64,000 bases of DNA, from contig CM074804.1 of NCBI GenBank assembly GCA_037447605.1, positions 2,666,001 to 2,730,000 on the forward strand. Direction: 5' to 3'. Made by a program: the position numbers and the translations under genes. This DNA is from Zygnema circumcarinatum SAG 698-1b. Taxonomy: Eukaryota; Plantae; Zygnematophyceae. Below are positions 1 to 64,000 of this stretch, one piece after another. The notes beneath the pieces were generated by a model. That model was given only the letters and a program-made list of their open reading frames with translations, made no database searches and was not told the origin of the DNA. How positions within the stretch are numbered: position 1 is the first letter of the stretch; every line of letters begins with the position of its first letter.

Positions 1-529
1 ATACCTTCGCTCCCACTTCCAGATCCCTTTTTTTTCCAGCATTGCCGACTTCTTCTCATCCTGAAATCCTTCACCGGTTGTCTCTTACTGTGCCTGAAAC
101 ATTTCTTTTTATTTCCATTTTTTCTTCATTTCATTTGCTCGTTGAGCTGATGTTACTCTGAAGCATTCTGGCATTTTAGGTCCTGCTCCATTGATTGTTT
201 GACCTTTTTGACCTGTCTGAAGGCATTAAACCTGCGCCATTTGATTGGCTTTTTTCAATTTTTCCTTACATTTCTTCAGGTGCTTGTTGAGCCGCTTTTA
301 TCCACAGAAAGATCTCTTTTCCCTTTACTAGAAACAAGTCAAGTTAATTAACCACTTAATTTTCTCGATATTTTGTTACCTATGTGCAAACTGACGATGC
401 CGTCTCCCTGTATGCTCTTGAAAAAGAAAAATTATAAACGTGCAGAGCGGAATAAAAACACCTCCTTTTCTTTTCTTGTCGGATTTTCCTCAATTTCTTA
501 ATCCGCCTTCATTATTTGGCTGCATGCAG

Positions 530-3500
530 CTACTACTTTGACGAGCTGGCATCTCGCTGTCACCTTTTTATCCCTTCACTTTTTTCGGAAAATCGGATTC
601 TTCGAGCACAAACCCATAGACTGGAAAGTAGTGATGGGTTTTGGAATTCTGAACGGTGCTTCCATTGGGCTTTTGAACCTCTGCCTCGGCTTCAATTCCG
701 TCGGATTTTATCAGGTAATAGCGCCAAACACATGTTCTTATGATTTTTTCTCCGTCGCTGTGTATGGATCGGGATCCATAGCGGCTATACATTCGATGTC
801 ATCAGCCAATCCAGGTTTGCCACGTAAGCATTTTGTCTGATTCGGCAATCTCTGATTGGATTGGACCAATCGGTACTGGGTACCCTCAATGGAATTCAGC
901 CTTATCTCAGTTCCTGGTAACAGTTTGTGTCTTGCTTGCCTTGTTTCATGCTTGATCTATTTTTTGTTATGTCAATCTTGCTGTATAGGGAGGGAAGCCA
1001 AGTCATACACTCTTTTTTCCCCCCACTCTCTCTCTCTGTCTTCCCCCTCTCTCCCTTTTGCTCCCAACATCGCCCTTTTGTGTGTCTTTCTCCGTCCTCT
1101 CTCGCTTATGGGCACTCTTCATCACTCTGTGTGTTTCTCACTCTCTCTCTCCCTTTTGCTCCTTCTCCCTCTCGCTCTGTTTCTCTCCCGAAGGGCTAGC
1201 ATAATAACTCTTGGAAGCATCTTTTGGCTGTGTGTGGGCAGATGACAAAGCTGGCGATCATTCCGTGCACAGTACTGCTGCAGACTCTCTTCCTCAACAT
1301 GAGATTCAGGCGCGAAAACCATTACACTGTCCTTCACTAACTCTAGTTTTCATGAAGCCGAAATTCAGTCCCAAGGGCAAACCTAGCCAATCAATTCAAA
1401 CCCCAACGTTTTCCTGCCAAATTTCCTCTGAAACCCCTTCAAAACCCTTAAGCTCAAACCCTATATGCCCCATTGATGGTTTGTTTGAGGAAAGGAACCC
1501 CGACTCAATTCAACCGCTGTAAACCTACTCAATATACCTTTACCCCCCGTCTCCCCCACAATAATAAGCTCCTCCCATTTGGAAAACCTGAAACGTTAAA
1601 CCCTAATTGATAACTAAACCTAATGGATGGTTTGCTTTGGGGGTGCAGCTCTTCCGTACAGCTCTCTCTCCTGCTGCTCCTTTTGGGCGTGGGCATTGCC
1701 ACTGTCACAGACCTTGAGCTCAACTTTGTCGGAACTGTGCTCGGAATCTTGGCCATCCTTACGACTTGCGTCGGTCAAATTGTATCCTCTCTTATGTCTA
1801 TGCTCACTCTCTCTTCCCCCCTCTCTTCTCTCTCTTCTCTCTCCGAACGCATACATACAGAAATGCAAGGAGATTGTTGATTTGCAGCGGATGTAAACTT
1901 CTGTAATCTGTTTGGGCCCTTCTATGCATTAAGTAAAACTTATCTACCGTGGTAAGCCACGCATTTCATCTAGGGAATGCATTTTTTCACTTGAACCCTT
2001 AACGGAGTTCGAAGCTTCCCTTCCTCTCCCTTTCACTCTCCTTCTCCCACGTATGACAGGAATGTGATTAGGCAGTCTTTTCGTTGGTCCCACATATCGT
2101 GTGGTTGAATTGTTACTCGGTCCAGGATGTCAAGACAAGACGGAGGCAGGCAGGGCGAGTGATTCGGAAAGAGTCGATAGAGAGAGAGACAGAGAGAGAG
2201 AGAAAGGGAGGGAGACGAGACTGGAAGGAGGGATGTAGAGAGTTGTTGGGTCTCGAGAACAGGAAACAGTAATATCTTCCTACCTTCCTTCGATACCTTT
2301 CCATTTTTTTGGCCTTTCGGCGTTGATTCCTTAACTTGACCTGCTCTCCCCCTCCAGATGACCAACACTATTCAAAAGACTCACAAAGTTTCCAGCACGC
2401 AGCTGCTCTACCAGTCTTGTCCTTTTCAGTCCGGCATTCTCCTCCTTGTAGGCCCTACCCTCGACGGTTACCTCACTGGCAAAAAAGTCTTCGCCTTTGA
2501 CTACACGTTTGAAGTTGTGGTGAGTTTAAACCTAACTATAAAGACATTGTGAATGATGCTGGAGTGAGAACAGATAGAATGGTTATAGGCTCGGCCTTCT
2601 CCATAACTTCTCCAAAGTGTCATTCCGTATAAGTGAAATGTGTAACAAGTGGACGGTGTTATAGCCGTGTTATTGGAATGGAGGTCCTTCCTGCTCTGAA
2701 TGCGTTTAATCATATCCAAAGTGTCGTGATATAAAGAACTTTCGAAAGCATATAAATCTATCGATTCAGAGACATGCCAGGTTAGCAAAGTCAAACCAAT
2801 CAAGTTAATCTTGTCTTTCTCTAAAGAAAGCGAGAGAGAGAGAGAAAAAAGAGAGAGAGAGGAAAAGAGAGCGAGAGAAAGGGAGAGAGATTCTTAACCC
2901 CCTCTCTCAAATTATGGTCATATTGTGCAGTTCTTCATCCTCCTCTCCTGCGCCATTTCCGTCTCTGTCAACTTCAGTACCTTCTTAGTGATTGGGAAAA
3001 CCTCCCCTGTCACATACCAAGTGCTGGGCCACTTGAAGACGTGCCTCGTTCTCGCTTTTGGATATGTCCTTCTGTCCAACCCCTTCAGTGTGAAGAACGT
3101 GATGGGGATCCTCATAGCCATGTTTGGAATGATGGCTTATAGCTACGTGCAGATCCTCGAGTCCAGACCTAAAGACACAGAGAAGATGTCTCCTCTGGTG
3201 AAGGTGAGTGGAGGAGAATGCAGGCACAACCTAGGTCTTTTTACTACCTAAAATCCCTTCCTACAAAAACGAGTAGCTGTAAGGATAGGGGAGGGTGTGT
3301 GGGGTGTTGTGTGGGGAGTACTTCGATACGGAGTGTGGGAGGCGGGCGGGAAGGGAAGGCGGGAGGAAGGGAGGCAGGGAGAGGCGTCCAAAGAGTGGGA
3401 GGGAAAGAGAGGAGAGGGCGGGTGGAAAGAGGGTGCACTGCTAGGAAGAAGTGTGGGAAAGTTGGACGTACCAAGGGGTCTTATGCTTGGAAAATAGGAC

Positions 3501-4428
3501 ACACCCACAAAGTGAGGAGGGAGAAAGGGAGGGAGGGAGGTGCTTGTAAGCGGGCAAGATTGAGGGATTGAGGGATAGAGGGGTGGAGAGAGGGAGAAGC
3601 GGAGGGAGGGGGAGGCAGACGAGGGAGGAAGCTTGGTCTCCCTAGAATGCGAGGAAAGGGATTCGGACGGAATGCTAGGAACTAGGGAAGACGGAGAGAG
3701 GGAGGGTGTCAAGGGATGAGGGTGCACCTAGCTGTAGGTGTCTTGTGGGTTCAGAAGAAGATGATAGTAAGCGCATAAATTCGAAATTAATATTGGAACA
3801 AAGTCACTTTCACAAAAGTCGTTTTAACTTGAAAATTTGGGAACCACAGATAAAGAGTGATCAGCTTCTGGAATACGTCACTACCACCTAGCAGTCGTGT
3901 GAGAGCCAATTTTTAGAGAAGCGATCGTGACAGCTGGATTTCAAAATTGGCAATATTTCCCTTAGGGATAAGTATAGTCCCTGACTATCTGACTAGTCTG
4001 ATTTTCCAATTGGCGGTTTTTGCAGAGTGTCGATAACTCGTTGAAGGAGGGCGTTGACGTACGTCCCTTACAAACTCCCTATTCTTTCTCTCTCTCGTTC
4101 TCTCTCTCTCTCTCTCTCGCCCTCTCGCTCTCTGTATTTTGTGAATCTAACATTTACATTGGAATGATAGGTTTTTGATTCATTTCATGACCTGGACCGC
4201 GTTTTTTCCTTCGCCATCTTTTCTCACGCTACTTGCTCTATTTCAAAGACTCGGACGTTAACTAAGGACAGAAAAGGGGCGAGAAGGACAGAGTGAGGTC
4301 AACGACGTCAACGTTTTCCTTTCTATCTGACCTGAGTGTTATCACTACGTGCGTGTTTGCAGATGAATTCGGAGAATGATCCTCTCCTTCAAGCGGAGGC
4401 AGGAGAGGCAAATCCCCTCCGGCGCTAA
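530..4428 (+). CDS. UXT: UDP-xylose transporter-like nucleotide-sugar transporter (TPT/NST family); first exon lies upstream of the window
   Basis: Exons 530-714, 1242-1309, 1649-1781, 2358-2519, 2931-3203, then tentatively 4026-4058 and 4363-4428. They join in frame to TTLTSWHL..GFNSVGFYQ|MTKLAIIPCTVLL..GVGIATVTDL..GQI|MTNTIQK..VSSTQLLYQSCP..SVNFSTFLVIGKTSPVTYQVLGHLKTCLVL, matching plant UXT. The last exon has the SENDPLL tail motif. The 3' exons are less certain. Confidence 0.9.
1782..2357 (+). other. U12-type (minor spliceosome) GT-AG intron in UXT
   Basis: Donor GTATCCTC at 1782, branch site TTCCTTAAC at 2327-2335, acceptor CAG at 2355-2357; phase 0 between GQI and MTN. Confidence 0.85.
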
Positions 4429-5523
4429 GCGGTGAAGGAAAATTCAATCTATTTTTTGACATGTGATGAGTCAATGTACAATTTTTTCACGCCTTTTCAG
4501 TGGTCATAGTCACCTCCCACCTGGGGCGGAGAGGAGATGAAAGAACGGGACAGAACGAAAAGAGGGAACTTGAAGAAGGTCTCTTGAAATCGTATGCTGA
4601 GAAGGAATCCCAGAATGACAGGTCGGGTTTCCGGCAGTTCTTTTTTTTTTTTAGTTGAGGCACCCTCTTTTATTTGCCTTTTGGGGCCGACTCGTGCATG
4701 TGTATTTATTTTGCTTTAGGAACACGCGCCCCCTTCCCTTCCTCTGGCTTGAGGCAGAACCCTCACAGGCTACGCTTTCAAGCCTTCAACCCTGGTCCTA
4801 GATCCTAAGCCCTGGATTCTCGACCATTGACCCTGAACTCTGGACACTGAACCGCCATACTGATGCAGTGGGAACGCCGTTGTTTGTAGTGTTTTGTAAA
4901 CACGGAGGGATGGCAAAGGAAAGGGTGGAGAGGGAGAGGCTTTTGTGGAGAAAAACGAGTGAGAGAAATCCGCATGATAGCATGCACCATGTGTCCATGT
5001 AGGAAATGTACGGAATGTCTAGTTTTGTCTTACTTCACTATCTGTAACTAGAAAGGGAACGTTGATCTCAGAACTTAAGCCCTTTAATGTAACAACCTCC
5101 GCCTCGTGCAGCAGATGGATGATGTATGTATGGAATCTAGAAGGATGCAACTGGAGGGAAAATCGCGTAGATTCATCTGGAGAAACCGAATCCAGAAGGA
5201 CTGGTCTGCTGTGGTGGCCATGATGTATTGGATTCTTGTTTTTGTTCAGTTTGTTTTCAAATGCAAGCGCATGTTGACAACATACACACATGTATGCGGT
5301 ACAACAAAAGAGGTGCCAGTCAAATATCGTGTGAACCCAATCCATGTCATGTTACAACATGTCACAGTCAATTAACATGACATACTCAGCTGAAACTGAA
5401 ACCGGAGCCGACTAACTAACTTTGCATAGACTAAGACAAGCGGAGGGAGAGACTCCTCTCCTCTCCCAGCCCTTTCCTCTTTCCTAAGCGGCCACTCCCC
5501 TCCTCAAAGCAACCCCTCCGCCC

Positions 5524-8500
5524 TCACACCTTGCGCGCCCTCGTCCTCTGCTTGGTGCCGCTCTCCACGAGCTTCTCCTCCACCGTCAGCCCCTTCCTCC
5601 GCCTCACGCTGTCCATCAGCCGCCGCGCCACGTTCCGTGCCAGCCCCACTCCATCGCCGTACTCCTCCAGTTCGTCTTCCGTTCTCGGCACAAAGAAAGG
5701 GTCTTCCTCCATGGTCACCCAATGGCTCAGCACCAACTGCATCATGTGAAACAACCATCAAAACGCCATCAAGAAACCCAAACAAAATTAAAAAACCCAC
5801 GATCGCGCCCTAAACCCGAAACCCAACATGCCAAAATATTCGAGGCCAAAATCTCCACCTGTGGGCTTGCCCCTCCGGACGTTTTCCTCCTGAGCTCATC
5901 TGCGAAGCCGAAGCTCTCTCCCACGGGCATGTGCGCGTGCACTGTGAAGGTGTCGGAGCCCTCCCGCATCTCCTCCCTCACGATCGTCGCCCGCCGCCTG
6001 CCCAGCACGACGTACACTTGACCTAACGCATCTGCGTTGGTGGCCACCTGTGGGAGAGAGATAAGCAGCATGGGAATTGTTAGGGAATATTGAAGAGGGG
6101 AGAGGGAGGGAGAGGAGAGGTGGGTGGGGGGGAGATGGGGGGAAAGGGGGAGGGACAGGGGGAGTGGGAGGGGTAGAGGGAGGTGGGGAAGGCAAAGAGT
6201 GGGAGGAAAAAGCAGGAGAGGGAACACAGTGCAAAATGGAGGGAGATGTCCTGACTTCGCAAAAGTACATGGCCTCCGCCATGCGCGGATGGTTAGCCAT
6301 CACCGCTGCCCTGCAGGCCTCCTTCACCGCTGTGATGACTTGGCCGGAAAATGGGCCGTACAGCTCTGCTGAGCTCTCTCCCGCAGGGTCTCTCTCTACC
6401 TCCGACGCCGCCTCTCTCTGCACACACAATAAAGAAAGCCAAGAAACACAGGCAAGAAATGGAAATGAATGAAGAAAAGGGAAGGGAGGGGAATTGGGGA
6501 ATTTAAGACAACCATTAAGCAGAACCATATACAAAGAAGCCTGAAGCTCTTAAAAAATCTAGAAACCCTACAAGCTCTAGAAACCCCTGAAAACCCTGAG
6601 ACCCTGCAAGCCTTACATTTGCTCGAAATCGGTACCCCCTCGGCACGATACTCGCTTCGATCAGAAAAGCAAGTCCCCAAAGCGGCTCCTCACAAAGGGG
6701 CCCCGCCGCAGTGGCTAACTGAAATCCGGCCACTACATTTCCGCTTAAGTTTTCCGCTTCCTCCAATAATTCGCTCATCAAATCTGTCCCCCCATCCTCC
6801 TCTCTCCCACGCTCCTCCCGCTCCCCCTCTACTCCTTTTTCTTCAGCTTTCGTTACATTTACAGGTGACGTGGCTAACCCTAATTTTAGAGAGGCTACTG
6901 GAGACCCCTTTATCCTTATCTGCACACCCGTATATCCCCTGCTATCGGTTTCCATGTGCTTTTCCGTAAAACTATCTGCAATACTGCTGGCAAGTAGCAT
7001 GTTAGAGCCCGACTGGCGCGGTCCCAATGACCAGATATTTTCTAAGTACTTTTTCCAAGGGTTTTCTCTATCTCTGTCTCCCACTTTCTCTCCCTCTCTC
7101 TTCTCTCCCTTTTCCTCTCCCTCCTCCCCTCCCCCAGCCGCTAGCAGTCTCCTCCTTAACACTGCCACCGGATCTTCTCTCAACCCTTTCCTGCTGCTGC
7201 TTTGCCAATCAAAATTTTCTTCTCTGCCCGAACTAGGATTTTGTCTCCGCATTTTTGGCCCAGCTATTGTCATTTTTCCCTCCACTATTATACTCCGAAT
7301 AAGATCGGAATTGTCGTCCAAAATTGCTGTTATTGCTTGTGGCTGTCGCGCGACGCGGACTCTCACATGGCACCGTCCGTTAGGCGTAACGGACTCCGTT
7401 ACAGGCGAAAAAGCAGCTCCGTGGTTTCCGCTTTCCATCGAAACTTCTTCGGCCGCTTTTATGGTTTCTCGGAATGCGACTAAAGGAGGAGACACGACTA
7501 ATTTCACTCCCGCAAAACGTTCCTAACAACGATAAACAATTAAAGTAAGAAAACCGAATTAGCTTTTCATTAGGTGAAACTTGAAAATAAACAGAGAATC
7601 TACTTCACGTTAGACTTCAGGGTTCAAAGTTTAAAAGTGGGCCTCGAAGGCAAGGAACTAAGGATCCGGTCAAACAACCAAAACAAAAACAAATAAATAA
7701 ATCCAAACAGCAGAAAACCCAATTTCTTAATTTTCTACACCCCCCTGAAGCAGATAGTGTGTGAAGCAGTTGGGGAAAAGGAAAGAAGAAGTTGGCTGAG
7801 AGGAGTGGCTGAGATTTTGGCCCTCCAAATCATCTTCCTCCCTTTCACTGCAACACCCGCCCACTTCTAAAACCTCCACCCAGAAAAAAAACCGTCTTTC
7901 CCAACCTATTCCTTAGAAGCCATTAGAGGGTTTTACAGTTAGGGTTGAGCCCTCCCTCTCCCTCTCCCTCTCCCTCTCCCTCTCCCTCTCCCTCTCCCTC
8001 TCCCACCTCCCGAGGGTNNNNNNNNNNNNNNNNNNNNNNNNNNNNNNNNNNNNNNNNNNNNNNNNNNNNNNNNNNNNNNNNNNNNNNNNNNNNNNNNNNN
8101 NNNNNNNNNNNNNNNNNAGAAAAAGGGAGAAAGTGAAAGAGAGAGAGCGAGAGCGAGAGAGAGAGAGTGTGGGGAATGCACCGTTCATCTCTATAAAATG
8201 ATTCACCTTTACTTTGCACGAATTAGGTCGATAGAAACAAAATGTTAGTTAATTGGACATTACAAAGAAAAATGATTTCCGCATTGTTTGACTCACTTGC
8301 AGATATTTTGAATATGTCGTCGGATCAAAAGGATCGTACTGTCCCGAGAGCACATAGATGTTTTGACCTTCCCTAAGAACTCCGCTAAAAACACGCGCAA
8401 ACCCTAAGAAACATTCTCGATTCGCCGAGTCCATGTCTCCGTTTCCAAGCTCTTCCACGGAGAGGTCCAAATATTCTCCAGATGGTCCCTTTTTCGGAAT

Positions 8501-11500
8501 CCATTCAATTGGATATGCGAACATTTTTGACACAAATACGACACATGGAACGCCTTCCGACGCGTCACACAGTTCTATGGCTCGTTCCGTTGCAGCGACT
8601 AAATCCGTTATTTCGTCTTTACTCCGAACACCGTTTTTTGCAGCGTTTCCGTCAGTATTCTCCGAAGGAGCATTTTCTATTTCTGTGCTACATTCTTCAT
8701 CCGCAACGGAAATTTCCTTCGGAAGAAATCTAGCTATTCTTTCTGCCTGTGCTGTTACCGGGTCCGGAAGGCATTCCACCACCATGTCCAGCACACACGT
8801 GCTTAAAGGAAGCCATCTGGACATGACGGACTGTACAACACTTTTCGGGTCCTTCTGTTCAATTTCTCGTGGTGGAATTGTGAGGTTCATGGCCTTTATG
8901 ACCTTACTCAGAAGTTCCGGATTTCCGCCATTTTCATATACAGCAGTGTACACCTGCATGCGTTTCAATAAGAAACCACAATTGTTTTTTTCTGTGAGCC
9001 AAAAAAAGATCGAACGTTGAATTGAACGAAAATATTGAACATTGAGTTAAAACAAAGCAGCCTTCACAAACTTCAGTACTTGAACAAACATGTTTTGTAA
9101 ATGCCCACCTGCCATAGCGGCTCCAAAATGAACTGTGCAAACATGGGCTTCAGCTTCCCCCCTGCAGCTTTTTTCCCCACGATTTTTTTGGTTTTCGGCA
9201 CGAAATAATGGTCTCCCCACAGCGCCTTTTCCAGGACTGAAACTGATGCGCCTAATTTTGCCGCATAGAGCTCCGCGAACTGGCCAATCCTGAACGCCCA
9301 CCCGTCCGTGGCGCACGCGAACACCACGTTTCCTTTTTCAGGCGAGAACGTGTCCTCGTCGTTTTCCGCCTCCTCCTCGGCCTCGCGCTCACGCGATTGG
9401 TCGGCGGCAGATCCGGATACGACAGAATCGACGTCCGAGATGTACTTTTCGGAGCGGAAGGCGCTCATGATGGTGTTCACCTCCGCAATAATGCTCTGCT
9501 CCCAGGGGGACACAGGGAGAGAGAGAGGGAGGGTGCTTACTGAGGGAGGGAGTGGGAGAGGGAGGGGAGGGAGGGGGGGCGGGAAGGGCGGAGGAGGAAA
9601 GCAGAGAGAGAAAAGGGAGGAACGGAAGGGGAGAGAGAGAGAGAGAGTGTTGGATGGAGAGAGAGATATCCAGGAAAGGGAAGTGCAAGTGAGGAAAGGG
9701 CACAGACAGAAAAGAAGAGGGAAGGAGACGGAAAAAGAGAAAAGACACTGAAAAATTAGCGGAACGAGCGATGGCAATGACCGCCAGGTACTATACTTGA
9801 CAAACATGCGACTAAGGACACGGAAATGCAAACAAACCAACCTGCAACGTCCTGCTTGCACCAAAACCCCCTCATTCCTCCCCCAACCCTTCTCCACTTC
9901 CTTCAAACCAAGCCCCCTCCCTCCCCTCCCACTGCGTGCGAGCGGCGGGCCACCTTGAGCCTGTGGTAGGCCTCCGCGGGCGTGAGGCGCAGGTCCCGCG
10001 CGAGGCGGTCGAGTTTGCTGAGGACGAGCGCGGGGCGGAGGCGCTCCGCGAAGGCCTGCCGGAGGACCGCGCGCGTCTGCACGTGCACGCCCTCGCACGC
10101 GTCCACCAGGACCAGCGCGCCGTCGCTCAGACGCGCGGCGGTGGATACCTCGCTGGAGGGAGGGGAGGGAGGGAGGGAGGGAGGGAGGGAACGGGTTAGA
10201 GAGATAGGTGGAAGAGGGACAGGGAGAGGGGAAAGAGGTGAGAACGAGAGCGGGACGGAGGGAGCGGGAAAGGAGGGGGCGTGAACGGATAAGAACGAGA
10301 GGGACAGGGAGAGAGGTGAGAGCGAGAAGGAAAGGACAGTCAGCGGAAGGGGGGAGTTGAGAGAGGACCGGAGAGGAAGAGAATGGGGAGACCAGGAGAG
10401 GGGAGAAAGAGAGTGTGCCGAAACGAGCCATAGCGCTGCTCATGCTACTGGCTACAGATGTACACCTAACTCCACCATACCAGTAAACCCCCGAAGTCCT
10501 ACTCCTGACCTTGACGCTCACGTTGACGATTATTCTTACCGGCCCTGTCCGGAAATCCAGCTCTAGTCCTAACACGAACATGAACCCTGATAGTGACCGA
10601 AAGTTTGTTTTAATTCCGACACTGGTTCTCACTAAAACGTTAATCCTAGCCATAACCCAAACGCTAGCGATGGCTTTCCCTCTCACTCAAACCCTCACTA
10701 CCGTCATCTCCACGACCCAAGCCCTAACCCAGCCTCACCCTAGCCTGAACCCCAACCCTGGCCCTACCTCTATGTCTAACCGTACCCTCAGCCAACCCTA
10801 ACGCTAACTCCGACCCTGCCCGTTACCCTAACTTTAACCCCAGCCCTCACCCTAGCTTTCACCCCAACCCTAGCCCTGAGCTAAACCTCATCGTTAACCC
10901 TAGCGAACCCCAAGCCCAACCGAACCGTAACCCACCCCTGACACTCCCCCTATCATAAGCTGGTCCTAACTCTAGCCCTGCCAGCCCTAATTCTAGCCCA
11001 ACACTCCCCCTAACCTTACCCCTACTCCTACCCCTACCCCTACCCCTACTCCTCACCCTAATCCTGACGCTAACCCTAACCCTAACCCTAACCCTAACCC
11101 TAACCCTCACCCTAACCCAAATTCTAACCCTAGCCCTAGCTGGCCCATACCCTAACCTTACCCCTACCTCCAACCCCAACCCTACCCGCAATCCGAACCC
11201 TAACTCTACGCCCCACGCCCACAAACCCTAACCCTAACCCTAATTCCCCAAGCCCCTTGCTTACCTGCAGAAGTCCACGTGCCCCGGGGAGTCAATGAGG
11301 TTAACCAGGAAGCGGCCGCCGTCCGCCCTCCGGTGCATAAGCGCGATGGAGGAGCTCTTCATGGTGACCCCGCGTTGCTGCTCGTCCTCACGCCAGTCGA
11401 GGTAGCGCATGCGGCCCGCCATCTTGGGGTGCAGGAGGCCGTTGGCGGCGAGGAGGCAGTCGGAGAGGCTGGTCTTGCCGTGGTCCACGTGGGCGAGCAC

Positions 11501-11572
11501 GCAGATGTTGCGCACGTGGCGGGGCTGCGACTGCAGAGCGCTCAGCTCGGAGGGCGCCACGCGGAGGCCCAT
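5524..11572 (-). CDS. EFL1: Elongation factor-like GTPase 1 (EFL1/RIA1), 60S ribosome maturation
   Basis: Exons 11572-11265, 10152-9954, 9495-9109, 8953-8297, [exon(s) missing in N gap 8018-8117], 7522-6617, 6417-6256, 6047-5859, 5736-5524. Motifs [59 protein letters not shown] and C-terminal [18 protein letters not shown]. Confidence 0.95.
8018..8117. other. Assembly gap (100 N)
   Basis: Run of N inside EFL1. Confidence 1.
10560..11245. repeat. Degenerate telomere-like tract with a perfect (TAACCC)6 at 11071-11106, in EFL1 intron 1
   Basis: Direct reading; many CCCTAA/CCCTAC variants. Confidence 0.85.
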
Positions 11573-12057
11573 GCTCGGGGGGAGGGAGCATTTGAGAGGG
11601 AGGGGTCAGGGCTTAGGGTTAAGGGACGCGAGCCCCGTTTGGTTTTAGGGTTACACAGTCGGATTCAGTTAGGGTTATTAAAGGTTGAGAATCTTTCGTT
11701 TCGTGTCGAGGGGGGGAAGCATTCGAGAGGGAGGGGTCAGGTTTTCGAATTGAGGGTTTAGGGTTTTAAGTTGAGCCTTCTTCGGTGTTCGGGTTACAAT
11801 GGAGGATATAGGCGGGCTAGGGTTTAAGTCAGAGGGCTGTTCGTTTCGGGTCGACTCTCTTGGCTTCAGTTTAGCGATTAGGGTTTAGAGGTTTCGGGTC
11901 TGAGCTGGGATCTTGGAGTGCTAGTACGGGAAAAAGAAGCTTCGAGGAAGGTGTCGGGGGAGGCCGGCCGAACTGACGGTCCGCCACCTTCAGCAGTTCA
12001 GTGCTCGGTGACGCTGACTGAACGCTGGATTCATTTCCATGCTACAACTCCGTTCAC

Positions 12058-12111
12058 GACGGCCGGACGGCCGGACGGCCGGACGGCCGGACGGCCGGAC
12101 GGCCGGACGGC
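12058..12111. repeat. 8-bp tandem repeat (ACGGCCGG) x ~6.5
   Basis: Direct reading. Confidence 0.95.
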
Positions 12112-12741
12112 TGACAGTTTTCGAAGTGGCAGCGACCGGCGACCGGCAGGAGCTGAGCCGGCGGTCGTCACGGGCACGTCGAGTATGGGAGTTCACTGCA
12201 TTTTTGGGGCTTTTATTTTTTTGTTTTTGGTTGGTGGTGTTGTAGAATGGATTGTGGGTTATATCCAAGCCATCATGAGGCAAATGAATGCATGCATGAT
12301 GTGATTGGCTCAAGGAATGCATCGTGTAATTTCGTAAACTTGGCACGTTGCTTTTCTATCCAGAAAAGTTGCTTTTCTATTTCTATACTTTTCTACCTAT
12401 GTGGGGTTTGCGCGCAACCAACAAGCCGTACGTCGTACCCATATCCCCATTGGCCCATCCACTTTGTCGTTTTGTGATGTGCATTTGACGGCATCCCCAT
12501 TCAAACTTGTTGGCCGCCTCGCTGATTGGTTCGGAACCAAACGATGAGCCCTCGGATTGGTCGAAACCCTGTCATGTGGGTCACAAGTTCGGTCACATGA
12601 CGGCTTGCAGCTCTAATTTAGTCACTGACTGAATCGAGTCAGCGACCCAGTCAATTAACTTAGAGATAATTTGCGCTATTTAAGTTTTTGCGAAACGCTA
12701 ACATATTACAAAAAGCTAATTCGAAACGGCAAACCCCAAAA

Positions 12742-15700
12742 TCACCTCGTGGCTACTACGCCATTCCTCCCCTCCGTCTCCAACCCCTCTCCCGCACTCT
12801 CTCCTCCTCCACTCTCACCTCTCCCACTCCCTCCCGTCTCCCTCCCCTCCCCCTCCCCCTCCCCCTCCCCCCCCCCGTCACTCCCACCCCCTGCTCCCAC
12901 AATTTCCGGCACGAGGTCCAACAATTCGTTGAGGTCCTTCTGGAAGGACAGCCGCGCGCGGTTGCTTTTGCCGCCCACATAGAGCGTGGTCCCGTCCTGT
13001 ACAGCCCACACCTGCGAACAACAAAACCCTAAACTGAAGCATGGAACCGAGGCTACAATAGGCACTGAACTGAAAGCATATAGCGGGAGGTGTAACATGC
13101 ATTTGACAGAAGAAGCATGGAACCTGTTTTGATTGTAGGTACCCATCCCTCTTTTTTCTCGGAAAATAATAAAAAACCAAGGGCAAAAACTATGATTTAG
13201 GTTTTGGCAGGTGATTCCGAGGAGTGATTTACCCCGAAACCGACAAAGAAAAGAAATTGAAGGGTTGAAGAGATTTCCTTTACCTGCGAGTGTGACAGAA
13301 AACTGATCGCTGACGTCAGCATGAGGCCGCCAAACCCCGCATACACATAGGGAATGCTCGGGTCCATCTGGAAACCTCCCCCATCCCACAAAACCAAAGT
13401 TAAAAACGTGAGAGCAGTAGTGGGGAAAAAGGAAAAAGAGCAAAGTATAACAACACACACTCAAACACACAAGATACGCAAAACTAAACTGAACTGAACT
13501 GAACTGAACTGAACGAAACTGGACTGAACTGAACTGAACCGAACTGAACTAAATTGAACTAAACTAAAAACTGAAGTCAGAATAAAAAGAAAAGAAGTAA
13601 CGGCGCACCTTTAGTTCGAGCCCACTGCTTCCAATGACGTCACTGATGACAAGCTTCACTCCCTCGACTGTGATTGGCCGCCCGGAGTCAGGTCTCCTCA
13701 CTCCCACGAACTGACCCTCCTTGTCATAAATCACAACATTTTGCAGATCTCGAGCCAAAATAGATCTGCCGCCCGCACCAGAATCCCCACAGCTATTCAC
13801 GTTTCAAAAAAAAATCTCATAAAAAAAAATATGCAAGAGAAAAAAGAAAAAGAAATTTACGGTGTGGCATTCAAGATATCATTTGAAAATGCTTGTTTAC
13901 AAAAACGCCAAAAGTACCTAAAAAACCAAAAGTGCCGCAGCTTTTGGTGGGGCAGAGCGAAACGGGCAGGAAAAAATATTCTCACATGCCCTTTTTTTTG
14001 TCGAGTCCATCATCTCCGAGTGGCAAAAAAGTTCCGTAAAGTTTTTGGTCGCTGCCCGGTGGATGCAGAGCGGCCACGGGCAGGTTGAAAGGATCTGAGT
14101 CGTCCACTCGAAGTTGGACGGCTGAGATGGCCCAATCCGTTTGGTAGAGAGTGACCCCGTTGCAGCGAAGTGGGTCGTTCACACTTATCGTTTTGCGAAC
14201 CAGTTCGCGATCATTCAGGTCCAGCATTGAAAGGTCGGAGAAAAACTGTTTCACCTGCAGATTTTTTTAAACGAAAAAGAAGTTTTACATTCTGACCAGA
14301 AATTCCGAGTTGAAAAGCCTAACACGGGCACACACTCCGCAAAGCTTCATGGACAATCTCTCTCTCCCACTCCATCTCTATCTCCTTCCCTCTCCCTGTC
14401 TCTCCCCTCCACTCTCTTCCTCCTCCTCCCATGCTCCCTCTCCATTCCTCTCTCTCCCACTCTCTTTCTTCTCCCTCCGCTCCCATCTCCTCGGTCTCCC
14501 CTCCATCACTCCCTCCCTCCCTGTCCAGCCGCTCCCGCTCTCACCCTGGCCCACACACACCTCTCCATTTGGTCGATAGTCAATGTAAAACTTGTTCACG
14601 CGCACTCTTAAATTCATGCTGGATGACGGCCAGGATAAAATTCCGTTGGGTCGAACGGCATTTCCAACATAGAACTCGAGCCCCTGCGGAGTCATAGTGC
14701 TGCCCCTGTACCCCCCAATCGCCGTGTAGAGCCCTCCCCCCATCACTAGAAGCAGCGCCGCGTGCACTCCAATGGGCGCAACTCGTCCCACAAGGCCCTT
14801 GAACGCATACAGGGCCGGCCCCTTCACAAACACCTGTCAAAGCAGGCAATACAAAATTTTAAAACATTGAAAAAAGAATAAAAAATTTGAGACGAACCCA
14901 CTAATGAATGACGAAGTTACTACAAGACCCACTTCCGCAATTTCTTTGGGTAGTTGCGGACTGAAGAGCACATAGGGAATTTCTGACTGACCTGAAACCC
15001 TTCAGCAGAGAGCAGAGTGGCGAGATCTCCAAGGCGGGCGCGCTGCAACGTGTCAGCCACCGATTGCTTGAGAATCGCCTCCGGTTTGGTGCAGAAGGAC
15101 CACCTGGCAGCGCGGGATTGGCCGTCTGCAGAGTCACCTCAATGAATGACGAACCGCGGTTCCATGGGCATAGCCTGTGACGAAGAACTGAACTGAACTA
15201 AACTGAACTGAACTGAACTGAACTGAATTGAAACGGCTAGAGCTAACAGCCCTGTATGGAATGCGAGTGGGGGAGGGAGAAGAGCTAACTGAACTGAACG
15301 GCCAACAGCTAATGGCTAACAGCAGCACTACATGGAACGGGAGGGAAGGGGGAAGAAGGGGGGGTGGAGGAGTAGGGAACGGGGGAACTAAGAACTGAAC
15401 TTAATTAAACGGCTCACGGCCTTACATATGGGAGGTAGGAGGGGGAGAGATGCTTAGGACCGTAAAATTACCCAACAGCACTACTACCTCAAAAAAAAAC
15501 AACAAACCGCGGAAAATGGCCCAAATACACTTAAATACAAACTCCTACCCCCCACCCTCCCCACCCCCCACAACTCATAAATCCTGCAAAGAAAATCAAC
15601 TCAAGGAAGTCTCTCTCACCTCTGCGCCACTCTCACCATGGGCCATTGCCGGGTGGCGGTGCAGGCTATGAGAGAGAAGGCGAGCAGCCCCAAAAGCGCC

Positions 15701-16601
15701 AAAAAATAGGGCGCGGAATAAATGTGGTCCAATTGCAAGGCCAGAAGCGTCCGCCACGTCAGAAACCCTAAAACGGGACGGTCCTCCGGATAGAACTGCA
15801 TGTAGCTGGCGGTGCTCTCGCCCTGCTCTATGACGGTTCCTGCACAAGGGGGGGAGATTAGGGTTTAGGGTTAAAGGGAGAGTCGGAGGTTTAGGTCGAG
15901 GCTTAGGGGATTTGGGGCTGTGAGGGGTTTGGAGGTCTTCCGGATTTTGCGTACTTTTGCGGATTCCAGAGATTCAGAGCTCTGCTGAAATGAAGAGGGT
16001 TTAAGGATTGACAAGGTTTTGGGGTTCAGGGTTTAGGGTTTTAGGGGTTTTTTGTATAAGCAAAAAAATAGGAGCACTCACCGACGGCGCAGAGAGCCGC
16101 GATCGCGGCGAGCATGCCCATCGCCAGGGGGAAGGAGGCCAGCTGGCGAACCACACGCCGCCACGTCAGCTCCAAAAATCCGACCGGATCAATTTTTTGC
16201 ACCTGCCCGATGCTCCCTCGGGGGGGGGCAACGGAGAGGGTTGGAGCTTCAGTTCGAGCTTCAATTTCAATTTCCGGGGCAGAAACGAAATTATTATTCT
16301 CGCGATCTGCCTCCTTTGGGAATTTTTTTTTGCTTTCCGCGGAAAATGCAGAGGCCGCTTCTAAGGGAGGAGCTTCAGGAGTCGATTTTCCAAAATTTGG
16401 AGCATTTTTTTCTTTCATTTCTGCCCCCTTTTTATCTAATTTTGAGAAATTTTCGCGCTTTGCGAGGGCTAGGGGTGAAATTTTTATTGAGGGAAAAGGG
16501 GTGGAGGTGAGATGCCGAAATAATGGGGAGGGTCTGGAAATCCTGGAAACCCTAACATTCCAGGAAGCCCTTGAAAGCGTGGAACCACCATTTAGGGCCA
16601 T
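12742..16601 (-). CDS. CCS1: Cytochrome c biogenesis protein CCS1 (ResB/CcsB family), chloroplast-targeted
   Basis: Exons 16601-16082, 15839-15620, 15103-14992, 14833-14561, 14254-13986, 13765-13609, 13367-13284, 13011-12742; all phases consistent. Motifs GTVIEQGE, LQLDHIYSAPYF, YAFKGLVGRVAPIGVH, KTISVNDPLR, LYQTDW, DPSIPYVYAGFGGLML, VGGKSNRA. N-terminus is Ser/Arg-rich, like a transit peptide. Confidence 0.95.
13482..13565. repeat. (AACTG)n pentanucleotide microsatellite in a CCS1 intron
   Basis: Direct reading; a second array lies at 15185-15230. Confidence 0.9.
15185..15230. repeat. (AACTG)n pentanucleotide microsatellite in a CCS1 intron
   Basis: Direct reading. Confidence 0.9.
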
Positions 16602-16789
16602 TTTTGCGCGGGAGCACGGATAGTTATGTGGGGAGGGGGAGGTGGGAGGGAGAGATCGGAGGAGAGAGGGCGAGGAGGGAGAAAGCGAGAGAGAGGGAGA
16701 GAGGGTGGAAGCCATGGTTGAAAGCTTCGGGAAACGAGGAGATGGCGGTAGAAATGGAGCGTGATTGAAGGAAGATGTGCGGAGAGAGC

Positions 16790-17300
16790 GGGGCAAGGGG
16801 GGAGGGAAAGGGAGAAAGAGAGGGAGAGAAAGGGGGGGAGAGGGAGAGAAAGGGGGGAGGGGAAAGAGAGAGAGGGGGAGAAGGAGAGAGAGAGGGAGAG
16901 AGAAAGGGAGAGAGAGGGAGAGAGGGGAGGGAGAGGGAGAGAGAGAGAGAGAGGGGAGAGGGAGAGAGAGAGGAGGAAAGGGAGAGGGAGAGAGAGAGGG
17001 AGAGAGAGGGAGAGAGAGGGAGAGAGAGAAGGGGGGAGGGAGAGAGAGAGGGGGAGGGAGAGGAAGAGAGAGAGAGGGGGAGGGGGAGGGAGAGAGAGGG
17101 GGGGGAGGGAGAGGGAGAGAGAGGGAGAGAGAAAGGGAGAGAGAGGGAGAGAGAGGGGGAGAGGGAGAGAGATAGGGAGAGAGGGAGGGAAGGGGGAGGG
17201 AGAGAGAGGGAGAGAGAGAAGGGGGGAAGAAAAAGAAAGAGAGGGGGGGAGGGCGAGGGAGAGAGAGAGGGGGGAGGGGGAAGGGCGGTGGGGGAGAGTA
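16790..17300. repeat. GA-rich low-complexity tract upstream of CCS1
   Basis: Almost pure purine on the + strand; source of several spurious ORFs. Confidence 0.95.
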
Positions 17301-17361
17301 AGAGGGAGGGACCGGAGGAAAGGAAAAGAGCAGATGACCGTACCCACACGAATGGATAATA

Positions 17362-17890
17362 CCGTAAAACCGAACAGGTTGAGAAATAAAGAATTTGAAG
17401 ATTTTGGCTTCTCAAAAAAAACCGTTCAAAACCAGTTCTACAAAAAAAACCCTAATCTTTGTGAACACGATTTAATTTGAGAAGAGAGAACCAATTGAAC
17501 CTTGAACAACTAATTATCATTCGTGTTCAATTTGAGTTTTTCTTGGGTCCACCGATCAACATTGAGATTTTCGCGGATCGCGAAGAGAATGGACCCGTTT
17601 GTCCGTACTGAAATTGTTGGTCGGCTCGCGGGGAGAGCTGTACCAAAAAAGTGGGGCCCGGGTTAACCGGATCCCTCGAATCGCACGGAACCAACGTGAC
17701 AAAAATTGGAATCCACACGTGCGATCGAACCAATCGAGTCTTTGGACTTTTCCTTAAAGAACTTTTCGCTTTCTTAAATCGAAAAAGTTTCGACCTCGAG
17801 TGTTCAGAGTTCAACCCTATTCAATAAGATTGCGAATTGAAAAATTCAGTAAACTCGTTTCTCAATTTCTCAACCTCTTCGGTTTTACGG
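17362..17890. mobile_element. MITE family A copy 1 (Tc1/mariner-pogo-like, TA TSD)
   Basis: TA|CCGTAAAACCGAACAGGTTGAGAAA ... TTTCTCAACCTCTTCGGTTTTACGG|TA: 25-bp TIR with 1 mismatch. Interior is homologous to 53615-53973, 59962-60098 and 33012-33608. Confidence 0.85.
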
Positions 17891-18092
17891 TAGGGGGTCG
17901 CAAACTTGAACGACCATCTGTCATGCTGACGTCATATGGTTCAACTTTTCAAGTCAACGGCCGTTAAACCTGCTCCCTCGAGCGTGCCCGTGATCGTGAC
18001 GTGACGTGATTGTGTCCGTACGCCGCGGTGGCTGGGTCCACACCTCGGCCCGCGCGCGGGGTCGCAAACTTGTCGTGTTGCGCGGCCATTGG

Positions 18093-18154
18093 CCAATGGA
18101 GGATCGCCACGTGTCAAAAATATCTGAAGTGAATACGTGGCTTGCCACCATTGG
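18093..18154. promoter_or_regulatory. Convergent pair of CCAAT-N9-CCACG (ERSE-I consensus) elements
   Basis: CCAAT 18093-97 with CCACG 18107-11; CGTGG 18136-40 with ATTGG 18150-54. Confidence 0.6.
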
Positions 18155-19017
18155 GTTGTTTCTAAAAATAATAAAATACCAGTGAAGGCCCTCCTCAGAA
18201 ACCCCGTCAGCCGCTGCTGCAAGTTTTGAGCTGCAAACCGACCCCCTCCCCCTCCCCTTCCCCTCGCCCGCCCGCCCGCGCGTGCTCGCCCCGCGGCGGG
18301 CCGCGAGCAGCCACGGGGGAACACGCTAGAACGAGGAAAGCCTTTTCTCCTAGGATTTTTCTGCGCGTGTTTTTGGGCATTATTTGAATTATTTGAATTT
18401 CACTGCTAGGTTTGAAGACTTTTCAGACGAGACTTCGATTTTTGACTTCGCGTTTTTAGGTCACCGAATGTGAAGGAAACTGCTCTGTAAACTCTGTGTG
18501 AGTGCACATCATGTCCACTTCGACATCACATCAAACAGAAACGATGAGTCACTACACCATCACCACAATTGCAACATCACCGAGCGACCACGACATCATC
18601 AACCACAAACGGGCACAGATTGTTCGGCGACAGACACGTGACGATCAGTTCCAGTTTCCGTTAATACGCTGAGCCAACATAATTGACGACTTCGCACCAA
18701 CTTTGTAACATAGACTCCCAAAATCCCTCACGTAAATCTTCCTCCTGCCCATCTCGTCAAAATTCTCGTACTATACAGATCCTCGTCCCTCCACTCTCTC
18801 TCTCGTCTCCCTCTCTCCCTCTCTCCTCTCCCTCCCGCTCTCCCTTCCCCCAACCTCATCCCCAGCCAAAGAAAAGTCCTAAATTCTAAACCCAGTAACG
18901 CCAATAACCTACACCAAGTTTAGCTCCATGCAATGTCAACATTTTGGTTCCATTTCATTCCGTTCTCAAGTTACGCTCTGCTCCGTTCCGTTACGCGCAA
19001 CAGAACTGCTCCAAGCC

Positions 19018-24743
<5,726 letters not shown>

Positions 24744-24819
24744 GGCCGCCGCGAGGAGGGCGGGGCCGGGGAGGGAGAGACGGAGCCAGTCTCCCTTGAG
24801 AACTAAGATCGAGCGTCTT

Positions 24820-24873
24820 CCAATTGCGCCCCACCACGTGGACACATTTGTCAACGTGGCGAGGCACGATTGG
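24820..24873. promoter_or_regulatory. Convergent pair of CCAAT-N9-CCACG elements ~80-130 bp upstream of the fumarase ATG
   Basis: CCAAT 24820-24 with CCACG 24834-38; CGTGG 24855-59 with ATTGG 24869-73. Confidence 0.65.
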
Positions 24874-25535
24874 AAGAAGATCGAGCCTTGTGCCTCTAAC
24901 AGCCTCATGCCAAAGTACGAGCCGTTCGTACGGAAGTAAGGCAGGCCTCTTCAAATAGGGGAGATCCCCTAAATATCGTAAATAGCTTATTTATGTAAGA
25001 TTTTGAGATTAGTTTACGTGATTTCAACTTAAATACCACACAAGCCCCAAAAAAGCATTTTTTTGGTTAAAAACAAAAAGGAAATGAATTGCAGTTGCAA
25101 CCACGATAGCAATGATGTATATGAACTTTACTTGTTGGTATAACAACACGGCTTTAGAAACTGGTGCAACCTCTTCGACTCTTACAGATTGGTAAATTTT
25201 ACCAATCAATTAGAACAACTGTGCATTTGGCAATCACAATATATAGTTGCTTATTCAAAAACCCAATTGCACTGAAACTTTGTAGATCCAATCCTAAGCT
25301 CTCTATTTCCTTTTCCATCCATCATTAATTACTCCAAGTATCACTTTAGAATCCATCATAGTCTTGAAATTTCCTCACAAAAACTCTATTCCAAATCATA
25401 ACCTCTGAAATTCTAGGTGTAGTCACAAAAGAAAAACTGAAATAGGAACTAAAATTAGAAATGAAATGAAAAATGGTCTCACTCCCTTAGGAGTTTTAGG
25501 CTGATCAGGACAGCTATAGAAGTGATGCAAACTAC

Positions 25536-25700
25536 TCAAAGAGACCCTCGAAGAGTGTTCAAACTATCAAACCGTTTGCAGTGAAGAATGCCTTCCAATG
25601 AAAAGTCTGTCAACCTCTTTCGAAACTCGTCTTTCTCCCATCCAATTACTGAAAAATCAGACTCGACGGTAGCAATAGGGGGTGTCAGACTTAACAAAAT
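25536..25700 (-). pseudogene. hAT transposase C-terminal dimerisation-domain fragment
   Basis: LLSLTPPIATVESDFSVIGWEKDEFRKRLTDFSLEGILHCK fits the hATC pattern (P.T...E..FS......R..L....LE.L); lies inside hAT TIRs. Confidence 0.75.
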
Positions 25701-25929
25701 CTTACGAAAAGCGTTACGAAAAAAAAGGTTACGAAAGTACTCCGCCGCAGGAGGATCGCGATTATACTGGAGTACTCGTTCTGATGTCAAACTTACGAAC
25801 ACGCGTACTGAAAATTTTTAAGTCTGACACCCCCTACTGTTGGGAAATGATGAAGCAAGGTCTCCACAAAATTCTCGTCCGTACGTGTACGGTTTCGTCC
25901 GTATAGTCCATATTTACGTGTTTTTACAA

Positions 25930-26922
25930 GGAAAATTCTATTCTCACACCTTTTTTGTCTACACGCAGGCCTCTTTTCGCCGGGCAGATTTTAAAATAGC
26001 ACAAAAAAGGAACACACCTTTCACACCTTTTCACCCTTTTTTCTTTCACCTTTTTTTTCACACCTTTTTGGAATCGATACACACCTTTCTCCGTCGGGCA
26101 GATTTTACCCCTTCTTGTTTTTTTCAGAGAAAAAAATATCGGCCTGCCCGAATCCTCTCCGAGCGGAAGATCCGTCCGCCACGAGATCGTTCGCGGGTGG
26201 CCGTCCTTCACACGTGACTCTACACCGTCGATTCTAGCTCAGATCGCACCACGGCAGATCGGCAGATCGGCAGCACCGGGCTTGGTCACACGCCCACGTG
26301 TCCCACCCAAGCAAGCTCAAAGGTCCGTACACAAGTCGTACGGTCGCAGCTTCGAGGAAAGTCTAAAATCCTTAACATTGAGAGCTTGAACCAATCACCA
26401 TCTGCCGCGTGCGCGTATTAGACGTGGCAAACTGTGATTGGTACATGCACTCAATGACTAAATACGTTTTTTTGACTTTCCTCGAAGCTGCGCCTTATGT
26501 ACGGTCCATTGAGCCGGCTTGGGTGGGACACGTGGGACAGAGAACGGCTGCTGATCGAACGGTGATCTGCCATGGTGTGAACTGCGTGAAAATCGACGGC
26601 GGGAACTTATTGCACGTGTAAAGGACGGCCACCCGCGAACGATCTCGTGGCGGACGGATCTTCCGCTCCGAGCGGATTCGGGCAGGCAGATGTTTTTTTC
26701 TCTGAAAATATAAGATGAGTAAAATCTGCCCGACGGAAAAAGGTGCTCACGGCGCTCGGCCGCTCAGGACTAGTAGCGTGTATCGATTCCAAAAAGATGT
26801 GAAAAAAAAGGTGAAAAAAAAGGTGAAAAAAAAAGGTGTGTTCCTTTTTTGTCTATTTTAAAATCTGCCCGGCGAAATGAGGTCTGTGTGTAGACAAAAA
26901 AGGTGTGAGAGTAGAATTTTCC
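25930..26922. mobile_element. Fold-back Mutator-like non-autonomous element (B0) nested in hAT H1
   Basis: Termini GGAAAATTCTA / TAGAATTTTCC, ~290-bp inverted arms, 8-bp TSD TTTTACAA (25922-29, 26923-30). hAT paralogue H2 shows the empty site. Subterminal and core sequence is shared with B1/B2. Confidence 0.88.
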
Positions 26923-27466
26923 TTTTACAAAACCAAGTTAGGGGACAGTCCCCTATCTTAAGCCGAAATCCCCTATTTGAAGAGGCCTGAAGTAAGGTAT
27001 GACTTGTACGGTAATCATCAAAACCGTATATGTACGGTCTAGAAAGTACCTGCTGGTACACAGGCCGTACGGCCCTGAACGGTTCAGGGCACGGCTTCCC
27101 TCCGCTCGTCGCCCTCTCTCCTTCGCCCTCTCTCCGCTGCCCCCTCCGCCTCCTCCTCCTTCACTAGACGCAGTAAGGAGTACGGTATGGGCCGCGTCAG
27201 TCTCTCACATTGCCCTTCAATAATTTTTTAAAAACAGTGCTGGCAGGTTTCGCGCTCACCACTTATTTCGCAGGAACGCACGTGCTAAATTCGAATTCTG
27301 TTTCTTCCGGAAATGTGAACGATCGACACGCCCTACCCTTACTCTGTTGCATTCTCTCTGAACCCGTCCTGCTGAAGCCCGCCCTAATACCCGCAAAACT
27401 CTGCACTTTTGCTACGCTCTCATTTTCCCTCCCTCCCTCCCTCCCTCCCTCCCTCCCTCTCTCCCA

Positions 27467-28121
27467 ATGCCTGGCCCCGGCGCCCATCTCCTGTACACAC
27501 TCGCCAGCGGCTTCGCCCTGCGCCACGTGTCACTCGGCCATTTCTCCGCCCTCCATTGCATGGTATACACAATCAACTCCCTTGTTGGCCCCGACATTGG
27601 CCCAATTCTGGAATATTTTCTCCAAAAATCGGCGCCAATGTTGGCAGCGCGTCTCATGGCCACCGTGCACCACCCGGTGGGCTATGTCCTCATCATGGGG
27701 GGGCCCCTCTCCATGCTCTACCGCTGGATCTCTTCCGCTCTGTTTCGGGACGCCCCGCGGCATTCACATGAGGTCTGTTGGGTTCAACTTTCGGCACGTT
27801 TCCATGTGTTTGGATTAGGGCAACTCCGTTTTTTTGTTTTTTTGTTTCTTTATTTTTTTTCTTTTCTTTTCTTTTTTTTCTAGTTTGTATTGTTTCTGGT
27901 GACTGCTGCCTATGTTTCCATTTTCTTTACTTCTCCCTCTCTCACTTTCCGTCGAACGGCCTTTTCTATGTTGTGCAGAAGGAGCTTCTTTTCAGCCAAT
28001 GCTTTGCTCTCCTTGTCGCCGGTTGCCTTTCGCATTTTTTCCTCGACATCCTCTTTGAGGTATTGATCGAAAACTGATTCAACTTTCTCTCTTTCTCTCT
28101 TTCTCTTTTTTTCTCTCTCTA

Positions 28122-28172
<51 letters not shown>

Positions 28173-29133
28173 CTCTCTCTCTCTCTTCTTATCTTCCCCT
28201 CCCTCTCGTCCCCCTCGTTCCTCTCTGCTGCCCCCCCTCCTCTCTCCTTCTCTCTGACTCTCTCACACTCTAGGCCTCCCCATTGCCTCCTTATTGCTGT
28301 CCCCTTTTTTTCAATAAAATATTTTACCGCACAACCTTCTCCTATCCCAATCCTCTGTCCACGTTCAAAGTGAGCGTTCTGACAACCGTCAAAAGGAGAG
28401 ATCACATCCCATTCTGAATTCAGCGTTTCCAAGTGTGCAGGAGAACGGCCACACGGCGTTCTATGTGTGGATATTGAGCACAGGCTATTGGCGCGGATCC
28501 CCGCCGCTGTACCCCGACTCTGTGGCGGTAACGGGGGCTCTGTGCACAATTCTTCTCGTTGGATTTTGCTTCTTAAACAGGTAAGTATGGGCCCACACAT
28601 GCTTCAGAACTCACAGAATTTTATGTTAGAATTTTTGCTTACAGTTTTCTGTCCGATTGATCCATTGCTTTGTTTTTACCTTTGGTCCCTGAAAGCCCCC
28701 TGAAGAGACCCAAATACCTGAAATATTCTTGAACCTTAAAAACGCTGAACCTTCGTTCTGAAACCACTAAAAGCCCAGTAAAGATGATGTCATTTGAGCA
28801 GTATTTTTTTTTTTTTTCTGTGTCGGTGTGTGCAGACCGCAACCGAAAAATAACTTTAATATTTCCAATCAGCTTCTGACTCTTCTCCTTATGGGCACAG
28901 TCGCGGCCCTCTATTGCCTGTGGTGTGCCTTCAACATTTACGGTCTGCCCGAAAAAAATCGGAGGCCGCCCGTGGGAGAGGAAGCGGACCTCGGAGTAAT
29001 TACATTTTTGGCCCTTTTTTTCTTTTTACCGTACGGACTTTGTATATCGACAATTGGGGCGCATCTGAGCGAGCAGGAAAAGAGTCCTTTGCTGCCGCTT
29101 TCGACAAGAGAGAGGGAGAGAGGGAGAGAGTGA
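27467..29133 (+). CDS. Conserved plant multi-pass membrane protein, YdjM-like putative metal-dependent hydrolase
   Basis: Exons 27467-27772, 27979-28059, 28441-28580, 28836-29133 join in frame: MPGPGAHLLY..GPDIG..HHPVGY..LSHFFLDILFE|ENGHTAFYVWILSTGYW..VGEEADLGV. I recognise this as an uncharacterised land-plant family. The functional call comes from His/Asp motifs only. Confidence 0.85.
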
Positions 29134-30177
29134 GGGAGAGGGAGAGAGGGAGAGAGGAAGAGAGTGAGGGAGAGAGAGGGAGAGGGGAAGAAAGTGAGGG
29201 AAGAAAGTGAGGGAGAGAGAGTGACGGAGAGAGGGAGAGAGGGAGAGAGGGAGAGAGGGAGAGAGTGAGGGAGAGAGAGACCTTCGTTAGCTCAATTTTG
29301 TAAATTTTTGTTTTGACTACGGGCAATTTTTAGTAGTCGGGTTTCTGATTTGCAATTAGGCTCGGGGCTTAGGGTTTCTGGTTCACGATTAGGGTTTTAG
29401 GATTAAGGGCCCTTGGTTTACAATTCTTACTGTACGATTAGGAATAGGGTTTAATGATTTTTGGTTTACAATTAGGATTAGGTTGTCGCGATTAGGGTTT
29501 TTACAATTATGGATAAGAGTTTAAAGGTCTTGGTTTACAATTAGGGTGAGGGTTCAGAGTTCTTGGTTCACGATTAGGGTCTGGGGCTTTCCCAGATGCA
29601 ATGTATCAACAATCTCCATAAACACACCGTATGTCTTCTGTCAATAATTTCGGCTAGGCCCTGCTTTGCAAATGGTTACGTTGGCATATAACATTGTACA
29701 GGGATTAAATCCAATACCGCAAAATATACTAAATCTAGGTTACAAATAGCTCAATTTTTTATCACTCCTGATTGGCTCGTGTATCCTCGTATGATTCCCC
29801 TCTTAACATACCCGATATAAAGAAAAAGGAGAACCTTCGAAAAAAGAATAAGAGTGGGGAGGGACTGAGAGCTGCTCTTCCAGGGGTCTAAGCTAATGAG
29901 AAAAATCCGGACCTCTAGTTTCCCTCTCTGTCGCAAGGAACTGTTCAGTCAGTTTGACAGACAGTTGAACGGGAGCAGTTTCCCATACATGGGAATGCCC
30001 TGGAACCCTAATCCCAGACAATGTAAAGATGCCTATCCTTTTTAAACCCTAAACAATGTGGCCACTTAACAGATTCGACTAATCGTATAGTTCGGTCGGT
30101 ATAGTCGGCCGAGTCCCACGAAGTTTTCCGACGGATGATTAATTTTTCCTATCAATCGTATTTTCGTTTCCCTCTCT

Positions 30178-31244
30178 TCAAAGAATCGCGCATTGGCACC
30201 CGGGCGGCGGTGGCGCCTGCGTCTCCTTCCGTGGATCCACCGGGTCCTGCATGAGGCGCTGTACCGTGTCAGAATACACAACGCATGAAAGTCTCTCTCT
30301 CTCTCGCGCTCTCACTTTCTCTCTCTCTCTCTCTCTCTCTCACTCTCTCACACACACATATACACACTCGCTCTCTCATCCCCACCAGTCCTCCCTACTT
30401 ATTTTCTCATCCATTATTCCCTCTACCTCTCTCTCTGCCTCTCTCCCTCTTCCTCTTATACTTTCCAATGGCCCTCTGGCTCTCCTATTACCAGAATACC
30501 CAATTTCTCGGCCATCCCTTCCCTTACTCTTCACTTCCTTCCCATTACCATTCCTCTTACCCTCCCTCTCACACTTCGCACCCCTCTCCTCCCTCTCCTC
30601 CCCCCCTCTCGTTCTGTTCCCCATTCCCATCTCCCTTTCTTCCCCGCCTCTCCCTTCACTCCCTCTCATCTCACGTCCACTCTCCCCCCCTCTCCCACTC
30701 CTCTCCCAGCCCCACTCCACCTATCCCCTTCCCTCACACCCTAACAACACCCCTCCTCTCCCTCTCCCTCTCCCTCTCCCTCCCCCTCCCCCTCCCCCTA
30801 CCCCCTCCCCCTCCCTCTTCTCCCTCTCTCTCCCCACCCCCCCCCTCCCTTCTCCCTCCCCCTCCCCCTTCCGCCTCCCCCCCACCTTCGCCCTCTCTCT
30901 CCCCCTCCCCCCCCTCCCTTTTCCCTCTCCCTTCCCCTCTCCCTCTCCCTTCCGCCCGTACCGGCATCTCGAACCCCCCCGCGCCCCCCTCCAGTCTCTC
31001 CCTCCGCTTGTTCTCAAACTCGATCGTGAAGCGCTTGGGCCGGCCCGCGCCCCAATCTCCGAACACGGGCAGAGCCACCGGCTGCAGCAAGCACGGGCTT
31101 CCATGAATTACTGAATAAAGAGAAATTCTGAAAAGAAAAGAAAACAACGGAGGGGCCTTAGGGCATTACCCGCTTTGACCCGCCGCCTGCAAACGGACTC
31201 TCGATCGCTTCTCTTGGTAGGACTCGACCCGTCTTCTCCGCCAT
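30178..31244 (-). CDS. Small RIN4/NOI-domain-like protein (91 aa) with C-terminal CaaX
   Basis: Exons 31244-31170, 31081-30962, 30258-30178 (GT-AG, all phase 0) give MAEKTGRVLPREAIESPFAGGGSKR|PVALPVFGDWGAGRPKRFTIEFENKRRERLEGGAGGFEMP|RLMQDPVDPRKETQAPPPPGCQCAIL*. Has PxFGxW, FTxxF and CAIL. Exon 1 is the least certain. Confidence 0.7.
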
Positions 31245-33011
31245 GGCTTGGGGGGGGGAGAGCTCTTCACCTGGGTGGGCTTCCGAGTGGGTTCTGATTT
31301 TTAAGCGAAAAAAATACACGTAAAATTAATGCTTATTAGGATTATGCTTAAAATCAAGAACCAAAAAGTTGAGGTTCAATTTTCTCTGGAAAGGTCGGTG
31401 GCAAAGTCAACGAAGAAGATTAAAATAATCGAATTAATGCGTTAATCAGGTTCGCAGATTTGTACCCGATTCAGGCCTTTCCCTTTTCCTCCTCCTCCCG
31501 TCTCCTCTGTTTCACCCTCTCTCCCACTCCCGCGTCCACTACCACTCTCTGTCCACCTCTCCTCCCTCCTTCTGTCTTCCTCTCTCCCTCTCCCCTCCTC
31601 TCTCTCTCTATCTACGTTCTCTCCCTCCCACCACCCTCGTTCCCTCCAACGGCCCCTCCTCCCTCTCCCTTTCCCTCTCCCTCTCCCTCTCCCTCGCCGT
31701 CTCCTTCGCCCTCTCCTCTCTCCCCTTAAATTGTTTGTCGGCATTGACCCCGCCACCTTACAAAACGACAAACTTGGCCGCCCTCACGGCCGGTCTGTTC
31801 GTACGGTCCACGGCGCGTCGCGGTGCCGGATCGCGGTCTCGCCCGCAGAGCGCGCCGCGCCGTACGGAACGGAAGCGACATGCTCGCTGCGCGAAAGCGG
31901 ACACGTGGGCGCTGGAAAGACTATCGCGTGTGCGGGCGAATCTCACCAACGTCGTGACTTTCTGGATTCCGCGTCGATAGCCGCCCGCCGCTGCCTGGAG
32001 CCGTACGAACTTATTGTCAGAACGACCTGGAGTGACAGAAACGACAAAGGTAAATTATGAAAACCCGACAGACTACTGTACGAAACTCACTCAGCGCCAA
32101 GTGAATGTTGTCGTTTCTGGTCCACCGACATCCTTTGACAAAGGACAGCGGCGGAGTGCGTCAGCACCTGCCCACTTGTCAGATCTGCACGAACGTTCAA
32201 CGGTCAAGATAGCTCGATGGTACACTGACCGTACGATTAATATAGATCCAACGGTCAAGAATGTACAGCCCAACCCGAATCCTGCCGTCCAGACCTGGGC
32301 TTGACCTGACTTGCCCTCGAATTCGGGGTGCCGACAAATCCGTCGTCGCCATGTCAACCTGCGACGTGTCGCGCCCCCGTTGGCCACTTCCTGCCGCCCG
32401 CCGCCCAAGCTTGCCGACCGCGGCGGCCCGCACGACCTGCCCGCCCGCCCGCTCGACGGGAAACGGGACCGTTCCATGCGCCGCAGTCAGCGACCTGTCA
32501 TTTTTGACGGTTTCATGCGGGCTGCCCGCCGTGGAGGAGCACGGCGAACCTCTCAAGGCTGATGTGATCCCGGATCAGGGCAGCGAATCACAGCGAGCAA
32601 ACTGATTCACCACTGACGTGGCATATTCCAAGGGTGTCCGTACAGCAACGATGGAGAAACGTCAAATGGCGCCTGTCCGTACCTCCCTCCCTCCCGCCCT
32701 CCCTCCGCCTGCCGCTGGTGGCCGAGGTACAGGCACCGCCCGGCGGGGCTGTTGTACGAAATCATACGGCACCGACAGCCGGTGACTTCTGTCCATGACC
32801 GTCGATACGCCGCCGGGTCGCGACAGTTTTCTCGTAACAAACGACAAAATTTGCCGCCCTATCGCCCAAGCGCCAGCACGACGACCTCCACTTCCTACTG
32901 CTCAGAAACGTCGTGAAGTGGTCGGTGGATCCTGATTGGCCGCGCCGGCTTGACGGGCGGGTAGGGCCGGGGCCGGTCAGACTGCGGTACACACCCTACT
33001 ACAGTTGAGTA

Positions 33012-33608
33012 CTGTTCTGCCAATTAGGTTGAGAAATCGAACATTTTTCTTACTTGATTGTTCAATGTTCAATTGAAGAAACAGAAAAAAGTTCAGTTGA
33101 ACGATTTGAACAGGGTTTTTAGGGAGAAGGTCGTTTTGGAACTTGAGAATTTGAACAAAAAGAAAAAAAGCTCAGTATTTTCGCTTACATGTGTGGATTC
33201 CAAACGTTGCCACGTAAGATTCAAGCAGTCTGAGAGATGTCCTTAACTCCGGCCCAATTTTCGCCGTACGACTTTTTTCGCGAGACCAACGATCACCGTA
33301 CGGTACGAATGGATTCCACCACCGTACGAAAATTGAAACCAGAAACGGGTCCAGCGCTTTGCGATTTGCCAGAATCTCATTATTGATCGGTGGATGCAAA
33401 TAAATCAAAATTGAACTCGACTGGGAGTTAACTGTTCAATGTTTAAGTGGATTCGCATTGGATTCGTATTGAACAAGGACTGGTTTCTCAAAAAAAACCA
33501 GAAACTGTTTTTTTTTTTTTGGACTGCGGTTTTGAAAGTGTTTTTTTTTTGAGAAGCCAACATCTTTAATTTCTTGTGTGTTCAACCTAATTGGTAGTAG
33601 GGAACCGG
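33012..33608. mobile_element. MITE family A copy 3 (diverged subfamily)
   Basis: Shares interior blocks (GTGTGGATTC, GCCGTACGACT, AATCTCATT.TTGATCGGTG, TTGAGAAGCCAA.ATCTT) with copies 1 and 2; imperfect TIR core CCAATTAGGTTGA / TCAACCTAATTGG. Ends approximate. Confidence 0.65.
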
Positions 33609-34154
33609 TACTGCTGCCCGCCCGCCCGCCCGGCCGGCCCTTGGAGGTGAGTGATGGCCTGGTGGCGCCATGGCGGCCTCCAGCTCCGCCGCGCCCGCTT
33701 GCAGCCTCCCTCGCACCGCCCGCGCCCTCCCAGGCCCCCGCCTCGTCTCCTCTCCGCGCCCTTAGCAGAGCCGCGTCGCTGTCGGGCCTCGAAGCCGAGT
33801 GGTTCCTCTGACCACCTTCAGGCCCTCAGCTCTTCGTGGTTCCCCGCGTTTGGTTTCGCCGCCGTGCGATCAACGCTACATTCGTTTATTTCGTTCGGTC
33901 CAAACCCTGCCGCACGAGCGCCCCACACCCCGCCTCGCCCTGGTCGGTGCGGCCGCCGGGCCAGCTCGAGCGTGCGACAACCGCGCCGCCCTGCAGCCAG
34001 CGCGGCCTGCCACGTCAGGGGCGAGGCGGCTGGGGACCAGACGCCCCCGCCGTGGCAGCGTATCGTCCGTATCGATATGTTGCCAGTGCGTCGATATATC
34101 TACGGGGCGTACCGAACGGTATACGGTACGGTGTGGGACGGGCGACCCGTTAGA

Positions 34155-34898
34155 CAGGCCTCCTCAAATAGGGGATTTTGGCGTAACATAGGGGACTATC
34201 CCCTAGCTTGGTTTTGCAAAAACCCGTAAATAAGCTATATACGAACAACGCTCCTCGCTTTTGGTCTTTTTAAGTAATTTGAGGCAGTTCTAAAGTTGTC
34301 GCCTTGTTGAGCCTCGAAATAGCAGCAGCAGCAAAAGGGCACGGACATTTCTATTTCATTTTCAATTTTAGTTCCTAATTCAGTTTAAATTTTTGGGGCT
34401 AAAACCCAGAACTATGGAGATCATGATATGGAATTTAGATTTTGTGACGATGTTTCTCGACTATGATGGATGATTCTAAGTCGGTGATATTTAGCATTAC
34501 TCATGATGGATGGAAATAAAGGTGGAGAGCTTTGGATCAGGTCTACGAACCTTTGATGCAACTGGGTCTTTAAATGAGTGAGTGACTATATTTTGAGATT
34601 GCCAAATGCACAAGTGTTCTGATTGATTGGTAAAATATCCAATCCATAAAACGAAGAGTTTGCACCATCTTCTACAGCCGTGTTGTTAAGCCAACAAGTA
34701 GAGTTCCTGTACATATGATGACATCACCACCATCAATGCAATGCCAATTCATTTTACGTTTTTTTTACCAAAAAAGGGCTTTTTTGGGATTTATGGTATT
34801 TAAGGTTAAAAGTTAAAACACAAACAAATCTCAAATTTTCCCGTAAGCTACTATGATGTTAAACGAAAATCAACTAATCCCTTATTTGAAGAGGGCTG
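34155..34898. mobile_element. Non-autonomous hAT element (copy H2), opposite orientation to H1
   Basis: TIR CAGGCCTCCTCAAATAGGGGAT / ATCCCTTATTTGAAGAGGGCTG; TSD CCGTTAGA / CCGTTAGG (7/8). Interior is collinear with the reverse complement of 24942-25560. Confidence 0.88.
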
Positions 34899-35189
34899 CC
34901 GTTAGGGCACCCGTTGACTTGCTTCACCGATTGCCACGTTGGCGTCACGTAGGATCCGTCGGGCTGTACGGAGAGGTCAAACCTGGCTCGAGTAGAGCTC
35001 GAGTTCGACTCGATACGGCGAGGGGAGGTCAGCCCTGAGAGACTGGACGGCCGCGCTGGCAGCCGTGCTGACGTGGCGGCGGCGAGTCGGGCCCCATTGG
35101 GCCACCTCGCGGCCCGCGAGTCTCGCCACGTGGACGGCTGACGGGGCGCCGCCCTCCTGCGCTGCCCCTACGGCGCCACGTAGCAGTCC

Positions 35190-38100
35190 ATGGCGGAGAG
35201 CGCGCCCCCTCGGGTTAAACCCTGAACCCGAAACCCTCTCCCACTCTAATCCCCTCCCCGGCCCATCCGCTCCGCCCCCTGCTCTGGCGCCGAAAGGGAA
35301 AAGGGGGAAATGTGGGTCAGAGAGGGTTCAGGTTTCTGGATTTTAGGGTTGGTTGGCAGCTTTGGGGCGGGACAAGTGTCGCATGGGCGTGAAAGGAAGG
35401 GTCTAGAAAACGACCTGAAACCCCTGAACCCTAAATTCGTATTTTTCTTCAGGAGAATAAGCTTAAACCCTACCAACGCCGTGATTCTGAGGTTTTGCTG
35501 GGAGGGCTCCTGCAGTAACTCTTTATGCTTTTTTAACGAGCCCTAAAACCTACCAACCTAAATTAACTTAAACCCATAAAAGACTTCAATCTCCGGATAA
35601 ACACTTAACCTCAAATCCTCGTCCAATTCTGTACGATGATCGCAAAGAAAATTCCTCGCAAACATCGTTTTTTTCAATCTCTCGTTTATTTTATTTTGTT
35701 TTAGTCCCCTTGCTTTGATATGGAGAATTATTTTTTCAGTTTTGAACGCTTAGGTTCGTTCAACGTTGAACTGACGTATGCAAAGAATGAGAAGGAACGA
35801 ACTAAATTTGTTCCACTTCCTTACCTCTCGATCTCTTGAATAGTTGATCTCCCCAATGATGTTGACCTCCCTTGTAATGTCGATCTTCACCAGAACGTGG
35901 ACCTCTACCCAATGTTGACCCCCCCCGTAATGTTGATCTCCCCTTAAACGTTGATCCGGCAGGTGGATCGGAGCGAGCCGCCCACCATAGAGGTGCCAAA
36001 GCGGTGGATGGACGGCTTCCGGTCGCCCTCCTCCTGCACGCCGAGCCGCAGCCTCACCTCCTCCGTGCTGGGGAGGGGAGCCACCGGTACACGCCGCCCT
36101 GCCAGGGAGAGGGAGAGGGAGGGGGAGGGGGGAGAGGGAGAGGAGAGAGGGAGAGGGAGAGGGANNNNNNNNNNGGAGAGAGGGAGAGAGGGAGAGAGGG
36201 AGAGAGGGAGAGAGGAGAGAGGAGAGAGGAGAGAGGAGAGAGGCGAGAGGCGAGAGGCGAGAGGAGAGAGGGAGAGATGGAGAGATGGAGAGATGGAGAG
36301 AGGGAAAGAGGGAGAGAGGGAGAGAGGGAGAGAGGGAGGGGGAGGGGGAGGGGGGGAGGGAGGGGAAGAGGGAGAGGGAGAGGGAGGGGGAGAGTGGGGA
36401 GGCGAGCAGAATTCGTTTCAGTGAAACTCAAGCGCACATTACTATTTTTTCTCCCACCCTCTCACCTATCAATCCCTCCCTCTCGCCCTTTCCTCTTCCC
36501 CACTCTTTCTCCCCCCTCTGTCCTCTCATTCGTTTCCCACCCCTTTTTTCTCCCACTTTCCCCTCCCTCCCTCCCCTCCCGCCCCCCCCCTCCCCATCCC
36601 ACCCTCCCTCCCCCTCCCTTCCTTCCCTCGCGCCCCTCCCCTCTCCCCTCGCCCCTCTCCCTCCCTCTCATCTCCAGGCAATGTTCACTCCCTTTTCAAA
36701 ATGGGCCCCAAACTCGGCGAGGGCCAGTTCGGCACAGCGTACAACTGCACGGAGATTGCAACTGGACAGAAGTTCGCATGTAAAAGCATCGCGCGGAGCT
36801 CCCTCATCAGTGAAGAGGACGTCGAGGACGTGCGCAGGGAGGTGAACGTCATGTACCGGCTCGCCGGGCAGCCCAACATTGTGAAGATTGTGGGCACGTA
36901 CGAGGACAAGTCGCACGTGCACATTGTGATGGAGCTGTGTGAGGGGGGCGAGCTTTTCGACGACATTAACGCAAGGGTGTTGAGGCAACGGGTGCCGTAC
37001 AGGTTGGGAAACGTGGCTCCTATTTTTCTACGGTTAAGGGTTTTAGGGTGGCTATGGTTTAGGGGGGTTTTGGGGGAGTTTGGCTTCTCGGTTTGAAGGT
37101 ATTTTAAGGGGAGGGGGGATGCGGTGAGTGGTAGGTTGGGCTTTGATGGCTTGTAGGGTTTCAGGAAATTTTGGGATTTCTTGGGGTTATTGGGGTTTGG
37201 CTACTTCCTACTTTTCGCTTTTTTAATGATTTCTTTTTTGAATGGTTTTCGAGCAAAGTCTGAGTGTTGAGAGTATTTCTATGTGCACAGTGAGCGTGAC
37301 GCATCACGGTTGGCAAAAGGTTTAATCCGTTCCGTGGAACGGTGCCATGCGCTCGGCGTCATCCACCGCGATCTCAAACCGGAGAACTTTTTGCTCTCGT
37401 CCAAAAGCGAAGACGCGGTCTTGAAGGCGGCGGACTTTGGCTTGGCGACGTTTTTTAAAGAAGGTGACTCTCTCTCTCTCACCCCCCTCCCCCCTTACCT
37501 CTCTCTCTCCCTCCCCCCCCCCCCCATTCAACCCCTCAACACCTCAAACCCAACATCCTCCAAACCCGCAACCCCTCTGAACCCTCCCCCCCCCCAAAAC
37601 CATTCCCCGCAGGGCAGGCCTTCCGGCGCGTGTGCGGCAGCGCCATGTACATGGCCCCGGAGGTGGTGCGCCTATTCCTGCGGCAGCGCGGCGCGCCGTA
37701 CGGCCCCCCTGTGGACGTATGGAGCGCGGGCGTGGTCCTGCACATCCTCCTCGCCGCGCACCACCCCTTCGCGCCGCCGCCCGCCGACAGTGGGGCCCCC
37801 ACCCCGCCCGCCCGCCCGCGTGTGCCCCTAGCGGCGGGTTTCCTAGCGTTGTGCGGCTAGCTCTGGGCCCCTTACTTTGTGCGCCTAGTTCTGTGCGGGT
37901 AGCACTGTGGCCCTAGCTTTGTGCTGCTAGTTTTGTGCTGGGAGGATTGTGCTCCTAGCTTTGTGCTCCTAGTTTTGTGCTGGGAGCACTGTGCCGCTAG
38001 CTTTGCGTCCGTAGCTTCGTGCGGCTAGCTTTGTGCTCATACCCCCTACGTTCAACCTGACCGTTCATCTTGAGATTGGCCCTGAGTCGCCAAATTGAAC

Positions 38101-39264
38101 TCTGACTTCGACCCTAATTCTAACCCTCACTTTGGTGTGACTTGTTTGTTGCGTGTGAAGGAACGGACATGGGGTTTATGAGGGCTATTTTGAAAGGGAG
38201 ATTATCGTTTGCCGGATCGGAATGGAAAAATGTGAGTGATGGTGCAAAGGAGCTTATTTGGGGCATGCTCCAACCGGACCCAAAAGATCGATTAACAGCC
38301 GAACAAGTTTACAGTGAGTTCAACAAAACCTTGAAAACTTTAATCCTAAACTAAATAAATGCCCAGAGAACCCAGCATTGTACATTCATATATGGCTTGT
38401 TTCTTATTTTTTTGCTTTGTCTCTTTTTGATATTCTTTCTTAATGATTGAAGTGAAGGTGATGCATGTTGTGGGTTCAGACCATCCATGGATACAAAACG
38501 CGCCGGATGAACCCTTGGAGGAAAGCGTGATCGAGCGGTTCAAATCATTTTTTGAGCTCGTTCGAATGAAGAAGTTTAAGAAGATGCTCGTCCGGGTGAG
38601 TACTTCATTTTCTCTCGTAAGGCACAAACCAAAGGAGAGGAAAATAAACGAATCCTTCAAAACAGAAGTGAGTAAGCGGGTAATGTGTCGAACGCAACCT
38701 TATCAGAGTTTACCTCATTTTCAGTTCTGAATTATATCCCCAAACAGAATACGATGTCACAATTTTCAACCTAAGCCACTCTATGGTATAAATTTTAGGG
38801 TTTCAAGACTTCCCTGCCTCCTGCTCTGGGCTTTATAAGATTCTCAGCGATTACAGCTTCAAAGGTTCCGAGCTCCGAGCTCTTTACCCGCTTTGCCAAA
38901 CTTTCCTGTAAAGCCTATGTTATGTATGAACTTCATCTATCTACTTCACTATCTTCACTAGCTGGCTCGCGCGGCGCCCACTGCGTTCGCTTAGAAAGTT
39001 GGATTAGATTAAATTATTCGATAGATTTACCACCATCATCTCCGTAACGGCACCATCCCCTGCACTAGGGGCACCCCCCCCCCCCTAAGCTACGCGCACT
39101 ACCCGCGGCGCAGGCAGGCCCTGGGCGGCACCCTCGCGGCGGAGGACATCGCGGCGCTCGCGGCGCGCCTCGACCGCGGGGCGCCGCTGGGGGACCTGCT
39201 GGAGGCGCTCGAGGAGGGAAACCACCAGGACGCGCTCAGGGCCATCAGGGACGCGCAGGACATG
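35190..39264 (+). CDS. CDPK-derived Ser/Thr kinase with degenerate calmodulin-like domain; 3' end probably lost in the gap at 39600
   Basis: Exons 35190-35213 (tentative), 35963-36086, 36678-36984 (donor uncertain), 37291-37463, 37613-37789, 38161-38313, 38480-38595, 39118-39264. Motifs [51 protein letters not shown] and a junction domain; intron positions match plant CDPKs. Confidence 0.85.
36165..36174. other. Assembly gap (10 N)
   Basis: Run of N in a GA-rich intron. Confidence 1.
37828..38038. repeat. Degenerate ~14-bp minisatellite (CTAGCTTTGTGCNN) in a kinase intron
   Basis: About 14 imperfect units read directly. Confidence 0.8.
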
Positions 39265-39475
39265 GTGCGCTCTCGCTCACGCACACATACACACTCCTCT
39301 GTCTCTTTCTCCCTCCCTTTTTTGTCTCGGCTTCCTTCCTCTACTTCCTCCTAAAACCGGAAAGCAATCCCCCACTTCGACTTCTCTCGTTCTCTCTTCC
39401 AAATCCCCAAATCTGAATAAAATCCTCAAGTAATTCCGCCCCCCCTTTCTCTCCCCCTCCCCCGGCAACCCCCTA

Positions 39476-39699
<224 letters not shown>

Positions 39700-40246
39700 G
39701 CTAAAGTTCTTCTAAGAAACCACTACTGGATTAGCTCCCCTAATGCTGGGGGGAGGTGTGGAAAGAGACTCCATGTGGAGCGTTGTAACTTCCTTCTTTC
39801 TATGTAAGCCACAGTTCCGTGAAGTAAGTCGAATCACTACACCAAAGTGGATCCCTCGTGCCTCAAGATCTACCCAAAGCAAGGCCACGTTCGCAGGTCC
39901 ACTCTCCGGGTTCACCACGAGTTCGGCCAACTGAGAAGCGCCACCTGGCAGCCCAAAAATATCGAAATGGAAATGGCCACCTTGAACCCGCAAAAGGACA
40001 GATCCGACCGACGGGCGCCGGCGCTCGGCAGGGTTCAAGACGCCCCGCAAAGGGCCGCTTTACTCCGAAGACACCCCTCTTCAAACGGCCGTCCCCGGCC
40101 GAATTCTCCGGAACCCTAATTCTGACGAGCGGGCGAGAGAGGGGAGAAAGGGAGAGAGTAGAAGCGACAAAGAGAGGGAGCGACAAAGAGAGGAGGGAGT
40201 GGGAGAGAGAGAGATAGAGGCGTGGATAGAGGGAGAGGGTTGAGCC

Positions 40247-42145
40247 ATGGCATTTCTGCAACAGCTGGGGGGGTCCCTGAGGAGGGCGGCGACGGGAGGA
40301 GGAATGCAGGGCGCACTGGCGCCTGCGCTGATGAGCTTCCAGCGCGCCATGTCCGGCTCCAAGCTCTTCATCGGAGGTCAGAAAACGGGGGCAGAGCCCA
40401 GGATTTAGGGTTAGGGCCGGGCTGACTGTAGGGCTTGTATGAGATTTATGGAGGTTGTAGGTGATCCTGGAATATGGCTGCGGTGGCGAGTGGGGTTTCA
40501 TGAATTGAATGAAGGAAGATGGCGGGAGGGAGGGGAGGAGGAGCTATGGGAGAGAGCGGGAGAGGTGGGAGCGGGGAACTAGGAAAGAGAAAGTGGGGGA
40601 GGGAGAGGGGGAGAGAAGAGGGAGCGAGGGGCGGTGGAGAGGTGAGGAGAACGGAGGGAAGGGAGAAGGGGGAGAGAGAGGAGGGAAAGAGAATGGGAGG
40701 GAGAGGGGGAAGGAGAGAGGGCGAGAGTCGGAGGGAAGTAGGGAGGGGTGACGTAACTGGGGGGGGAAGGGAGAGTAGAAGGACAAGAGGTGAGGAGAGG
40801 GAAGGTCTGGAAGCTATGAGTATGTTGTGGATATTGCTGACGACTTCGCGGTTTGTTGTAATGGTTTAGGGCTGTCGTGGGAGACGGACGAGCAGACCCT
40901 TAAGGACGCGTTTTCTTCCTTTGGAGAAGTGGAAGAAGGTTCGAATATGCAGCAGCAGGCAGTGATGTTGCGTGTGTGATGCATCGCTTGAGCGTGGTTG
41001 CCCTGTTACACACTTTTGTTCCGCGTTTCTTTGCACCAAATTGCAGCATTTAGTTGTAATTGGAGCTGTAACACGATTGATATTTTTGCATTATGATAGC
41101 ACTATCATTTTGACTGTACCACAATAACTTTTCCCCCTCTTTCTCTCTCGTCCTCTCTCACTTTCCCCACCTCTCTCTCTCTCTCTCACTCACTCTTGTA
41201 ACGTCATTGTTTAACATTTTGGTTCCTTTTTTTTTGTGATTGAATAATTTCGCCGACAGCACTTTTCAGATTCCCCTGAATGTTTTTTTCTTTAGGCTGG
41301 AATTTGGATCTTTTATGAATGCTCGTTGCTTTCAATTCCGCGTATGCATTCTAATTTTCCTAAATTCAGATAAATTAGAACTCTTTGGGGATTTAGCTGC
41401 CGCATTTTTCCTTTCCGGCCCCTTTTCCTTAGAGTTCTTGGTGTCACTTTCTCGATTTGTTAACAAATAGATTTTTCTTTTCCCTCGCTTCCACTTTGCG
41501 GGCCAACAGTGAAAATTGTTTTCGATCGCGCCACCGGAAGGTCCCGGGGCTTCGGATTCGTCGGTTTCTCTAATAGCGAATCTGCGAGTGCTGCCATGCA
41601 ACAGATGGACGGCCGAGTATGTAATTAATTAATTAATTAGAAAACTAATATATCTGAATATGTATTTTCTCATGCATAATTACATTTGTACTATGTTTCC
41701 ATTTCTTTTCACCAGTTTCTCCTTCTTGTTCGTTTTTGCAATTCGTTTCTGATAAGCTACTGCGTAGTTGCACGCTGTATGCATCGGATTTTGCTTCCGT
41801 TTGTTCGAATTGGGCTGTCGAAAGGAGTAATGTAAATTTTTCGTAATGATTCAGCTTGTGTGTCATTTAAAGTATGGTAGTATTTAATTCTTTATGTTGT
41901 CAATGTTCGTGTTCTCACAGGATCTGGCTGGAAGGACTATCCGAGTCGACTTCGCTTCGGAGAGAGCGGACGGAAACTCTCCGCGCGGAGGGAGAGGAGG
42001 GGGAGGTGCATATGGGGGAGGAGGATATGGAGGGGGATATGGAGGGAGAGGTGGTGGGAGAGGAGGATCCCGAGGGGGCTATCGTGGAGGAGGGGGAGGT
42101 TATGGGGGAGAGAGCAGTGGAGGATATGGGGGAGGGGGCTACTAG
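40247..42145 (+). CDS. Glycine-rich RNA-binding protein (RRM plus Gly tail), mitochondrial GR-RBP type, copy 1
   Basis: Exons 40247-40376, 40870-40938, 41510-41616, 41921-42145. Presequence-like N-terminus, RNP2 KLFIGGL, RNP1 RGFGFVGF, GGYGG tail. Confidence 0.95.
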
Positions 42146-43783
42146 AGAGCCTTGTCTGTCCTATGTGTTGGGAGGGAGGTGTGATGTTGGAGCAGAGAGA
42201 GAGGAGGGTGAAATTGGAAGGGAGAGAGAGGGAGAGAGAGGAGGGGTGAGGGCTAGATAGCTGGACTTTGCGAAATGGGGGTGTTAAGAGGGAGAGGATT
42301 TGGCTGCTGTTTTGTTGACGGTTTAAGAGGAAGACTTGTTGACTGATGGTAGAGCAGAAAATTTTATAAGAGGGAAGGGACAGAGGGAGAAGTCAGAGAG
42401 TGGGGGAGAGATCAAGAGATCGAGAAAGAAAGACGGAGAGGGAGGGAGAGAGCGCGCGACATGCAGAGGCTGAGACAGAGTGAGAAAAAGAGGTGGAGAA
42501 TGTACCTGGCAACATGTTTGGTATAGATAGGCCATGGCGGATATATCGGTCGACGTTGTTATTTCTGACATTGGAGGGGACGTGAAAATCCGATCCGTAA
42601 GGTGCTCTCGGTCTAACGGAGCAGCATATTATGGAGATGGGTGTAGGGTTTAGAGTTTCAGGAGCACCTTCATCTCTATAAGCTGGCGACGGCCTCCTGT
42701 TTAGCCGGAGAAATTATTTTTTGCCGCCATTCATTTTCTAATAGGACTGTCCGGTTGTCTCGTTTCCTTTCTCTGTCGTGTTGTTCAGCGGAATCCGCGT
42801 ATTTGCAGATCCGTCAGTCACTGACATCTAAACTTTAAACCTTTTTAAACCCCCTCACTTTTCATAAGGAACTAAACTGTCGCACACGACGCATATGTCG
42901 TTTCACAACTTGCAAGTGACGGCGCGTGTGCGATGCGAGGCAGAGGTCGAGGCGGTGCTGCGCCGCACTTCTGCGCCCGTCGGGCGGTGCGTTCCACATT
43001 GTGCGACGCGCGTGCCCTGTCTGGAGGGCCGTCAGGTTCACGTGTGCAATCGCGCATTCGAGGCGAAGTGAGGCACACCTCACTTAGGCGTCACAGTGCC
43101 ACGTGATCCTCGCTGTGGGATACAAGTCAAGTCCATAGTCAATACAAGTCACACGATGGGGATCGTTGGCACTCGGAAACATTCCAAAGTTTAGACGGTG
43201 TCTAATTATGAAATAGTATAGCCCAGACTGATTTCTCACTTGTGAAGAAGCCTGGCCTGGACGCAATCCTAATTTATCGCTAGTGTTTTGAGTTTAAATA
43301 TATTCAGGCCTATTCTAATCTAAACATACCAAAAATTGAGAGCTTTACAATTTAACTGGCCCAGACGAATGGTCCTGGCCGGTGTGCCATCGAATGTGAG
43401 GTACAGTAAACGAAAATGGCATTGAACTCACGATGGCGAGGCATCACATGTACATGAACAAAAGCAGCATGGGGAACCACGAGGGACTGGTCGCAAAGGA
43501 CCATGTGAAGGGTTGGCTCGGATCCCCCAATTGGCGCACAGTGTTTGGCCAGTTCTAGGCGATGATTCCGACCAATGATAGGCGCCCCCCAAAAGGCCTT
43601 CTCCCGCCAAGTCTACTTCTCTTGCGGCCGTTCTCGGCCGAACTCTCCTGAACCCTAATTCTGACGAGCGGGCGAGCTAGAAAGAAAGAGAGGGGAGCGA
43701 GGGAGAGAGAAGGAAGTGACAAAGAGGGGAAGGGAGTGGGAGAGTGAGAGATAGAGACGTAGATAGGGGGAGAGGGTTGAGCC

Positions 43784-45479
43784 ATGGCGTTTCTGCAGCA
43801 GCTGGGGGGCTCCCTGAGGAGGGCGGCGGCAGGAGGAGGAATGCAGGGCGCGCTGGCGCCCGCGCTGATGAGCTTCCAGCGCGCCATGTCCGGCTCCAAG
43901 CTCTTCATCGGAGGTCAGGAAAGGGGGCAGAGTTCAGGATTTAGGGTTAGGGACGGGCTGGCTGTAGAGCTTGTATGAGATTTATGGAGGTTGTAGGCGA
44001 TCCTGGAATATGGCTGGGGTGGCGAGTGGGGTTTCATGAATTGAATGAAGGGAGATGGAGGAAGGAGAGGAGGGGCTGTGGGAGAGTGGGGGAGGGGTGG
44101 GAGCGGGGAACTAGGAAAGAGAAATTGGGGGAAGGAGAGGGGGAGAGAAGAGGGTACGAGGGGCGGTAGAGACGTGAGGAGAACGGGGGGAGAGTGGGTA
44201 GGGAGAAGGGGGAGAGAGAGGAGTGGAAGAGAAGGGGAGGGAGGGGGGGAAGCAGAGAGGGCGAGAGTGGGAGGGAAGTAGGGAGGGGTGACGTAACTGG
44301 GGGGGGAATGAAGAGTAGAAGGACAAGAGGTGAGGAGAGGGAAGGATTGGAAGCTGTGAGTATGTTGTTGATATTGCTGACGTCGTCGTGGTTTGTTGTA
44401 ATGGTTTAGGGCTGGCTTGGGAGATGGACGAGCAGACCCTAAAGGACGCGTTTTCGTCCTTTGGAGAAGTGGAAGAAGGTTCGAATATGCATCAGCAGGC
44501 AGTGATGTTGCGAGTGTGATGCATCGCTTGAGCGTGGTTGCCCTATTACGCACTTTTGTTCCCCGTTTCTTTGGATCAAATTGCAGCTTTTAGTATTTAT
44601 TGGAGCTATAACACGATTGATATTTTTGCATTATGATAGCAATATCATTTTGACTGTACCCTCCTACCTTTTCCCCTTCTTTCTCTCTCTCCCTCTCTCT
44701 CCTTCCCCACCCCTCTCTCTCTCCCACTCACTCTTGAAACGTCATTGTTTAACATTTTGGTTCCTTTTTTTTGTGATTGAATAATTTCGCGGACAGCACG
44801 TGTCAGATCCCCCCGAGTGTTTTTTGCTTTAGGCTGGAATTTGGAACTTTTATGACTGCCGTTGCTTTCAATTCTGCGTATGCACTCTAATTTTCTTAAA
44901 TTCAGATAAATTAGAACTCTTTGGGGATTTAGCTGCCGCATTTGTTCTTTCCGCCCCATTTTCCTTAGAGTTCTTGTGTCGCTTTTTTTATTTGATAACA
45001 AATAGATTTTTCTTTTCCCTCGCTTCCTTTTGGGGCCAACAGTGAATATTGTTTTCGATCGAGAGACCGGAAGGTCCCGGGGCTTCGGATTCGTCGGTTT
45101 CTCTAATAGCGAATCCGCGAGTGCTGCCATGCAACAGATGGACGGCCGAGTATGTAATTAAAAAATAATTAATATATCTGAATATTTTTTTGTAATGTTT
45201 CAGCTTGTGTGTTGTTTAAAGTATCGTAGTATTTAATTCTTCATGTTGTTAATGTTCGTGTTCTCACAGGATCTGGGTGGAAGGACTATCCGAGTCGACT
45301 ACGCTACGGAGAGAGCGGACGGAAACTCGCGAGGGAGAGGAGGGGGAGGTGCATATGGGGGAGGAGGATATGGAGGGAGAGGTGGTGGGGGAGGAGGGTA
45401 CCGAGGGGGCTATCGTGGAGGATGGGGAGGAGGTTATGGGGGAGAGAGCGATGGAGGATATGGGGGAGGGGGCTACTAG
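43784..45479 (+). CDS. Glycine-rich RNA-binding protein, copy 2
   Basis: Exons 43784-43913, 44410-44478, 45043-45149, 45270-45479; intact ORF and splice sites. Confidence 0.95.
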
Positions 45480-47676
45480 GGAGCCTCGTCTGTCCTTTGT
45501 ATTGGGAGGGAGGTGTGATGTTGGAGCAGAGAGAGAGGGAGAGAGAGGAGGGGTGAGGGCTAGATAGCTGGACTCTGCAAAATGGAGGTGTTGAGAAGGA
45601 GAGGAGTTGGCTGCTGTTTTGTTGACGGTTTAAGAGGAAGACTTGTTGACTGGTGGTAGAGCAAAAAATTTTAGAAGAGTGAAGGGACAGAGGGAGAAGT
45701 TAGAGAAGTGGGGAGTGATCAAGAGATCGAGAGAGAAAGAAAGACGGAGAGGGAGGGAGAGAGAGAGCGACAGAGAGAGGCTGAGAGTGAGAAAGAGAAA
45801 AAGAGGTGAAGAATGTACCTGGCAACATGTATGGTATAGATAGGCCATGGCGGGTATATCGGTCGACGTTATTTCTGACATTGGAGGGGACGTGAAAATC
45901 CGATCCTTAAGGTGCTCTCGGTCTAACGGAGCAGCATATTATGGAGATGGGTGTAGGGTTTAGGGTTTCAGGAGCACCTTCATCTCTATGAGCTGGCGGG
46001 AGAGATTATTTTTTGCCGCGATTCATTTTCTAATAGGACTGTCCGGTTGTCTCGTTTCCTTTCTCTGTCGTGTTGTTCTGCGGAATCCGTTTACATGCTG
46101 GTCCGTCAGTCTCTGACATCTAAACTTCAGCGAGAATGTCGTTTTGAACCCCCTCACTTTTCACAAGGAAGCAAACTGTCACACACGACGCATATGTCTG
46201 TTTACGCGCGATGCGAGGCAGAGGTCGAGGCGGTTCCGAGCCGCTCTTTTGCGCCCACCGGGCGGTGCATTGCACGGAGTGCGACGCGCGTGCTCTGTCT
46301 TTAGTGTCGTCAGGTTCGTTCACGTCTGCAATCGCACATTCGAGGCTCCTCGCTTTGCGACAGTCACGCGATGTGTGCCTTGTGTTCAGTCACACGACGG
46401 GGATCGTTGGCACTCGGAAACATTTTAAAATCTGGACGGTGTCTAATTATGAAATAGTATAGCCCAGACAGCTTTCTCACTTATGAAGTAGCCTGGCCTG
46501 GACGCAATCCTAATTTATCGCTAGTGTTTTGGACTGAAAAATATTGACGACTGTACTAATATAACCATACAAAAAATCGAGAGCTTCGCAATTTAACTGG
46601 CCCAGACGAATGGTGTTTTCTTGCCGGTGTGCCATCGAATGTGAAGGTTGGTTCGGATCCCCCAATTGGCGCACAGTATTTTGATGATTCCGACCATTGA
46701 TGGGCGGAATGACCAATCATCGGCAATGGTTGGAACCATTGGATGCCAATAGTTGCCAACCATTGGAATGGTTGCGAACGGGCAATAGCTGGCCGTCCGA
46801 TGGCTGGCCAACGGTTGCCGATCCAAGCAAGGGTCGGTGGATCGGCGGTTGAACATAAACCCGCGCCCAACTCGTCGCCATGATCCATCCGCCCTGCGGT
46901 GACCAGCGACCGGCTCACAAGGGACAGGAAAGCAGAGAACAAAGCCGGTCGTGATGTCAGGAGCGGAGGGTCATGACCCCCGGTCATGAGATTTACTTTT
47001 ATCCACCAACCCCATGCATAAATCGTCATCACCAGTCCGAATCACAGTTAAACAGAAACAGATGAGGAAGATCAAGAGCCAGAGAGGGAGGGGAGGGGAG
47101 GGAGTGCGGAAGGGGGAGGGAGGGAGGGGAAGGGGAATGGGGTGGGAAGGGAGAGAGAGCGAGAGCGAAAAATCGAAGGGGCCAACATTGGGCTCATAAT
47201 TGTATATACTGAAAACGTTCCCGGCATCTCTCTACCCCTCTTTCTCTCTCTCCCTTAAATGAACGAATGAATGGCAATATAGGACAAGTCGCACCTTCCT
47301 ACCTCCTACTGCAAGTCAATGAATCCTTCCAGATGAAAAGAACAGAAGTCGCTAGCCCTCCCCACCCCGTAACTTGCTATCCACAATTTAGCCGACATTT
47401 AAGCCAAGCTGCTGACAAGCAAACTGGTCTCCATTTTGATCCAAATTAATTTCAATGCGGGTCCTCCTCCCCCCTTCCCCCCCCCTTTAAGGGGAAGGCC
47501 TTATTTCGTTATCGACCCTTTTTCTTCTCCAAAGCCTACTGCAACATGCTGCAACGCCGAACATTTTCCCTCTTCCTTTCCCCCCCCCCACCATCCCCCT
47601 CCACCACCAGAAACCTCTCCCCCTCAACTCTCCCACTCCCTCTCGCCCTCCCCCGCTCTCCCTCCCTCTCCCTCCC

Positions 47677-50095
47677 TCATGCATACGCATCCGCAGCTGG
47701 CCACCCGTCGATCCCCTTCACCCACGGTCTCGCCAGCCTGTGATCTCTCTCTCCCTCTCCCCTCCCTCTCTCCCTCCCTCCCGGCAGACTCAGCAGCTTC
47801 CTCTGCCCCATCTTCTTCCTCTCCCTCTGCTCCTTCTCCTCCTTCATCTTCCTCAGCATATCTTTCTGCTCTTCTGTCTTATGCAGCAACCCTATTCCAT
47901 ACCTCAGCCTCCATGGGTCCACCTGCCAGTCATACGAGCGGTAGTGGTTTTCCGCATGTTTCAGCAGCGCCGCCTCCTTGCCCCTGAACCCCGCGTCCCA
48001 GCTCGCAATAAAATCCTTTTTAGCGCAAAAAGGAGCTTCCGGGGTTTCTATGTGCCTCCAGTAGCAGCCCTGAATGTAAAGGTCCCTGAACGCCGAATAG
48101 AACGGCTCTTCGTTCCAGTCAATGGGGACTTTGCCCCCCAGAGTGGCCCAGCTGGAAGCTTCCCAGATGCTTCCCATCAGGAACATTGGGAGGTTCGGGA
48201 ACGTGCCCGACAAGTTCGGATTTTTTTCCTCCCTAATCGGAATGCCATCTATGAGCCACCTGCAAATAAAAAAAGAATCACCATCACCAGAAAACCCTAA
48301 TCGTTACTACAAACCGGCAAAAATACAACATGAGAGACGACATTTATAAGTGATGCAAATTGCTAATTCTCGCAACACCTTTTCATTACTACAGGAGGGC
48401 GAAAAATCCCTCTCAGAAAAGGGCAAAAACGCAAGGATTACGCGTTGACTTACACAATGTGGTCCCAGTTGAGGTGTATGGAGTACTCATGAAAGTCGGC
48501 GCCCGGGTCAAACCACAACTGATGGCGCTGCTCGTGGTCTCCAATCCCTCCCGCGTACCAGTTCGTTTGAACAACGATCCCGGCAGAAGTCGTGTTTCCC
48601 AACATCTCAAAGTCAATCTCATCATGCAAGTCAACGCCCTGTTCTGTCCACTTCTGGTCCCATGCCGACATCAGCTGCAAAAGGACAGAATAACAGAGGT
48701 TGACATACATTGACTTTGACTTTTGGCATTGGTTCTGCAAGTTCGGGGCAGCTGCTAGCTAACCGGAGAGAGAGGGAACGAGGGAAATCGGGCAGGAGAA
48801 TACAATGGAAAAGTAACGGGAAACGGGTAACAAAGGATTTTAAAACGTACGTAAAATGCAGTAATCACGCCTGCAGAAAATCCGGATGGAAGTTTAAGTT
48901 TTCCACCAAACCGGCCATGGAACATGGGGTTCTTTGAGGAGAATCCCGAACCTGCCAACCGGCGAGAACGCATGTGAACGGAAATTCGGTTACATGGATA
49001 TCACTTCGATTCGGGCACAGATTCAGTTAGGTGACATCTTTTTAAAAACAGAGACGGCCCACTTTCAGCCCTACTGGCTTACATTGCTCAGGAAAATGCG
49101 GCTTAAGGTGCTCAGTAGAAAGCTTTTTGGCCAGTTTGAAAATTTCCTTCATTGGGGGACTTAGGGGTTTCAGGGTTGCAAGTAAAGTTGTCTCCAGTTG
49201 TCTTTAACTTTCAGTCTCGAATAAGTTAAGCCCAATTGTTTCTCCGGCCCCGCTAATAATCACTTTTGTTGGCGAGGAGCAAGTAAAAGTTACTGATATA
49301 AAAAAAAAGGGAAGGCTTTTTTTGCGCAAAAAAAGATAAATGGTGCCGCCGAATTGCCCACACAATCCTTCCACACCCCAAACCTCTCTTTCTCTCTACA
49401 TCTCTCCCCTAAAACTTTCCTCTCCCTCTCTCCAATTTCTCCCTCCCGCTCCTCTTTCTCTCTCTAACCTATTCTCATCTTCCTAATTAGATCACATCCC
49501 TCACTCTGCCTCTCCCCTCAGAATCATCTCTTTCCTTCCTCCCTCCCTCCCTTTCTCCCCCTCCCTCTCGCTTGTCACCCTCCCCTCAATCCACTCACCT
49601 CCCTTTTCCTCCCACCCCTTTCAACCCACCCTCTCCACCCCTTTACACCTTCCCTCTCTCATTCTCTCCCCTTTATCCTCTCCCCTGCTCCCCCTCTTTA
49701 CCCAAGTCCCACCTTTCCCCCTTTCCCTTTCCTTCCTCCCCATCTCCCTTTCCCTCCCTCTCCTACTTCCCCTCTCTAGGCCTCTTCCTACCTTCCCCCC
49801 CTTCCCCTCTCCCTCCCCCCATTTCCCGCTCTCGGCTCCCTCCCCTAATCCCCCCTCCACCCCCCTTCAAGCCCCACAGCGACGCAGCATTACCTGAGCG
49901 CCGCGTGAGCTTGAGCGCGATGATGTCCTCGTCCTCGCCCCAGCGCTCGGGCTCGCCCGTGGTCCACGAGAAGATGAAGTTCTTGTCGAAGTCGTCCGCC
50001 CGCGCCCTCCCCCTCCCCCTCCCCCCCAGCGCGAGCAGCGCCGCGCACCACAGCGCCGCCCGCACCCGCACCCGCGCCGCTCCGGTGGGCCCCAT
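47677..50095 (-). CDS. XTH: Xyloglucan endotransglucosylase/hydrolase (GH16 plus XET_C-like extension)
   Basis: Exons 50095-49894, 48951-48851 (101 nt, as in plant XTHs), 48674-48454, 48259-47677. Signal peptide, SAGVITAFY, catalytic HDEIDFEMLGN, N-glycosylation sequon NTT, WFDP, GSIWEASSWAT.GG. Confidence 0.93.
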
Positions 50096-50251
50096 TCCCC
50101 GGAGCGCCACGGCAGGAGGGAGGGCGAGGGCGAAAGGGAGAGGGAGAGGGAGTGGGAGAGGGAGGGGGAGAGGGAGAGGTAGTGGTAAGGAGAGGGAGAG
50201 GGAGGGCGGGAGAGCGGCGGTGTCAGCGGACCTACTTCCGAATGCGCAGTG

Positions 50252-50345
50252 CCGTACACTCAGGGCGTTTGAAAATGTACGGACCGACGGTGCCGTACAG
50301 ACAATGTGAACGGAGGCCAAGTACTGTACGGCCTCTAGTGTACGG
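50252..50345. promoter_or_regulatory. Cluster of five CCGTAC/GTACGG (SBP/SPL-type) sites upstream of XTH
   Basis: Sites at 50252, 50277, 50293, 50326, 50340, plus GTAC at 50321. Confidence 0.5.
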
Positions 50346-52688
50346 ACGGCGCAGCGAGGGCCCGCGCGCGTTTGAATGCGCGAGGACGGACGCGGCCATG
50401 GCCCGCACGTGCGGGGGAGCGGGACGTGACGTGACATGACCGCTTCGAGGCTAATCTGCCACGCGGTGGCGCAGAAGAAATGCCACGTGGCAGCGCGCCT
50501 GTCAGCGTCAGCCGGCTGTTCCCGCCCGGGCCAATGGAGCCCATGACACGTGTCACGCCTGACCACGGGCAAAAAATAAAGTACCCTCATCAGCGGACAG
50601 CCAATGGGGGGCCTCCATCACGTGACGCGAAGAATTTTGGCGCTTTCTGGGCTTTAAAGCCACCCGGCGGACACTAAATGTAAATTTTTCCGGACGGCGG
50701 GCATTGGCCGCCCGCCGGTCGACCGTTGGGGAGTGTAGTGTACGGCACTGTGATACGACACGGAAAATGCGGTTCGTCTTCCGGCGCACGCCGAGCACGT
50801 GACGGCCAGTTGCGGGCGTGGAACTGTCGAGCGTGACAGCGGACGTGATGACGTCATCTGTAGAAAGAGGCCGTACAAGCAAGGCAGATCTTATGCATAG
50901 CGACAAAAATGTCAAATGTCGGTGCGGCGCCAGAAAGCGCTGGAAGGTCGTGTCAGGCGGAAGGATTTTCTGTACAGATCCGTGAGAACGTGCCACGTGT
51001 CACACGGAGGCTCTCCGTTCCGTTTTCGCAGTTGAACGGTGCGGACTGACCTTCGCCGTCGGATCCATGGAACGAGCGCGGCGTTGGCGGAACTGCGGCG
51101 ACGCGGGCGCGTGGGGAGGAACAGCCGGATGGACCCCTGCGCGCCGCGCCATCGCCGCGCCTCCTCGCCGGTCAGACGGTCCGCCCGCACGGCCGGCGTG
51201 TGGGCCACATGGAAACGGGCGGCGCGTACCGCGCCGGGACGGGAGGGAGAGAGAAAGAGAGCGGAGGGGGCGGACTGCCGCCGGGTCGTCGGACCGCGCG
51301 GTGGTGGCGCGGTGGCGCCCGCGCGAAGCCGTCAGGCGGGAGGGAGGGAGGGAGGGAAGGAAGGAGGCGGCCTCGAGCCGCGACGGACACCTCCGGGATG
51401 CGCAGATCGTGCGGTCCTGCTGTGGGCTGCGGGAGGGGGCCTACTGGGGGGGTTACTGAGGGGCTTACTGCCTGCTTGGCTGCCTGCTGCAGAGCCGCCG
51501 GCTACCTGGTCAGTTTAACGCCTTTCACTCTATTATGTCCGCCAGCACTTCCTTGCTCGACGGGTTTTTCTTAAAGGTAAAGAAGTATCGTCATAAACAA
51601 TTAAAATATCTTCCTTGTTTCAAGTAAAATCGCCCAAGTAATTGATCAATGTTTCTCCTGAGTGATTTAGTAAGGGCTCTAGCCATTTGTAGACTTTGGT
51701 CAAAGACTGGACCGCACCGCGCTGCGACAACGACCGGCGTTCACCTCGCCATGGCGGGCGGCGCCACTCGATGGACCGCGCGGCCATGGACAGAAGCACG
51801 CGAAGGGGAGTCCGGCGAGCCGACGAAATGTAGAGGCGATGCGAGCCGGTCCCAACTGCCCGCTGAAGGAGGACCGGGAGGAAAAACTATACCTAGGTCT
51901 CACACTGCCGTACAGCTCACAAAACAGCCGCTTTGGTCGCCAGCACGTGGGGCCCGCCCATCGCGCTGAGGGGCGGGAGGTCGTCGGGCGGTCAACAAAT
52001 GCCGCAGCCTCAAGATGGCGCACGGCTCATCTCTCAGCACCTTCTACTATGCAGCACACCGCCGTCAGCACGCGGGTGATTACACACGAATTATTCAACA
52101 CAACATGGCACAAAACTCATCCAAAGGTTCCCTTTTCATTATCCGACTTCATATAATCATCATATGTAGTCTTAATGCCTCTCAAAGAACAAGAAAAAAA
52201 ATAATTTCTGGCTAGATTTCAGACTTTCGCAGTTCTTATGAAGCCAGAATCTCGGCGGAGGAGAGTGAGGTGCGGAGGACTTCAAACCCCGCGAGGGACC
52301 CTTCCGTGAATTGTACACCAAACCGCGCACTGGAACTACTACGATTCACATGCGAACGGAAGGGACCCCGTTCAGACTGTGTAGTCTCGTGACACAACAC
52401 GGAACGGCGGGTAACACCCGCCGTCCGATTTCTGCAGGTGCGACCGCCCCAGTGCGCCGACACGCGCACCGACACGCGCGCTACACGACAAGATTCCATC
52501 CTCTCGACAAAGATTTGCGGCGCCGCCTCACCGCGGTGGAGCCCACCGGCCGCCGCCCTGACTCGGACGGCCCCTGACAGGCGGAGCGGCGCGCTCTGAC
52601 GGGGTCCCCTTCAGCGGCCAATCGCGAGGCGGGAATGGTTGCCGGGAGACCGACCAGGGCCAGAAATTGAAGAAGTGAGTTTACTCAA

Positions 52689-53606
52689 GGGTAGTGATAT
52701 TTCCACCCCTTTTTTGGATCCAAACACCCCTTCCCGGCCGGGCAGAGTTCAAAAAGGATTAAAAACGGAAAATGCTTTCTTCACACCTTTTTGGAATCGA
52801 TACCACCCTCCATCGGCAGATTTTATTTCTGCGAAACAAGGAAAATGATAACCCGTCACCCCATTTGAATATCCCGCCTACCTGAATTTTTTTTCACGCG
52901 TGCGGTCAATCGCAGCCGTCGATTCCCTCGCAGATCGCAACACGGCAGATCACTATTTGATCTGCAGCCGGGCTCGGTCACAGCGCATGGCACGTGCCGA
53001 CGTATCCCGCCAAAAGTCCTCTCAAACGTTTGTCCGTACAAATGTCGTACGGTCGAACTTGAGGAACCCAAAAAATCGTACATTGAGATCTTAAACCAAT
53101 CAAAATTTTCCACGTCGAAAATTAAACACGTGGCAGATGTTGATTGGCTGAGAGCTAACAATGACGAGATCTCGGGCCGAGGGACGCGCGCACTCGCACG
53201 TGCGATCCGGCTTTGGCGGGACTCGTGGGCGCTTTCCATTCGCTAAGATCGAGCCCGGCTGCAGATCGAACGGTGATCTGCAGTGGTGTGATCTGCGAGG
53301 GAATCGACAGCTGCGATTGACACACATTACGTGGTGGACGAATCTGCCGCTCCGAGCGGATTCGGGCAGGCAGATATTTCTTTCCCGCAAAAAAAAAATT
53401 CAGGCAGGCGGGATACAGTATTCAAAATGCGATGACGGGGTATCATTTTCCTTGGTTAGCAAAAATAAAATCAGCCGACGGAAGAAGGTGGGTATCGATT
53501 CCAAAAAGGTGTGAAAAAAGCATTTTCTGTTTTTAATCCCTTTTGAACTCTGCCCGGCCGGGAAGGGGTGTTTGGATCCAAAAAAGGGGTGGAAATATCA
53601 CTACCC
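52689..53606. mobile_element. Fold-back Mutator-like non-autonomous element B1
   Basis: TIR starts GGGTAGTGATATTTCCACCCC, ~205 bp close match with symmetry to ~290 bp; perfect 8-bp TSD TTACTCAA. Confidence 0.93.
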
Positions 53607-53983
53607 TTACTCAATTTCTCAATTCTCTCAACCTTATGGAATAGGGTTGAACTTTGAACACTCGAGGTCGACGTTTTCTATATAAAGGAGGCGAAAAGTT
53701 TAAGAAAAAAACTTCAGAGGGACTCGATTGGTTCGATCGCAGGTGTGGATTCTACTTTCTGCCACGTTGGTTCGTGCGATTCGAGGGATCCGGTTAACGT
53801 GGGCCCCAGTTTTGCCGTACGACTGTCCCCGCGAGGCGATCAACAATTTCTGTACGAAACTCCAGGTCGACACGCTTTACGATCCGCTAAAATCTCATTG
53901 TTGATCGGTGAACCAAAGGAAAACTCAAATTGAACACGAACGATAATTACTGATCAATGTTTAATTGGTTCTCCTAAAAACTA

Positions 53984-54919
53984 GGGTAGTGATATTTCCA
54001 CCCCTTTTTTGGATCCAAACACCCCTTCCCGGCCGGGCAGATTTCAAAAGGGATTAAAAAAGGAAAATGCTTTTTTCACACCTTTTTGGAATCGATACCC
54101 ACCTTCCGTCGGCTGATTTTATTTTTGCTAACCAAGGAAAATGATACCCCGTCACCGCATTTTGAATACTGTATCCCGCCTACCTGAATTTTTTTTTTGA
54201 GGGAAAGAAATATCTGCCTGCCCGAATCCGCTCGGAGCGGAAGATCCGTCCGCCACGAGATCGTTCGCGGGTGTCCGTCCTTAACACGTGTGTGTCAATC
54301 GCAGCTGTCGATTCCCTCGCAGATCGCACCACTGCAGATCACCGTTCGATCTGCAGGCGGGCTTGATCTCAGCGAATGGAAAGCGCCCACGAGTCCCGTC
54401 AAAGCCGGATCGCACGAACGAGTGCGCTCGTACCTCGGCCCGAGATCTTGTTCTATTGTCAGCTCCCAGCCAATCAACATTTGCCACGTGTTAAATTTTT
54501 GACGTGGAAAATTTTGATTGGTCCAAACTCTCAATGTACAAATTTTTTGGTACGACCGTACGATATTTGTACGGACAATTTTTTTAGACGACTTTGGCGG
54601 GATACGTGGGCCCGTGCCAGTCGCTGTGAACGAGCCCGGCTGCAGATCAAATAGTGATCTGCCTCGTTGCGATCTGCGAGGGAATCGACGGCTGCGATTG
54701 ACCGCACGCGTGAAAAAAAATTCAGGTAAGCAGGATATTCAAATGGAGTGAAGGGTTATAATTTTCCTTATTTCGCAAAAATACAATCTGCCAATGGAGG
54801 GTGGGTATCGATTCCAAAAAGGTGTGAAAAAAGCATTTTCCGTTTTTAATCCTTTTTGAAATCTGCCCGACCGGGAAGGGGTGTTTGGATCCAAAAAAGG
54901 GGTGGAAATATCACTACCC
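53984..54919. mobile_element. Fold-back Mutator-like non-autonomous element B2 (inverted relative to B1)
   Basis: Same TIR; perfect 8-bp TSD AAAAACTA (53976-83, 54920-27). Confidence 0.93.
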
Positions 54920-55091
54920 AAAAACTATATTATTGAGAAAAAAACAACAGGCTGCGGATCAAGATCCTCGTGCGTTGCCTTTTTATAGAAATGTCTTCGA
55001 ACCTTAATTATGTGAAGTGAACTGAAACGGAAACTGATCGAACACATAAGCTGTTTAATATTGTGTTCTGTTCAGTTGCGCGAGGTGCGAT

Positions 55092-55630
55092 TTAACCAAT
55101 TAGAATGCACCACGTGGCCACTTTTAACACGCTGCGACACATACCCTATTTACAACAATACGTCCCGTAAAACATTCAAAACGAGCGCTGTCGTACATAG
55201 AAAACGACACGTGGCAATGACAGAATGGGAACGCAATATACCCCATTTTCTGCGCATTCGATCCAACGAAACGCACAGCCAATCAGGACGCGCGACGTGG
55301 CAACGTCAGACTCGCGGCAACTATACCCCATTTTCATTAAATCCATCTTTGACAACCTAACCGAATCCGTACGCCACATAAAACATCAAAATCGAACGCT
55401 GTCGTACGTAGAAAACGACCCGTGGCAATGACAGAATGGGAACGCGATATACCCCATTTTCTGCGCATTTGATCCAACGAAACGCACAACCAATCAGCAC
55501 GCGCGACGTGGCAACGTCAGAATCGCGGCAACTATACCCCATTTCCATTAAATTAATCTTTGACGACATAATCGAACCCGTCGTACGGATCAAAACGATG
55601 ACTAAGCTTTTGCCTACGGCAACGCAAAAG
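55092..55630 (+). repeat. Repeat family C copy 1 (internal ~210-bp tandem duplication, rich in ACGTGGC)
   Basis: Collinear with 59430-59950; the internal unit recurs at 55187 and 55398. Confidence 0.85.
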
Positions 55631-55998
55631 AGGGAGGTTAGATTTGTACCGTGATGAAGTGACAGAAATTCCACGTAGCTTGGCACAGCAGAAACCAACG
55701 ACGTCCAAGCCAAACTGAACGCAAATGATCAACGAACAAAACTATTTATTAAGTCACATCAAATAAGGCTGTCGTAACAATGGATTCGGCAACGGCTACC
55801 GTTTGTCAAACTACAAATAGAGCTGTTACGTATCTGTCAAACACGACACGGTACGTTAGAGCGGTTTTTAATTTGACCAACACGCATGACCGCTTCGGGC
55901 TGTCAACCTAACCATTCCAAATCTTGCGGTCCATAGTTTGACAACACAAGCTGTTACGGTTTACCAACACATACCGGTACAAACATCCCGTTTCAAGC

Positions 55999-56975
55999 AT
56001 TGTCAACCGACAATCACAATCCTGCGATTGCAAAAATCGTACAAAAATGGACCCACATCCTCGTCCACAACGATTGTCCAAATACAGCCGTTTCGTGCCA
56101 GTACGGTGACGGCGACGGTTGACCTACCGATTGCCCTCCCCGTTGTAGAGAGAGAGATCCTTTTGACCGCCGTGTCTCTTTTCGCTTATTTTCTCCGCTA
56201 CCGTCCCATGCCTGTTCAGACCAGATTCAAGGATCCACGCATGAGTGGTCCACATGGCAATCCTTACTTGATTCTGTGAGCCGAGCATTCCAGGCGACTC
56301 CACCGGACGCTTCTTCCGCCGCTGTCTGCCGCTGGGCGAACAAAAATTGACGGAAAAGGAAAGTTACGAAAAGTCAAGGCTAACCGGTCGGGCCGCAAGG
56401 CCGCGATTCGCGCTGTCAGAGCGCGCCAGAAATGCGATGAACGACGCCGCTGCCGGTGTCGATACGCCAGCGCTGCCGCTGGCGCGACACGCTAGTCCAC
56501 CCGCCGAACGTGAACCTGCTAGATACCTCTAGCGCCGACACACACGACGGTCTGCCATCGCATGCAACCGCCATCGGCTCGCAAGAGCCACGCTGCGCCT
56601 CGCCACCGCCCCCGCCATTTGGTTATTGTTCGCCTTTCGGGCGGGCGCCATACAAGCGGGTCGGCCGCTGGCTAAGCCGTATCCGCTGGCCGTATGCGTC
56701 GCAGATGAATCCACGCCGCCGGTGTCGCGACCGCCACTCGTCAGCGCGAATTTTGCACCGTCCGGACAGCCACTATTGATTCATGATGATCGCCGCCATC
56801 CCTCGGCCATGAGACACCGCGTAGTCGTGACGCCGCGTGGAGCCGCGCACCACGCGTGCCGCTTCGGGTATTGTCAACCGACAATCACAAACCCGCGATT
56901 ACGAAAAACGTAAAAAAAAGGGAACCGAAATAGAGCCAAATAGGGCCGTTTCGGGCCCGTACGGGGACGTCAAGG
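55999..56975 (+). repeat. Imperfect direct repeats (~100 bp) at 55999-56110 and 56870-56975 bracketing a GC-rich segment
   Basis: ATTGTCAACCGACAATCACAA is identical in both copies, followed by similar sequence. Confidence 0.7.
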
Positions 56976-57244
56976 CCGTTTCGAGGAGGAACTTCTACGG
57001 AACAACCGCGATATCATCTTCCCAGTTCTCCACCTCCACCCGAGTTCCATTTCTTACACTCGCCTGTCTAGCTCAGAAATTGCTGGTGGTGCTTGTCAGC
57101 TGTTTCTGCTCAGAATCAGTCAGAATCAAACCTTATAGCCGCTATGTTTCTTCCGCTCTAATGCCGCGAACAACTGCTGCATTTCTTCCTACCAGAGAAA
57201 CCGAAATGACCGACAAATAATGATTGGTGGAGGAGGAGGAGGAA

Positions 57245-57450
57245 AGAGGAAGGAGGAGGAAGGAACATGGAGTGTGGTGAAAGGGAGAATGGTGGAAGGG
57301 CGAAGGAAGAAAAAGGAGAGGGTGTTGAGGAAGGAGGAGGAGGAAGGAGGGTGTTGAGGAGGAAGGCGGAGGAAGGAACATGGAGTGTGGTGAGAGGGAG
57401 AATGGTGGAAGGGCGAAGGAAGAAGTTGAAGAGGGTGTTGAGGAAGGATG
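57245..57450 (+). repeat. Purine-rich ~110-bp direct duplication
   Basis: GGAGGAAGGAACATGGAGTGTGGTGA.AGGGAGAATGGTGGAAGGGCGAAGGAAGAA occurs twice. Confidence 0.85.
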
Positions 57451-57555
57451 GAGGCTACTAATCCAACATGTCAGCCACTAGTCTCATTACCTGTCCGTCT
57501 CAATTGGGCTGTACCAATCAGAAGTCACGTTGTCTGTGGATACTGATTTTCTCAG

Positions 57556-59428
<1,873 letters not shown>

Positions 59429-59429
59429 A

Positions 59430-59950
59430 ACAAATAGGAATGCACCACGTGGCCACTTTAAACACTCTGCGCAAATACCCTATTTACAACAATACGTCCC
59501 GTAAAACATTCAAACCAAAAACTGTCGTACATAGAAAAAGACACGTGGCAATGACAAAATCAGAAACGATATACCCCATTTTCTACGCATTCGATCCGAC
59601 GAAACGCACAACCAATCAGAACGCGCGACGTGGCAACGTCAGACTCGCGGAAATTATACCCCAATTTCATTAAATTCATCCTTCACAACCTAACCGAATC
59701 CGTACGCCACATAAAACACGCCGTCGTACGTACAAAGTGACACGTGGCAATGACAGAATAAGTACGCGATCTACCCCATTTTCGGCGCATTCGATCCAAC
59801 GAAAAGCACAACCAGTAAGGACGCGCAACGTGGCAAAGTCAGACTCGCGGCAACTATACCCCATTTTCATTAAATTAATCTTTGACAACATAATCGAACC
59901 CGTCGTACGGATCAAAACGACCGCAAAGCTTTTGCCTACGGCAACGCAAA
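59430..59950 (+). repeat. Repeat family C copy 2
   Basis: Collinear with 55092-55630; both end GCCTACGGCAACGCAAAA. Confidence 0.85.
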
Positions 59951-60282
59951 AATTAGTAACTCATTTCTCATTTCTCAAAATGAATAGTGTTCACAAATGT
60001 AGAGTTCTTTTTTCGAGGAACTGGTTTTGAAAGTTTGTATATGTTTGAGAATCCGAAATCTTTAATTTCTTTTTCTCTCAACCTGTTCGGTTTTACGGTA
60101 TTGGGGCTAGGGATGGATTAGTTACGATTATATATTATATATTATAATAATAACGCCTTTACAACATGTACGGTCGTACGGTCCTACGACTGTACGGTAT
60201 TATGCGGCCCGAGCACGAGCAGACAGAGAAAACCAGACGAACGCATTTCGCAATGTAGCACAAGATAAGTGGGGTTAAACAA

Positions 60283-63200
60283 GGGTAGTGATATTTCCAC
60301 CCCTTTTTTGGATCCAAACACCCCTGCCCGGCCGGGCAGACATAAAAAAGGACAAATAACGGAAAATGGCGTTTTCACACATTCTTAGAATCGATACAAC
60401 ACCTTTTTCCGTCGGGCAAATTTTATTTTACAAAAAAAAGGTCGAAACCCTAAAGAGTGCGTCCGCCCTGCCCCATCAACCCCTCCCTTCAAGCAGTTCG
60501 CGCGACGCACCAGATGATGGAGTTCGCCACGCGGGAGGAGTTGATTGAAAATCTCAGGAACAGCCATAAACAGGAAGGAGTGGTACTCACCGTCAAGAGG
60601 AGCAAGGAGAAACGGGTGGTCCTAAAGTGTGACCGAGGTGGGCTGTATGAAAACCGTTTAAACTTGACAGATGGAACTCGTCAAAGGAAAACGCATACAA
60701 GACTCACTAACTGTGAGTTTGAAATCATATGCTCATCACTAAAGGGTGTTTGGGCAGTTCGCAAAATTTGCGGCAGTCACAACCATGAGCTAGATGTCAA
60801 CTTGGCAGGCCATGCAGTTGACACGACGCTTAAGCAGTCCAGAGAAGGCTAGAGTGCGAGCACTTAGTGGCCAAGGCTTGGCACCAAAGAATGTTATCAC
60901 CGTTTCTTCGGTAGCATTTCAAACAGCTGGCCAGTCAGCCTGTGATTACCTACAATCCAGCTTAAGGTTGCTCGAAGAGAGGAGCAGAGACCCAGACCCA
61001 TCAAGCATTAATGTGAGCTTAATCTCCTCGCATCTAACTATTTCAAGAAGGCACGGCCGTGGGAGGCGGTTGATTGCGGTGTTCTTTATGCACCAATCAT
61101 CGTAACACATGTGCCACATTCAATACGCCTTCTTTGGATCGCGACCTACAAGACTAGCGAAGCTACATGCTCTAATGAACGCTGTCGCATCACATCCACG
61201 TATGCAACATTTAATGCCGGCTTTGGCGCTCATGCACGGTGAAACCAGAGTATACACCGGTTTTGCAACAATTTTCTGGTTATTGGGAACTCCTAAGGTC
61301 CCATGCACTGACCGGTAGTTGGCTTTAAATTTAACGGATCAGCATTAAGTCTTTTCCGGCCGCCACAATATCCTTTTGTTGCTGGCATATTAATAAAACG
61401 CTATAATCGCGAAGATAAGCTCGATGTCGAACGGGAGTGAGCTTACGGCTTACGGAATCGCTGTCTCGAAAGCAAATCGTTGAACTCTTTGGAGGCGCTT
61501 TAGGTGCGCTTTTAAAAGAGACTTCTGCTTAAAAAGTCACCCAAACCGGCCACATTACGCTAACAAAGACATGGACGCCATACAAGGAGAGATTTGTAGC
61601 ATGCTTTGTAGATGAGTTTTACCCTTTTGGTAATGCTGACATCTCGAAAGAGAGGGAAACCATCATAAGATCGCTCATATCTCAAAGGAACATCGCACTT
61701 ATTTCCCGCAACAAAGCGTCAGCTTGCGCCGGCTAATCAACGTGTAGAACTCACGTCGCTATCGGTAGCGTAAACAACGATCGCACATCGCTTCAACCAT
61801 CATCAAGCTTCAAGGATTTGATCTTCAAGGTTTAATTCCGCTTTGACAAACCGCTGAAATGTTAAACCGGGCCGAAATGGGGATACGAAGAGCAGACATG
61901 CGATGCGCTTCCTCCGTGAAGTTTCATGGGACTACCCTGCCATCATTATATTCGGGTCATGAAACCAAAACTCCAATCTACTTACAAGATATTCATGAAA
62001 GCAAAGTGGCTATTGATCGTGAATCCTTTACTTTTCCTGCAAAGCCAGCCAAATTTAGCCAAGGCCACCATATGAACCATTTATGGAGAAGATGACGTGT
62101 ACTTTACAAGAAGCGCCTCTGTTGGGAATCCTCGCAAAACTTTGATGGCTCAGCCTTTAGTGGGAAGTCCTCGATACTGTAAGCTCCAAATTCAAGAGCC
62201 TTTAGGGGTTGTAGTTAAGAAACGCAGACTAAAGAGGTTCCTTAAGAAGAAGACAAAGTTTGATCATCGAGATAAATCACTTTGAATATGTAGAAGGACC
62301 TATGTAGGGTTTGTAAATAAGCAGGCATACCCGTAATCCTGCTCGCAAAAAGTGATCACCATCGGCGAAGGACCTTCCCACCGCCGAGGGGCAGGGTGGC
62401 TGAAATGTTTTAGGGTAAGTTTCTACCCTTAACTTTTTTTGTCCTAAGTCCTTTGCAATGAGTTCTTTAAGTGTCCTTTTATGCAGTTGTTTTTATACCC
62501 AAAATACCGTGGTTTGGGGAGGGCCGGCAGTGGGGGGTGTTAAGCTGTCATGAAAACAACATCCTGGGCGATAGAGCTTCAATAACATCCATCTAGAGGC
62601 GAGAGAGCGATCACAAGAGAGTACAAAATCAAGTAACAAAAGAGTTTGTTTTAGATTGTAGTAATTTCTTGCTTAATCTTTTGCCTATTTACACACCTCG
62701 GCCGCCAGTTGACAAGTGGAATAACCAAAGCTCGCATCGTAGAACCAATTCTATCTTGAGGAACAAATTCGCCTCACGAAGGCAAGTAGAACCCTATGGA
62801 ACATAATTTGTGTTCAAGAAGTCGATTCACCAAACAATGTAAGCTTTATGTTCTAGAGGATGTATGTTAAGCCTTACAACCTATGGGGCTTACAACCTAT
62901 GGCTTGCTCTGGCGATGGCCATGCTCAATATGAAGCCATGCCCATGGTCGACCCCATCCATAAGTCCATAATGGCCCGACTGAAAAAATTTCCATGTAAC
63001 ATAGCCAGCTTCGCAACCTTGGCCTCGATCTTAGTCGGGCTTTTGGTCTTGTTCCGTGGGGCGCCATAACATAGACCATAAACTACCAAGTTAATCGGCC
63101 GCACATCGAAGGCCGGCCTTGGACCTATACTATTGAGTTATCCGGGCCACGTACAATTTGTACACGCGTCGCGGTTCCCGCTTGATCTTACGCCCTCGAT

Positions 63201-63485
63201 TTATCGGCGAGTAGGAGGTTCTGATCGTGAGCTTTAACCTCAACTGCTAACCGGGATAGGATGTCATGACAATACTGCACAATGTGAAATGTAAATCAAT
63301 GCAAGTACGCGACATCTTGTGGCAGGGTTTCACCTTTTTTGTAAAATAAAAATTTGCCCGACGGAAAATGTGTTGTATCATTCTAAAAAGGTGTGAAAAC
63401 GCCATTTTCCGTTATTTGTCCTTTTTATGTCTCACCGGGGCCGGCAGGGGTGTTTGGATCCAAAAGGTGGAAATATCACTACCCC
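60283..63485 (+). mobile_element. Decayed transposase-encoding Mutator-like element (B3)
   Basis: ~165-bp TIRs starting GGGTAGTGATATTTCCAC, 8-bp TSD TTAAACAA (60275-82, 63486-93); transposase remnants inside. Confidence 0.92.
60514..61960 (+). pseudogene. MULE/FAR1-type transposase pseudogene (frameshifts and stops)
   Basis: FAR1-like Zn module LKCDRGG..TRLTNCEF..W..GSHNHEL..GH; MULE-core remnants ATYKT and ITSTYATFNAGF / ALMHGET; TWTPYKERFV..FGN at ~61569-61675; SWIM-like MGLPCHH at 61926. Confidence 0.85.
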
Positions 63486-63514
63486 TTAAACAAAGACTCA
63501 GCTAGTCAGTAGGG

Positions 63515-63720
63515 TCAGACGGCTACCAGCGCATCCTGCGGCCGGAACTCCACGTAGGTTGGGGTGGTGCCGCGGGTCTGCCAGGAGAGAGCCAGGATCC
63601 CGGGGAATTCAGAGGACGCGAAGTTGAAGACGCAGGGATCTCGAAGGCGTCCCATTGGCGGCTCACTCATGCGCAAAGAGCCCTTCCTTGGGGACCCTCC
63701 TCTGCTCCCTCTCCCCGCTG
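63515..63720 (-). CDS. Probable terminal coding exon of an unidentified gene continuing beyond the window
   Basis: Open frame ..LRDPCVFNFASSEFPGILALSWQTRGTTPTYVEFRPQDALVAV* with strong C/G third-position bias; candidate CAG acceptors near 63722-63736. No family recognised. Confidence 0.45.
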
Positions 63721-64000
63721 TCTGCAGCCAGGCTTCTGCAGTGATCATTGGTTATCGAGAGCAATGCAGGATGACAGAGCAAGATAGGGGCTTGGGCATA
63801 GCCACAGAGAAGGAAACAGGAACACAACTCAGGAAGGTGGCATTTGCAATCTCATCTGTCGCTAAATGGGCTGAATGTCATGCCAGAGCTAAAGCGCTCT
63901 CATTCATTGTCTAACTGGCAGCCACTACGTCTAATGCTATCAACAAGATAATCTTCTCTCTCTCTCTCTCTATCTATGGCATGGAAACTCTCTCTCTCTA

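Follow-up and report, generated by a model that had tools for sequence, protein, structure and literature searches.

A candidate three-exon gene for a small NOI-like protein with a CaaL box in the streptophyte alga Zygnema circumcarinatum

The locus described here lies in a stretch of 64,000 nucleotides from the genome of Zygnema circumcarinatum SAG 698-1b (contig CM074804.1 of assembly GCA_037447605.1, positions 2,666,001 to 2,730,000, forward strand), which is referred to throughout as the window and from whose first letter all coordinates are counted. Read on the minus strand, the locus presents three GT-AG-bounded exons (31244-31170, 31081-30962 and 30258-30178) with every junction in phase 0, which together would encode 25 + 40 + 26 = 91 residues. 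An earlier note had proposed a hidden RIN4/NOI-like gene with a prenylation box at this position, and its coordinates, frames and motifs were all recovered when the minus strand was read again as three phase-0 exons encoding 91 aa. The features, listed 5' to 3' on the minus strand with splice junctions marked by a slash, are as follows.

31170..31244 (minus strand), proposed exon 1: 25 aa, ATG context caagccATGG, donor CGG/GTAATG; translation MAEKTGRVLPREAIESPFAGGGSKR
31082..31169 (minus strand), proposed intron 1: 88 nt, AT- and pyrimidine-rich, ending tgctgcag
30962..31081 (minus strand), exon 2: 40 aa, NOI-like module, acceptor ...tgctgcag/CC, donor CCG/GTACGG; translation PVALPVFGDWGAGRPKRFTIEFENKRRERLEGGAGGFEMP
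31004..31072 (minus strand), NOI-like core within exon 2: LPVFGDW, 7 aa, FTIEFENKR
30259..30961 (minus strand), proposed intron 2: 703 nt, 85% purine, GA-rich low complexity and tandem repeats, ending ...ggtacag
30178..30258 (minus strand), proposed exon 3: 26 aa and the stop codon TGA; translation RLMQDPVDPRKETQAPPPPGCQCAIL
30181..30198 (minus strand), C-terminal CQCAIL: CaaL box CAIL with a second Cys two residues upstream

The surroundings of the locus contain both recognizable genes and extensive simple sequence. A CDPK gene occupies 36701-39300 on the plus strand and its exon 36707-36976 matches Pkinase (E 1.7e-21). One confirmed-looking intron of this gene (37466-37612, plus strand) is of low complexity in the manner of the proposed intron 2, with a pure CT-rich tract directly after the donor, and low-complexity introns of this kind are normal for this genome. 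An ORF of 138 aa (27467-27883, plus strand) shows strong 3-base periodicity over 27638-27762 and has no Pfam match; lying directly downstream of the NOI-like locus, it could represent one exon of a membrane protein not yet characterised. An assembly gap lies at about 36100-36200 inside a GA-rich tract, the window contains 210 N, and the ORF translations there include runs of X. Around the locus itself, GA-rich tracts on opposite strands form inverted repeats (29107-29285, plus strand, against 30290-30950 and 31505-31726) that are imperfect, up to 73 nt long, 70-83% complementary and of low complexity. Capture of the locus by a transposon was considered and rejected, as these flanking repeats are merely GA/CT low complexity and terminal repeats are absent. 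The Ser/Leu/Pro-rich ORFs of the plus strand (30251-31114 and 30285-31106) were also rejected as genes, having low-complexity translations and no Pfam match, and so were the minus-strand ORFs that cross the GA tract, which have no Pfam match and represent translated low-complexity DNA. A search against Rfam returned no match within the window.

The base composition of exon 2 points to coding sequence. Its GC content at the first, second and third codon positions is 0.68, 0.53 and 0.88, respectively, and G or C occupies 35 of its 40 third positions, as against a GC fraction of 0.60 at the first and second positions combined (binomial 1.4e-4). Third-position GC of this pattern, in the given phase, is found in 0.4% of all 120-nt windows and in 2% of the GC-rich ones. 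The two clearest exons of the CDPK neighbour have third-position GC contents of 0.80 and 0.64, with 0.37-0.41 at the second position. Strong 3-base periodicity occurs in 16 clusters across the 64 kb, one of which (30951-31099) matches the edges of exon 2, whilst others fall on the CDPK exons. Since an amino-acid motif leaves third positions free, this codon-position evidence is independent of the motif discussed below. Exon 2 is probably real coding sequence, now or until very recently, with a codon bias like that of the neighbouring kinase gene. In the two proposed flanking exons, G or C occupies 15 of 25 third positions (exon 1) and 20 of 26 (exon 3), and neither has a significant codon-position signal.

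Members of the NOI family are defined by a PxFGxW motif, a Y/FTxxF motif and C-terminal cysteines (Afzal 2013, PMC3661340). Exon 2 contains the first of these as PVFGDW (31069-31052, minus strand) and the second as FTIEF, which begins 7 residues after the Trp. The sequence LPVFGDW-(7 aa)-FTIEFENKR, which the earlier note had compared with the N-terminal NOI domain of RIN4, is thus present in the middle exon, with the motif pair and spacing quoted there. Over the six frames of the window, PxFGxW is seen once, with 0.33 expected, and the second motif, in the form [FY]TxxF, is frequent (20 occurrences, with 23 expected). A single instance of the pair PxFGxW-(3-12)-[FY]TxxF is present, and 300 simulated windows contained none; when the parts of the pair are multiplied, about 4-6e-4 are expected per window. 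A genome of at least 1200 such windows would hold about 0.5-0.8 chance occurrences, an estimate for which the genome was counted as at least 1177 windows of this size. The motif pair is therefore rare per window but not per genome, and by itself is no proof of anything. These figures favour the view that GC-rich, non-coding DNA lying between low-complexity tracts produced the pair by chance, and that exons were then assembled around it from abundant ATG, GT, AG and stop signals. Against this, similarity to NOI repeats extends beyond the two motifs, to the Leu before the Pro, the 7-aa spacing and the FEN-x-R that follows.

The profile PF05627 (AvrRpt-cleavage), whose gathering cut-off is 20.3 bits, aligns with exon 2 alone at 10.8 bits (E 0.33), and the alignment spans residues 3-19 and profile positions 6-25, covering the first motif only. 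No other Pfam family matches exon 2, and exons 1 and 3, of 25 and 26 aa, have no Pfam match. The earlier note had staked its claim on a match to this profile and escaped refutation narrowly: the family it named is the sole one found, but the score falls short of the cut-off. A phmmer search with exon 2 against 1.84 billion representative proteins returned nine hits, seven of which pass PF05627, namely proteins from Tagetes, Diphasiastrum, Beta and Heliosperma, a cluster including Carnegiea and two known only from transcript assemblies. The whole-protein E-values to these seven range from 2e-9 to 8.5e-4 and derive from summed repeats; on local re-comparison every single matched stretch scores merely 5-17 bits, and three to five repeats contribute to each E-value. 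The lowest E-value, 2e-9 for the protein P0001, is a sum over five repeats. In the same way, the unrelated tandem-repeat proteins P0005 and P0008 reach 7.5e-5 and 7.5e-4 by summing 5-9 matches of 3-8 bits. Because weak repeat matches are summed, and unrelated proteins pass likewise, whole-protein E-values of a short query against repeat proteins are inflated and are not to be taken at face value. What the search indicates is that the peptide resembles an NOI module, a likeness that does not amount to homology shown independently of the motif by which it was first picked.

An HMM made from all 36 retrieved NOI repeats finds a single match when the window is read in six frames: exon 2, with 27.7 bits. 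Order-3 Markov sequence, simulated to 16 Mb, gives at most 14.0. As these 36 had been chosen for likeness to exon 2, the HMM was rebuilt from the 18 repeats least like it; exon 2 in its ORF context then scores 19.7 bits (E 5e-5 for the window), as compared with a simulated best of 16.0 in 16 Mb; the margin supports an NOI-like module, but the small extent of the simulation leaves room for chance. The consensus of this conservative HMM, aligned to the core, reads PkFGaWeggdsvsYTgyFenaReer, and the spacing of the two motifs in exon 2 is that of many repeats in P0003, P0004 and P0007, all of them Pfam-positive NOI proteins. A PDB sequence search with exon 2 found nothing even at E 10, and in the ESM Atlas exon 2 retrieved only unrelated bacterial clusters, below 0.9; P0001 retrieved RIN4 clusters at 0.81-0.83. 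On sequence similarity as a whole, roughly 0.1-0.7 such matches per genome would be expected by chance. So short a match cannot prove kinship, and family membership is not proven by it. The NOI identity claimed earlier stands in part: the exon carries the motifs of the published definition and its best matches are Pfam-positive NOI proteins, but its PF05627 score is below the cut-off.

The open frame of exon 2 contains no in-frame ATG of its own, so the NOI-like peptide could be made only through splicing to an upstream exon. Within 1.2 kb there are 38 in-phase ATG/GT/AG combinations that could serve as first exon, a number that lends itself to assembly by chance; the exon 1 proposed here is the nearest of the 38, has the best start context and is the most canonical. 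Other ATG exons are possible at 31744 and 31881. The intervening intron has a purine fraction of 0.35 and a GC content of 0.43, compared with 0.61-0.69 for the adjoining exons. At the other end, an alternative in-phase acceptor for exon 3, catgcag/GAC, lies 12 nt downstream (first exon base 30246) and would shorten the product by four residues. If intron 2 were left unspliced, the frame would continue for another 75 codons beyond the proposed donor before it met a stop at 30734-30736, and the resulting tail would end in RRGVVRV, without a Cys.

The C-terminus supplied by exon 3 distinguishes the spliced model. With exon 3 joined as proposed, and only then, the product ends in GCQCAIL, which includes two cysteines; the box itself, C-A-I-L-stop (30192-30178, minus strand), has a Cys fourth from the end, a mostly aliphatic pair and a final Leu. 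The CaaL ending predicted by the earlier note is in this way upheld as the reading of exon 3, within the spliced model. The last 26 residues include no aromatic residue. Within 1.5 kb downstream, 49 ORF tails can be reached, and a Cys stands near the end in 17 of them, so that C-terminal cysteines alone are easy to find, a point in favour of chance. GCQCAIL, by comparison, is the only CaaX box among the 49. Window-wide, 0.32% of ORF tails end in CaaL and 0.07% in C-x(0-2)-CaaX, and a CaaL with a second Cys is expected merely about 0.02-0.1 times among the reachable tails. Set beside the third-position GC excess of exon 2, which is independent of the motif, rare (1.4e-4; 0.4% of windows) and of an extent that fits the exon edges, this rarity makes it improbable that the locus is an accident of composition, even though the Pfam score is below threshold and no product appears in the protein collections or the JGI metagenomes.

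A different possibility is that the NOI-like exon 2 is truly coding but belongs to another gene model, either with a different first exon, such as those starting at 31744 or 31881, or with read-through of the GA tract to 30734-30736. The read-through product would carry a low-complexity Gly/Glu/Arg tail and no lipid anchor. The 75 open codons beyond the proposed donor are compatible with this, as are the lack of coding signal in exons 1 and 3 and the Glu/Gly low-complexity runs found inside the coding sequence of P0001. However, the periodic coding signal ends at about 30951, at the proposed donor, and intron 1, of 88 nt, shows a clean pyrimidine tract with a CAG acceptor. In addition, NOI proteins typically end in cysteines (PMC3661340), and the spliced tail supplies exactly these. 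Another gene model is on balance unlikely, and the favoured reading, held with moderate confidence, is a small three-exon gene of a streptophyte alga, as modelled above, for a lipid-anchored protein with a single NOI module.

Whether this gene is active bears on a further alternative. A protein containing exon 2, at any length, was sought in a collection of 15 billion proteins that includes transcript assemblies, and none was found; a word search for the unspliced ORF limited to exon 2 (candidates of 75-240 aa) likewise found nothing. In the JGI metagenomes, exon 2 together with 9 intron-encoded residues gave 598 pattern matches, of which none was confirmed. The absence of the product from protein collections counts mildly against expression. 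An ERSE-like box, CCAAT-N9-CCACG, is about nine times as frequent in the window as expected (31 against 3.4), with sites for example at 18093-18154, 24820-24873, 26391-26441, 53096-53147 and 54470-54521, and these boxes often form convergent pairs about 30 nt apart. The box is absent between 26.4 and 33.8 kb, and none lies within 2.5 kb upstream of the locus. The missing product and the missing promoter box would both suit a decaying or silent paralogue, derived by recent duplication of one module from a multi-NOI gene and now without expression. Against such decay, all three reading frames remain intact, as do the splice signals and the CaaL box, and the codon bias of exon 2 has been kept; we regard a silent paralogue as improbable.

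Comparison with known NOI proteins shows where the three-exon gene product would fit. Land-plant proteins with one NOI module (Arabidopsis NOI1-NOI14 type, PF05627) are about 70-100 aa long and carry the module, PxFGxW with [Y/F]TxxF, near the N-terminus (PMC3661340, PMC9514647), as would the predicted product. The spliced product is also predicted to be disordered-looking and to have its cysteines within the last 12 residues, in common with these proteins. It differs from them in the PF05627 score of exon 2, 10.8 bits rather than the required 20.3, in having a CaaL box in place of aromatic-flanked cysteines and in belonging to an alga. Aromatic residues flank the C-terminal cysteines in all NOI proteins except the RIN4 of moss (PMC3661340). 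With the N-terminal NOI of RIN4, which contains the first AvrRpt2 cleavage site, the predicted product shares the motif pair and the 7-residue spacing, whereas RIN4 as a whole is a protein of about 211 aa with two NOI domains, anchored through a cluster of Cys that aromatic residues follow (PMC3661340).

The best match to exon 2 among the 1.84 billion proteins is P0001, which scores 58 bits with PF05627. It is 533 aa long, is known only from transcript assemblies (Logan) and has four clear NOI repeats and a degenerate fifth. Word searches with the whole protein and with its residues 1-130 returned only P0001 itself and no relatives. It may come from the same alga as the locus. The two are alike in their repeats, xPxFGxW-7/8-[YF]TxxFE, and in a CaaL end with an adjacent Cys, and the Glu/Gly runs of P0001 resemble the translated GA-rich DNA of the window; unlike the predicted product, P0001 is a multi-module protein. 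NOI proteins with a CaaL ending therefore exist, P0001 terminating in ACCVIL and P0009 of Heliosperma in SCCTIL. Since P0001 was found with exon 2 alone, its CaaL ending counts as support for the tail proposed here. The same endings remove the significance that the earlier note had attached to the box as the mark of an early form of the family: the ending is not special, as CCTIL occurs in an angiosperm (Heliosperma P0009) and CCVIL in P0001.

Boxes of the CAIL type are geranylgeranylated by GGTase-I, after which the last three residues are removed and a neighbouring Cys can be S-acylated. Among plant proteins with a CaaL ending and dual lipidation, the type-I ROP GTPases and the G-gamma subunit AGG2 are directed to the plasma membrane by geranylgeranylation together with S-acylation. 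The predicted product resembles them in its C-a-a-L end with a nearby upstream Cys, but lacks a GTPase or G-gamma domain, and its box is not preceded by a polybasic stretch.

From these comparisons a working scheme can be proposed for the small three-exon gene. Splicing would join exon 2 to the ATG exon close by and to the downstream exon ending in CQCAIL, giving a product of approximately 91 aa that is rich in Gly, Pro, Arg and Glu and presumably disordered. If general CaaX biology applies, GGTase-I would attach a geranylgeranyl group to the CAIL box, the three terminal residues would be trimmed off and the upstream Cys would be S-acylated. The lipidated C-terminus could then tether the protein to a membrane, as the C-terminal cysteines do for RIN4 and other NOI proteins; such cysteines are known to give membrane attachment, and NOI modules have been linked to EXO70 subunits of the exocyst (PMC3661340). 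By analogy with these land-plant proteins, the exposed NOI module may be a short peptide on which partners such as EXO70 dock. In short, judging from its sequence, the locus is probably an unannotated gene for a floppy, lipid-anchored protein that carries the short NOI motif known from RIN4, a hub of plant immunity. The published consensus for AvrRpt2 cleavage is VPxFGxW, and LPVFGDW likewise has a hydrophobic residue before the Pro. On paper, LPVFGDW fits this consensus, a fit that says nothing of biology in an alga.

The NOI family has been traced 'as far back as moss' (PMC3661340), and a survey of 2022 found no member in Chlorophyta, Rhodophyta or Marchantia, its sampling including no streptophyte alga (PMC9514647). 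Our literature search found no paper linking NOI to streptophyte algae. On the sequence comparisons given above, the locus probably adds a short, single-NOI member. A more far-reaching proposal, which is possible but rather doubtful, is that streptophyte algae already had a small NOI family, of which this locus represents a minimal form with one NOI peptide on a prenyl-plus-acyl anchor. If this were true, the NOI module would have begun as a membrane-tethered adaptor for housekeeping, for example in exocyst-mediated secretion, and only in land plants would it have been co-opted as an immune guardee and its anchor exchanged for the aromatic-flanked acylation motif. A genuine algal NOI gene would date this immune/exocyst hub module to before the conquest of land. 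If real, the protein encoded here would offer a minimal, single-module system for asking which role NOI peptides had before they became targets of effectors and NLRs.

Follow-up and report, generated by a model that had tools for sequence, protein, structure and literature searches.

Foldback relatives of a decayed Mutator-like element carry mirrored CCAAT-N9-CCACGT boxes in Zygnema circumcarinatum

CCAAT-N9-CCACG is the consensus of ERSE-I, the ER-stress element of animals and plants that is bound by NF-Y and ATF6/bZIP28. Binding motifs of transcription factors are amplified by several MITE families, including those for bZIP60 and PIF3 in Prunus, E2F in Brassica and TCP in tomato (Morata et al. 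2018, PMC5950925). The rice MITE Youren contains a CCAAT (NF-Y) box at the boundary between its TIR and internal region, and this box is linked to transcription of the element (PMC9314911). The spread of bZIP or NF-Y sites by MITEs is thus already known (PMC5950925, PMC9314911). In addition, the long TIRs of MuDR and other MULEs hold inward-reading promoters and enhancer motifs, from which Pack-MULEs are expressed (PMC3310237). Mutator/Foldback elements are also known, for example Tm1 of root-knot nematodes, whose foldback architecture is tied to a Mutator-type transposase (PMC3169594).

Here we describe three related elements, B1, B2 and B0, in a 64-kb stretch of the genome of Zygnema circumcarinatum SAG 698-1b (contig CM074804.1, positions 2,666,001 to 2,730,000; hereafter the window). 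Like the MITEs reported by Morata et al., they represent short, non-coding, many-copy DNA transposons with a host transcription factor motif of a kind that includes bZIP/ACGT-core sites, and they could bring this motif close to genes (PMC5950925). Those MITEs belong to PIF/Harbinger and contain single motifs, whereas the B elements are MULE-derived foldbacks of ~0.9 kb from a streptophyte alga, containing an NF-Y/bZIP composite at a fixed distance of 9 nt, arranged as a mirror pair. With Youren they have in common a CCAAT box within a non-autonomous element and a mirror copy of it, partial in Youren, that arises from the inverted repeat. Youren, however, has a complete CCAAT at only one side, lacks a coupled ACGT box, and its transcription was measured, whereas the B elements are known from sequence (PMC9314911). 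Tm1 comes from another kingdom, and no promoter-box content is apparent in its title and abstract (PMC3169594). What is new here is the MULE-derived foldback as carrier, the streptophyte alga as host, the two-part, fixed-spacing composite motif as a mirror pair, and the occurrence of the same composite as a predicted genome-wide promoter box. A literature search on this composite in transposable elements and on ERSE in streptophyte algae found no such report. The features of the window are listed in Table 1.

Table 1 Positions of the B elements and associated features in the window.
Feature	Position	Strand	Description
B1	52689..53606	.	918 bp, non-coding foldback MULE derivative
B1 TSD TTACTCAA	52681-52688 + 53607-53614		exact, 8 bp
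B2	53984..54919	.	936 bp, copy of B1 in reverse orientation
B2 TSD AAAAACTA	53976-53983 + 54920-54927		exact, 8 bp
B0	25930..26922	.	993 bp, diverged subfamily member
B3	60283..63484	+	3.2-kb decayed autonomous-type MULE, termini as in B1/B2
B3 N-terminal ORF	60457..60852	+	predicted FAR1/AFT (WRKY-GCM1-type) DNA-binding domain
B3 frameshifted remnants	60818..61741	+	collinear with MULE (PF10551) domain region of homologous transposases
Host site of B1 and B2	52642..55017	.	member of an unrelated MITE family, ~0.5 kb
Second copy of host-site MITE	17360-17892		34-nt TIRs
B1 central dyad CCAATCAAAATTTTCCACGT..CACGTGGCAGATGTTGATTGG	53096..53147	.	two convergent CCAAT-N9-CCACGT boxes, 14 nt between CCACG cores
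B2 central dyad	54470..54521	.	two convergent CCAAT-N9-CCACGT boxes, 14 nt between cores
B0 central dyad	26391..26441	.	left CCAAT-N9-CCGCG, right exact CCAAT-N9-CCACGT, 13 nt between cores
B1 GTAC-core cluster TCCGTACAAATGTCGTACGGTC (SBP-type)	53033..53054	+	42-63 nt outside B1 left box
Block homologous to GTAC-core cluster, B2	about 54552-54575		
Block homologous to GTAC-core cluster, B0	26324-26345		
Host convergent pair	18093-18154		62 bp
Host convergent pair	24820-24873		54 bp

B1 and B2 start with GGGTAGTGATATTTCCACCCC at the 5′ end and finish with its complement at the 3′ end, and the two copies are 93% identical in reverse orientation. B0 has different termini (GGAAAATTCTA..) and shows ~63% overall identity with B1/B2, the conservation being confined to blocks. 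It is nested inside another TIR element (24942-26989) and has an exact 8-bp TSD (TTTTACAA); its limits are 25930-26922, in place of the approximate ones implied by the preliminary description. In B1 and B2, complementarity is 95-97% over the outer 116-128 nt of the arms, and the pairing extends past 300 nt, so that the TIRs fall in the 100-500 bp range of long-TIR MULEs. The inverted arms of B1 pair across about 326 and 395 nt, longer than the ~200-290 bp first assigned to them. One arm type contains an extra block of ~70-110 nt, which the two arms of B0 have as well. The palindrome of B0 extends to its centre. B1 folds as a single long hairpin (DNA MFE -367 kcal/mol, z = -38), which is paired from the termini inward, except for local stems near the centre; the arms thus make up nearly the whole element, as in foldback elements. 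The largest ORF in the elements, 127 aa across the B1 core, has no homologue in a set of 5.8 billion proteins. Both observations agree with the earlier view of inverted arms around a non-coding core. MITEs are non-coding, high-copy elements with TIRs and TSDs, usually of <800 bp. The B elements are non-coding, bounded by TIRs and TSDs and present at very high summed depth, and their length of 918-993 bp exceeds this customary limit. CpG o/e is 1.22-1.24 in the B elements and is also high in neighbouring repeats, thus providing no discrimination of silencing.

B1 and B2 are two separate insertions, because each has its own exact 8-bp TSD. A composite transposon in which B1, the spacer and B2 move jointly was considered and rejected: besides the separate TSDs, the sequences at the outer flanks, TTACTCAA and AAAAACTA, are not the same. 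When B1, B2 and one TSD copy of each are removed, the host locus is collinear with 17408-17890, with 82% identity over 470 nt. Because the emptied locus matches the second copy of the MITE in this way, B1 and B2 are read as oppositely oriented, independent insertions into a single copy of this unrelated MITE. The repetitive spacer between the elements has no tRNA or Rfam match.

Logan contigs of two DNA runs (X9 and X13) were mapped on 51000-56500 at a likeness of at least 80%. The summed word depth, which does not equal copy number, is 11.3 in the unique left flank, 5,868 in the B1 core bin and up to 36,140 in the TIR bins for X9, and 68.6, 12,864 and up to 102,860, respectively, for X13. About 40 distinct contigs cover the B1 core in X9. 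The DNA between and 3′ of B1/B2 is likewise repetitive. These depths suggest that the B1/B2/B0 family is high-copy, plausibly with hundreds of copies. Among the contig joints listed, none bridges an empty B1 or B2 site, hence no insertion polymorphism is seen there. Metagenome scans with a terminal 21-mer and a conserved sub-terminal 21-mer yielded zero matches each.

The family assignment comes from B3, which is located in the same window. B3 is bounded by an exact 8-bp TSD (TTAAACAA) and by TIRs of about 145-165 bp, which are 78-86% identical to the outer sequence of B1. B3-type elements have only this outer ~150 bp in common with B1/B2, and B3 contains neither the CCAAT-N9-CCACG box nor the inner arms. 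Its N-terminal ORF matches Pfam AFT (E = 1.3e-5, above the cut-off) and FAR1 (E = 1.8e-4, below Pfam's curated cut-off), in line with the N-terminal WRKY-GCM1/FAR1-type zinc finger by which MULEs are recognized. A search of 1.84 billion representative proteins found 538 homologues of this ORF, several of them with a MULE domain, and the closest longer relatives (P0003, P0008, P0011, P0006 and P0027) all contain the MULE transposase domain PF10551. Three of these PF10551-positive proteins (P0003, P0008 and P0011) align by tblastn along B3 60523-61741 in three frames, whereas the B3 pieces themselves show no Pfam match past the N-terminal domain. Seven loci of MULE homologues from other organisms (GC 36-49%) have only about 66-73% identity with the coding DNA of B3, and lack both B-type arms and N9 boxes.

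B3 is identified as a decayed Mutator-like element, with B1/B2 as its non-autonomous relatives, because it combines the common termini with a FAR1/AFT ORF and frameshifted remnants of the MULE domain. B1 and B2 thus have a partner with the same termini and a PF10551-type transposase, the gene of which is dead and frameshifted. The candidate cognate transposase gene proposed in the preliminary description is therefore present as an element, but as a decayed, frameshifted relic and not as an intact gene. An affiliation with hAT, hinted at by the 8-bp TSD, was rejected since the B3 remnants match FAR1 and MULE-domain transposases. The 8-bp TSDs are exact in all four elements; their length agrees with the 8-10 bp given for MULEs (PMC5225508) and is shorter than the 9-11 bp of surveys of flowering-plant MULEs (PMC3310237). 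In this TSD length the B elements differ from the plant MULEs of those surveys, and, unlike Pack-MULEs, they carry no gene fragment (PMC3310237). Overall, a MULE-type identity of the B elements is highly probable.

The centre of each B element is occupied by two convergent boxes, and the three elements together contain five exact CCAAT-N9-CCACG half-sites and one CCGCG variant. The positions, the N9 spacing and the single variant are exactly as first described. The window contains 13 copies of CCAAT-N9-CCACG where 0.13 would be expected (about 100-fold), and each of the other spacings from 0 to 24 has 0-1 matches, which excludes chance for its occurrence in the window. Moreover, the next base is T in 13 of 13 cases, giving CCAAT-N9-CCACGT. 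Eight of the 13 matches lie outside the B elements, among them two further convergent pairs. The pair at 24820-24873 is positioned 77-130 bp upstream of a minus-strand ATG at 24743. The ORF from this ATG starts with MAAMAAL, and we take it to be the N-terminus of fumarase. The dyad at this gene forms the centre of a palindrome with 43-nt arms. By the pattern of its occurrences, CCAAT-N9-CCACGT is taken to be a genuine, strictly spaced promoter element of the host.

The consensus and the spacing of the box are identical to those of ERSE-I. The box differs from ERSE-I in its location at the promoter of a housekeeping gene (fumarase) and in repeats, in its arrangement as mirror pairs and in always reading CCACGT. 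Because a box pair is found at the fumarase promoter, the composite in this genome looks like a general promoter box and not like an ER-stress switch, and the stress role implied by the name ERSE in the preliminary description is not borne out.

Each of the two host pairs, as well as B1 and B0, has a GTAC core 42-76 nt outside one of its boxes; in B2 the distance is 29-48 nt. The number of sites is small, and this common layout of host pairs and B elements is only a hint. The word TCCGTAC is enriched in the window, with 21 occurrences compared with 3.9 expected. In B1 and B2, the TCCGTAC/CGTAC cluster is located on a single side of the dyad, with a lone CGTAC 41 nt out on the opposite side of B2, whereas B0 has such sites on both sides. 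This refines the earlier description of the dyads as flanked by CGTAC sites. The dyads span 51-52 bp in the B elements and 54 and 62 bp in the two host regions.

To compare the boxes with the surrounding sequence, the six half-elements were aligned from terminus to centre, with the left and right arms of B1 and B0 (B1L, B1R, B0L and B0R) taken as independent. Of the 11 box columns (CCAAT + CCACGT), 10 are identical in all four arms, compared with 10 of 89 non-box columns (about 11%) in the last 100 before the centre (Fisher p = 1e-7), a contrast that comes from three elements with four effectively independent arms, concerns a box picked after it had been sighted and is inflated by poor alignment beside the box. 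The 9-nt spacers match at 5-8 of 9 positions. Both pentamers, the next T and the 9-nt spacing are kept in 11 of 12 half-sites, in arms that are only 27-58% identical nearby and have undergone segment replacement. In the arm type of B1R/B2L, for instance, the ~60 nt that adjoin the box on its outer side do not align with the remaining arms, while the box and its spacing are intact. The arms also have the extended bases CCAATCA and T.TGCCACGT in common, which recur in host sites such as 806 and 59089. These results uphold the earlier statement that spacers have diverged while the motifs and their 9-nt spacing persist. That the boxes survived the divergence or replacement of the arm sequence around them points to constraint, which we consider probable for the boxes.

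Alternatively, the boxes may be neutral hitch-hikers, inherited from one ancestral arm and without any role, their apparent conservation reflecting few related copies and an alignment artefact. Consistent with this, only four independent arms are available, and B0L and B0R compared alone give no contrast (10 of 11 box columns versus 74% of the rest). In addition, further blocks are as well conserved as the box, for example CATTGAGAG, GTCCGTACA..GTCGTACGGTC and the sub-terminal CACACCTTTTTGGAATCGATA, so that conservation is not box-specific. Near the cores, none of 10 majority-level variants (among 40 of 517 variant places) falls in box bases, where ~1.3 would be expected, a difference that is not significant. 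Nor does the depth of RNA contigs, described below, suggest that transcription initiates at the core. A neutral origin nevertheless fails to account for boxes and spacing that are kept amid such divergent and partly replaced arms, for the ~100-fold enrichment of the composite at exactly N9 in host DNA, and for the match of the extended bases to host sites. We regard it as rather unlikely.

The boxes were at first interpreted as cargo, in a comparison with Pack-MULEs. In the Pack-MULE sense this would be a fragment of a bidirectional host promoter captured between MULE TIRs as a passenger. Such a capture would agree with the presence of the same convergent pair in the two host promoters, each with a GTAC core 42-76 nt outside, and with the restriction of the similarity between B3-type elements and B1/B2 to the outer ~150 bp, which implies another origin for the inner part. 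However, the region bearing the boxes is mirrored in both arms and does not form a unique segment between the TIRs as in Pack-MULEs; in B0 the inverted repeat runs to the centre. No parental host fragment of the core was found by BLAST in the 64-kb window. With the boxes masked, two host dyad regions show no residual similarity to any B element (z -1.8 to 1.4), and the dyads of host and elements differ in length. Mirrored boxes and the absence of a parental fragment in the window make the B elements a poor fit to Pack-MULE capture, which we judge highly improbable.

The mirror arrangement follows from the foldback structure: the arms are inverted copies with one box each, and a convergent pair therefore results at the centre. 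This fits a box pair that belongs to the arms, by analogy with the promoters borne by MuDR TIRs, and not to captured cargo. MuDR/MULE TIRs of 100-500 bp likewise contain regulatory sequence with convergent promoters (PMC3310237), and if one of these elements collapsed to its arms, a convergent pair of the present kind would result. The absence of the inner arms from B3, and from all autonomous-type elements seen in the window, is a difference from MuDR/MULEs and runs counter to the arm-promoter reading.

RNA contigs of two runs cover the TIRs and the core in proportion to DNA depth, with an RNA/DNA depth ratio of ~0.01 for both, compared with 0.17-0.27 in the neighbouring MITE and the unique flank. 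These contigs have no direction and come mostly from other copies; they span the core with no visible start there, and their depth shows no sign of initiation at the core in either run. Two loose-end sequences of RNA contigs are absent from the window.

Read-through of the near-perfect 0.4-kb hairpin could instead act at the RNA level, producing dsRNA and small RNAs against the TIRs of the family in a manner similar to Mu killer, with the boxes being irrelevant. The calculated stability of the hairpin is in line with this possibility, as is the presence of TIR and arm sequence of the family in the RNA contigs of two runs. It does not, though, account for the survival of the boxes and their spacing next to arm sequence that has not been kept, and as a full account we find it very improbable. 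An RNA-level effect and constraint on promoter boxes are not mutually exclusive.

Our preferred explanation, to which we assign a probability of roughly 60%, is that B1, B2 and B0 are foldback MULE derivatives mobilized in trans, with promoter boxes in their arms that are kept by constraint. The elements would be non-autonomous, non-coding derivatives of a FAR1-domain MULE family, present in many copies and moved via the shared long terminal repeats, with 8-bp target duplications. Their inner arms would hold boxes of the host type in a set order, comprising the GTAC-core site TCCGTAC, CCAATCA, nine bases and (T)GCCACGT, with one box per inverted arm giving the convergent pair at the centre. 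The constraint would most likely come from binding by NF-Y and a bZIP factor. This binding may confer a promoter-like, open-chromatin character on each copy to the benefit of the element, and insertion beside genes might incidentally deliver an orientation-independent promoter/enhancer module. The B elements are thus a plausible vehicle for spreading promoter modules, with an activity predicted from the boxes; that the boxes have real regulatory activity is a tentative proposal, to which we give somewhat less than even odds.

A further reading regards the foldback family as the source or continuing supplier of the palindromic CCAAT-N9-CCACGT dyads of this genome, in which the arms would have decayed and the selected centre would be left. 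A general promoter architecture of this alga would then have been seeded by transposon insertion. The palindrome with 43-nt arms around the fumarase dyad fits such a supply, and no residual B-element homology is present in either host dyad region. This reading appears quite unlikely. The host dyads as recognizable relics of B elements were rejected, since the two dyad regions resemble these elements in the boxes alone.

If the boxes are inert, the B elements represent an ordinary, abundant MULE-derived repeat, which matters mainly as a confounder for counts of 'ERSE-like' motifs in this genome. If they are active, the genome of this alga, a close relative of land plants, would combine a genome-wide NF-Y/bZIP promoter grammar of strict spacing with a mobile carrier that can take it to new genes in either orientation. 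The B elements would then offer a clean natural system for the spread of promoter architecture and for the question whether transposons mimic host promoters in order to remain accessible.

The ER-stress response element (ERSE)-like box, CCAAT-N9-CCACG, is directly followed by T in 13 of 13 matches across the whole window. The word TCCGTAC, which contains the SBP-type GTAC core, occurs 21 times in the window, compared with 3.9 expected. Box-like words are also present in each unit of two tandem arrays, reading CCAATCAG.ACGCGCGACGTGGCA and, on the opposite strand, CCATTCTGTCATTGCCACG. The two arrays share 88% identity and their summed DNA depth is very high, reaching up to ~12,500 versus 11.3; they look like a further family of repeats in which near-ERSE boxes are present.

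Positions of the repeat families in the window and of the B3-like regions at other loci
Feature	Position	Characteristics
MITE family, separate	17360-17892; 52642-55017	~0.5 kb; 34-nt TIRs (TACCGTAAAACCGAACAGGTTGAGAAAT...)
Tandem arrays	55093-55630; 59428-59951	units of ~200-211 bp
MULE regions resembling B3 coding DNA	L002:9878-11722; L003:9970-11136; L006:2371-4204; L007:1310-3143	

The non-coding foldback MULE derivatives B1 and B2 both landed in the second MITE copy, of which a 177-bp part (53773-53949) is repeated in DNA and RNA contigs with ~83-85% likeness. To the right of B2, RNA contigs match 54938-55160 almost perfectly (1-2 differences), and continue leftward into sequence not present in the window. 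The break point lies directly after the AG at 54936-54937; this is either a splice acceptor, or the contigs derive from a nearly identical copy located elsewhere. In addition, the GC content at 50000-52000 is unusually high (64%), and two RNA runs gave no RNA contigs over 51000-52287, which covers a portion of this region and extends beyond it. The intervals 16600-17320 and 57500-57780 hold a long low-complexity tract rich in G+A and a block of (GT)n/(GTCA)n microsatellite.

The coding DNA of B3, a decayed Mutator-like element, shows ~66-73% nucleotide identity to MULEs located on contigs from metagenomes and from ENA. These contigs have a much lower GC content (36-43%) and evidently belong to other organisms, and the TIRs of their MULEs do not match those of B3.

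The convergent box pair of the fumarase promoter forms the centre of a palindrome (24802-24891), whose 43-nt arms are 77% complementary and reach past the boxes, resembling in form the centre of a foldback element. A ~2-kb segment (24942-26989), flanked by a 35-nt inverted repeat (CAGGCCTCTTCAAATAGGGGA...; 83%), begins ~70 bp past this pair and contains the foldback derivative B0. This segment is probably a further TIR element, with B0 nested within it.
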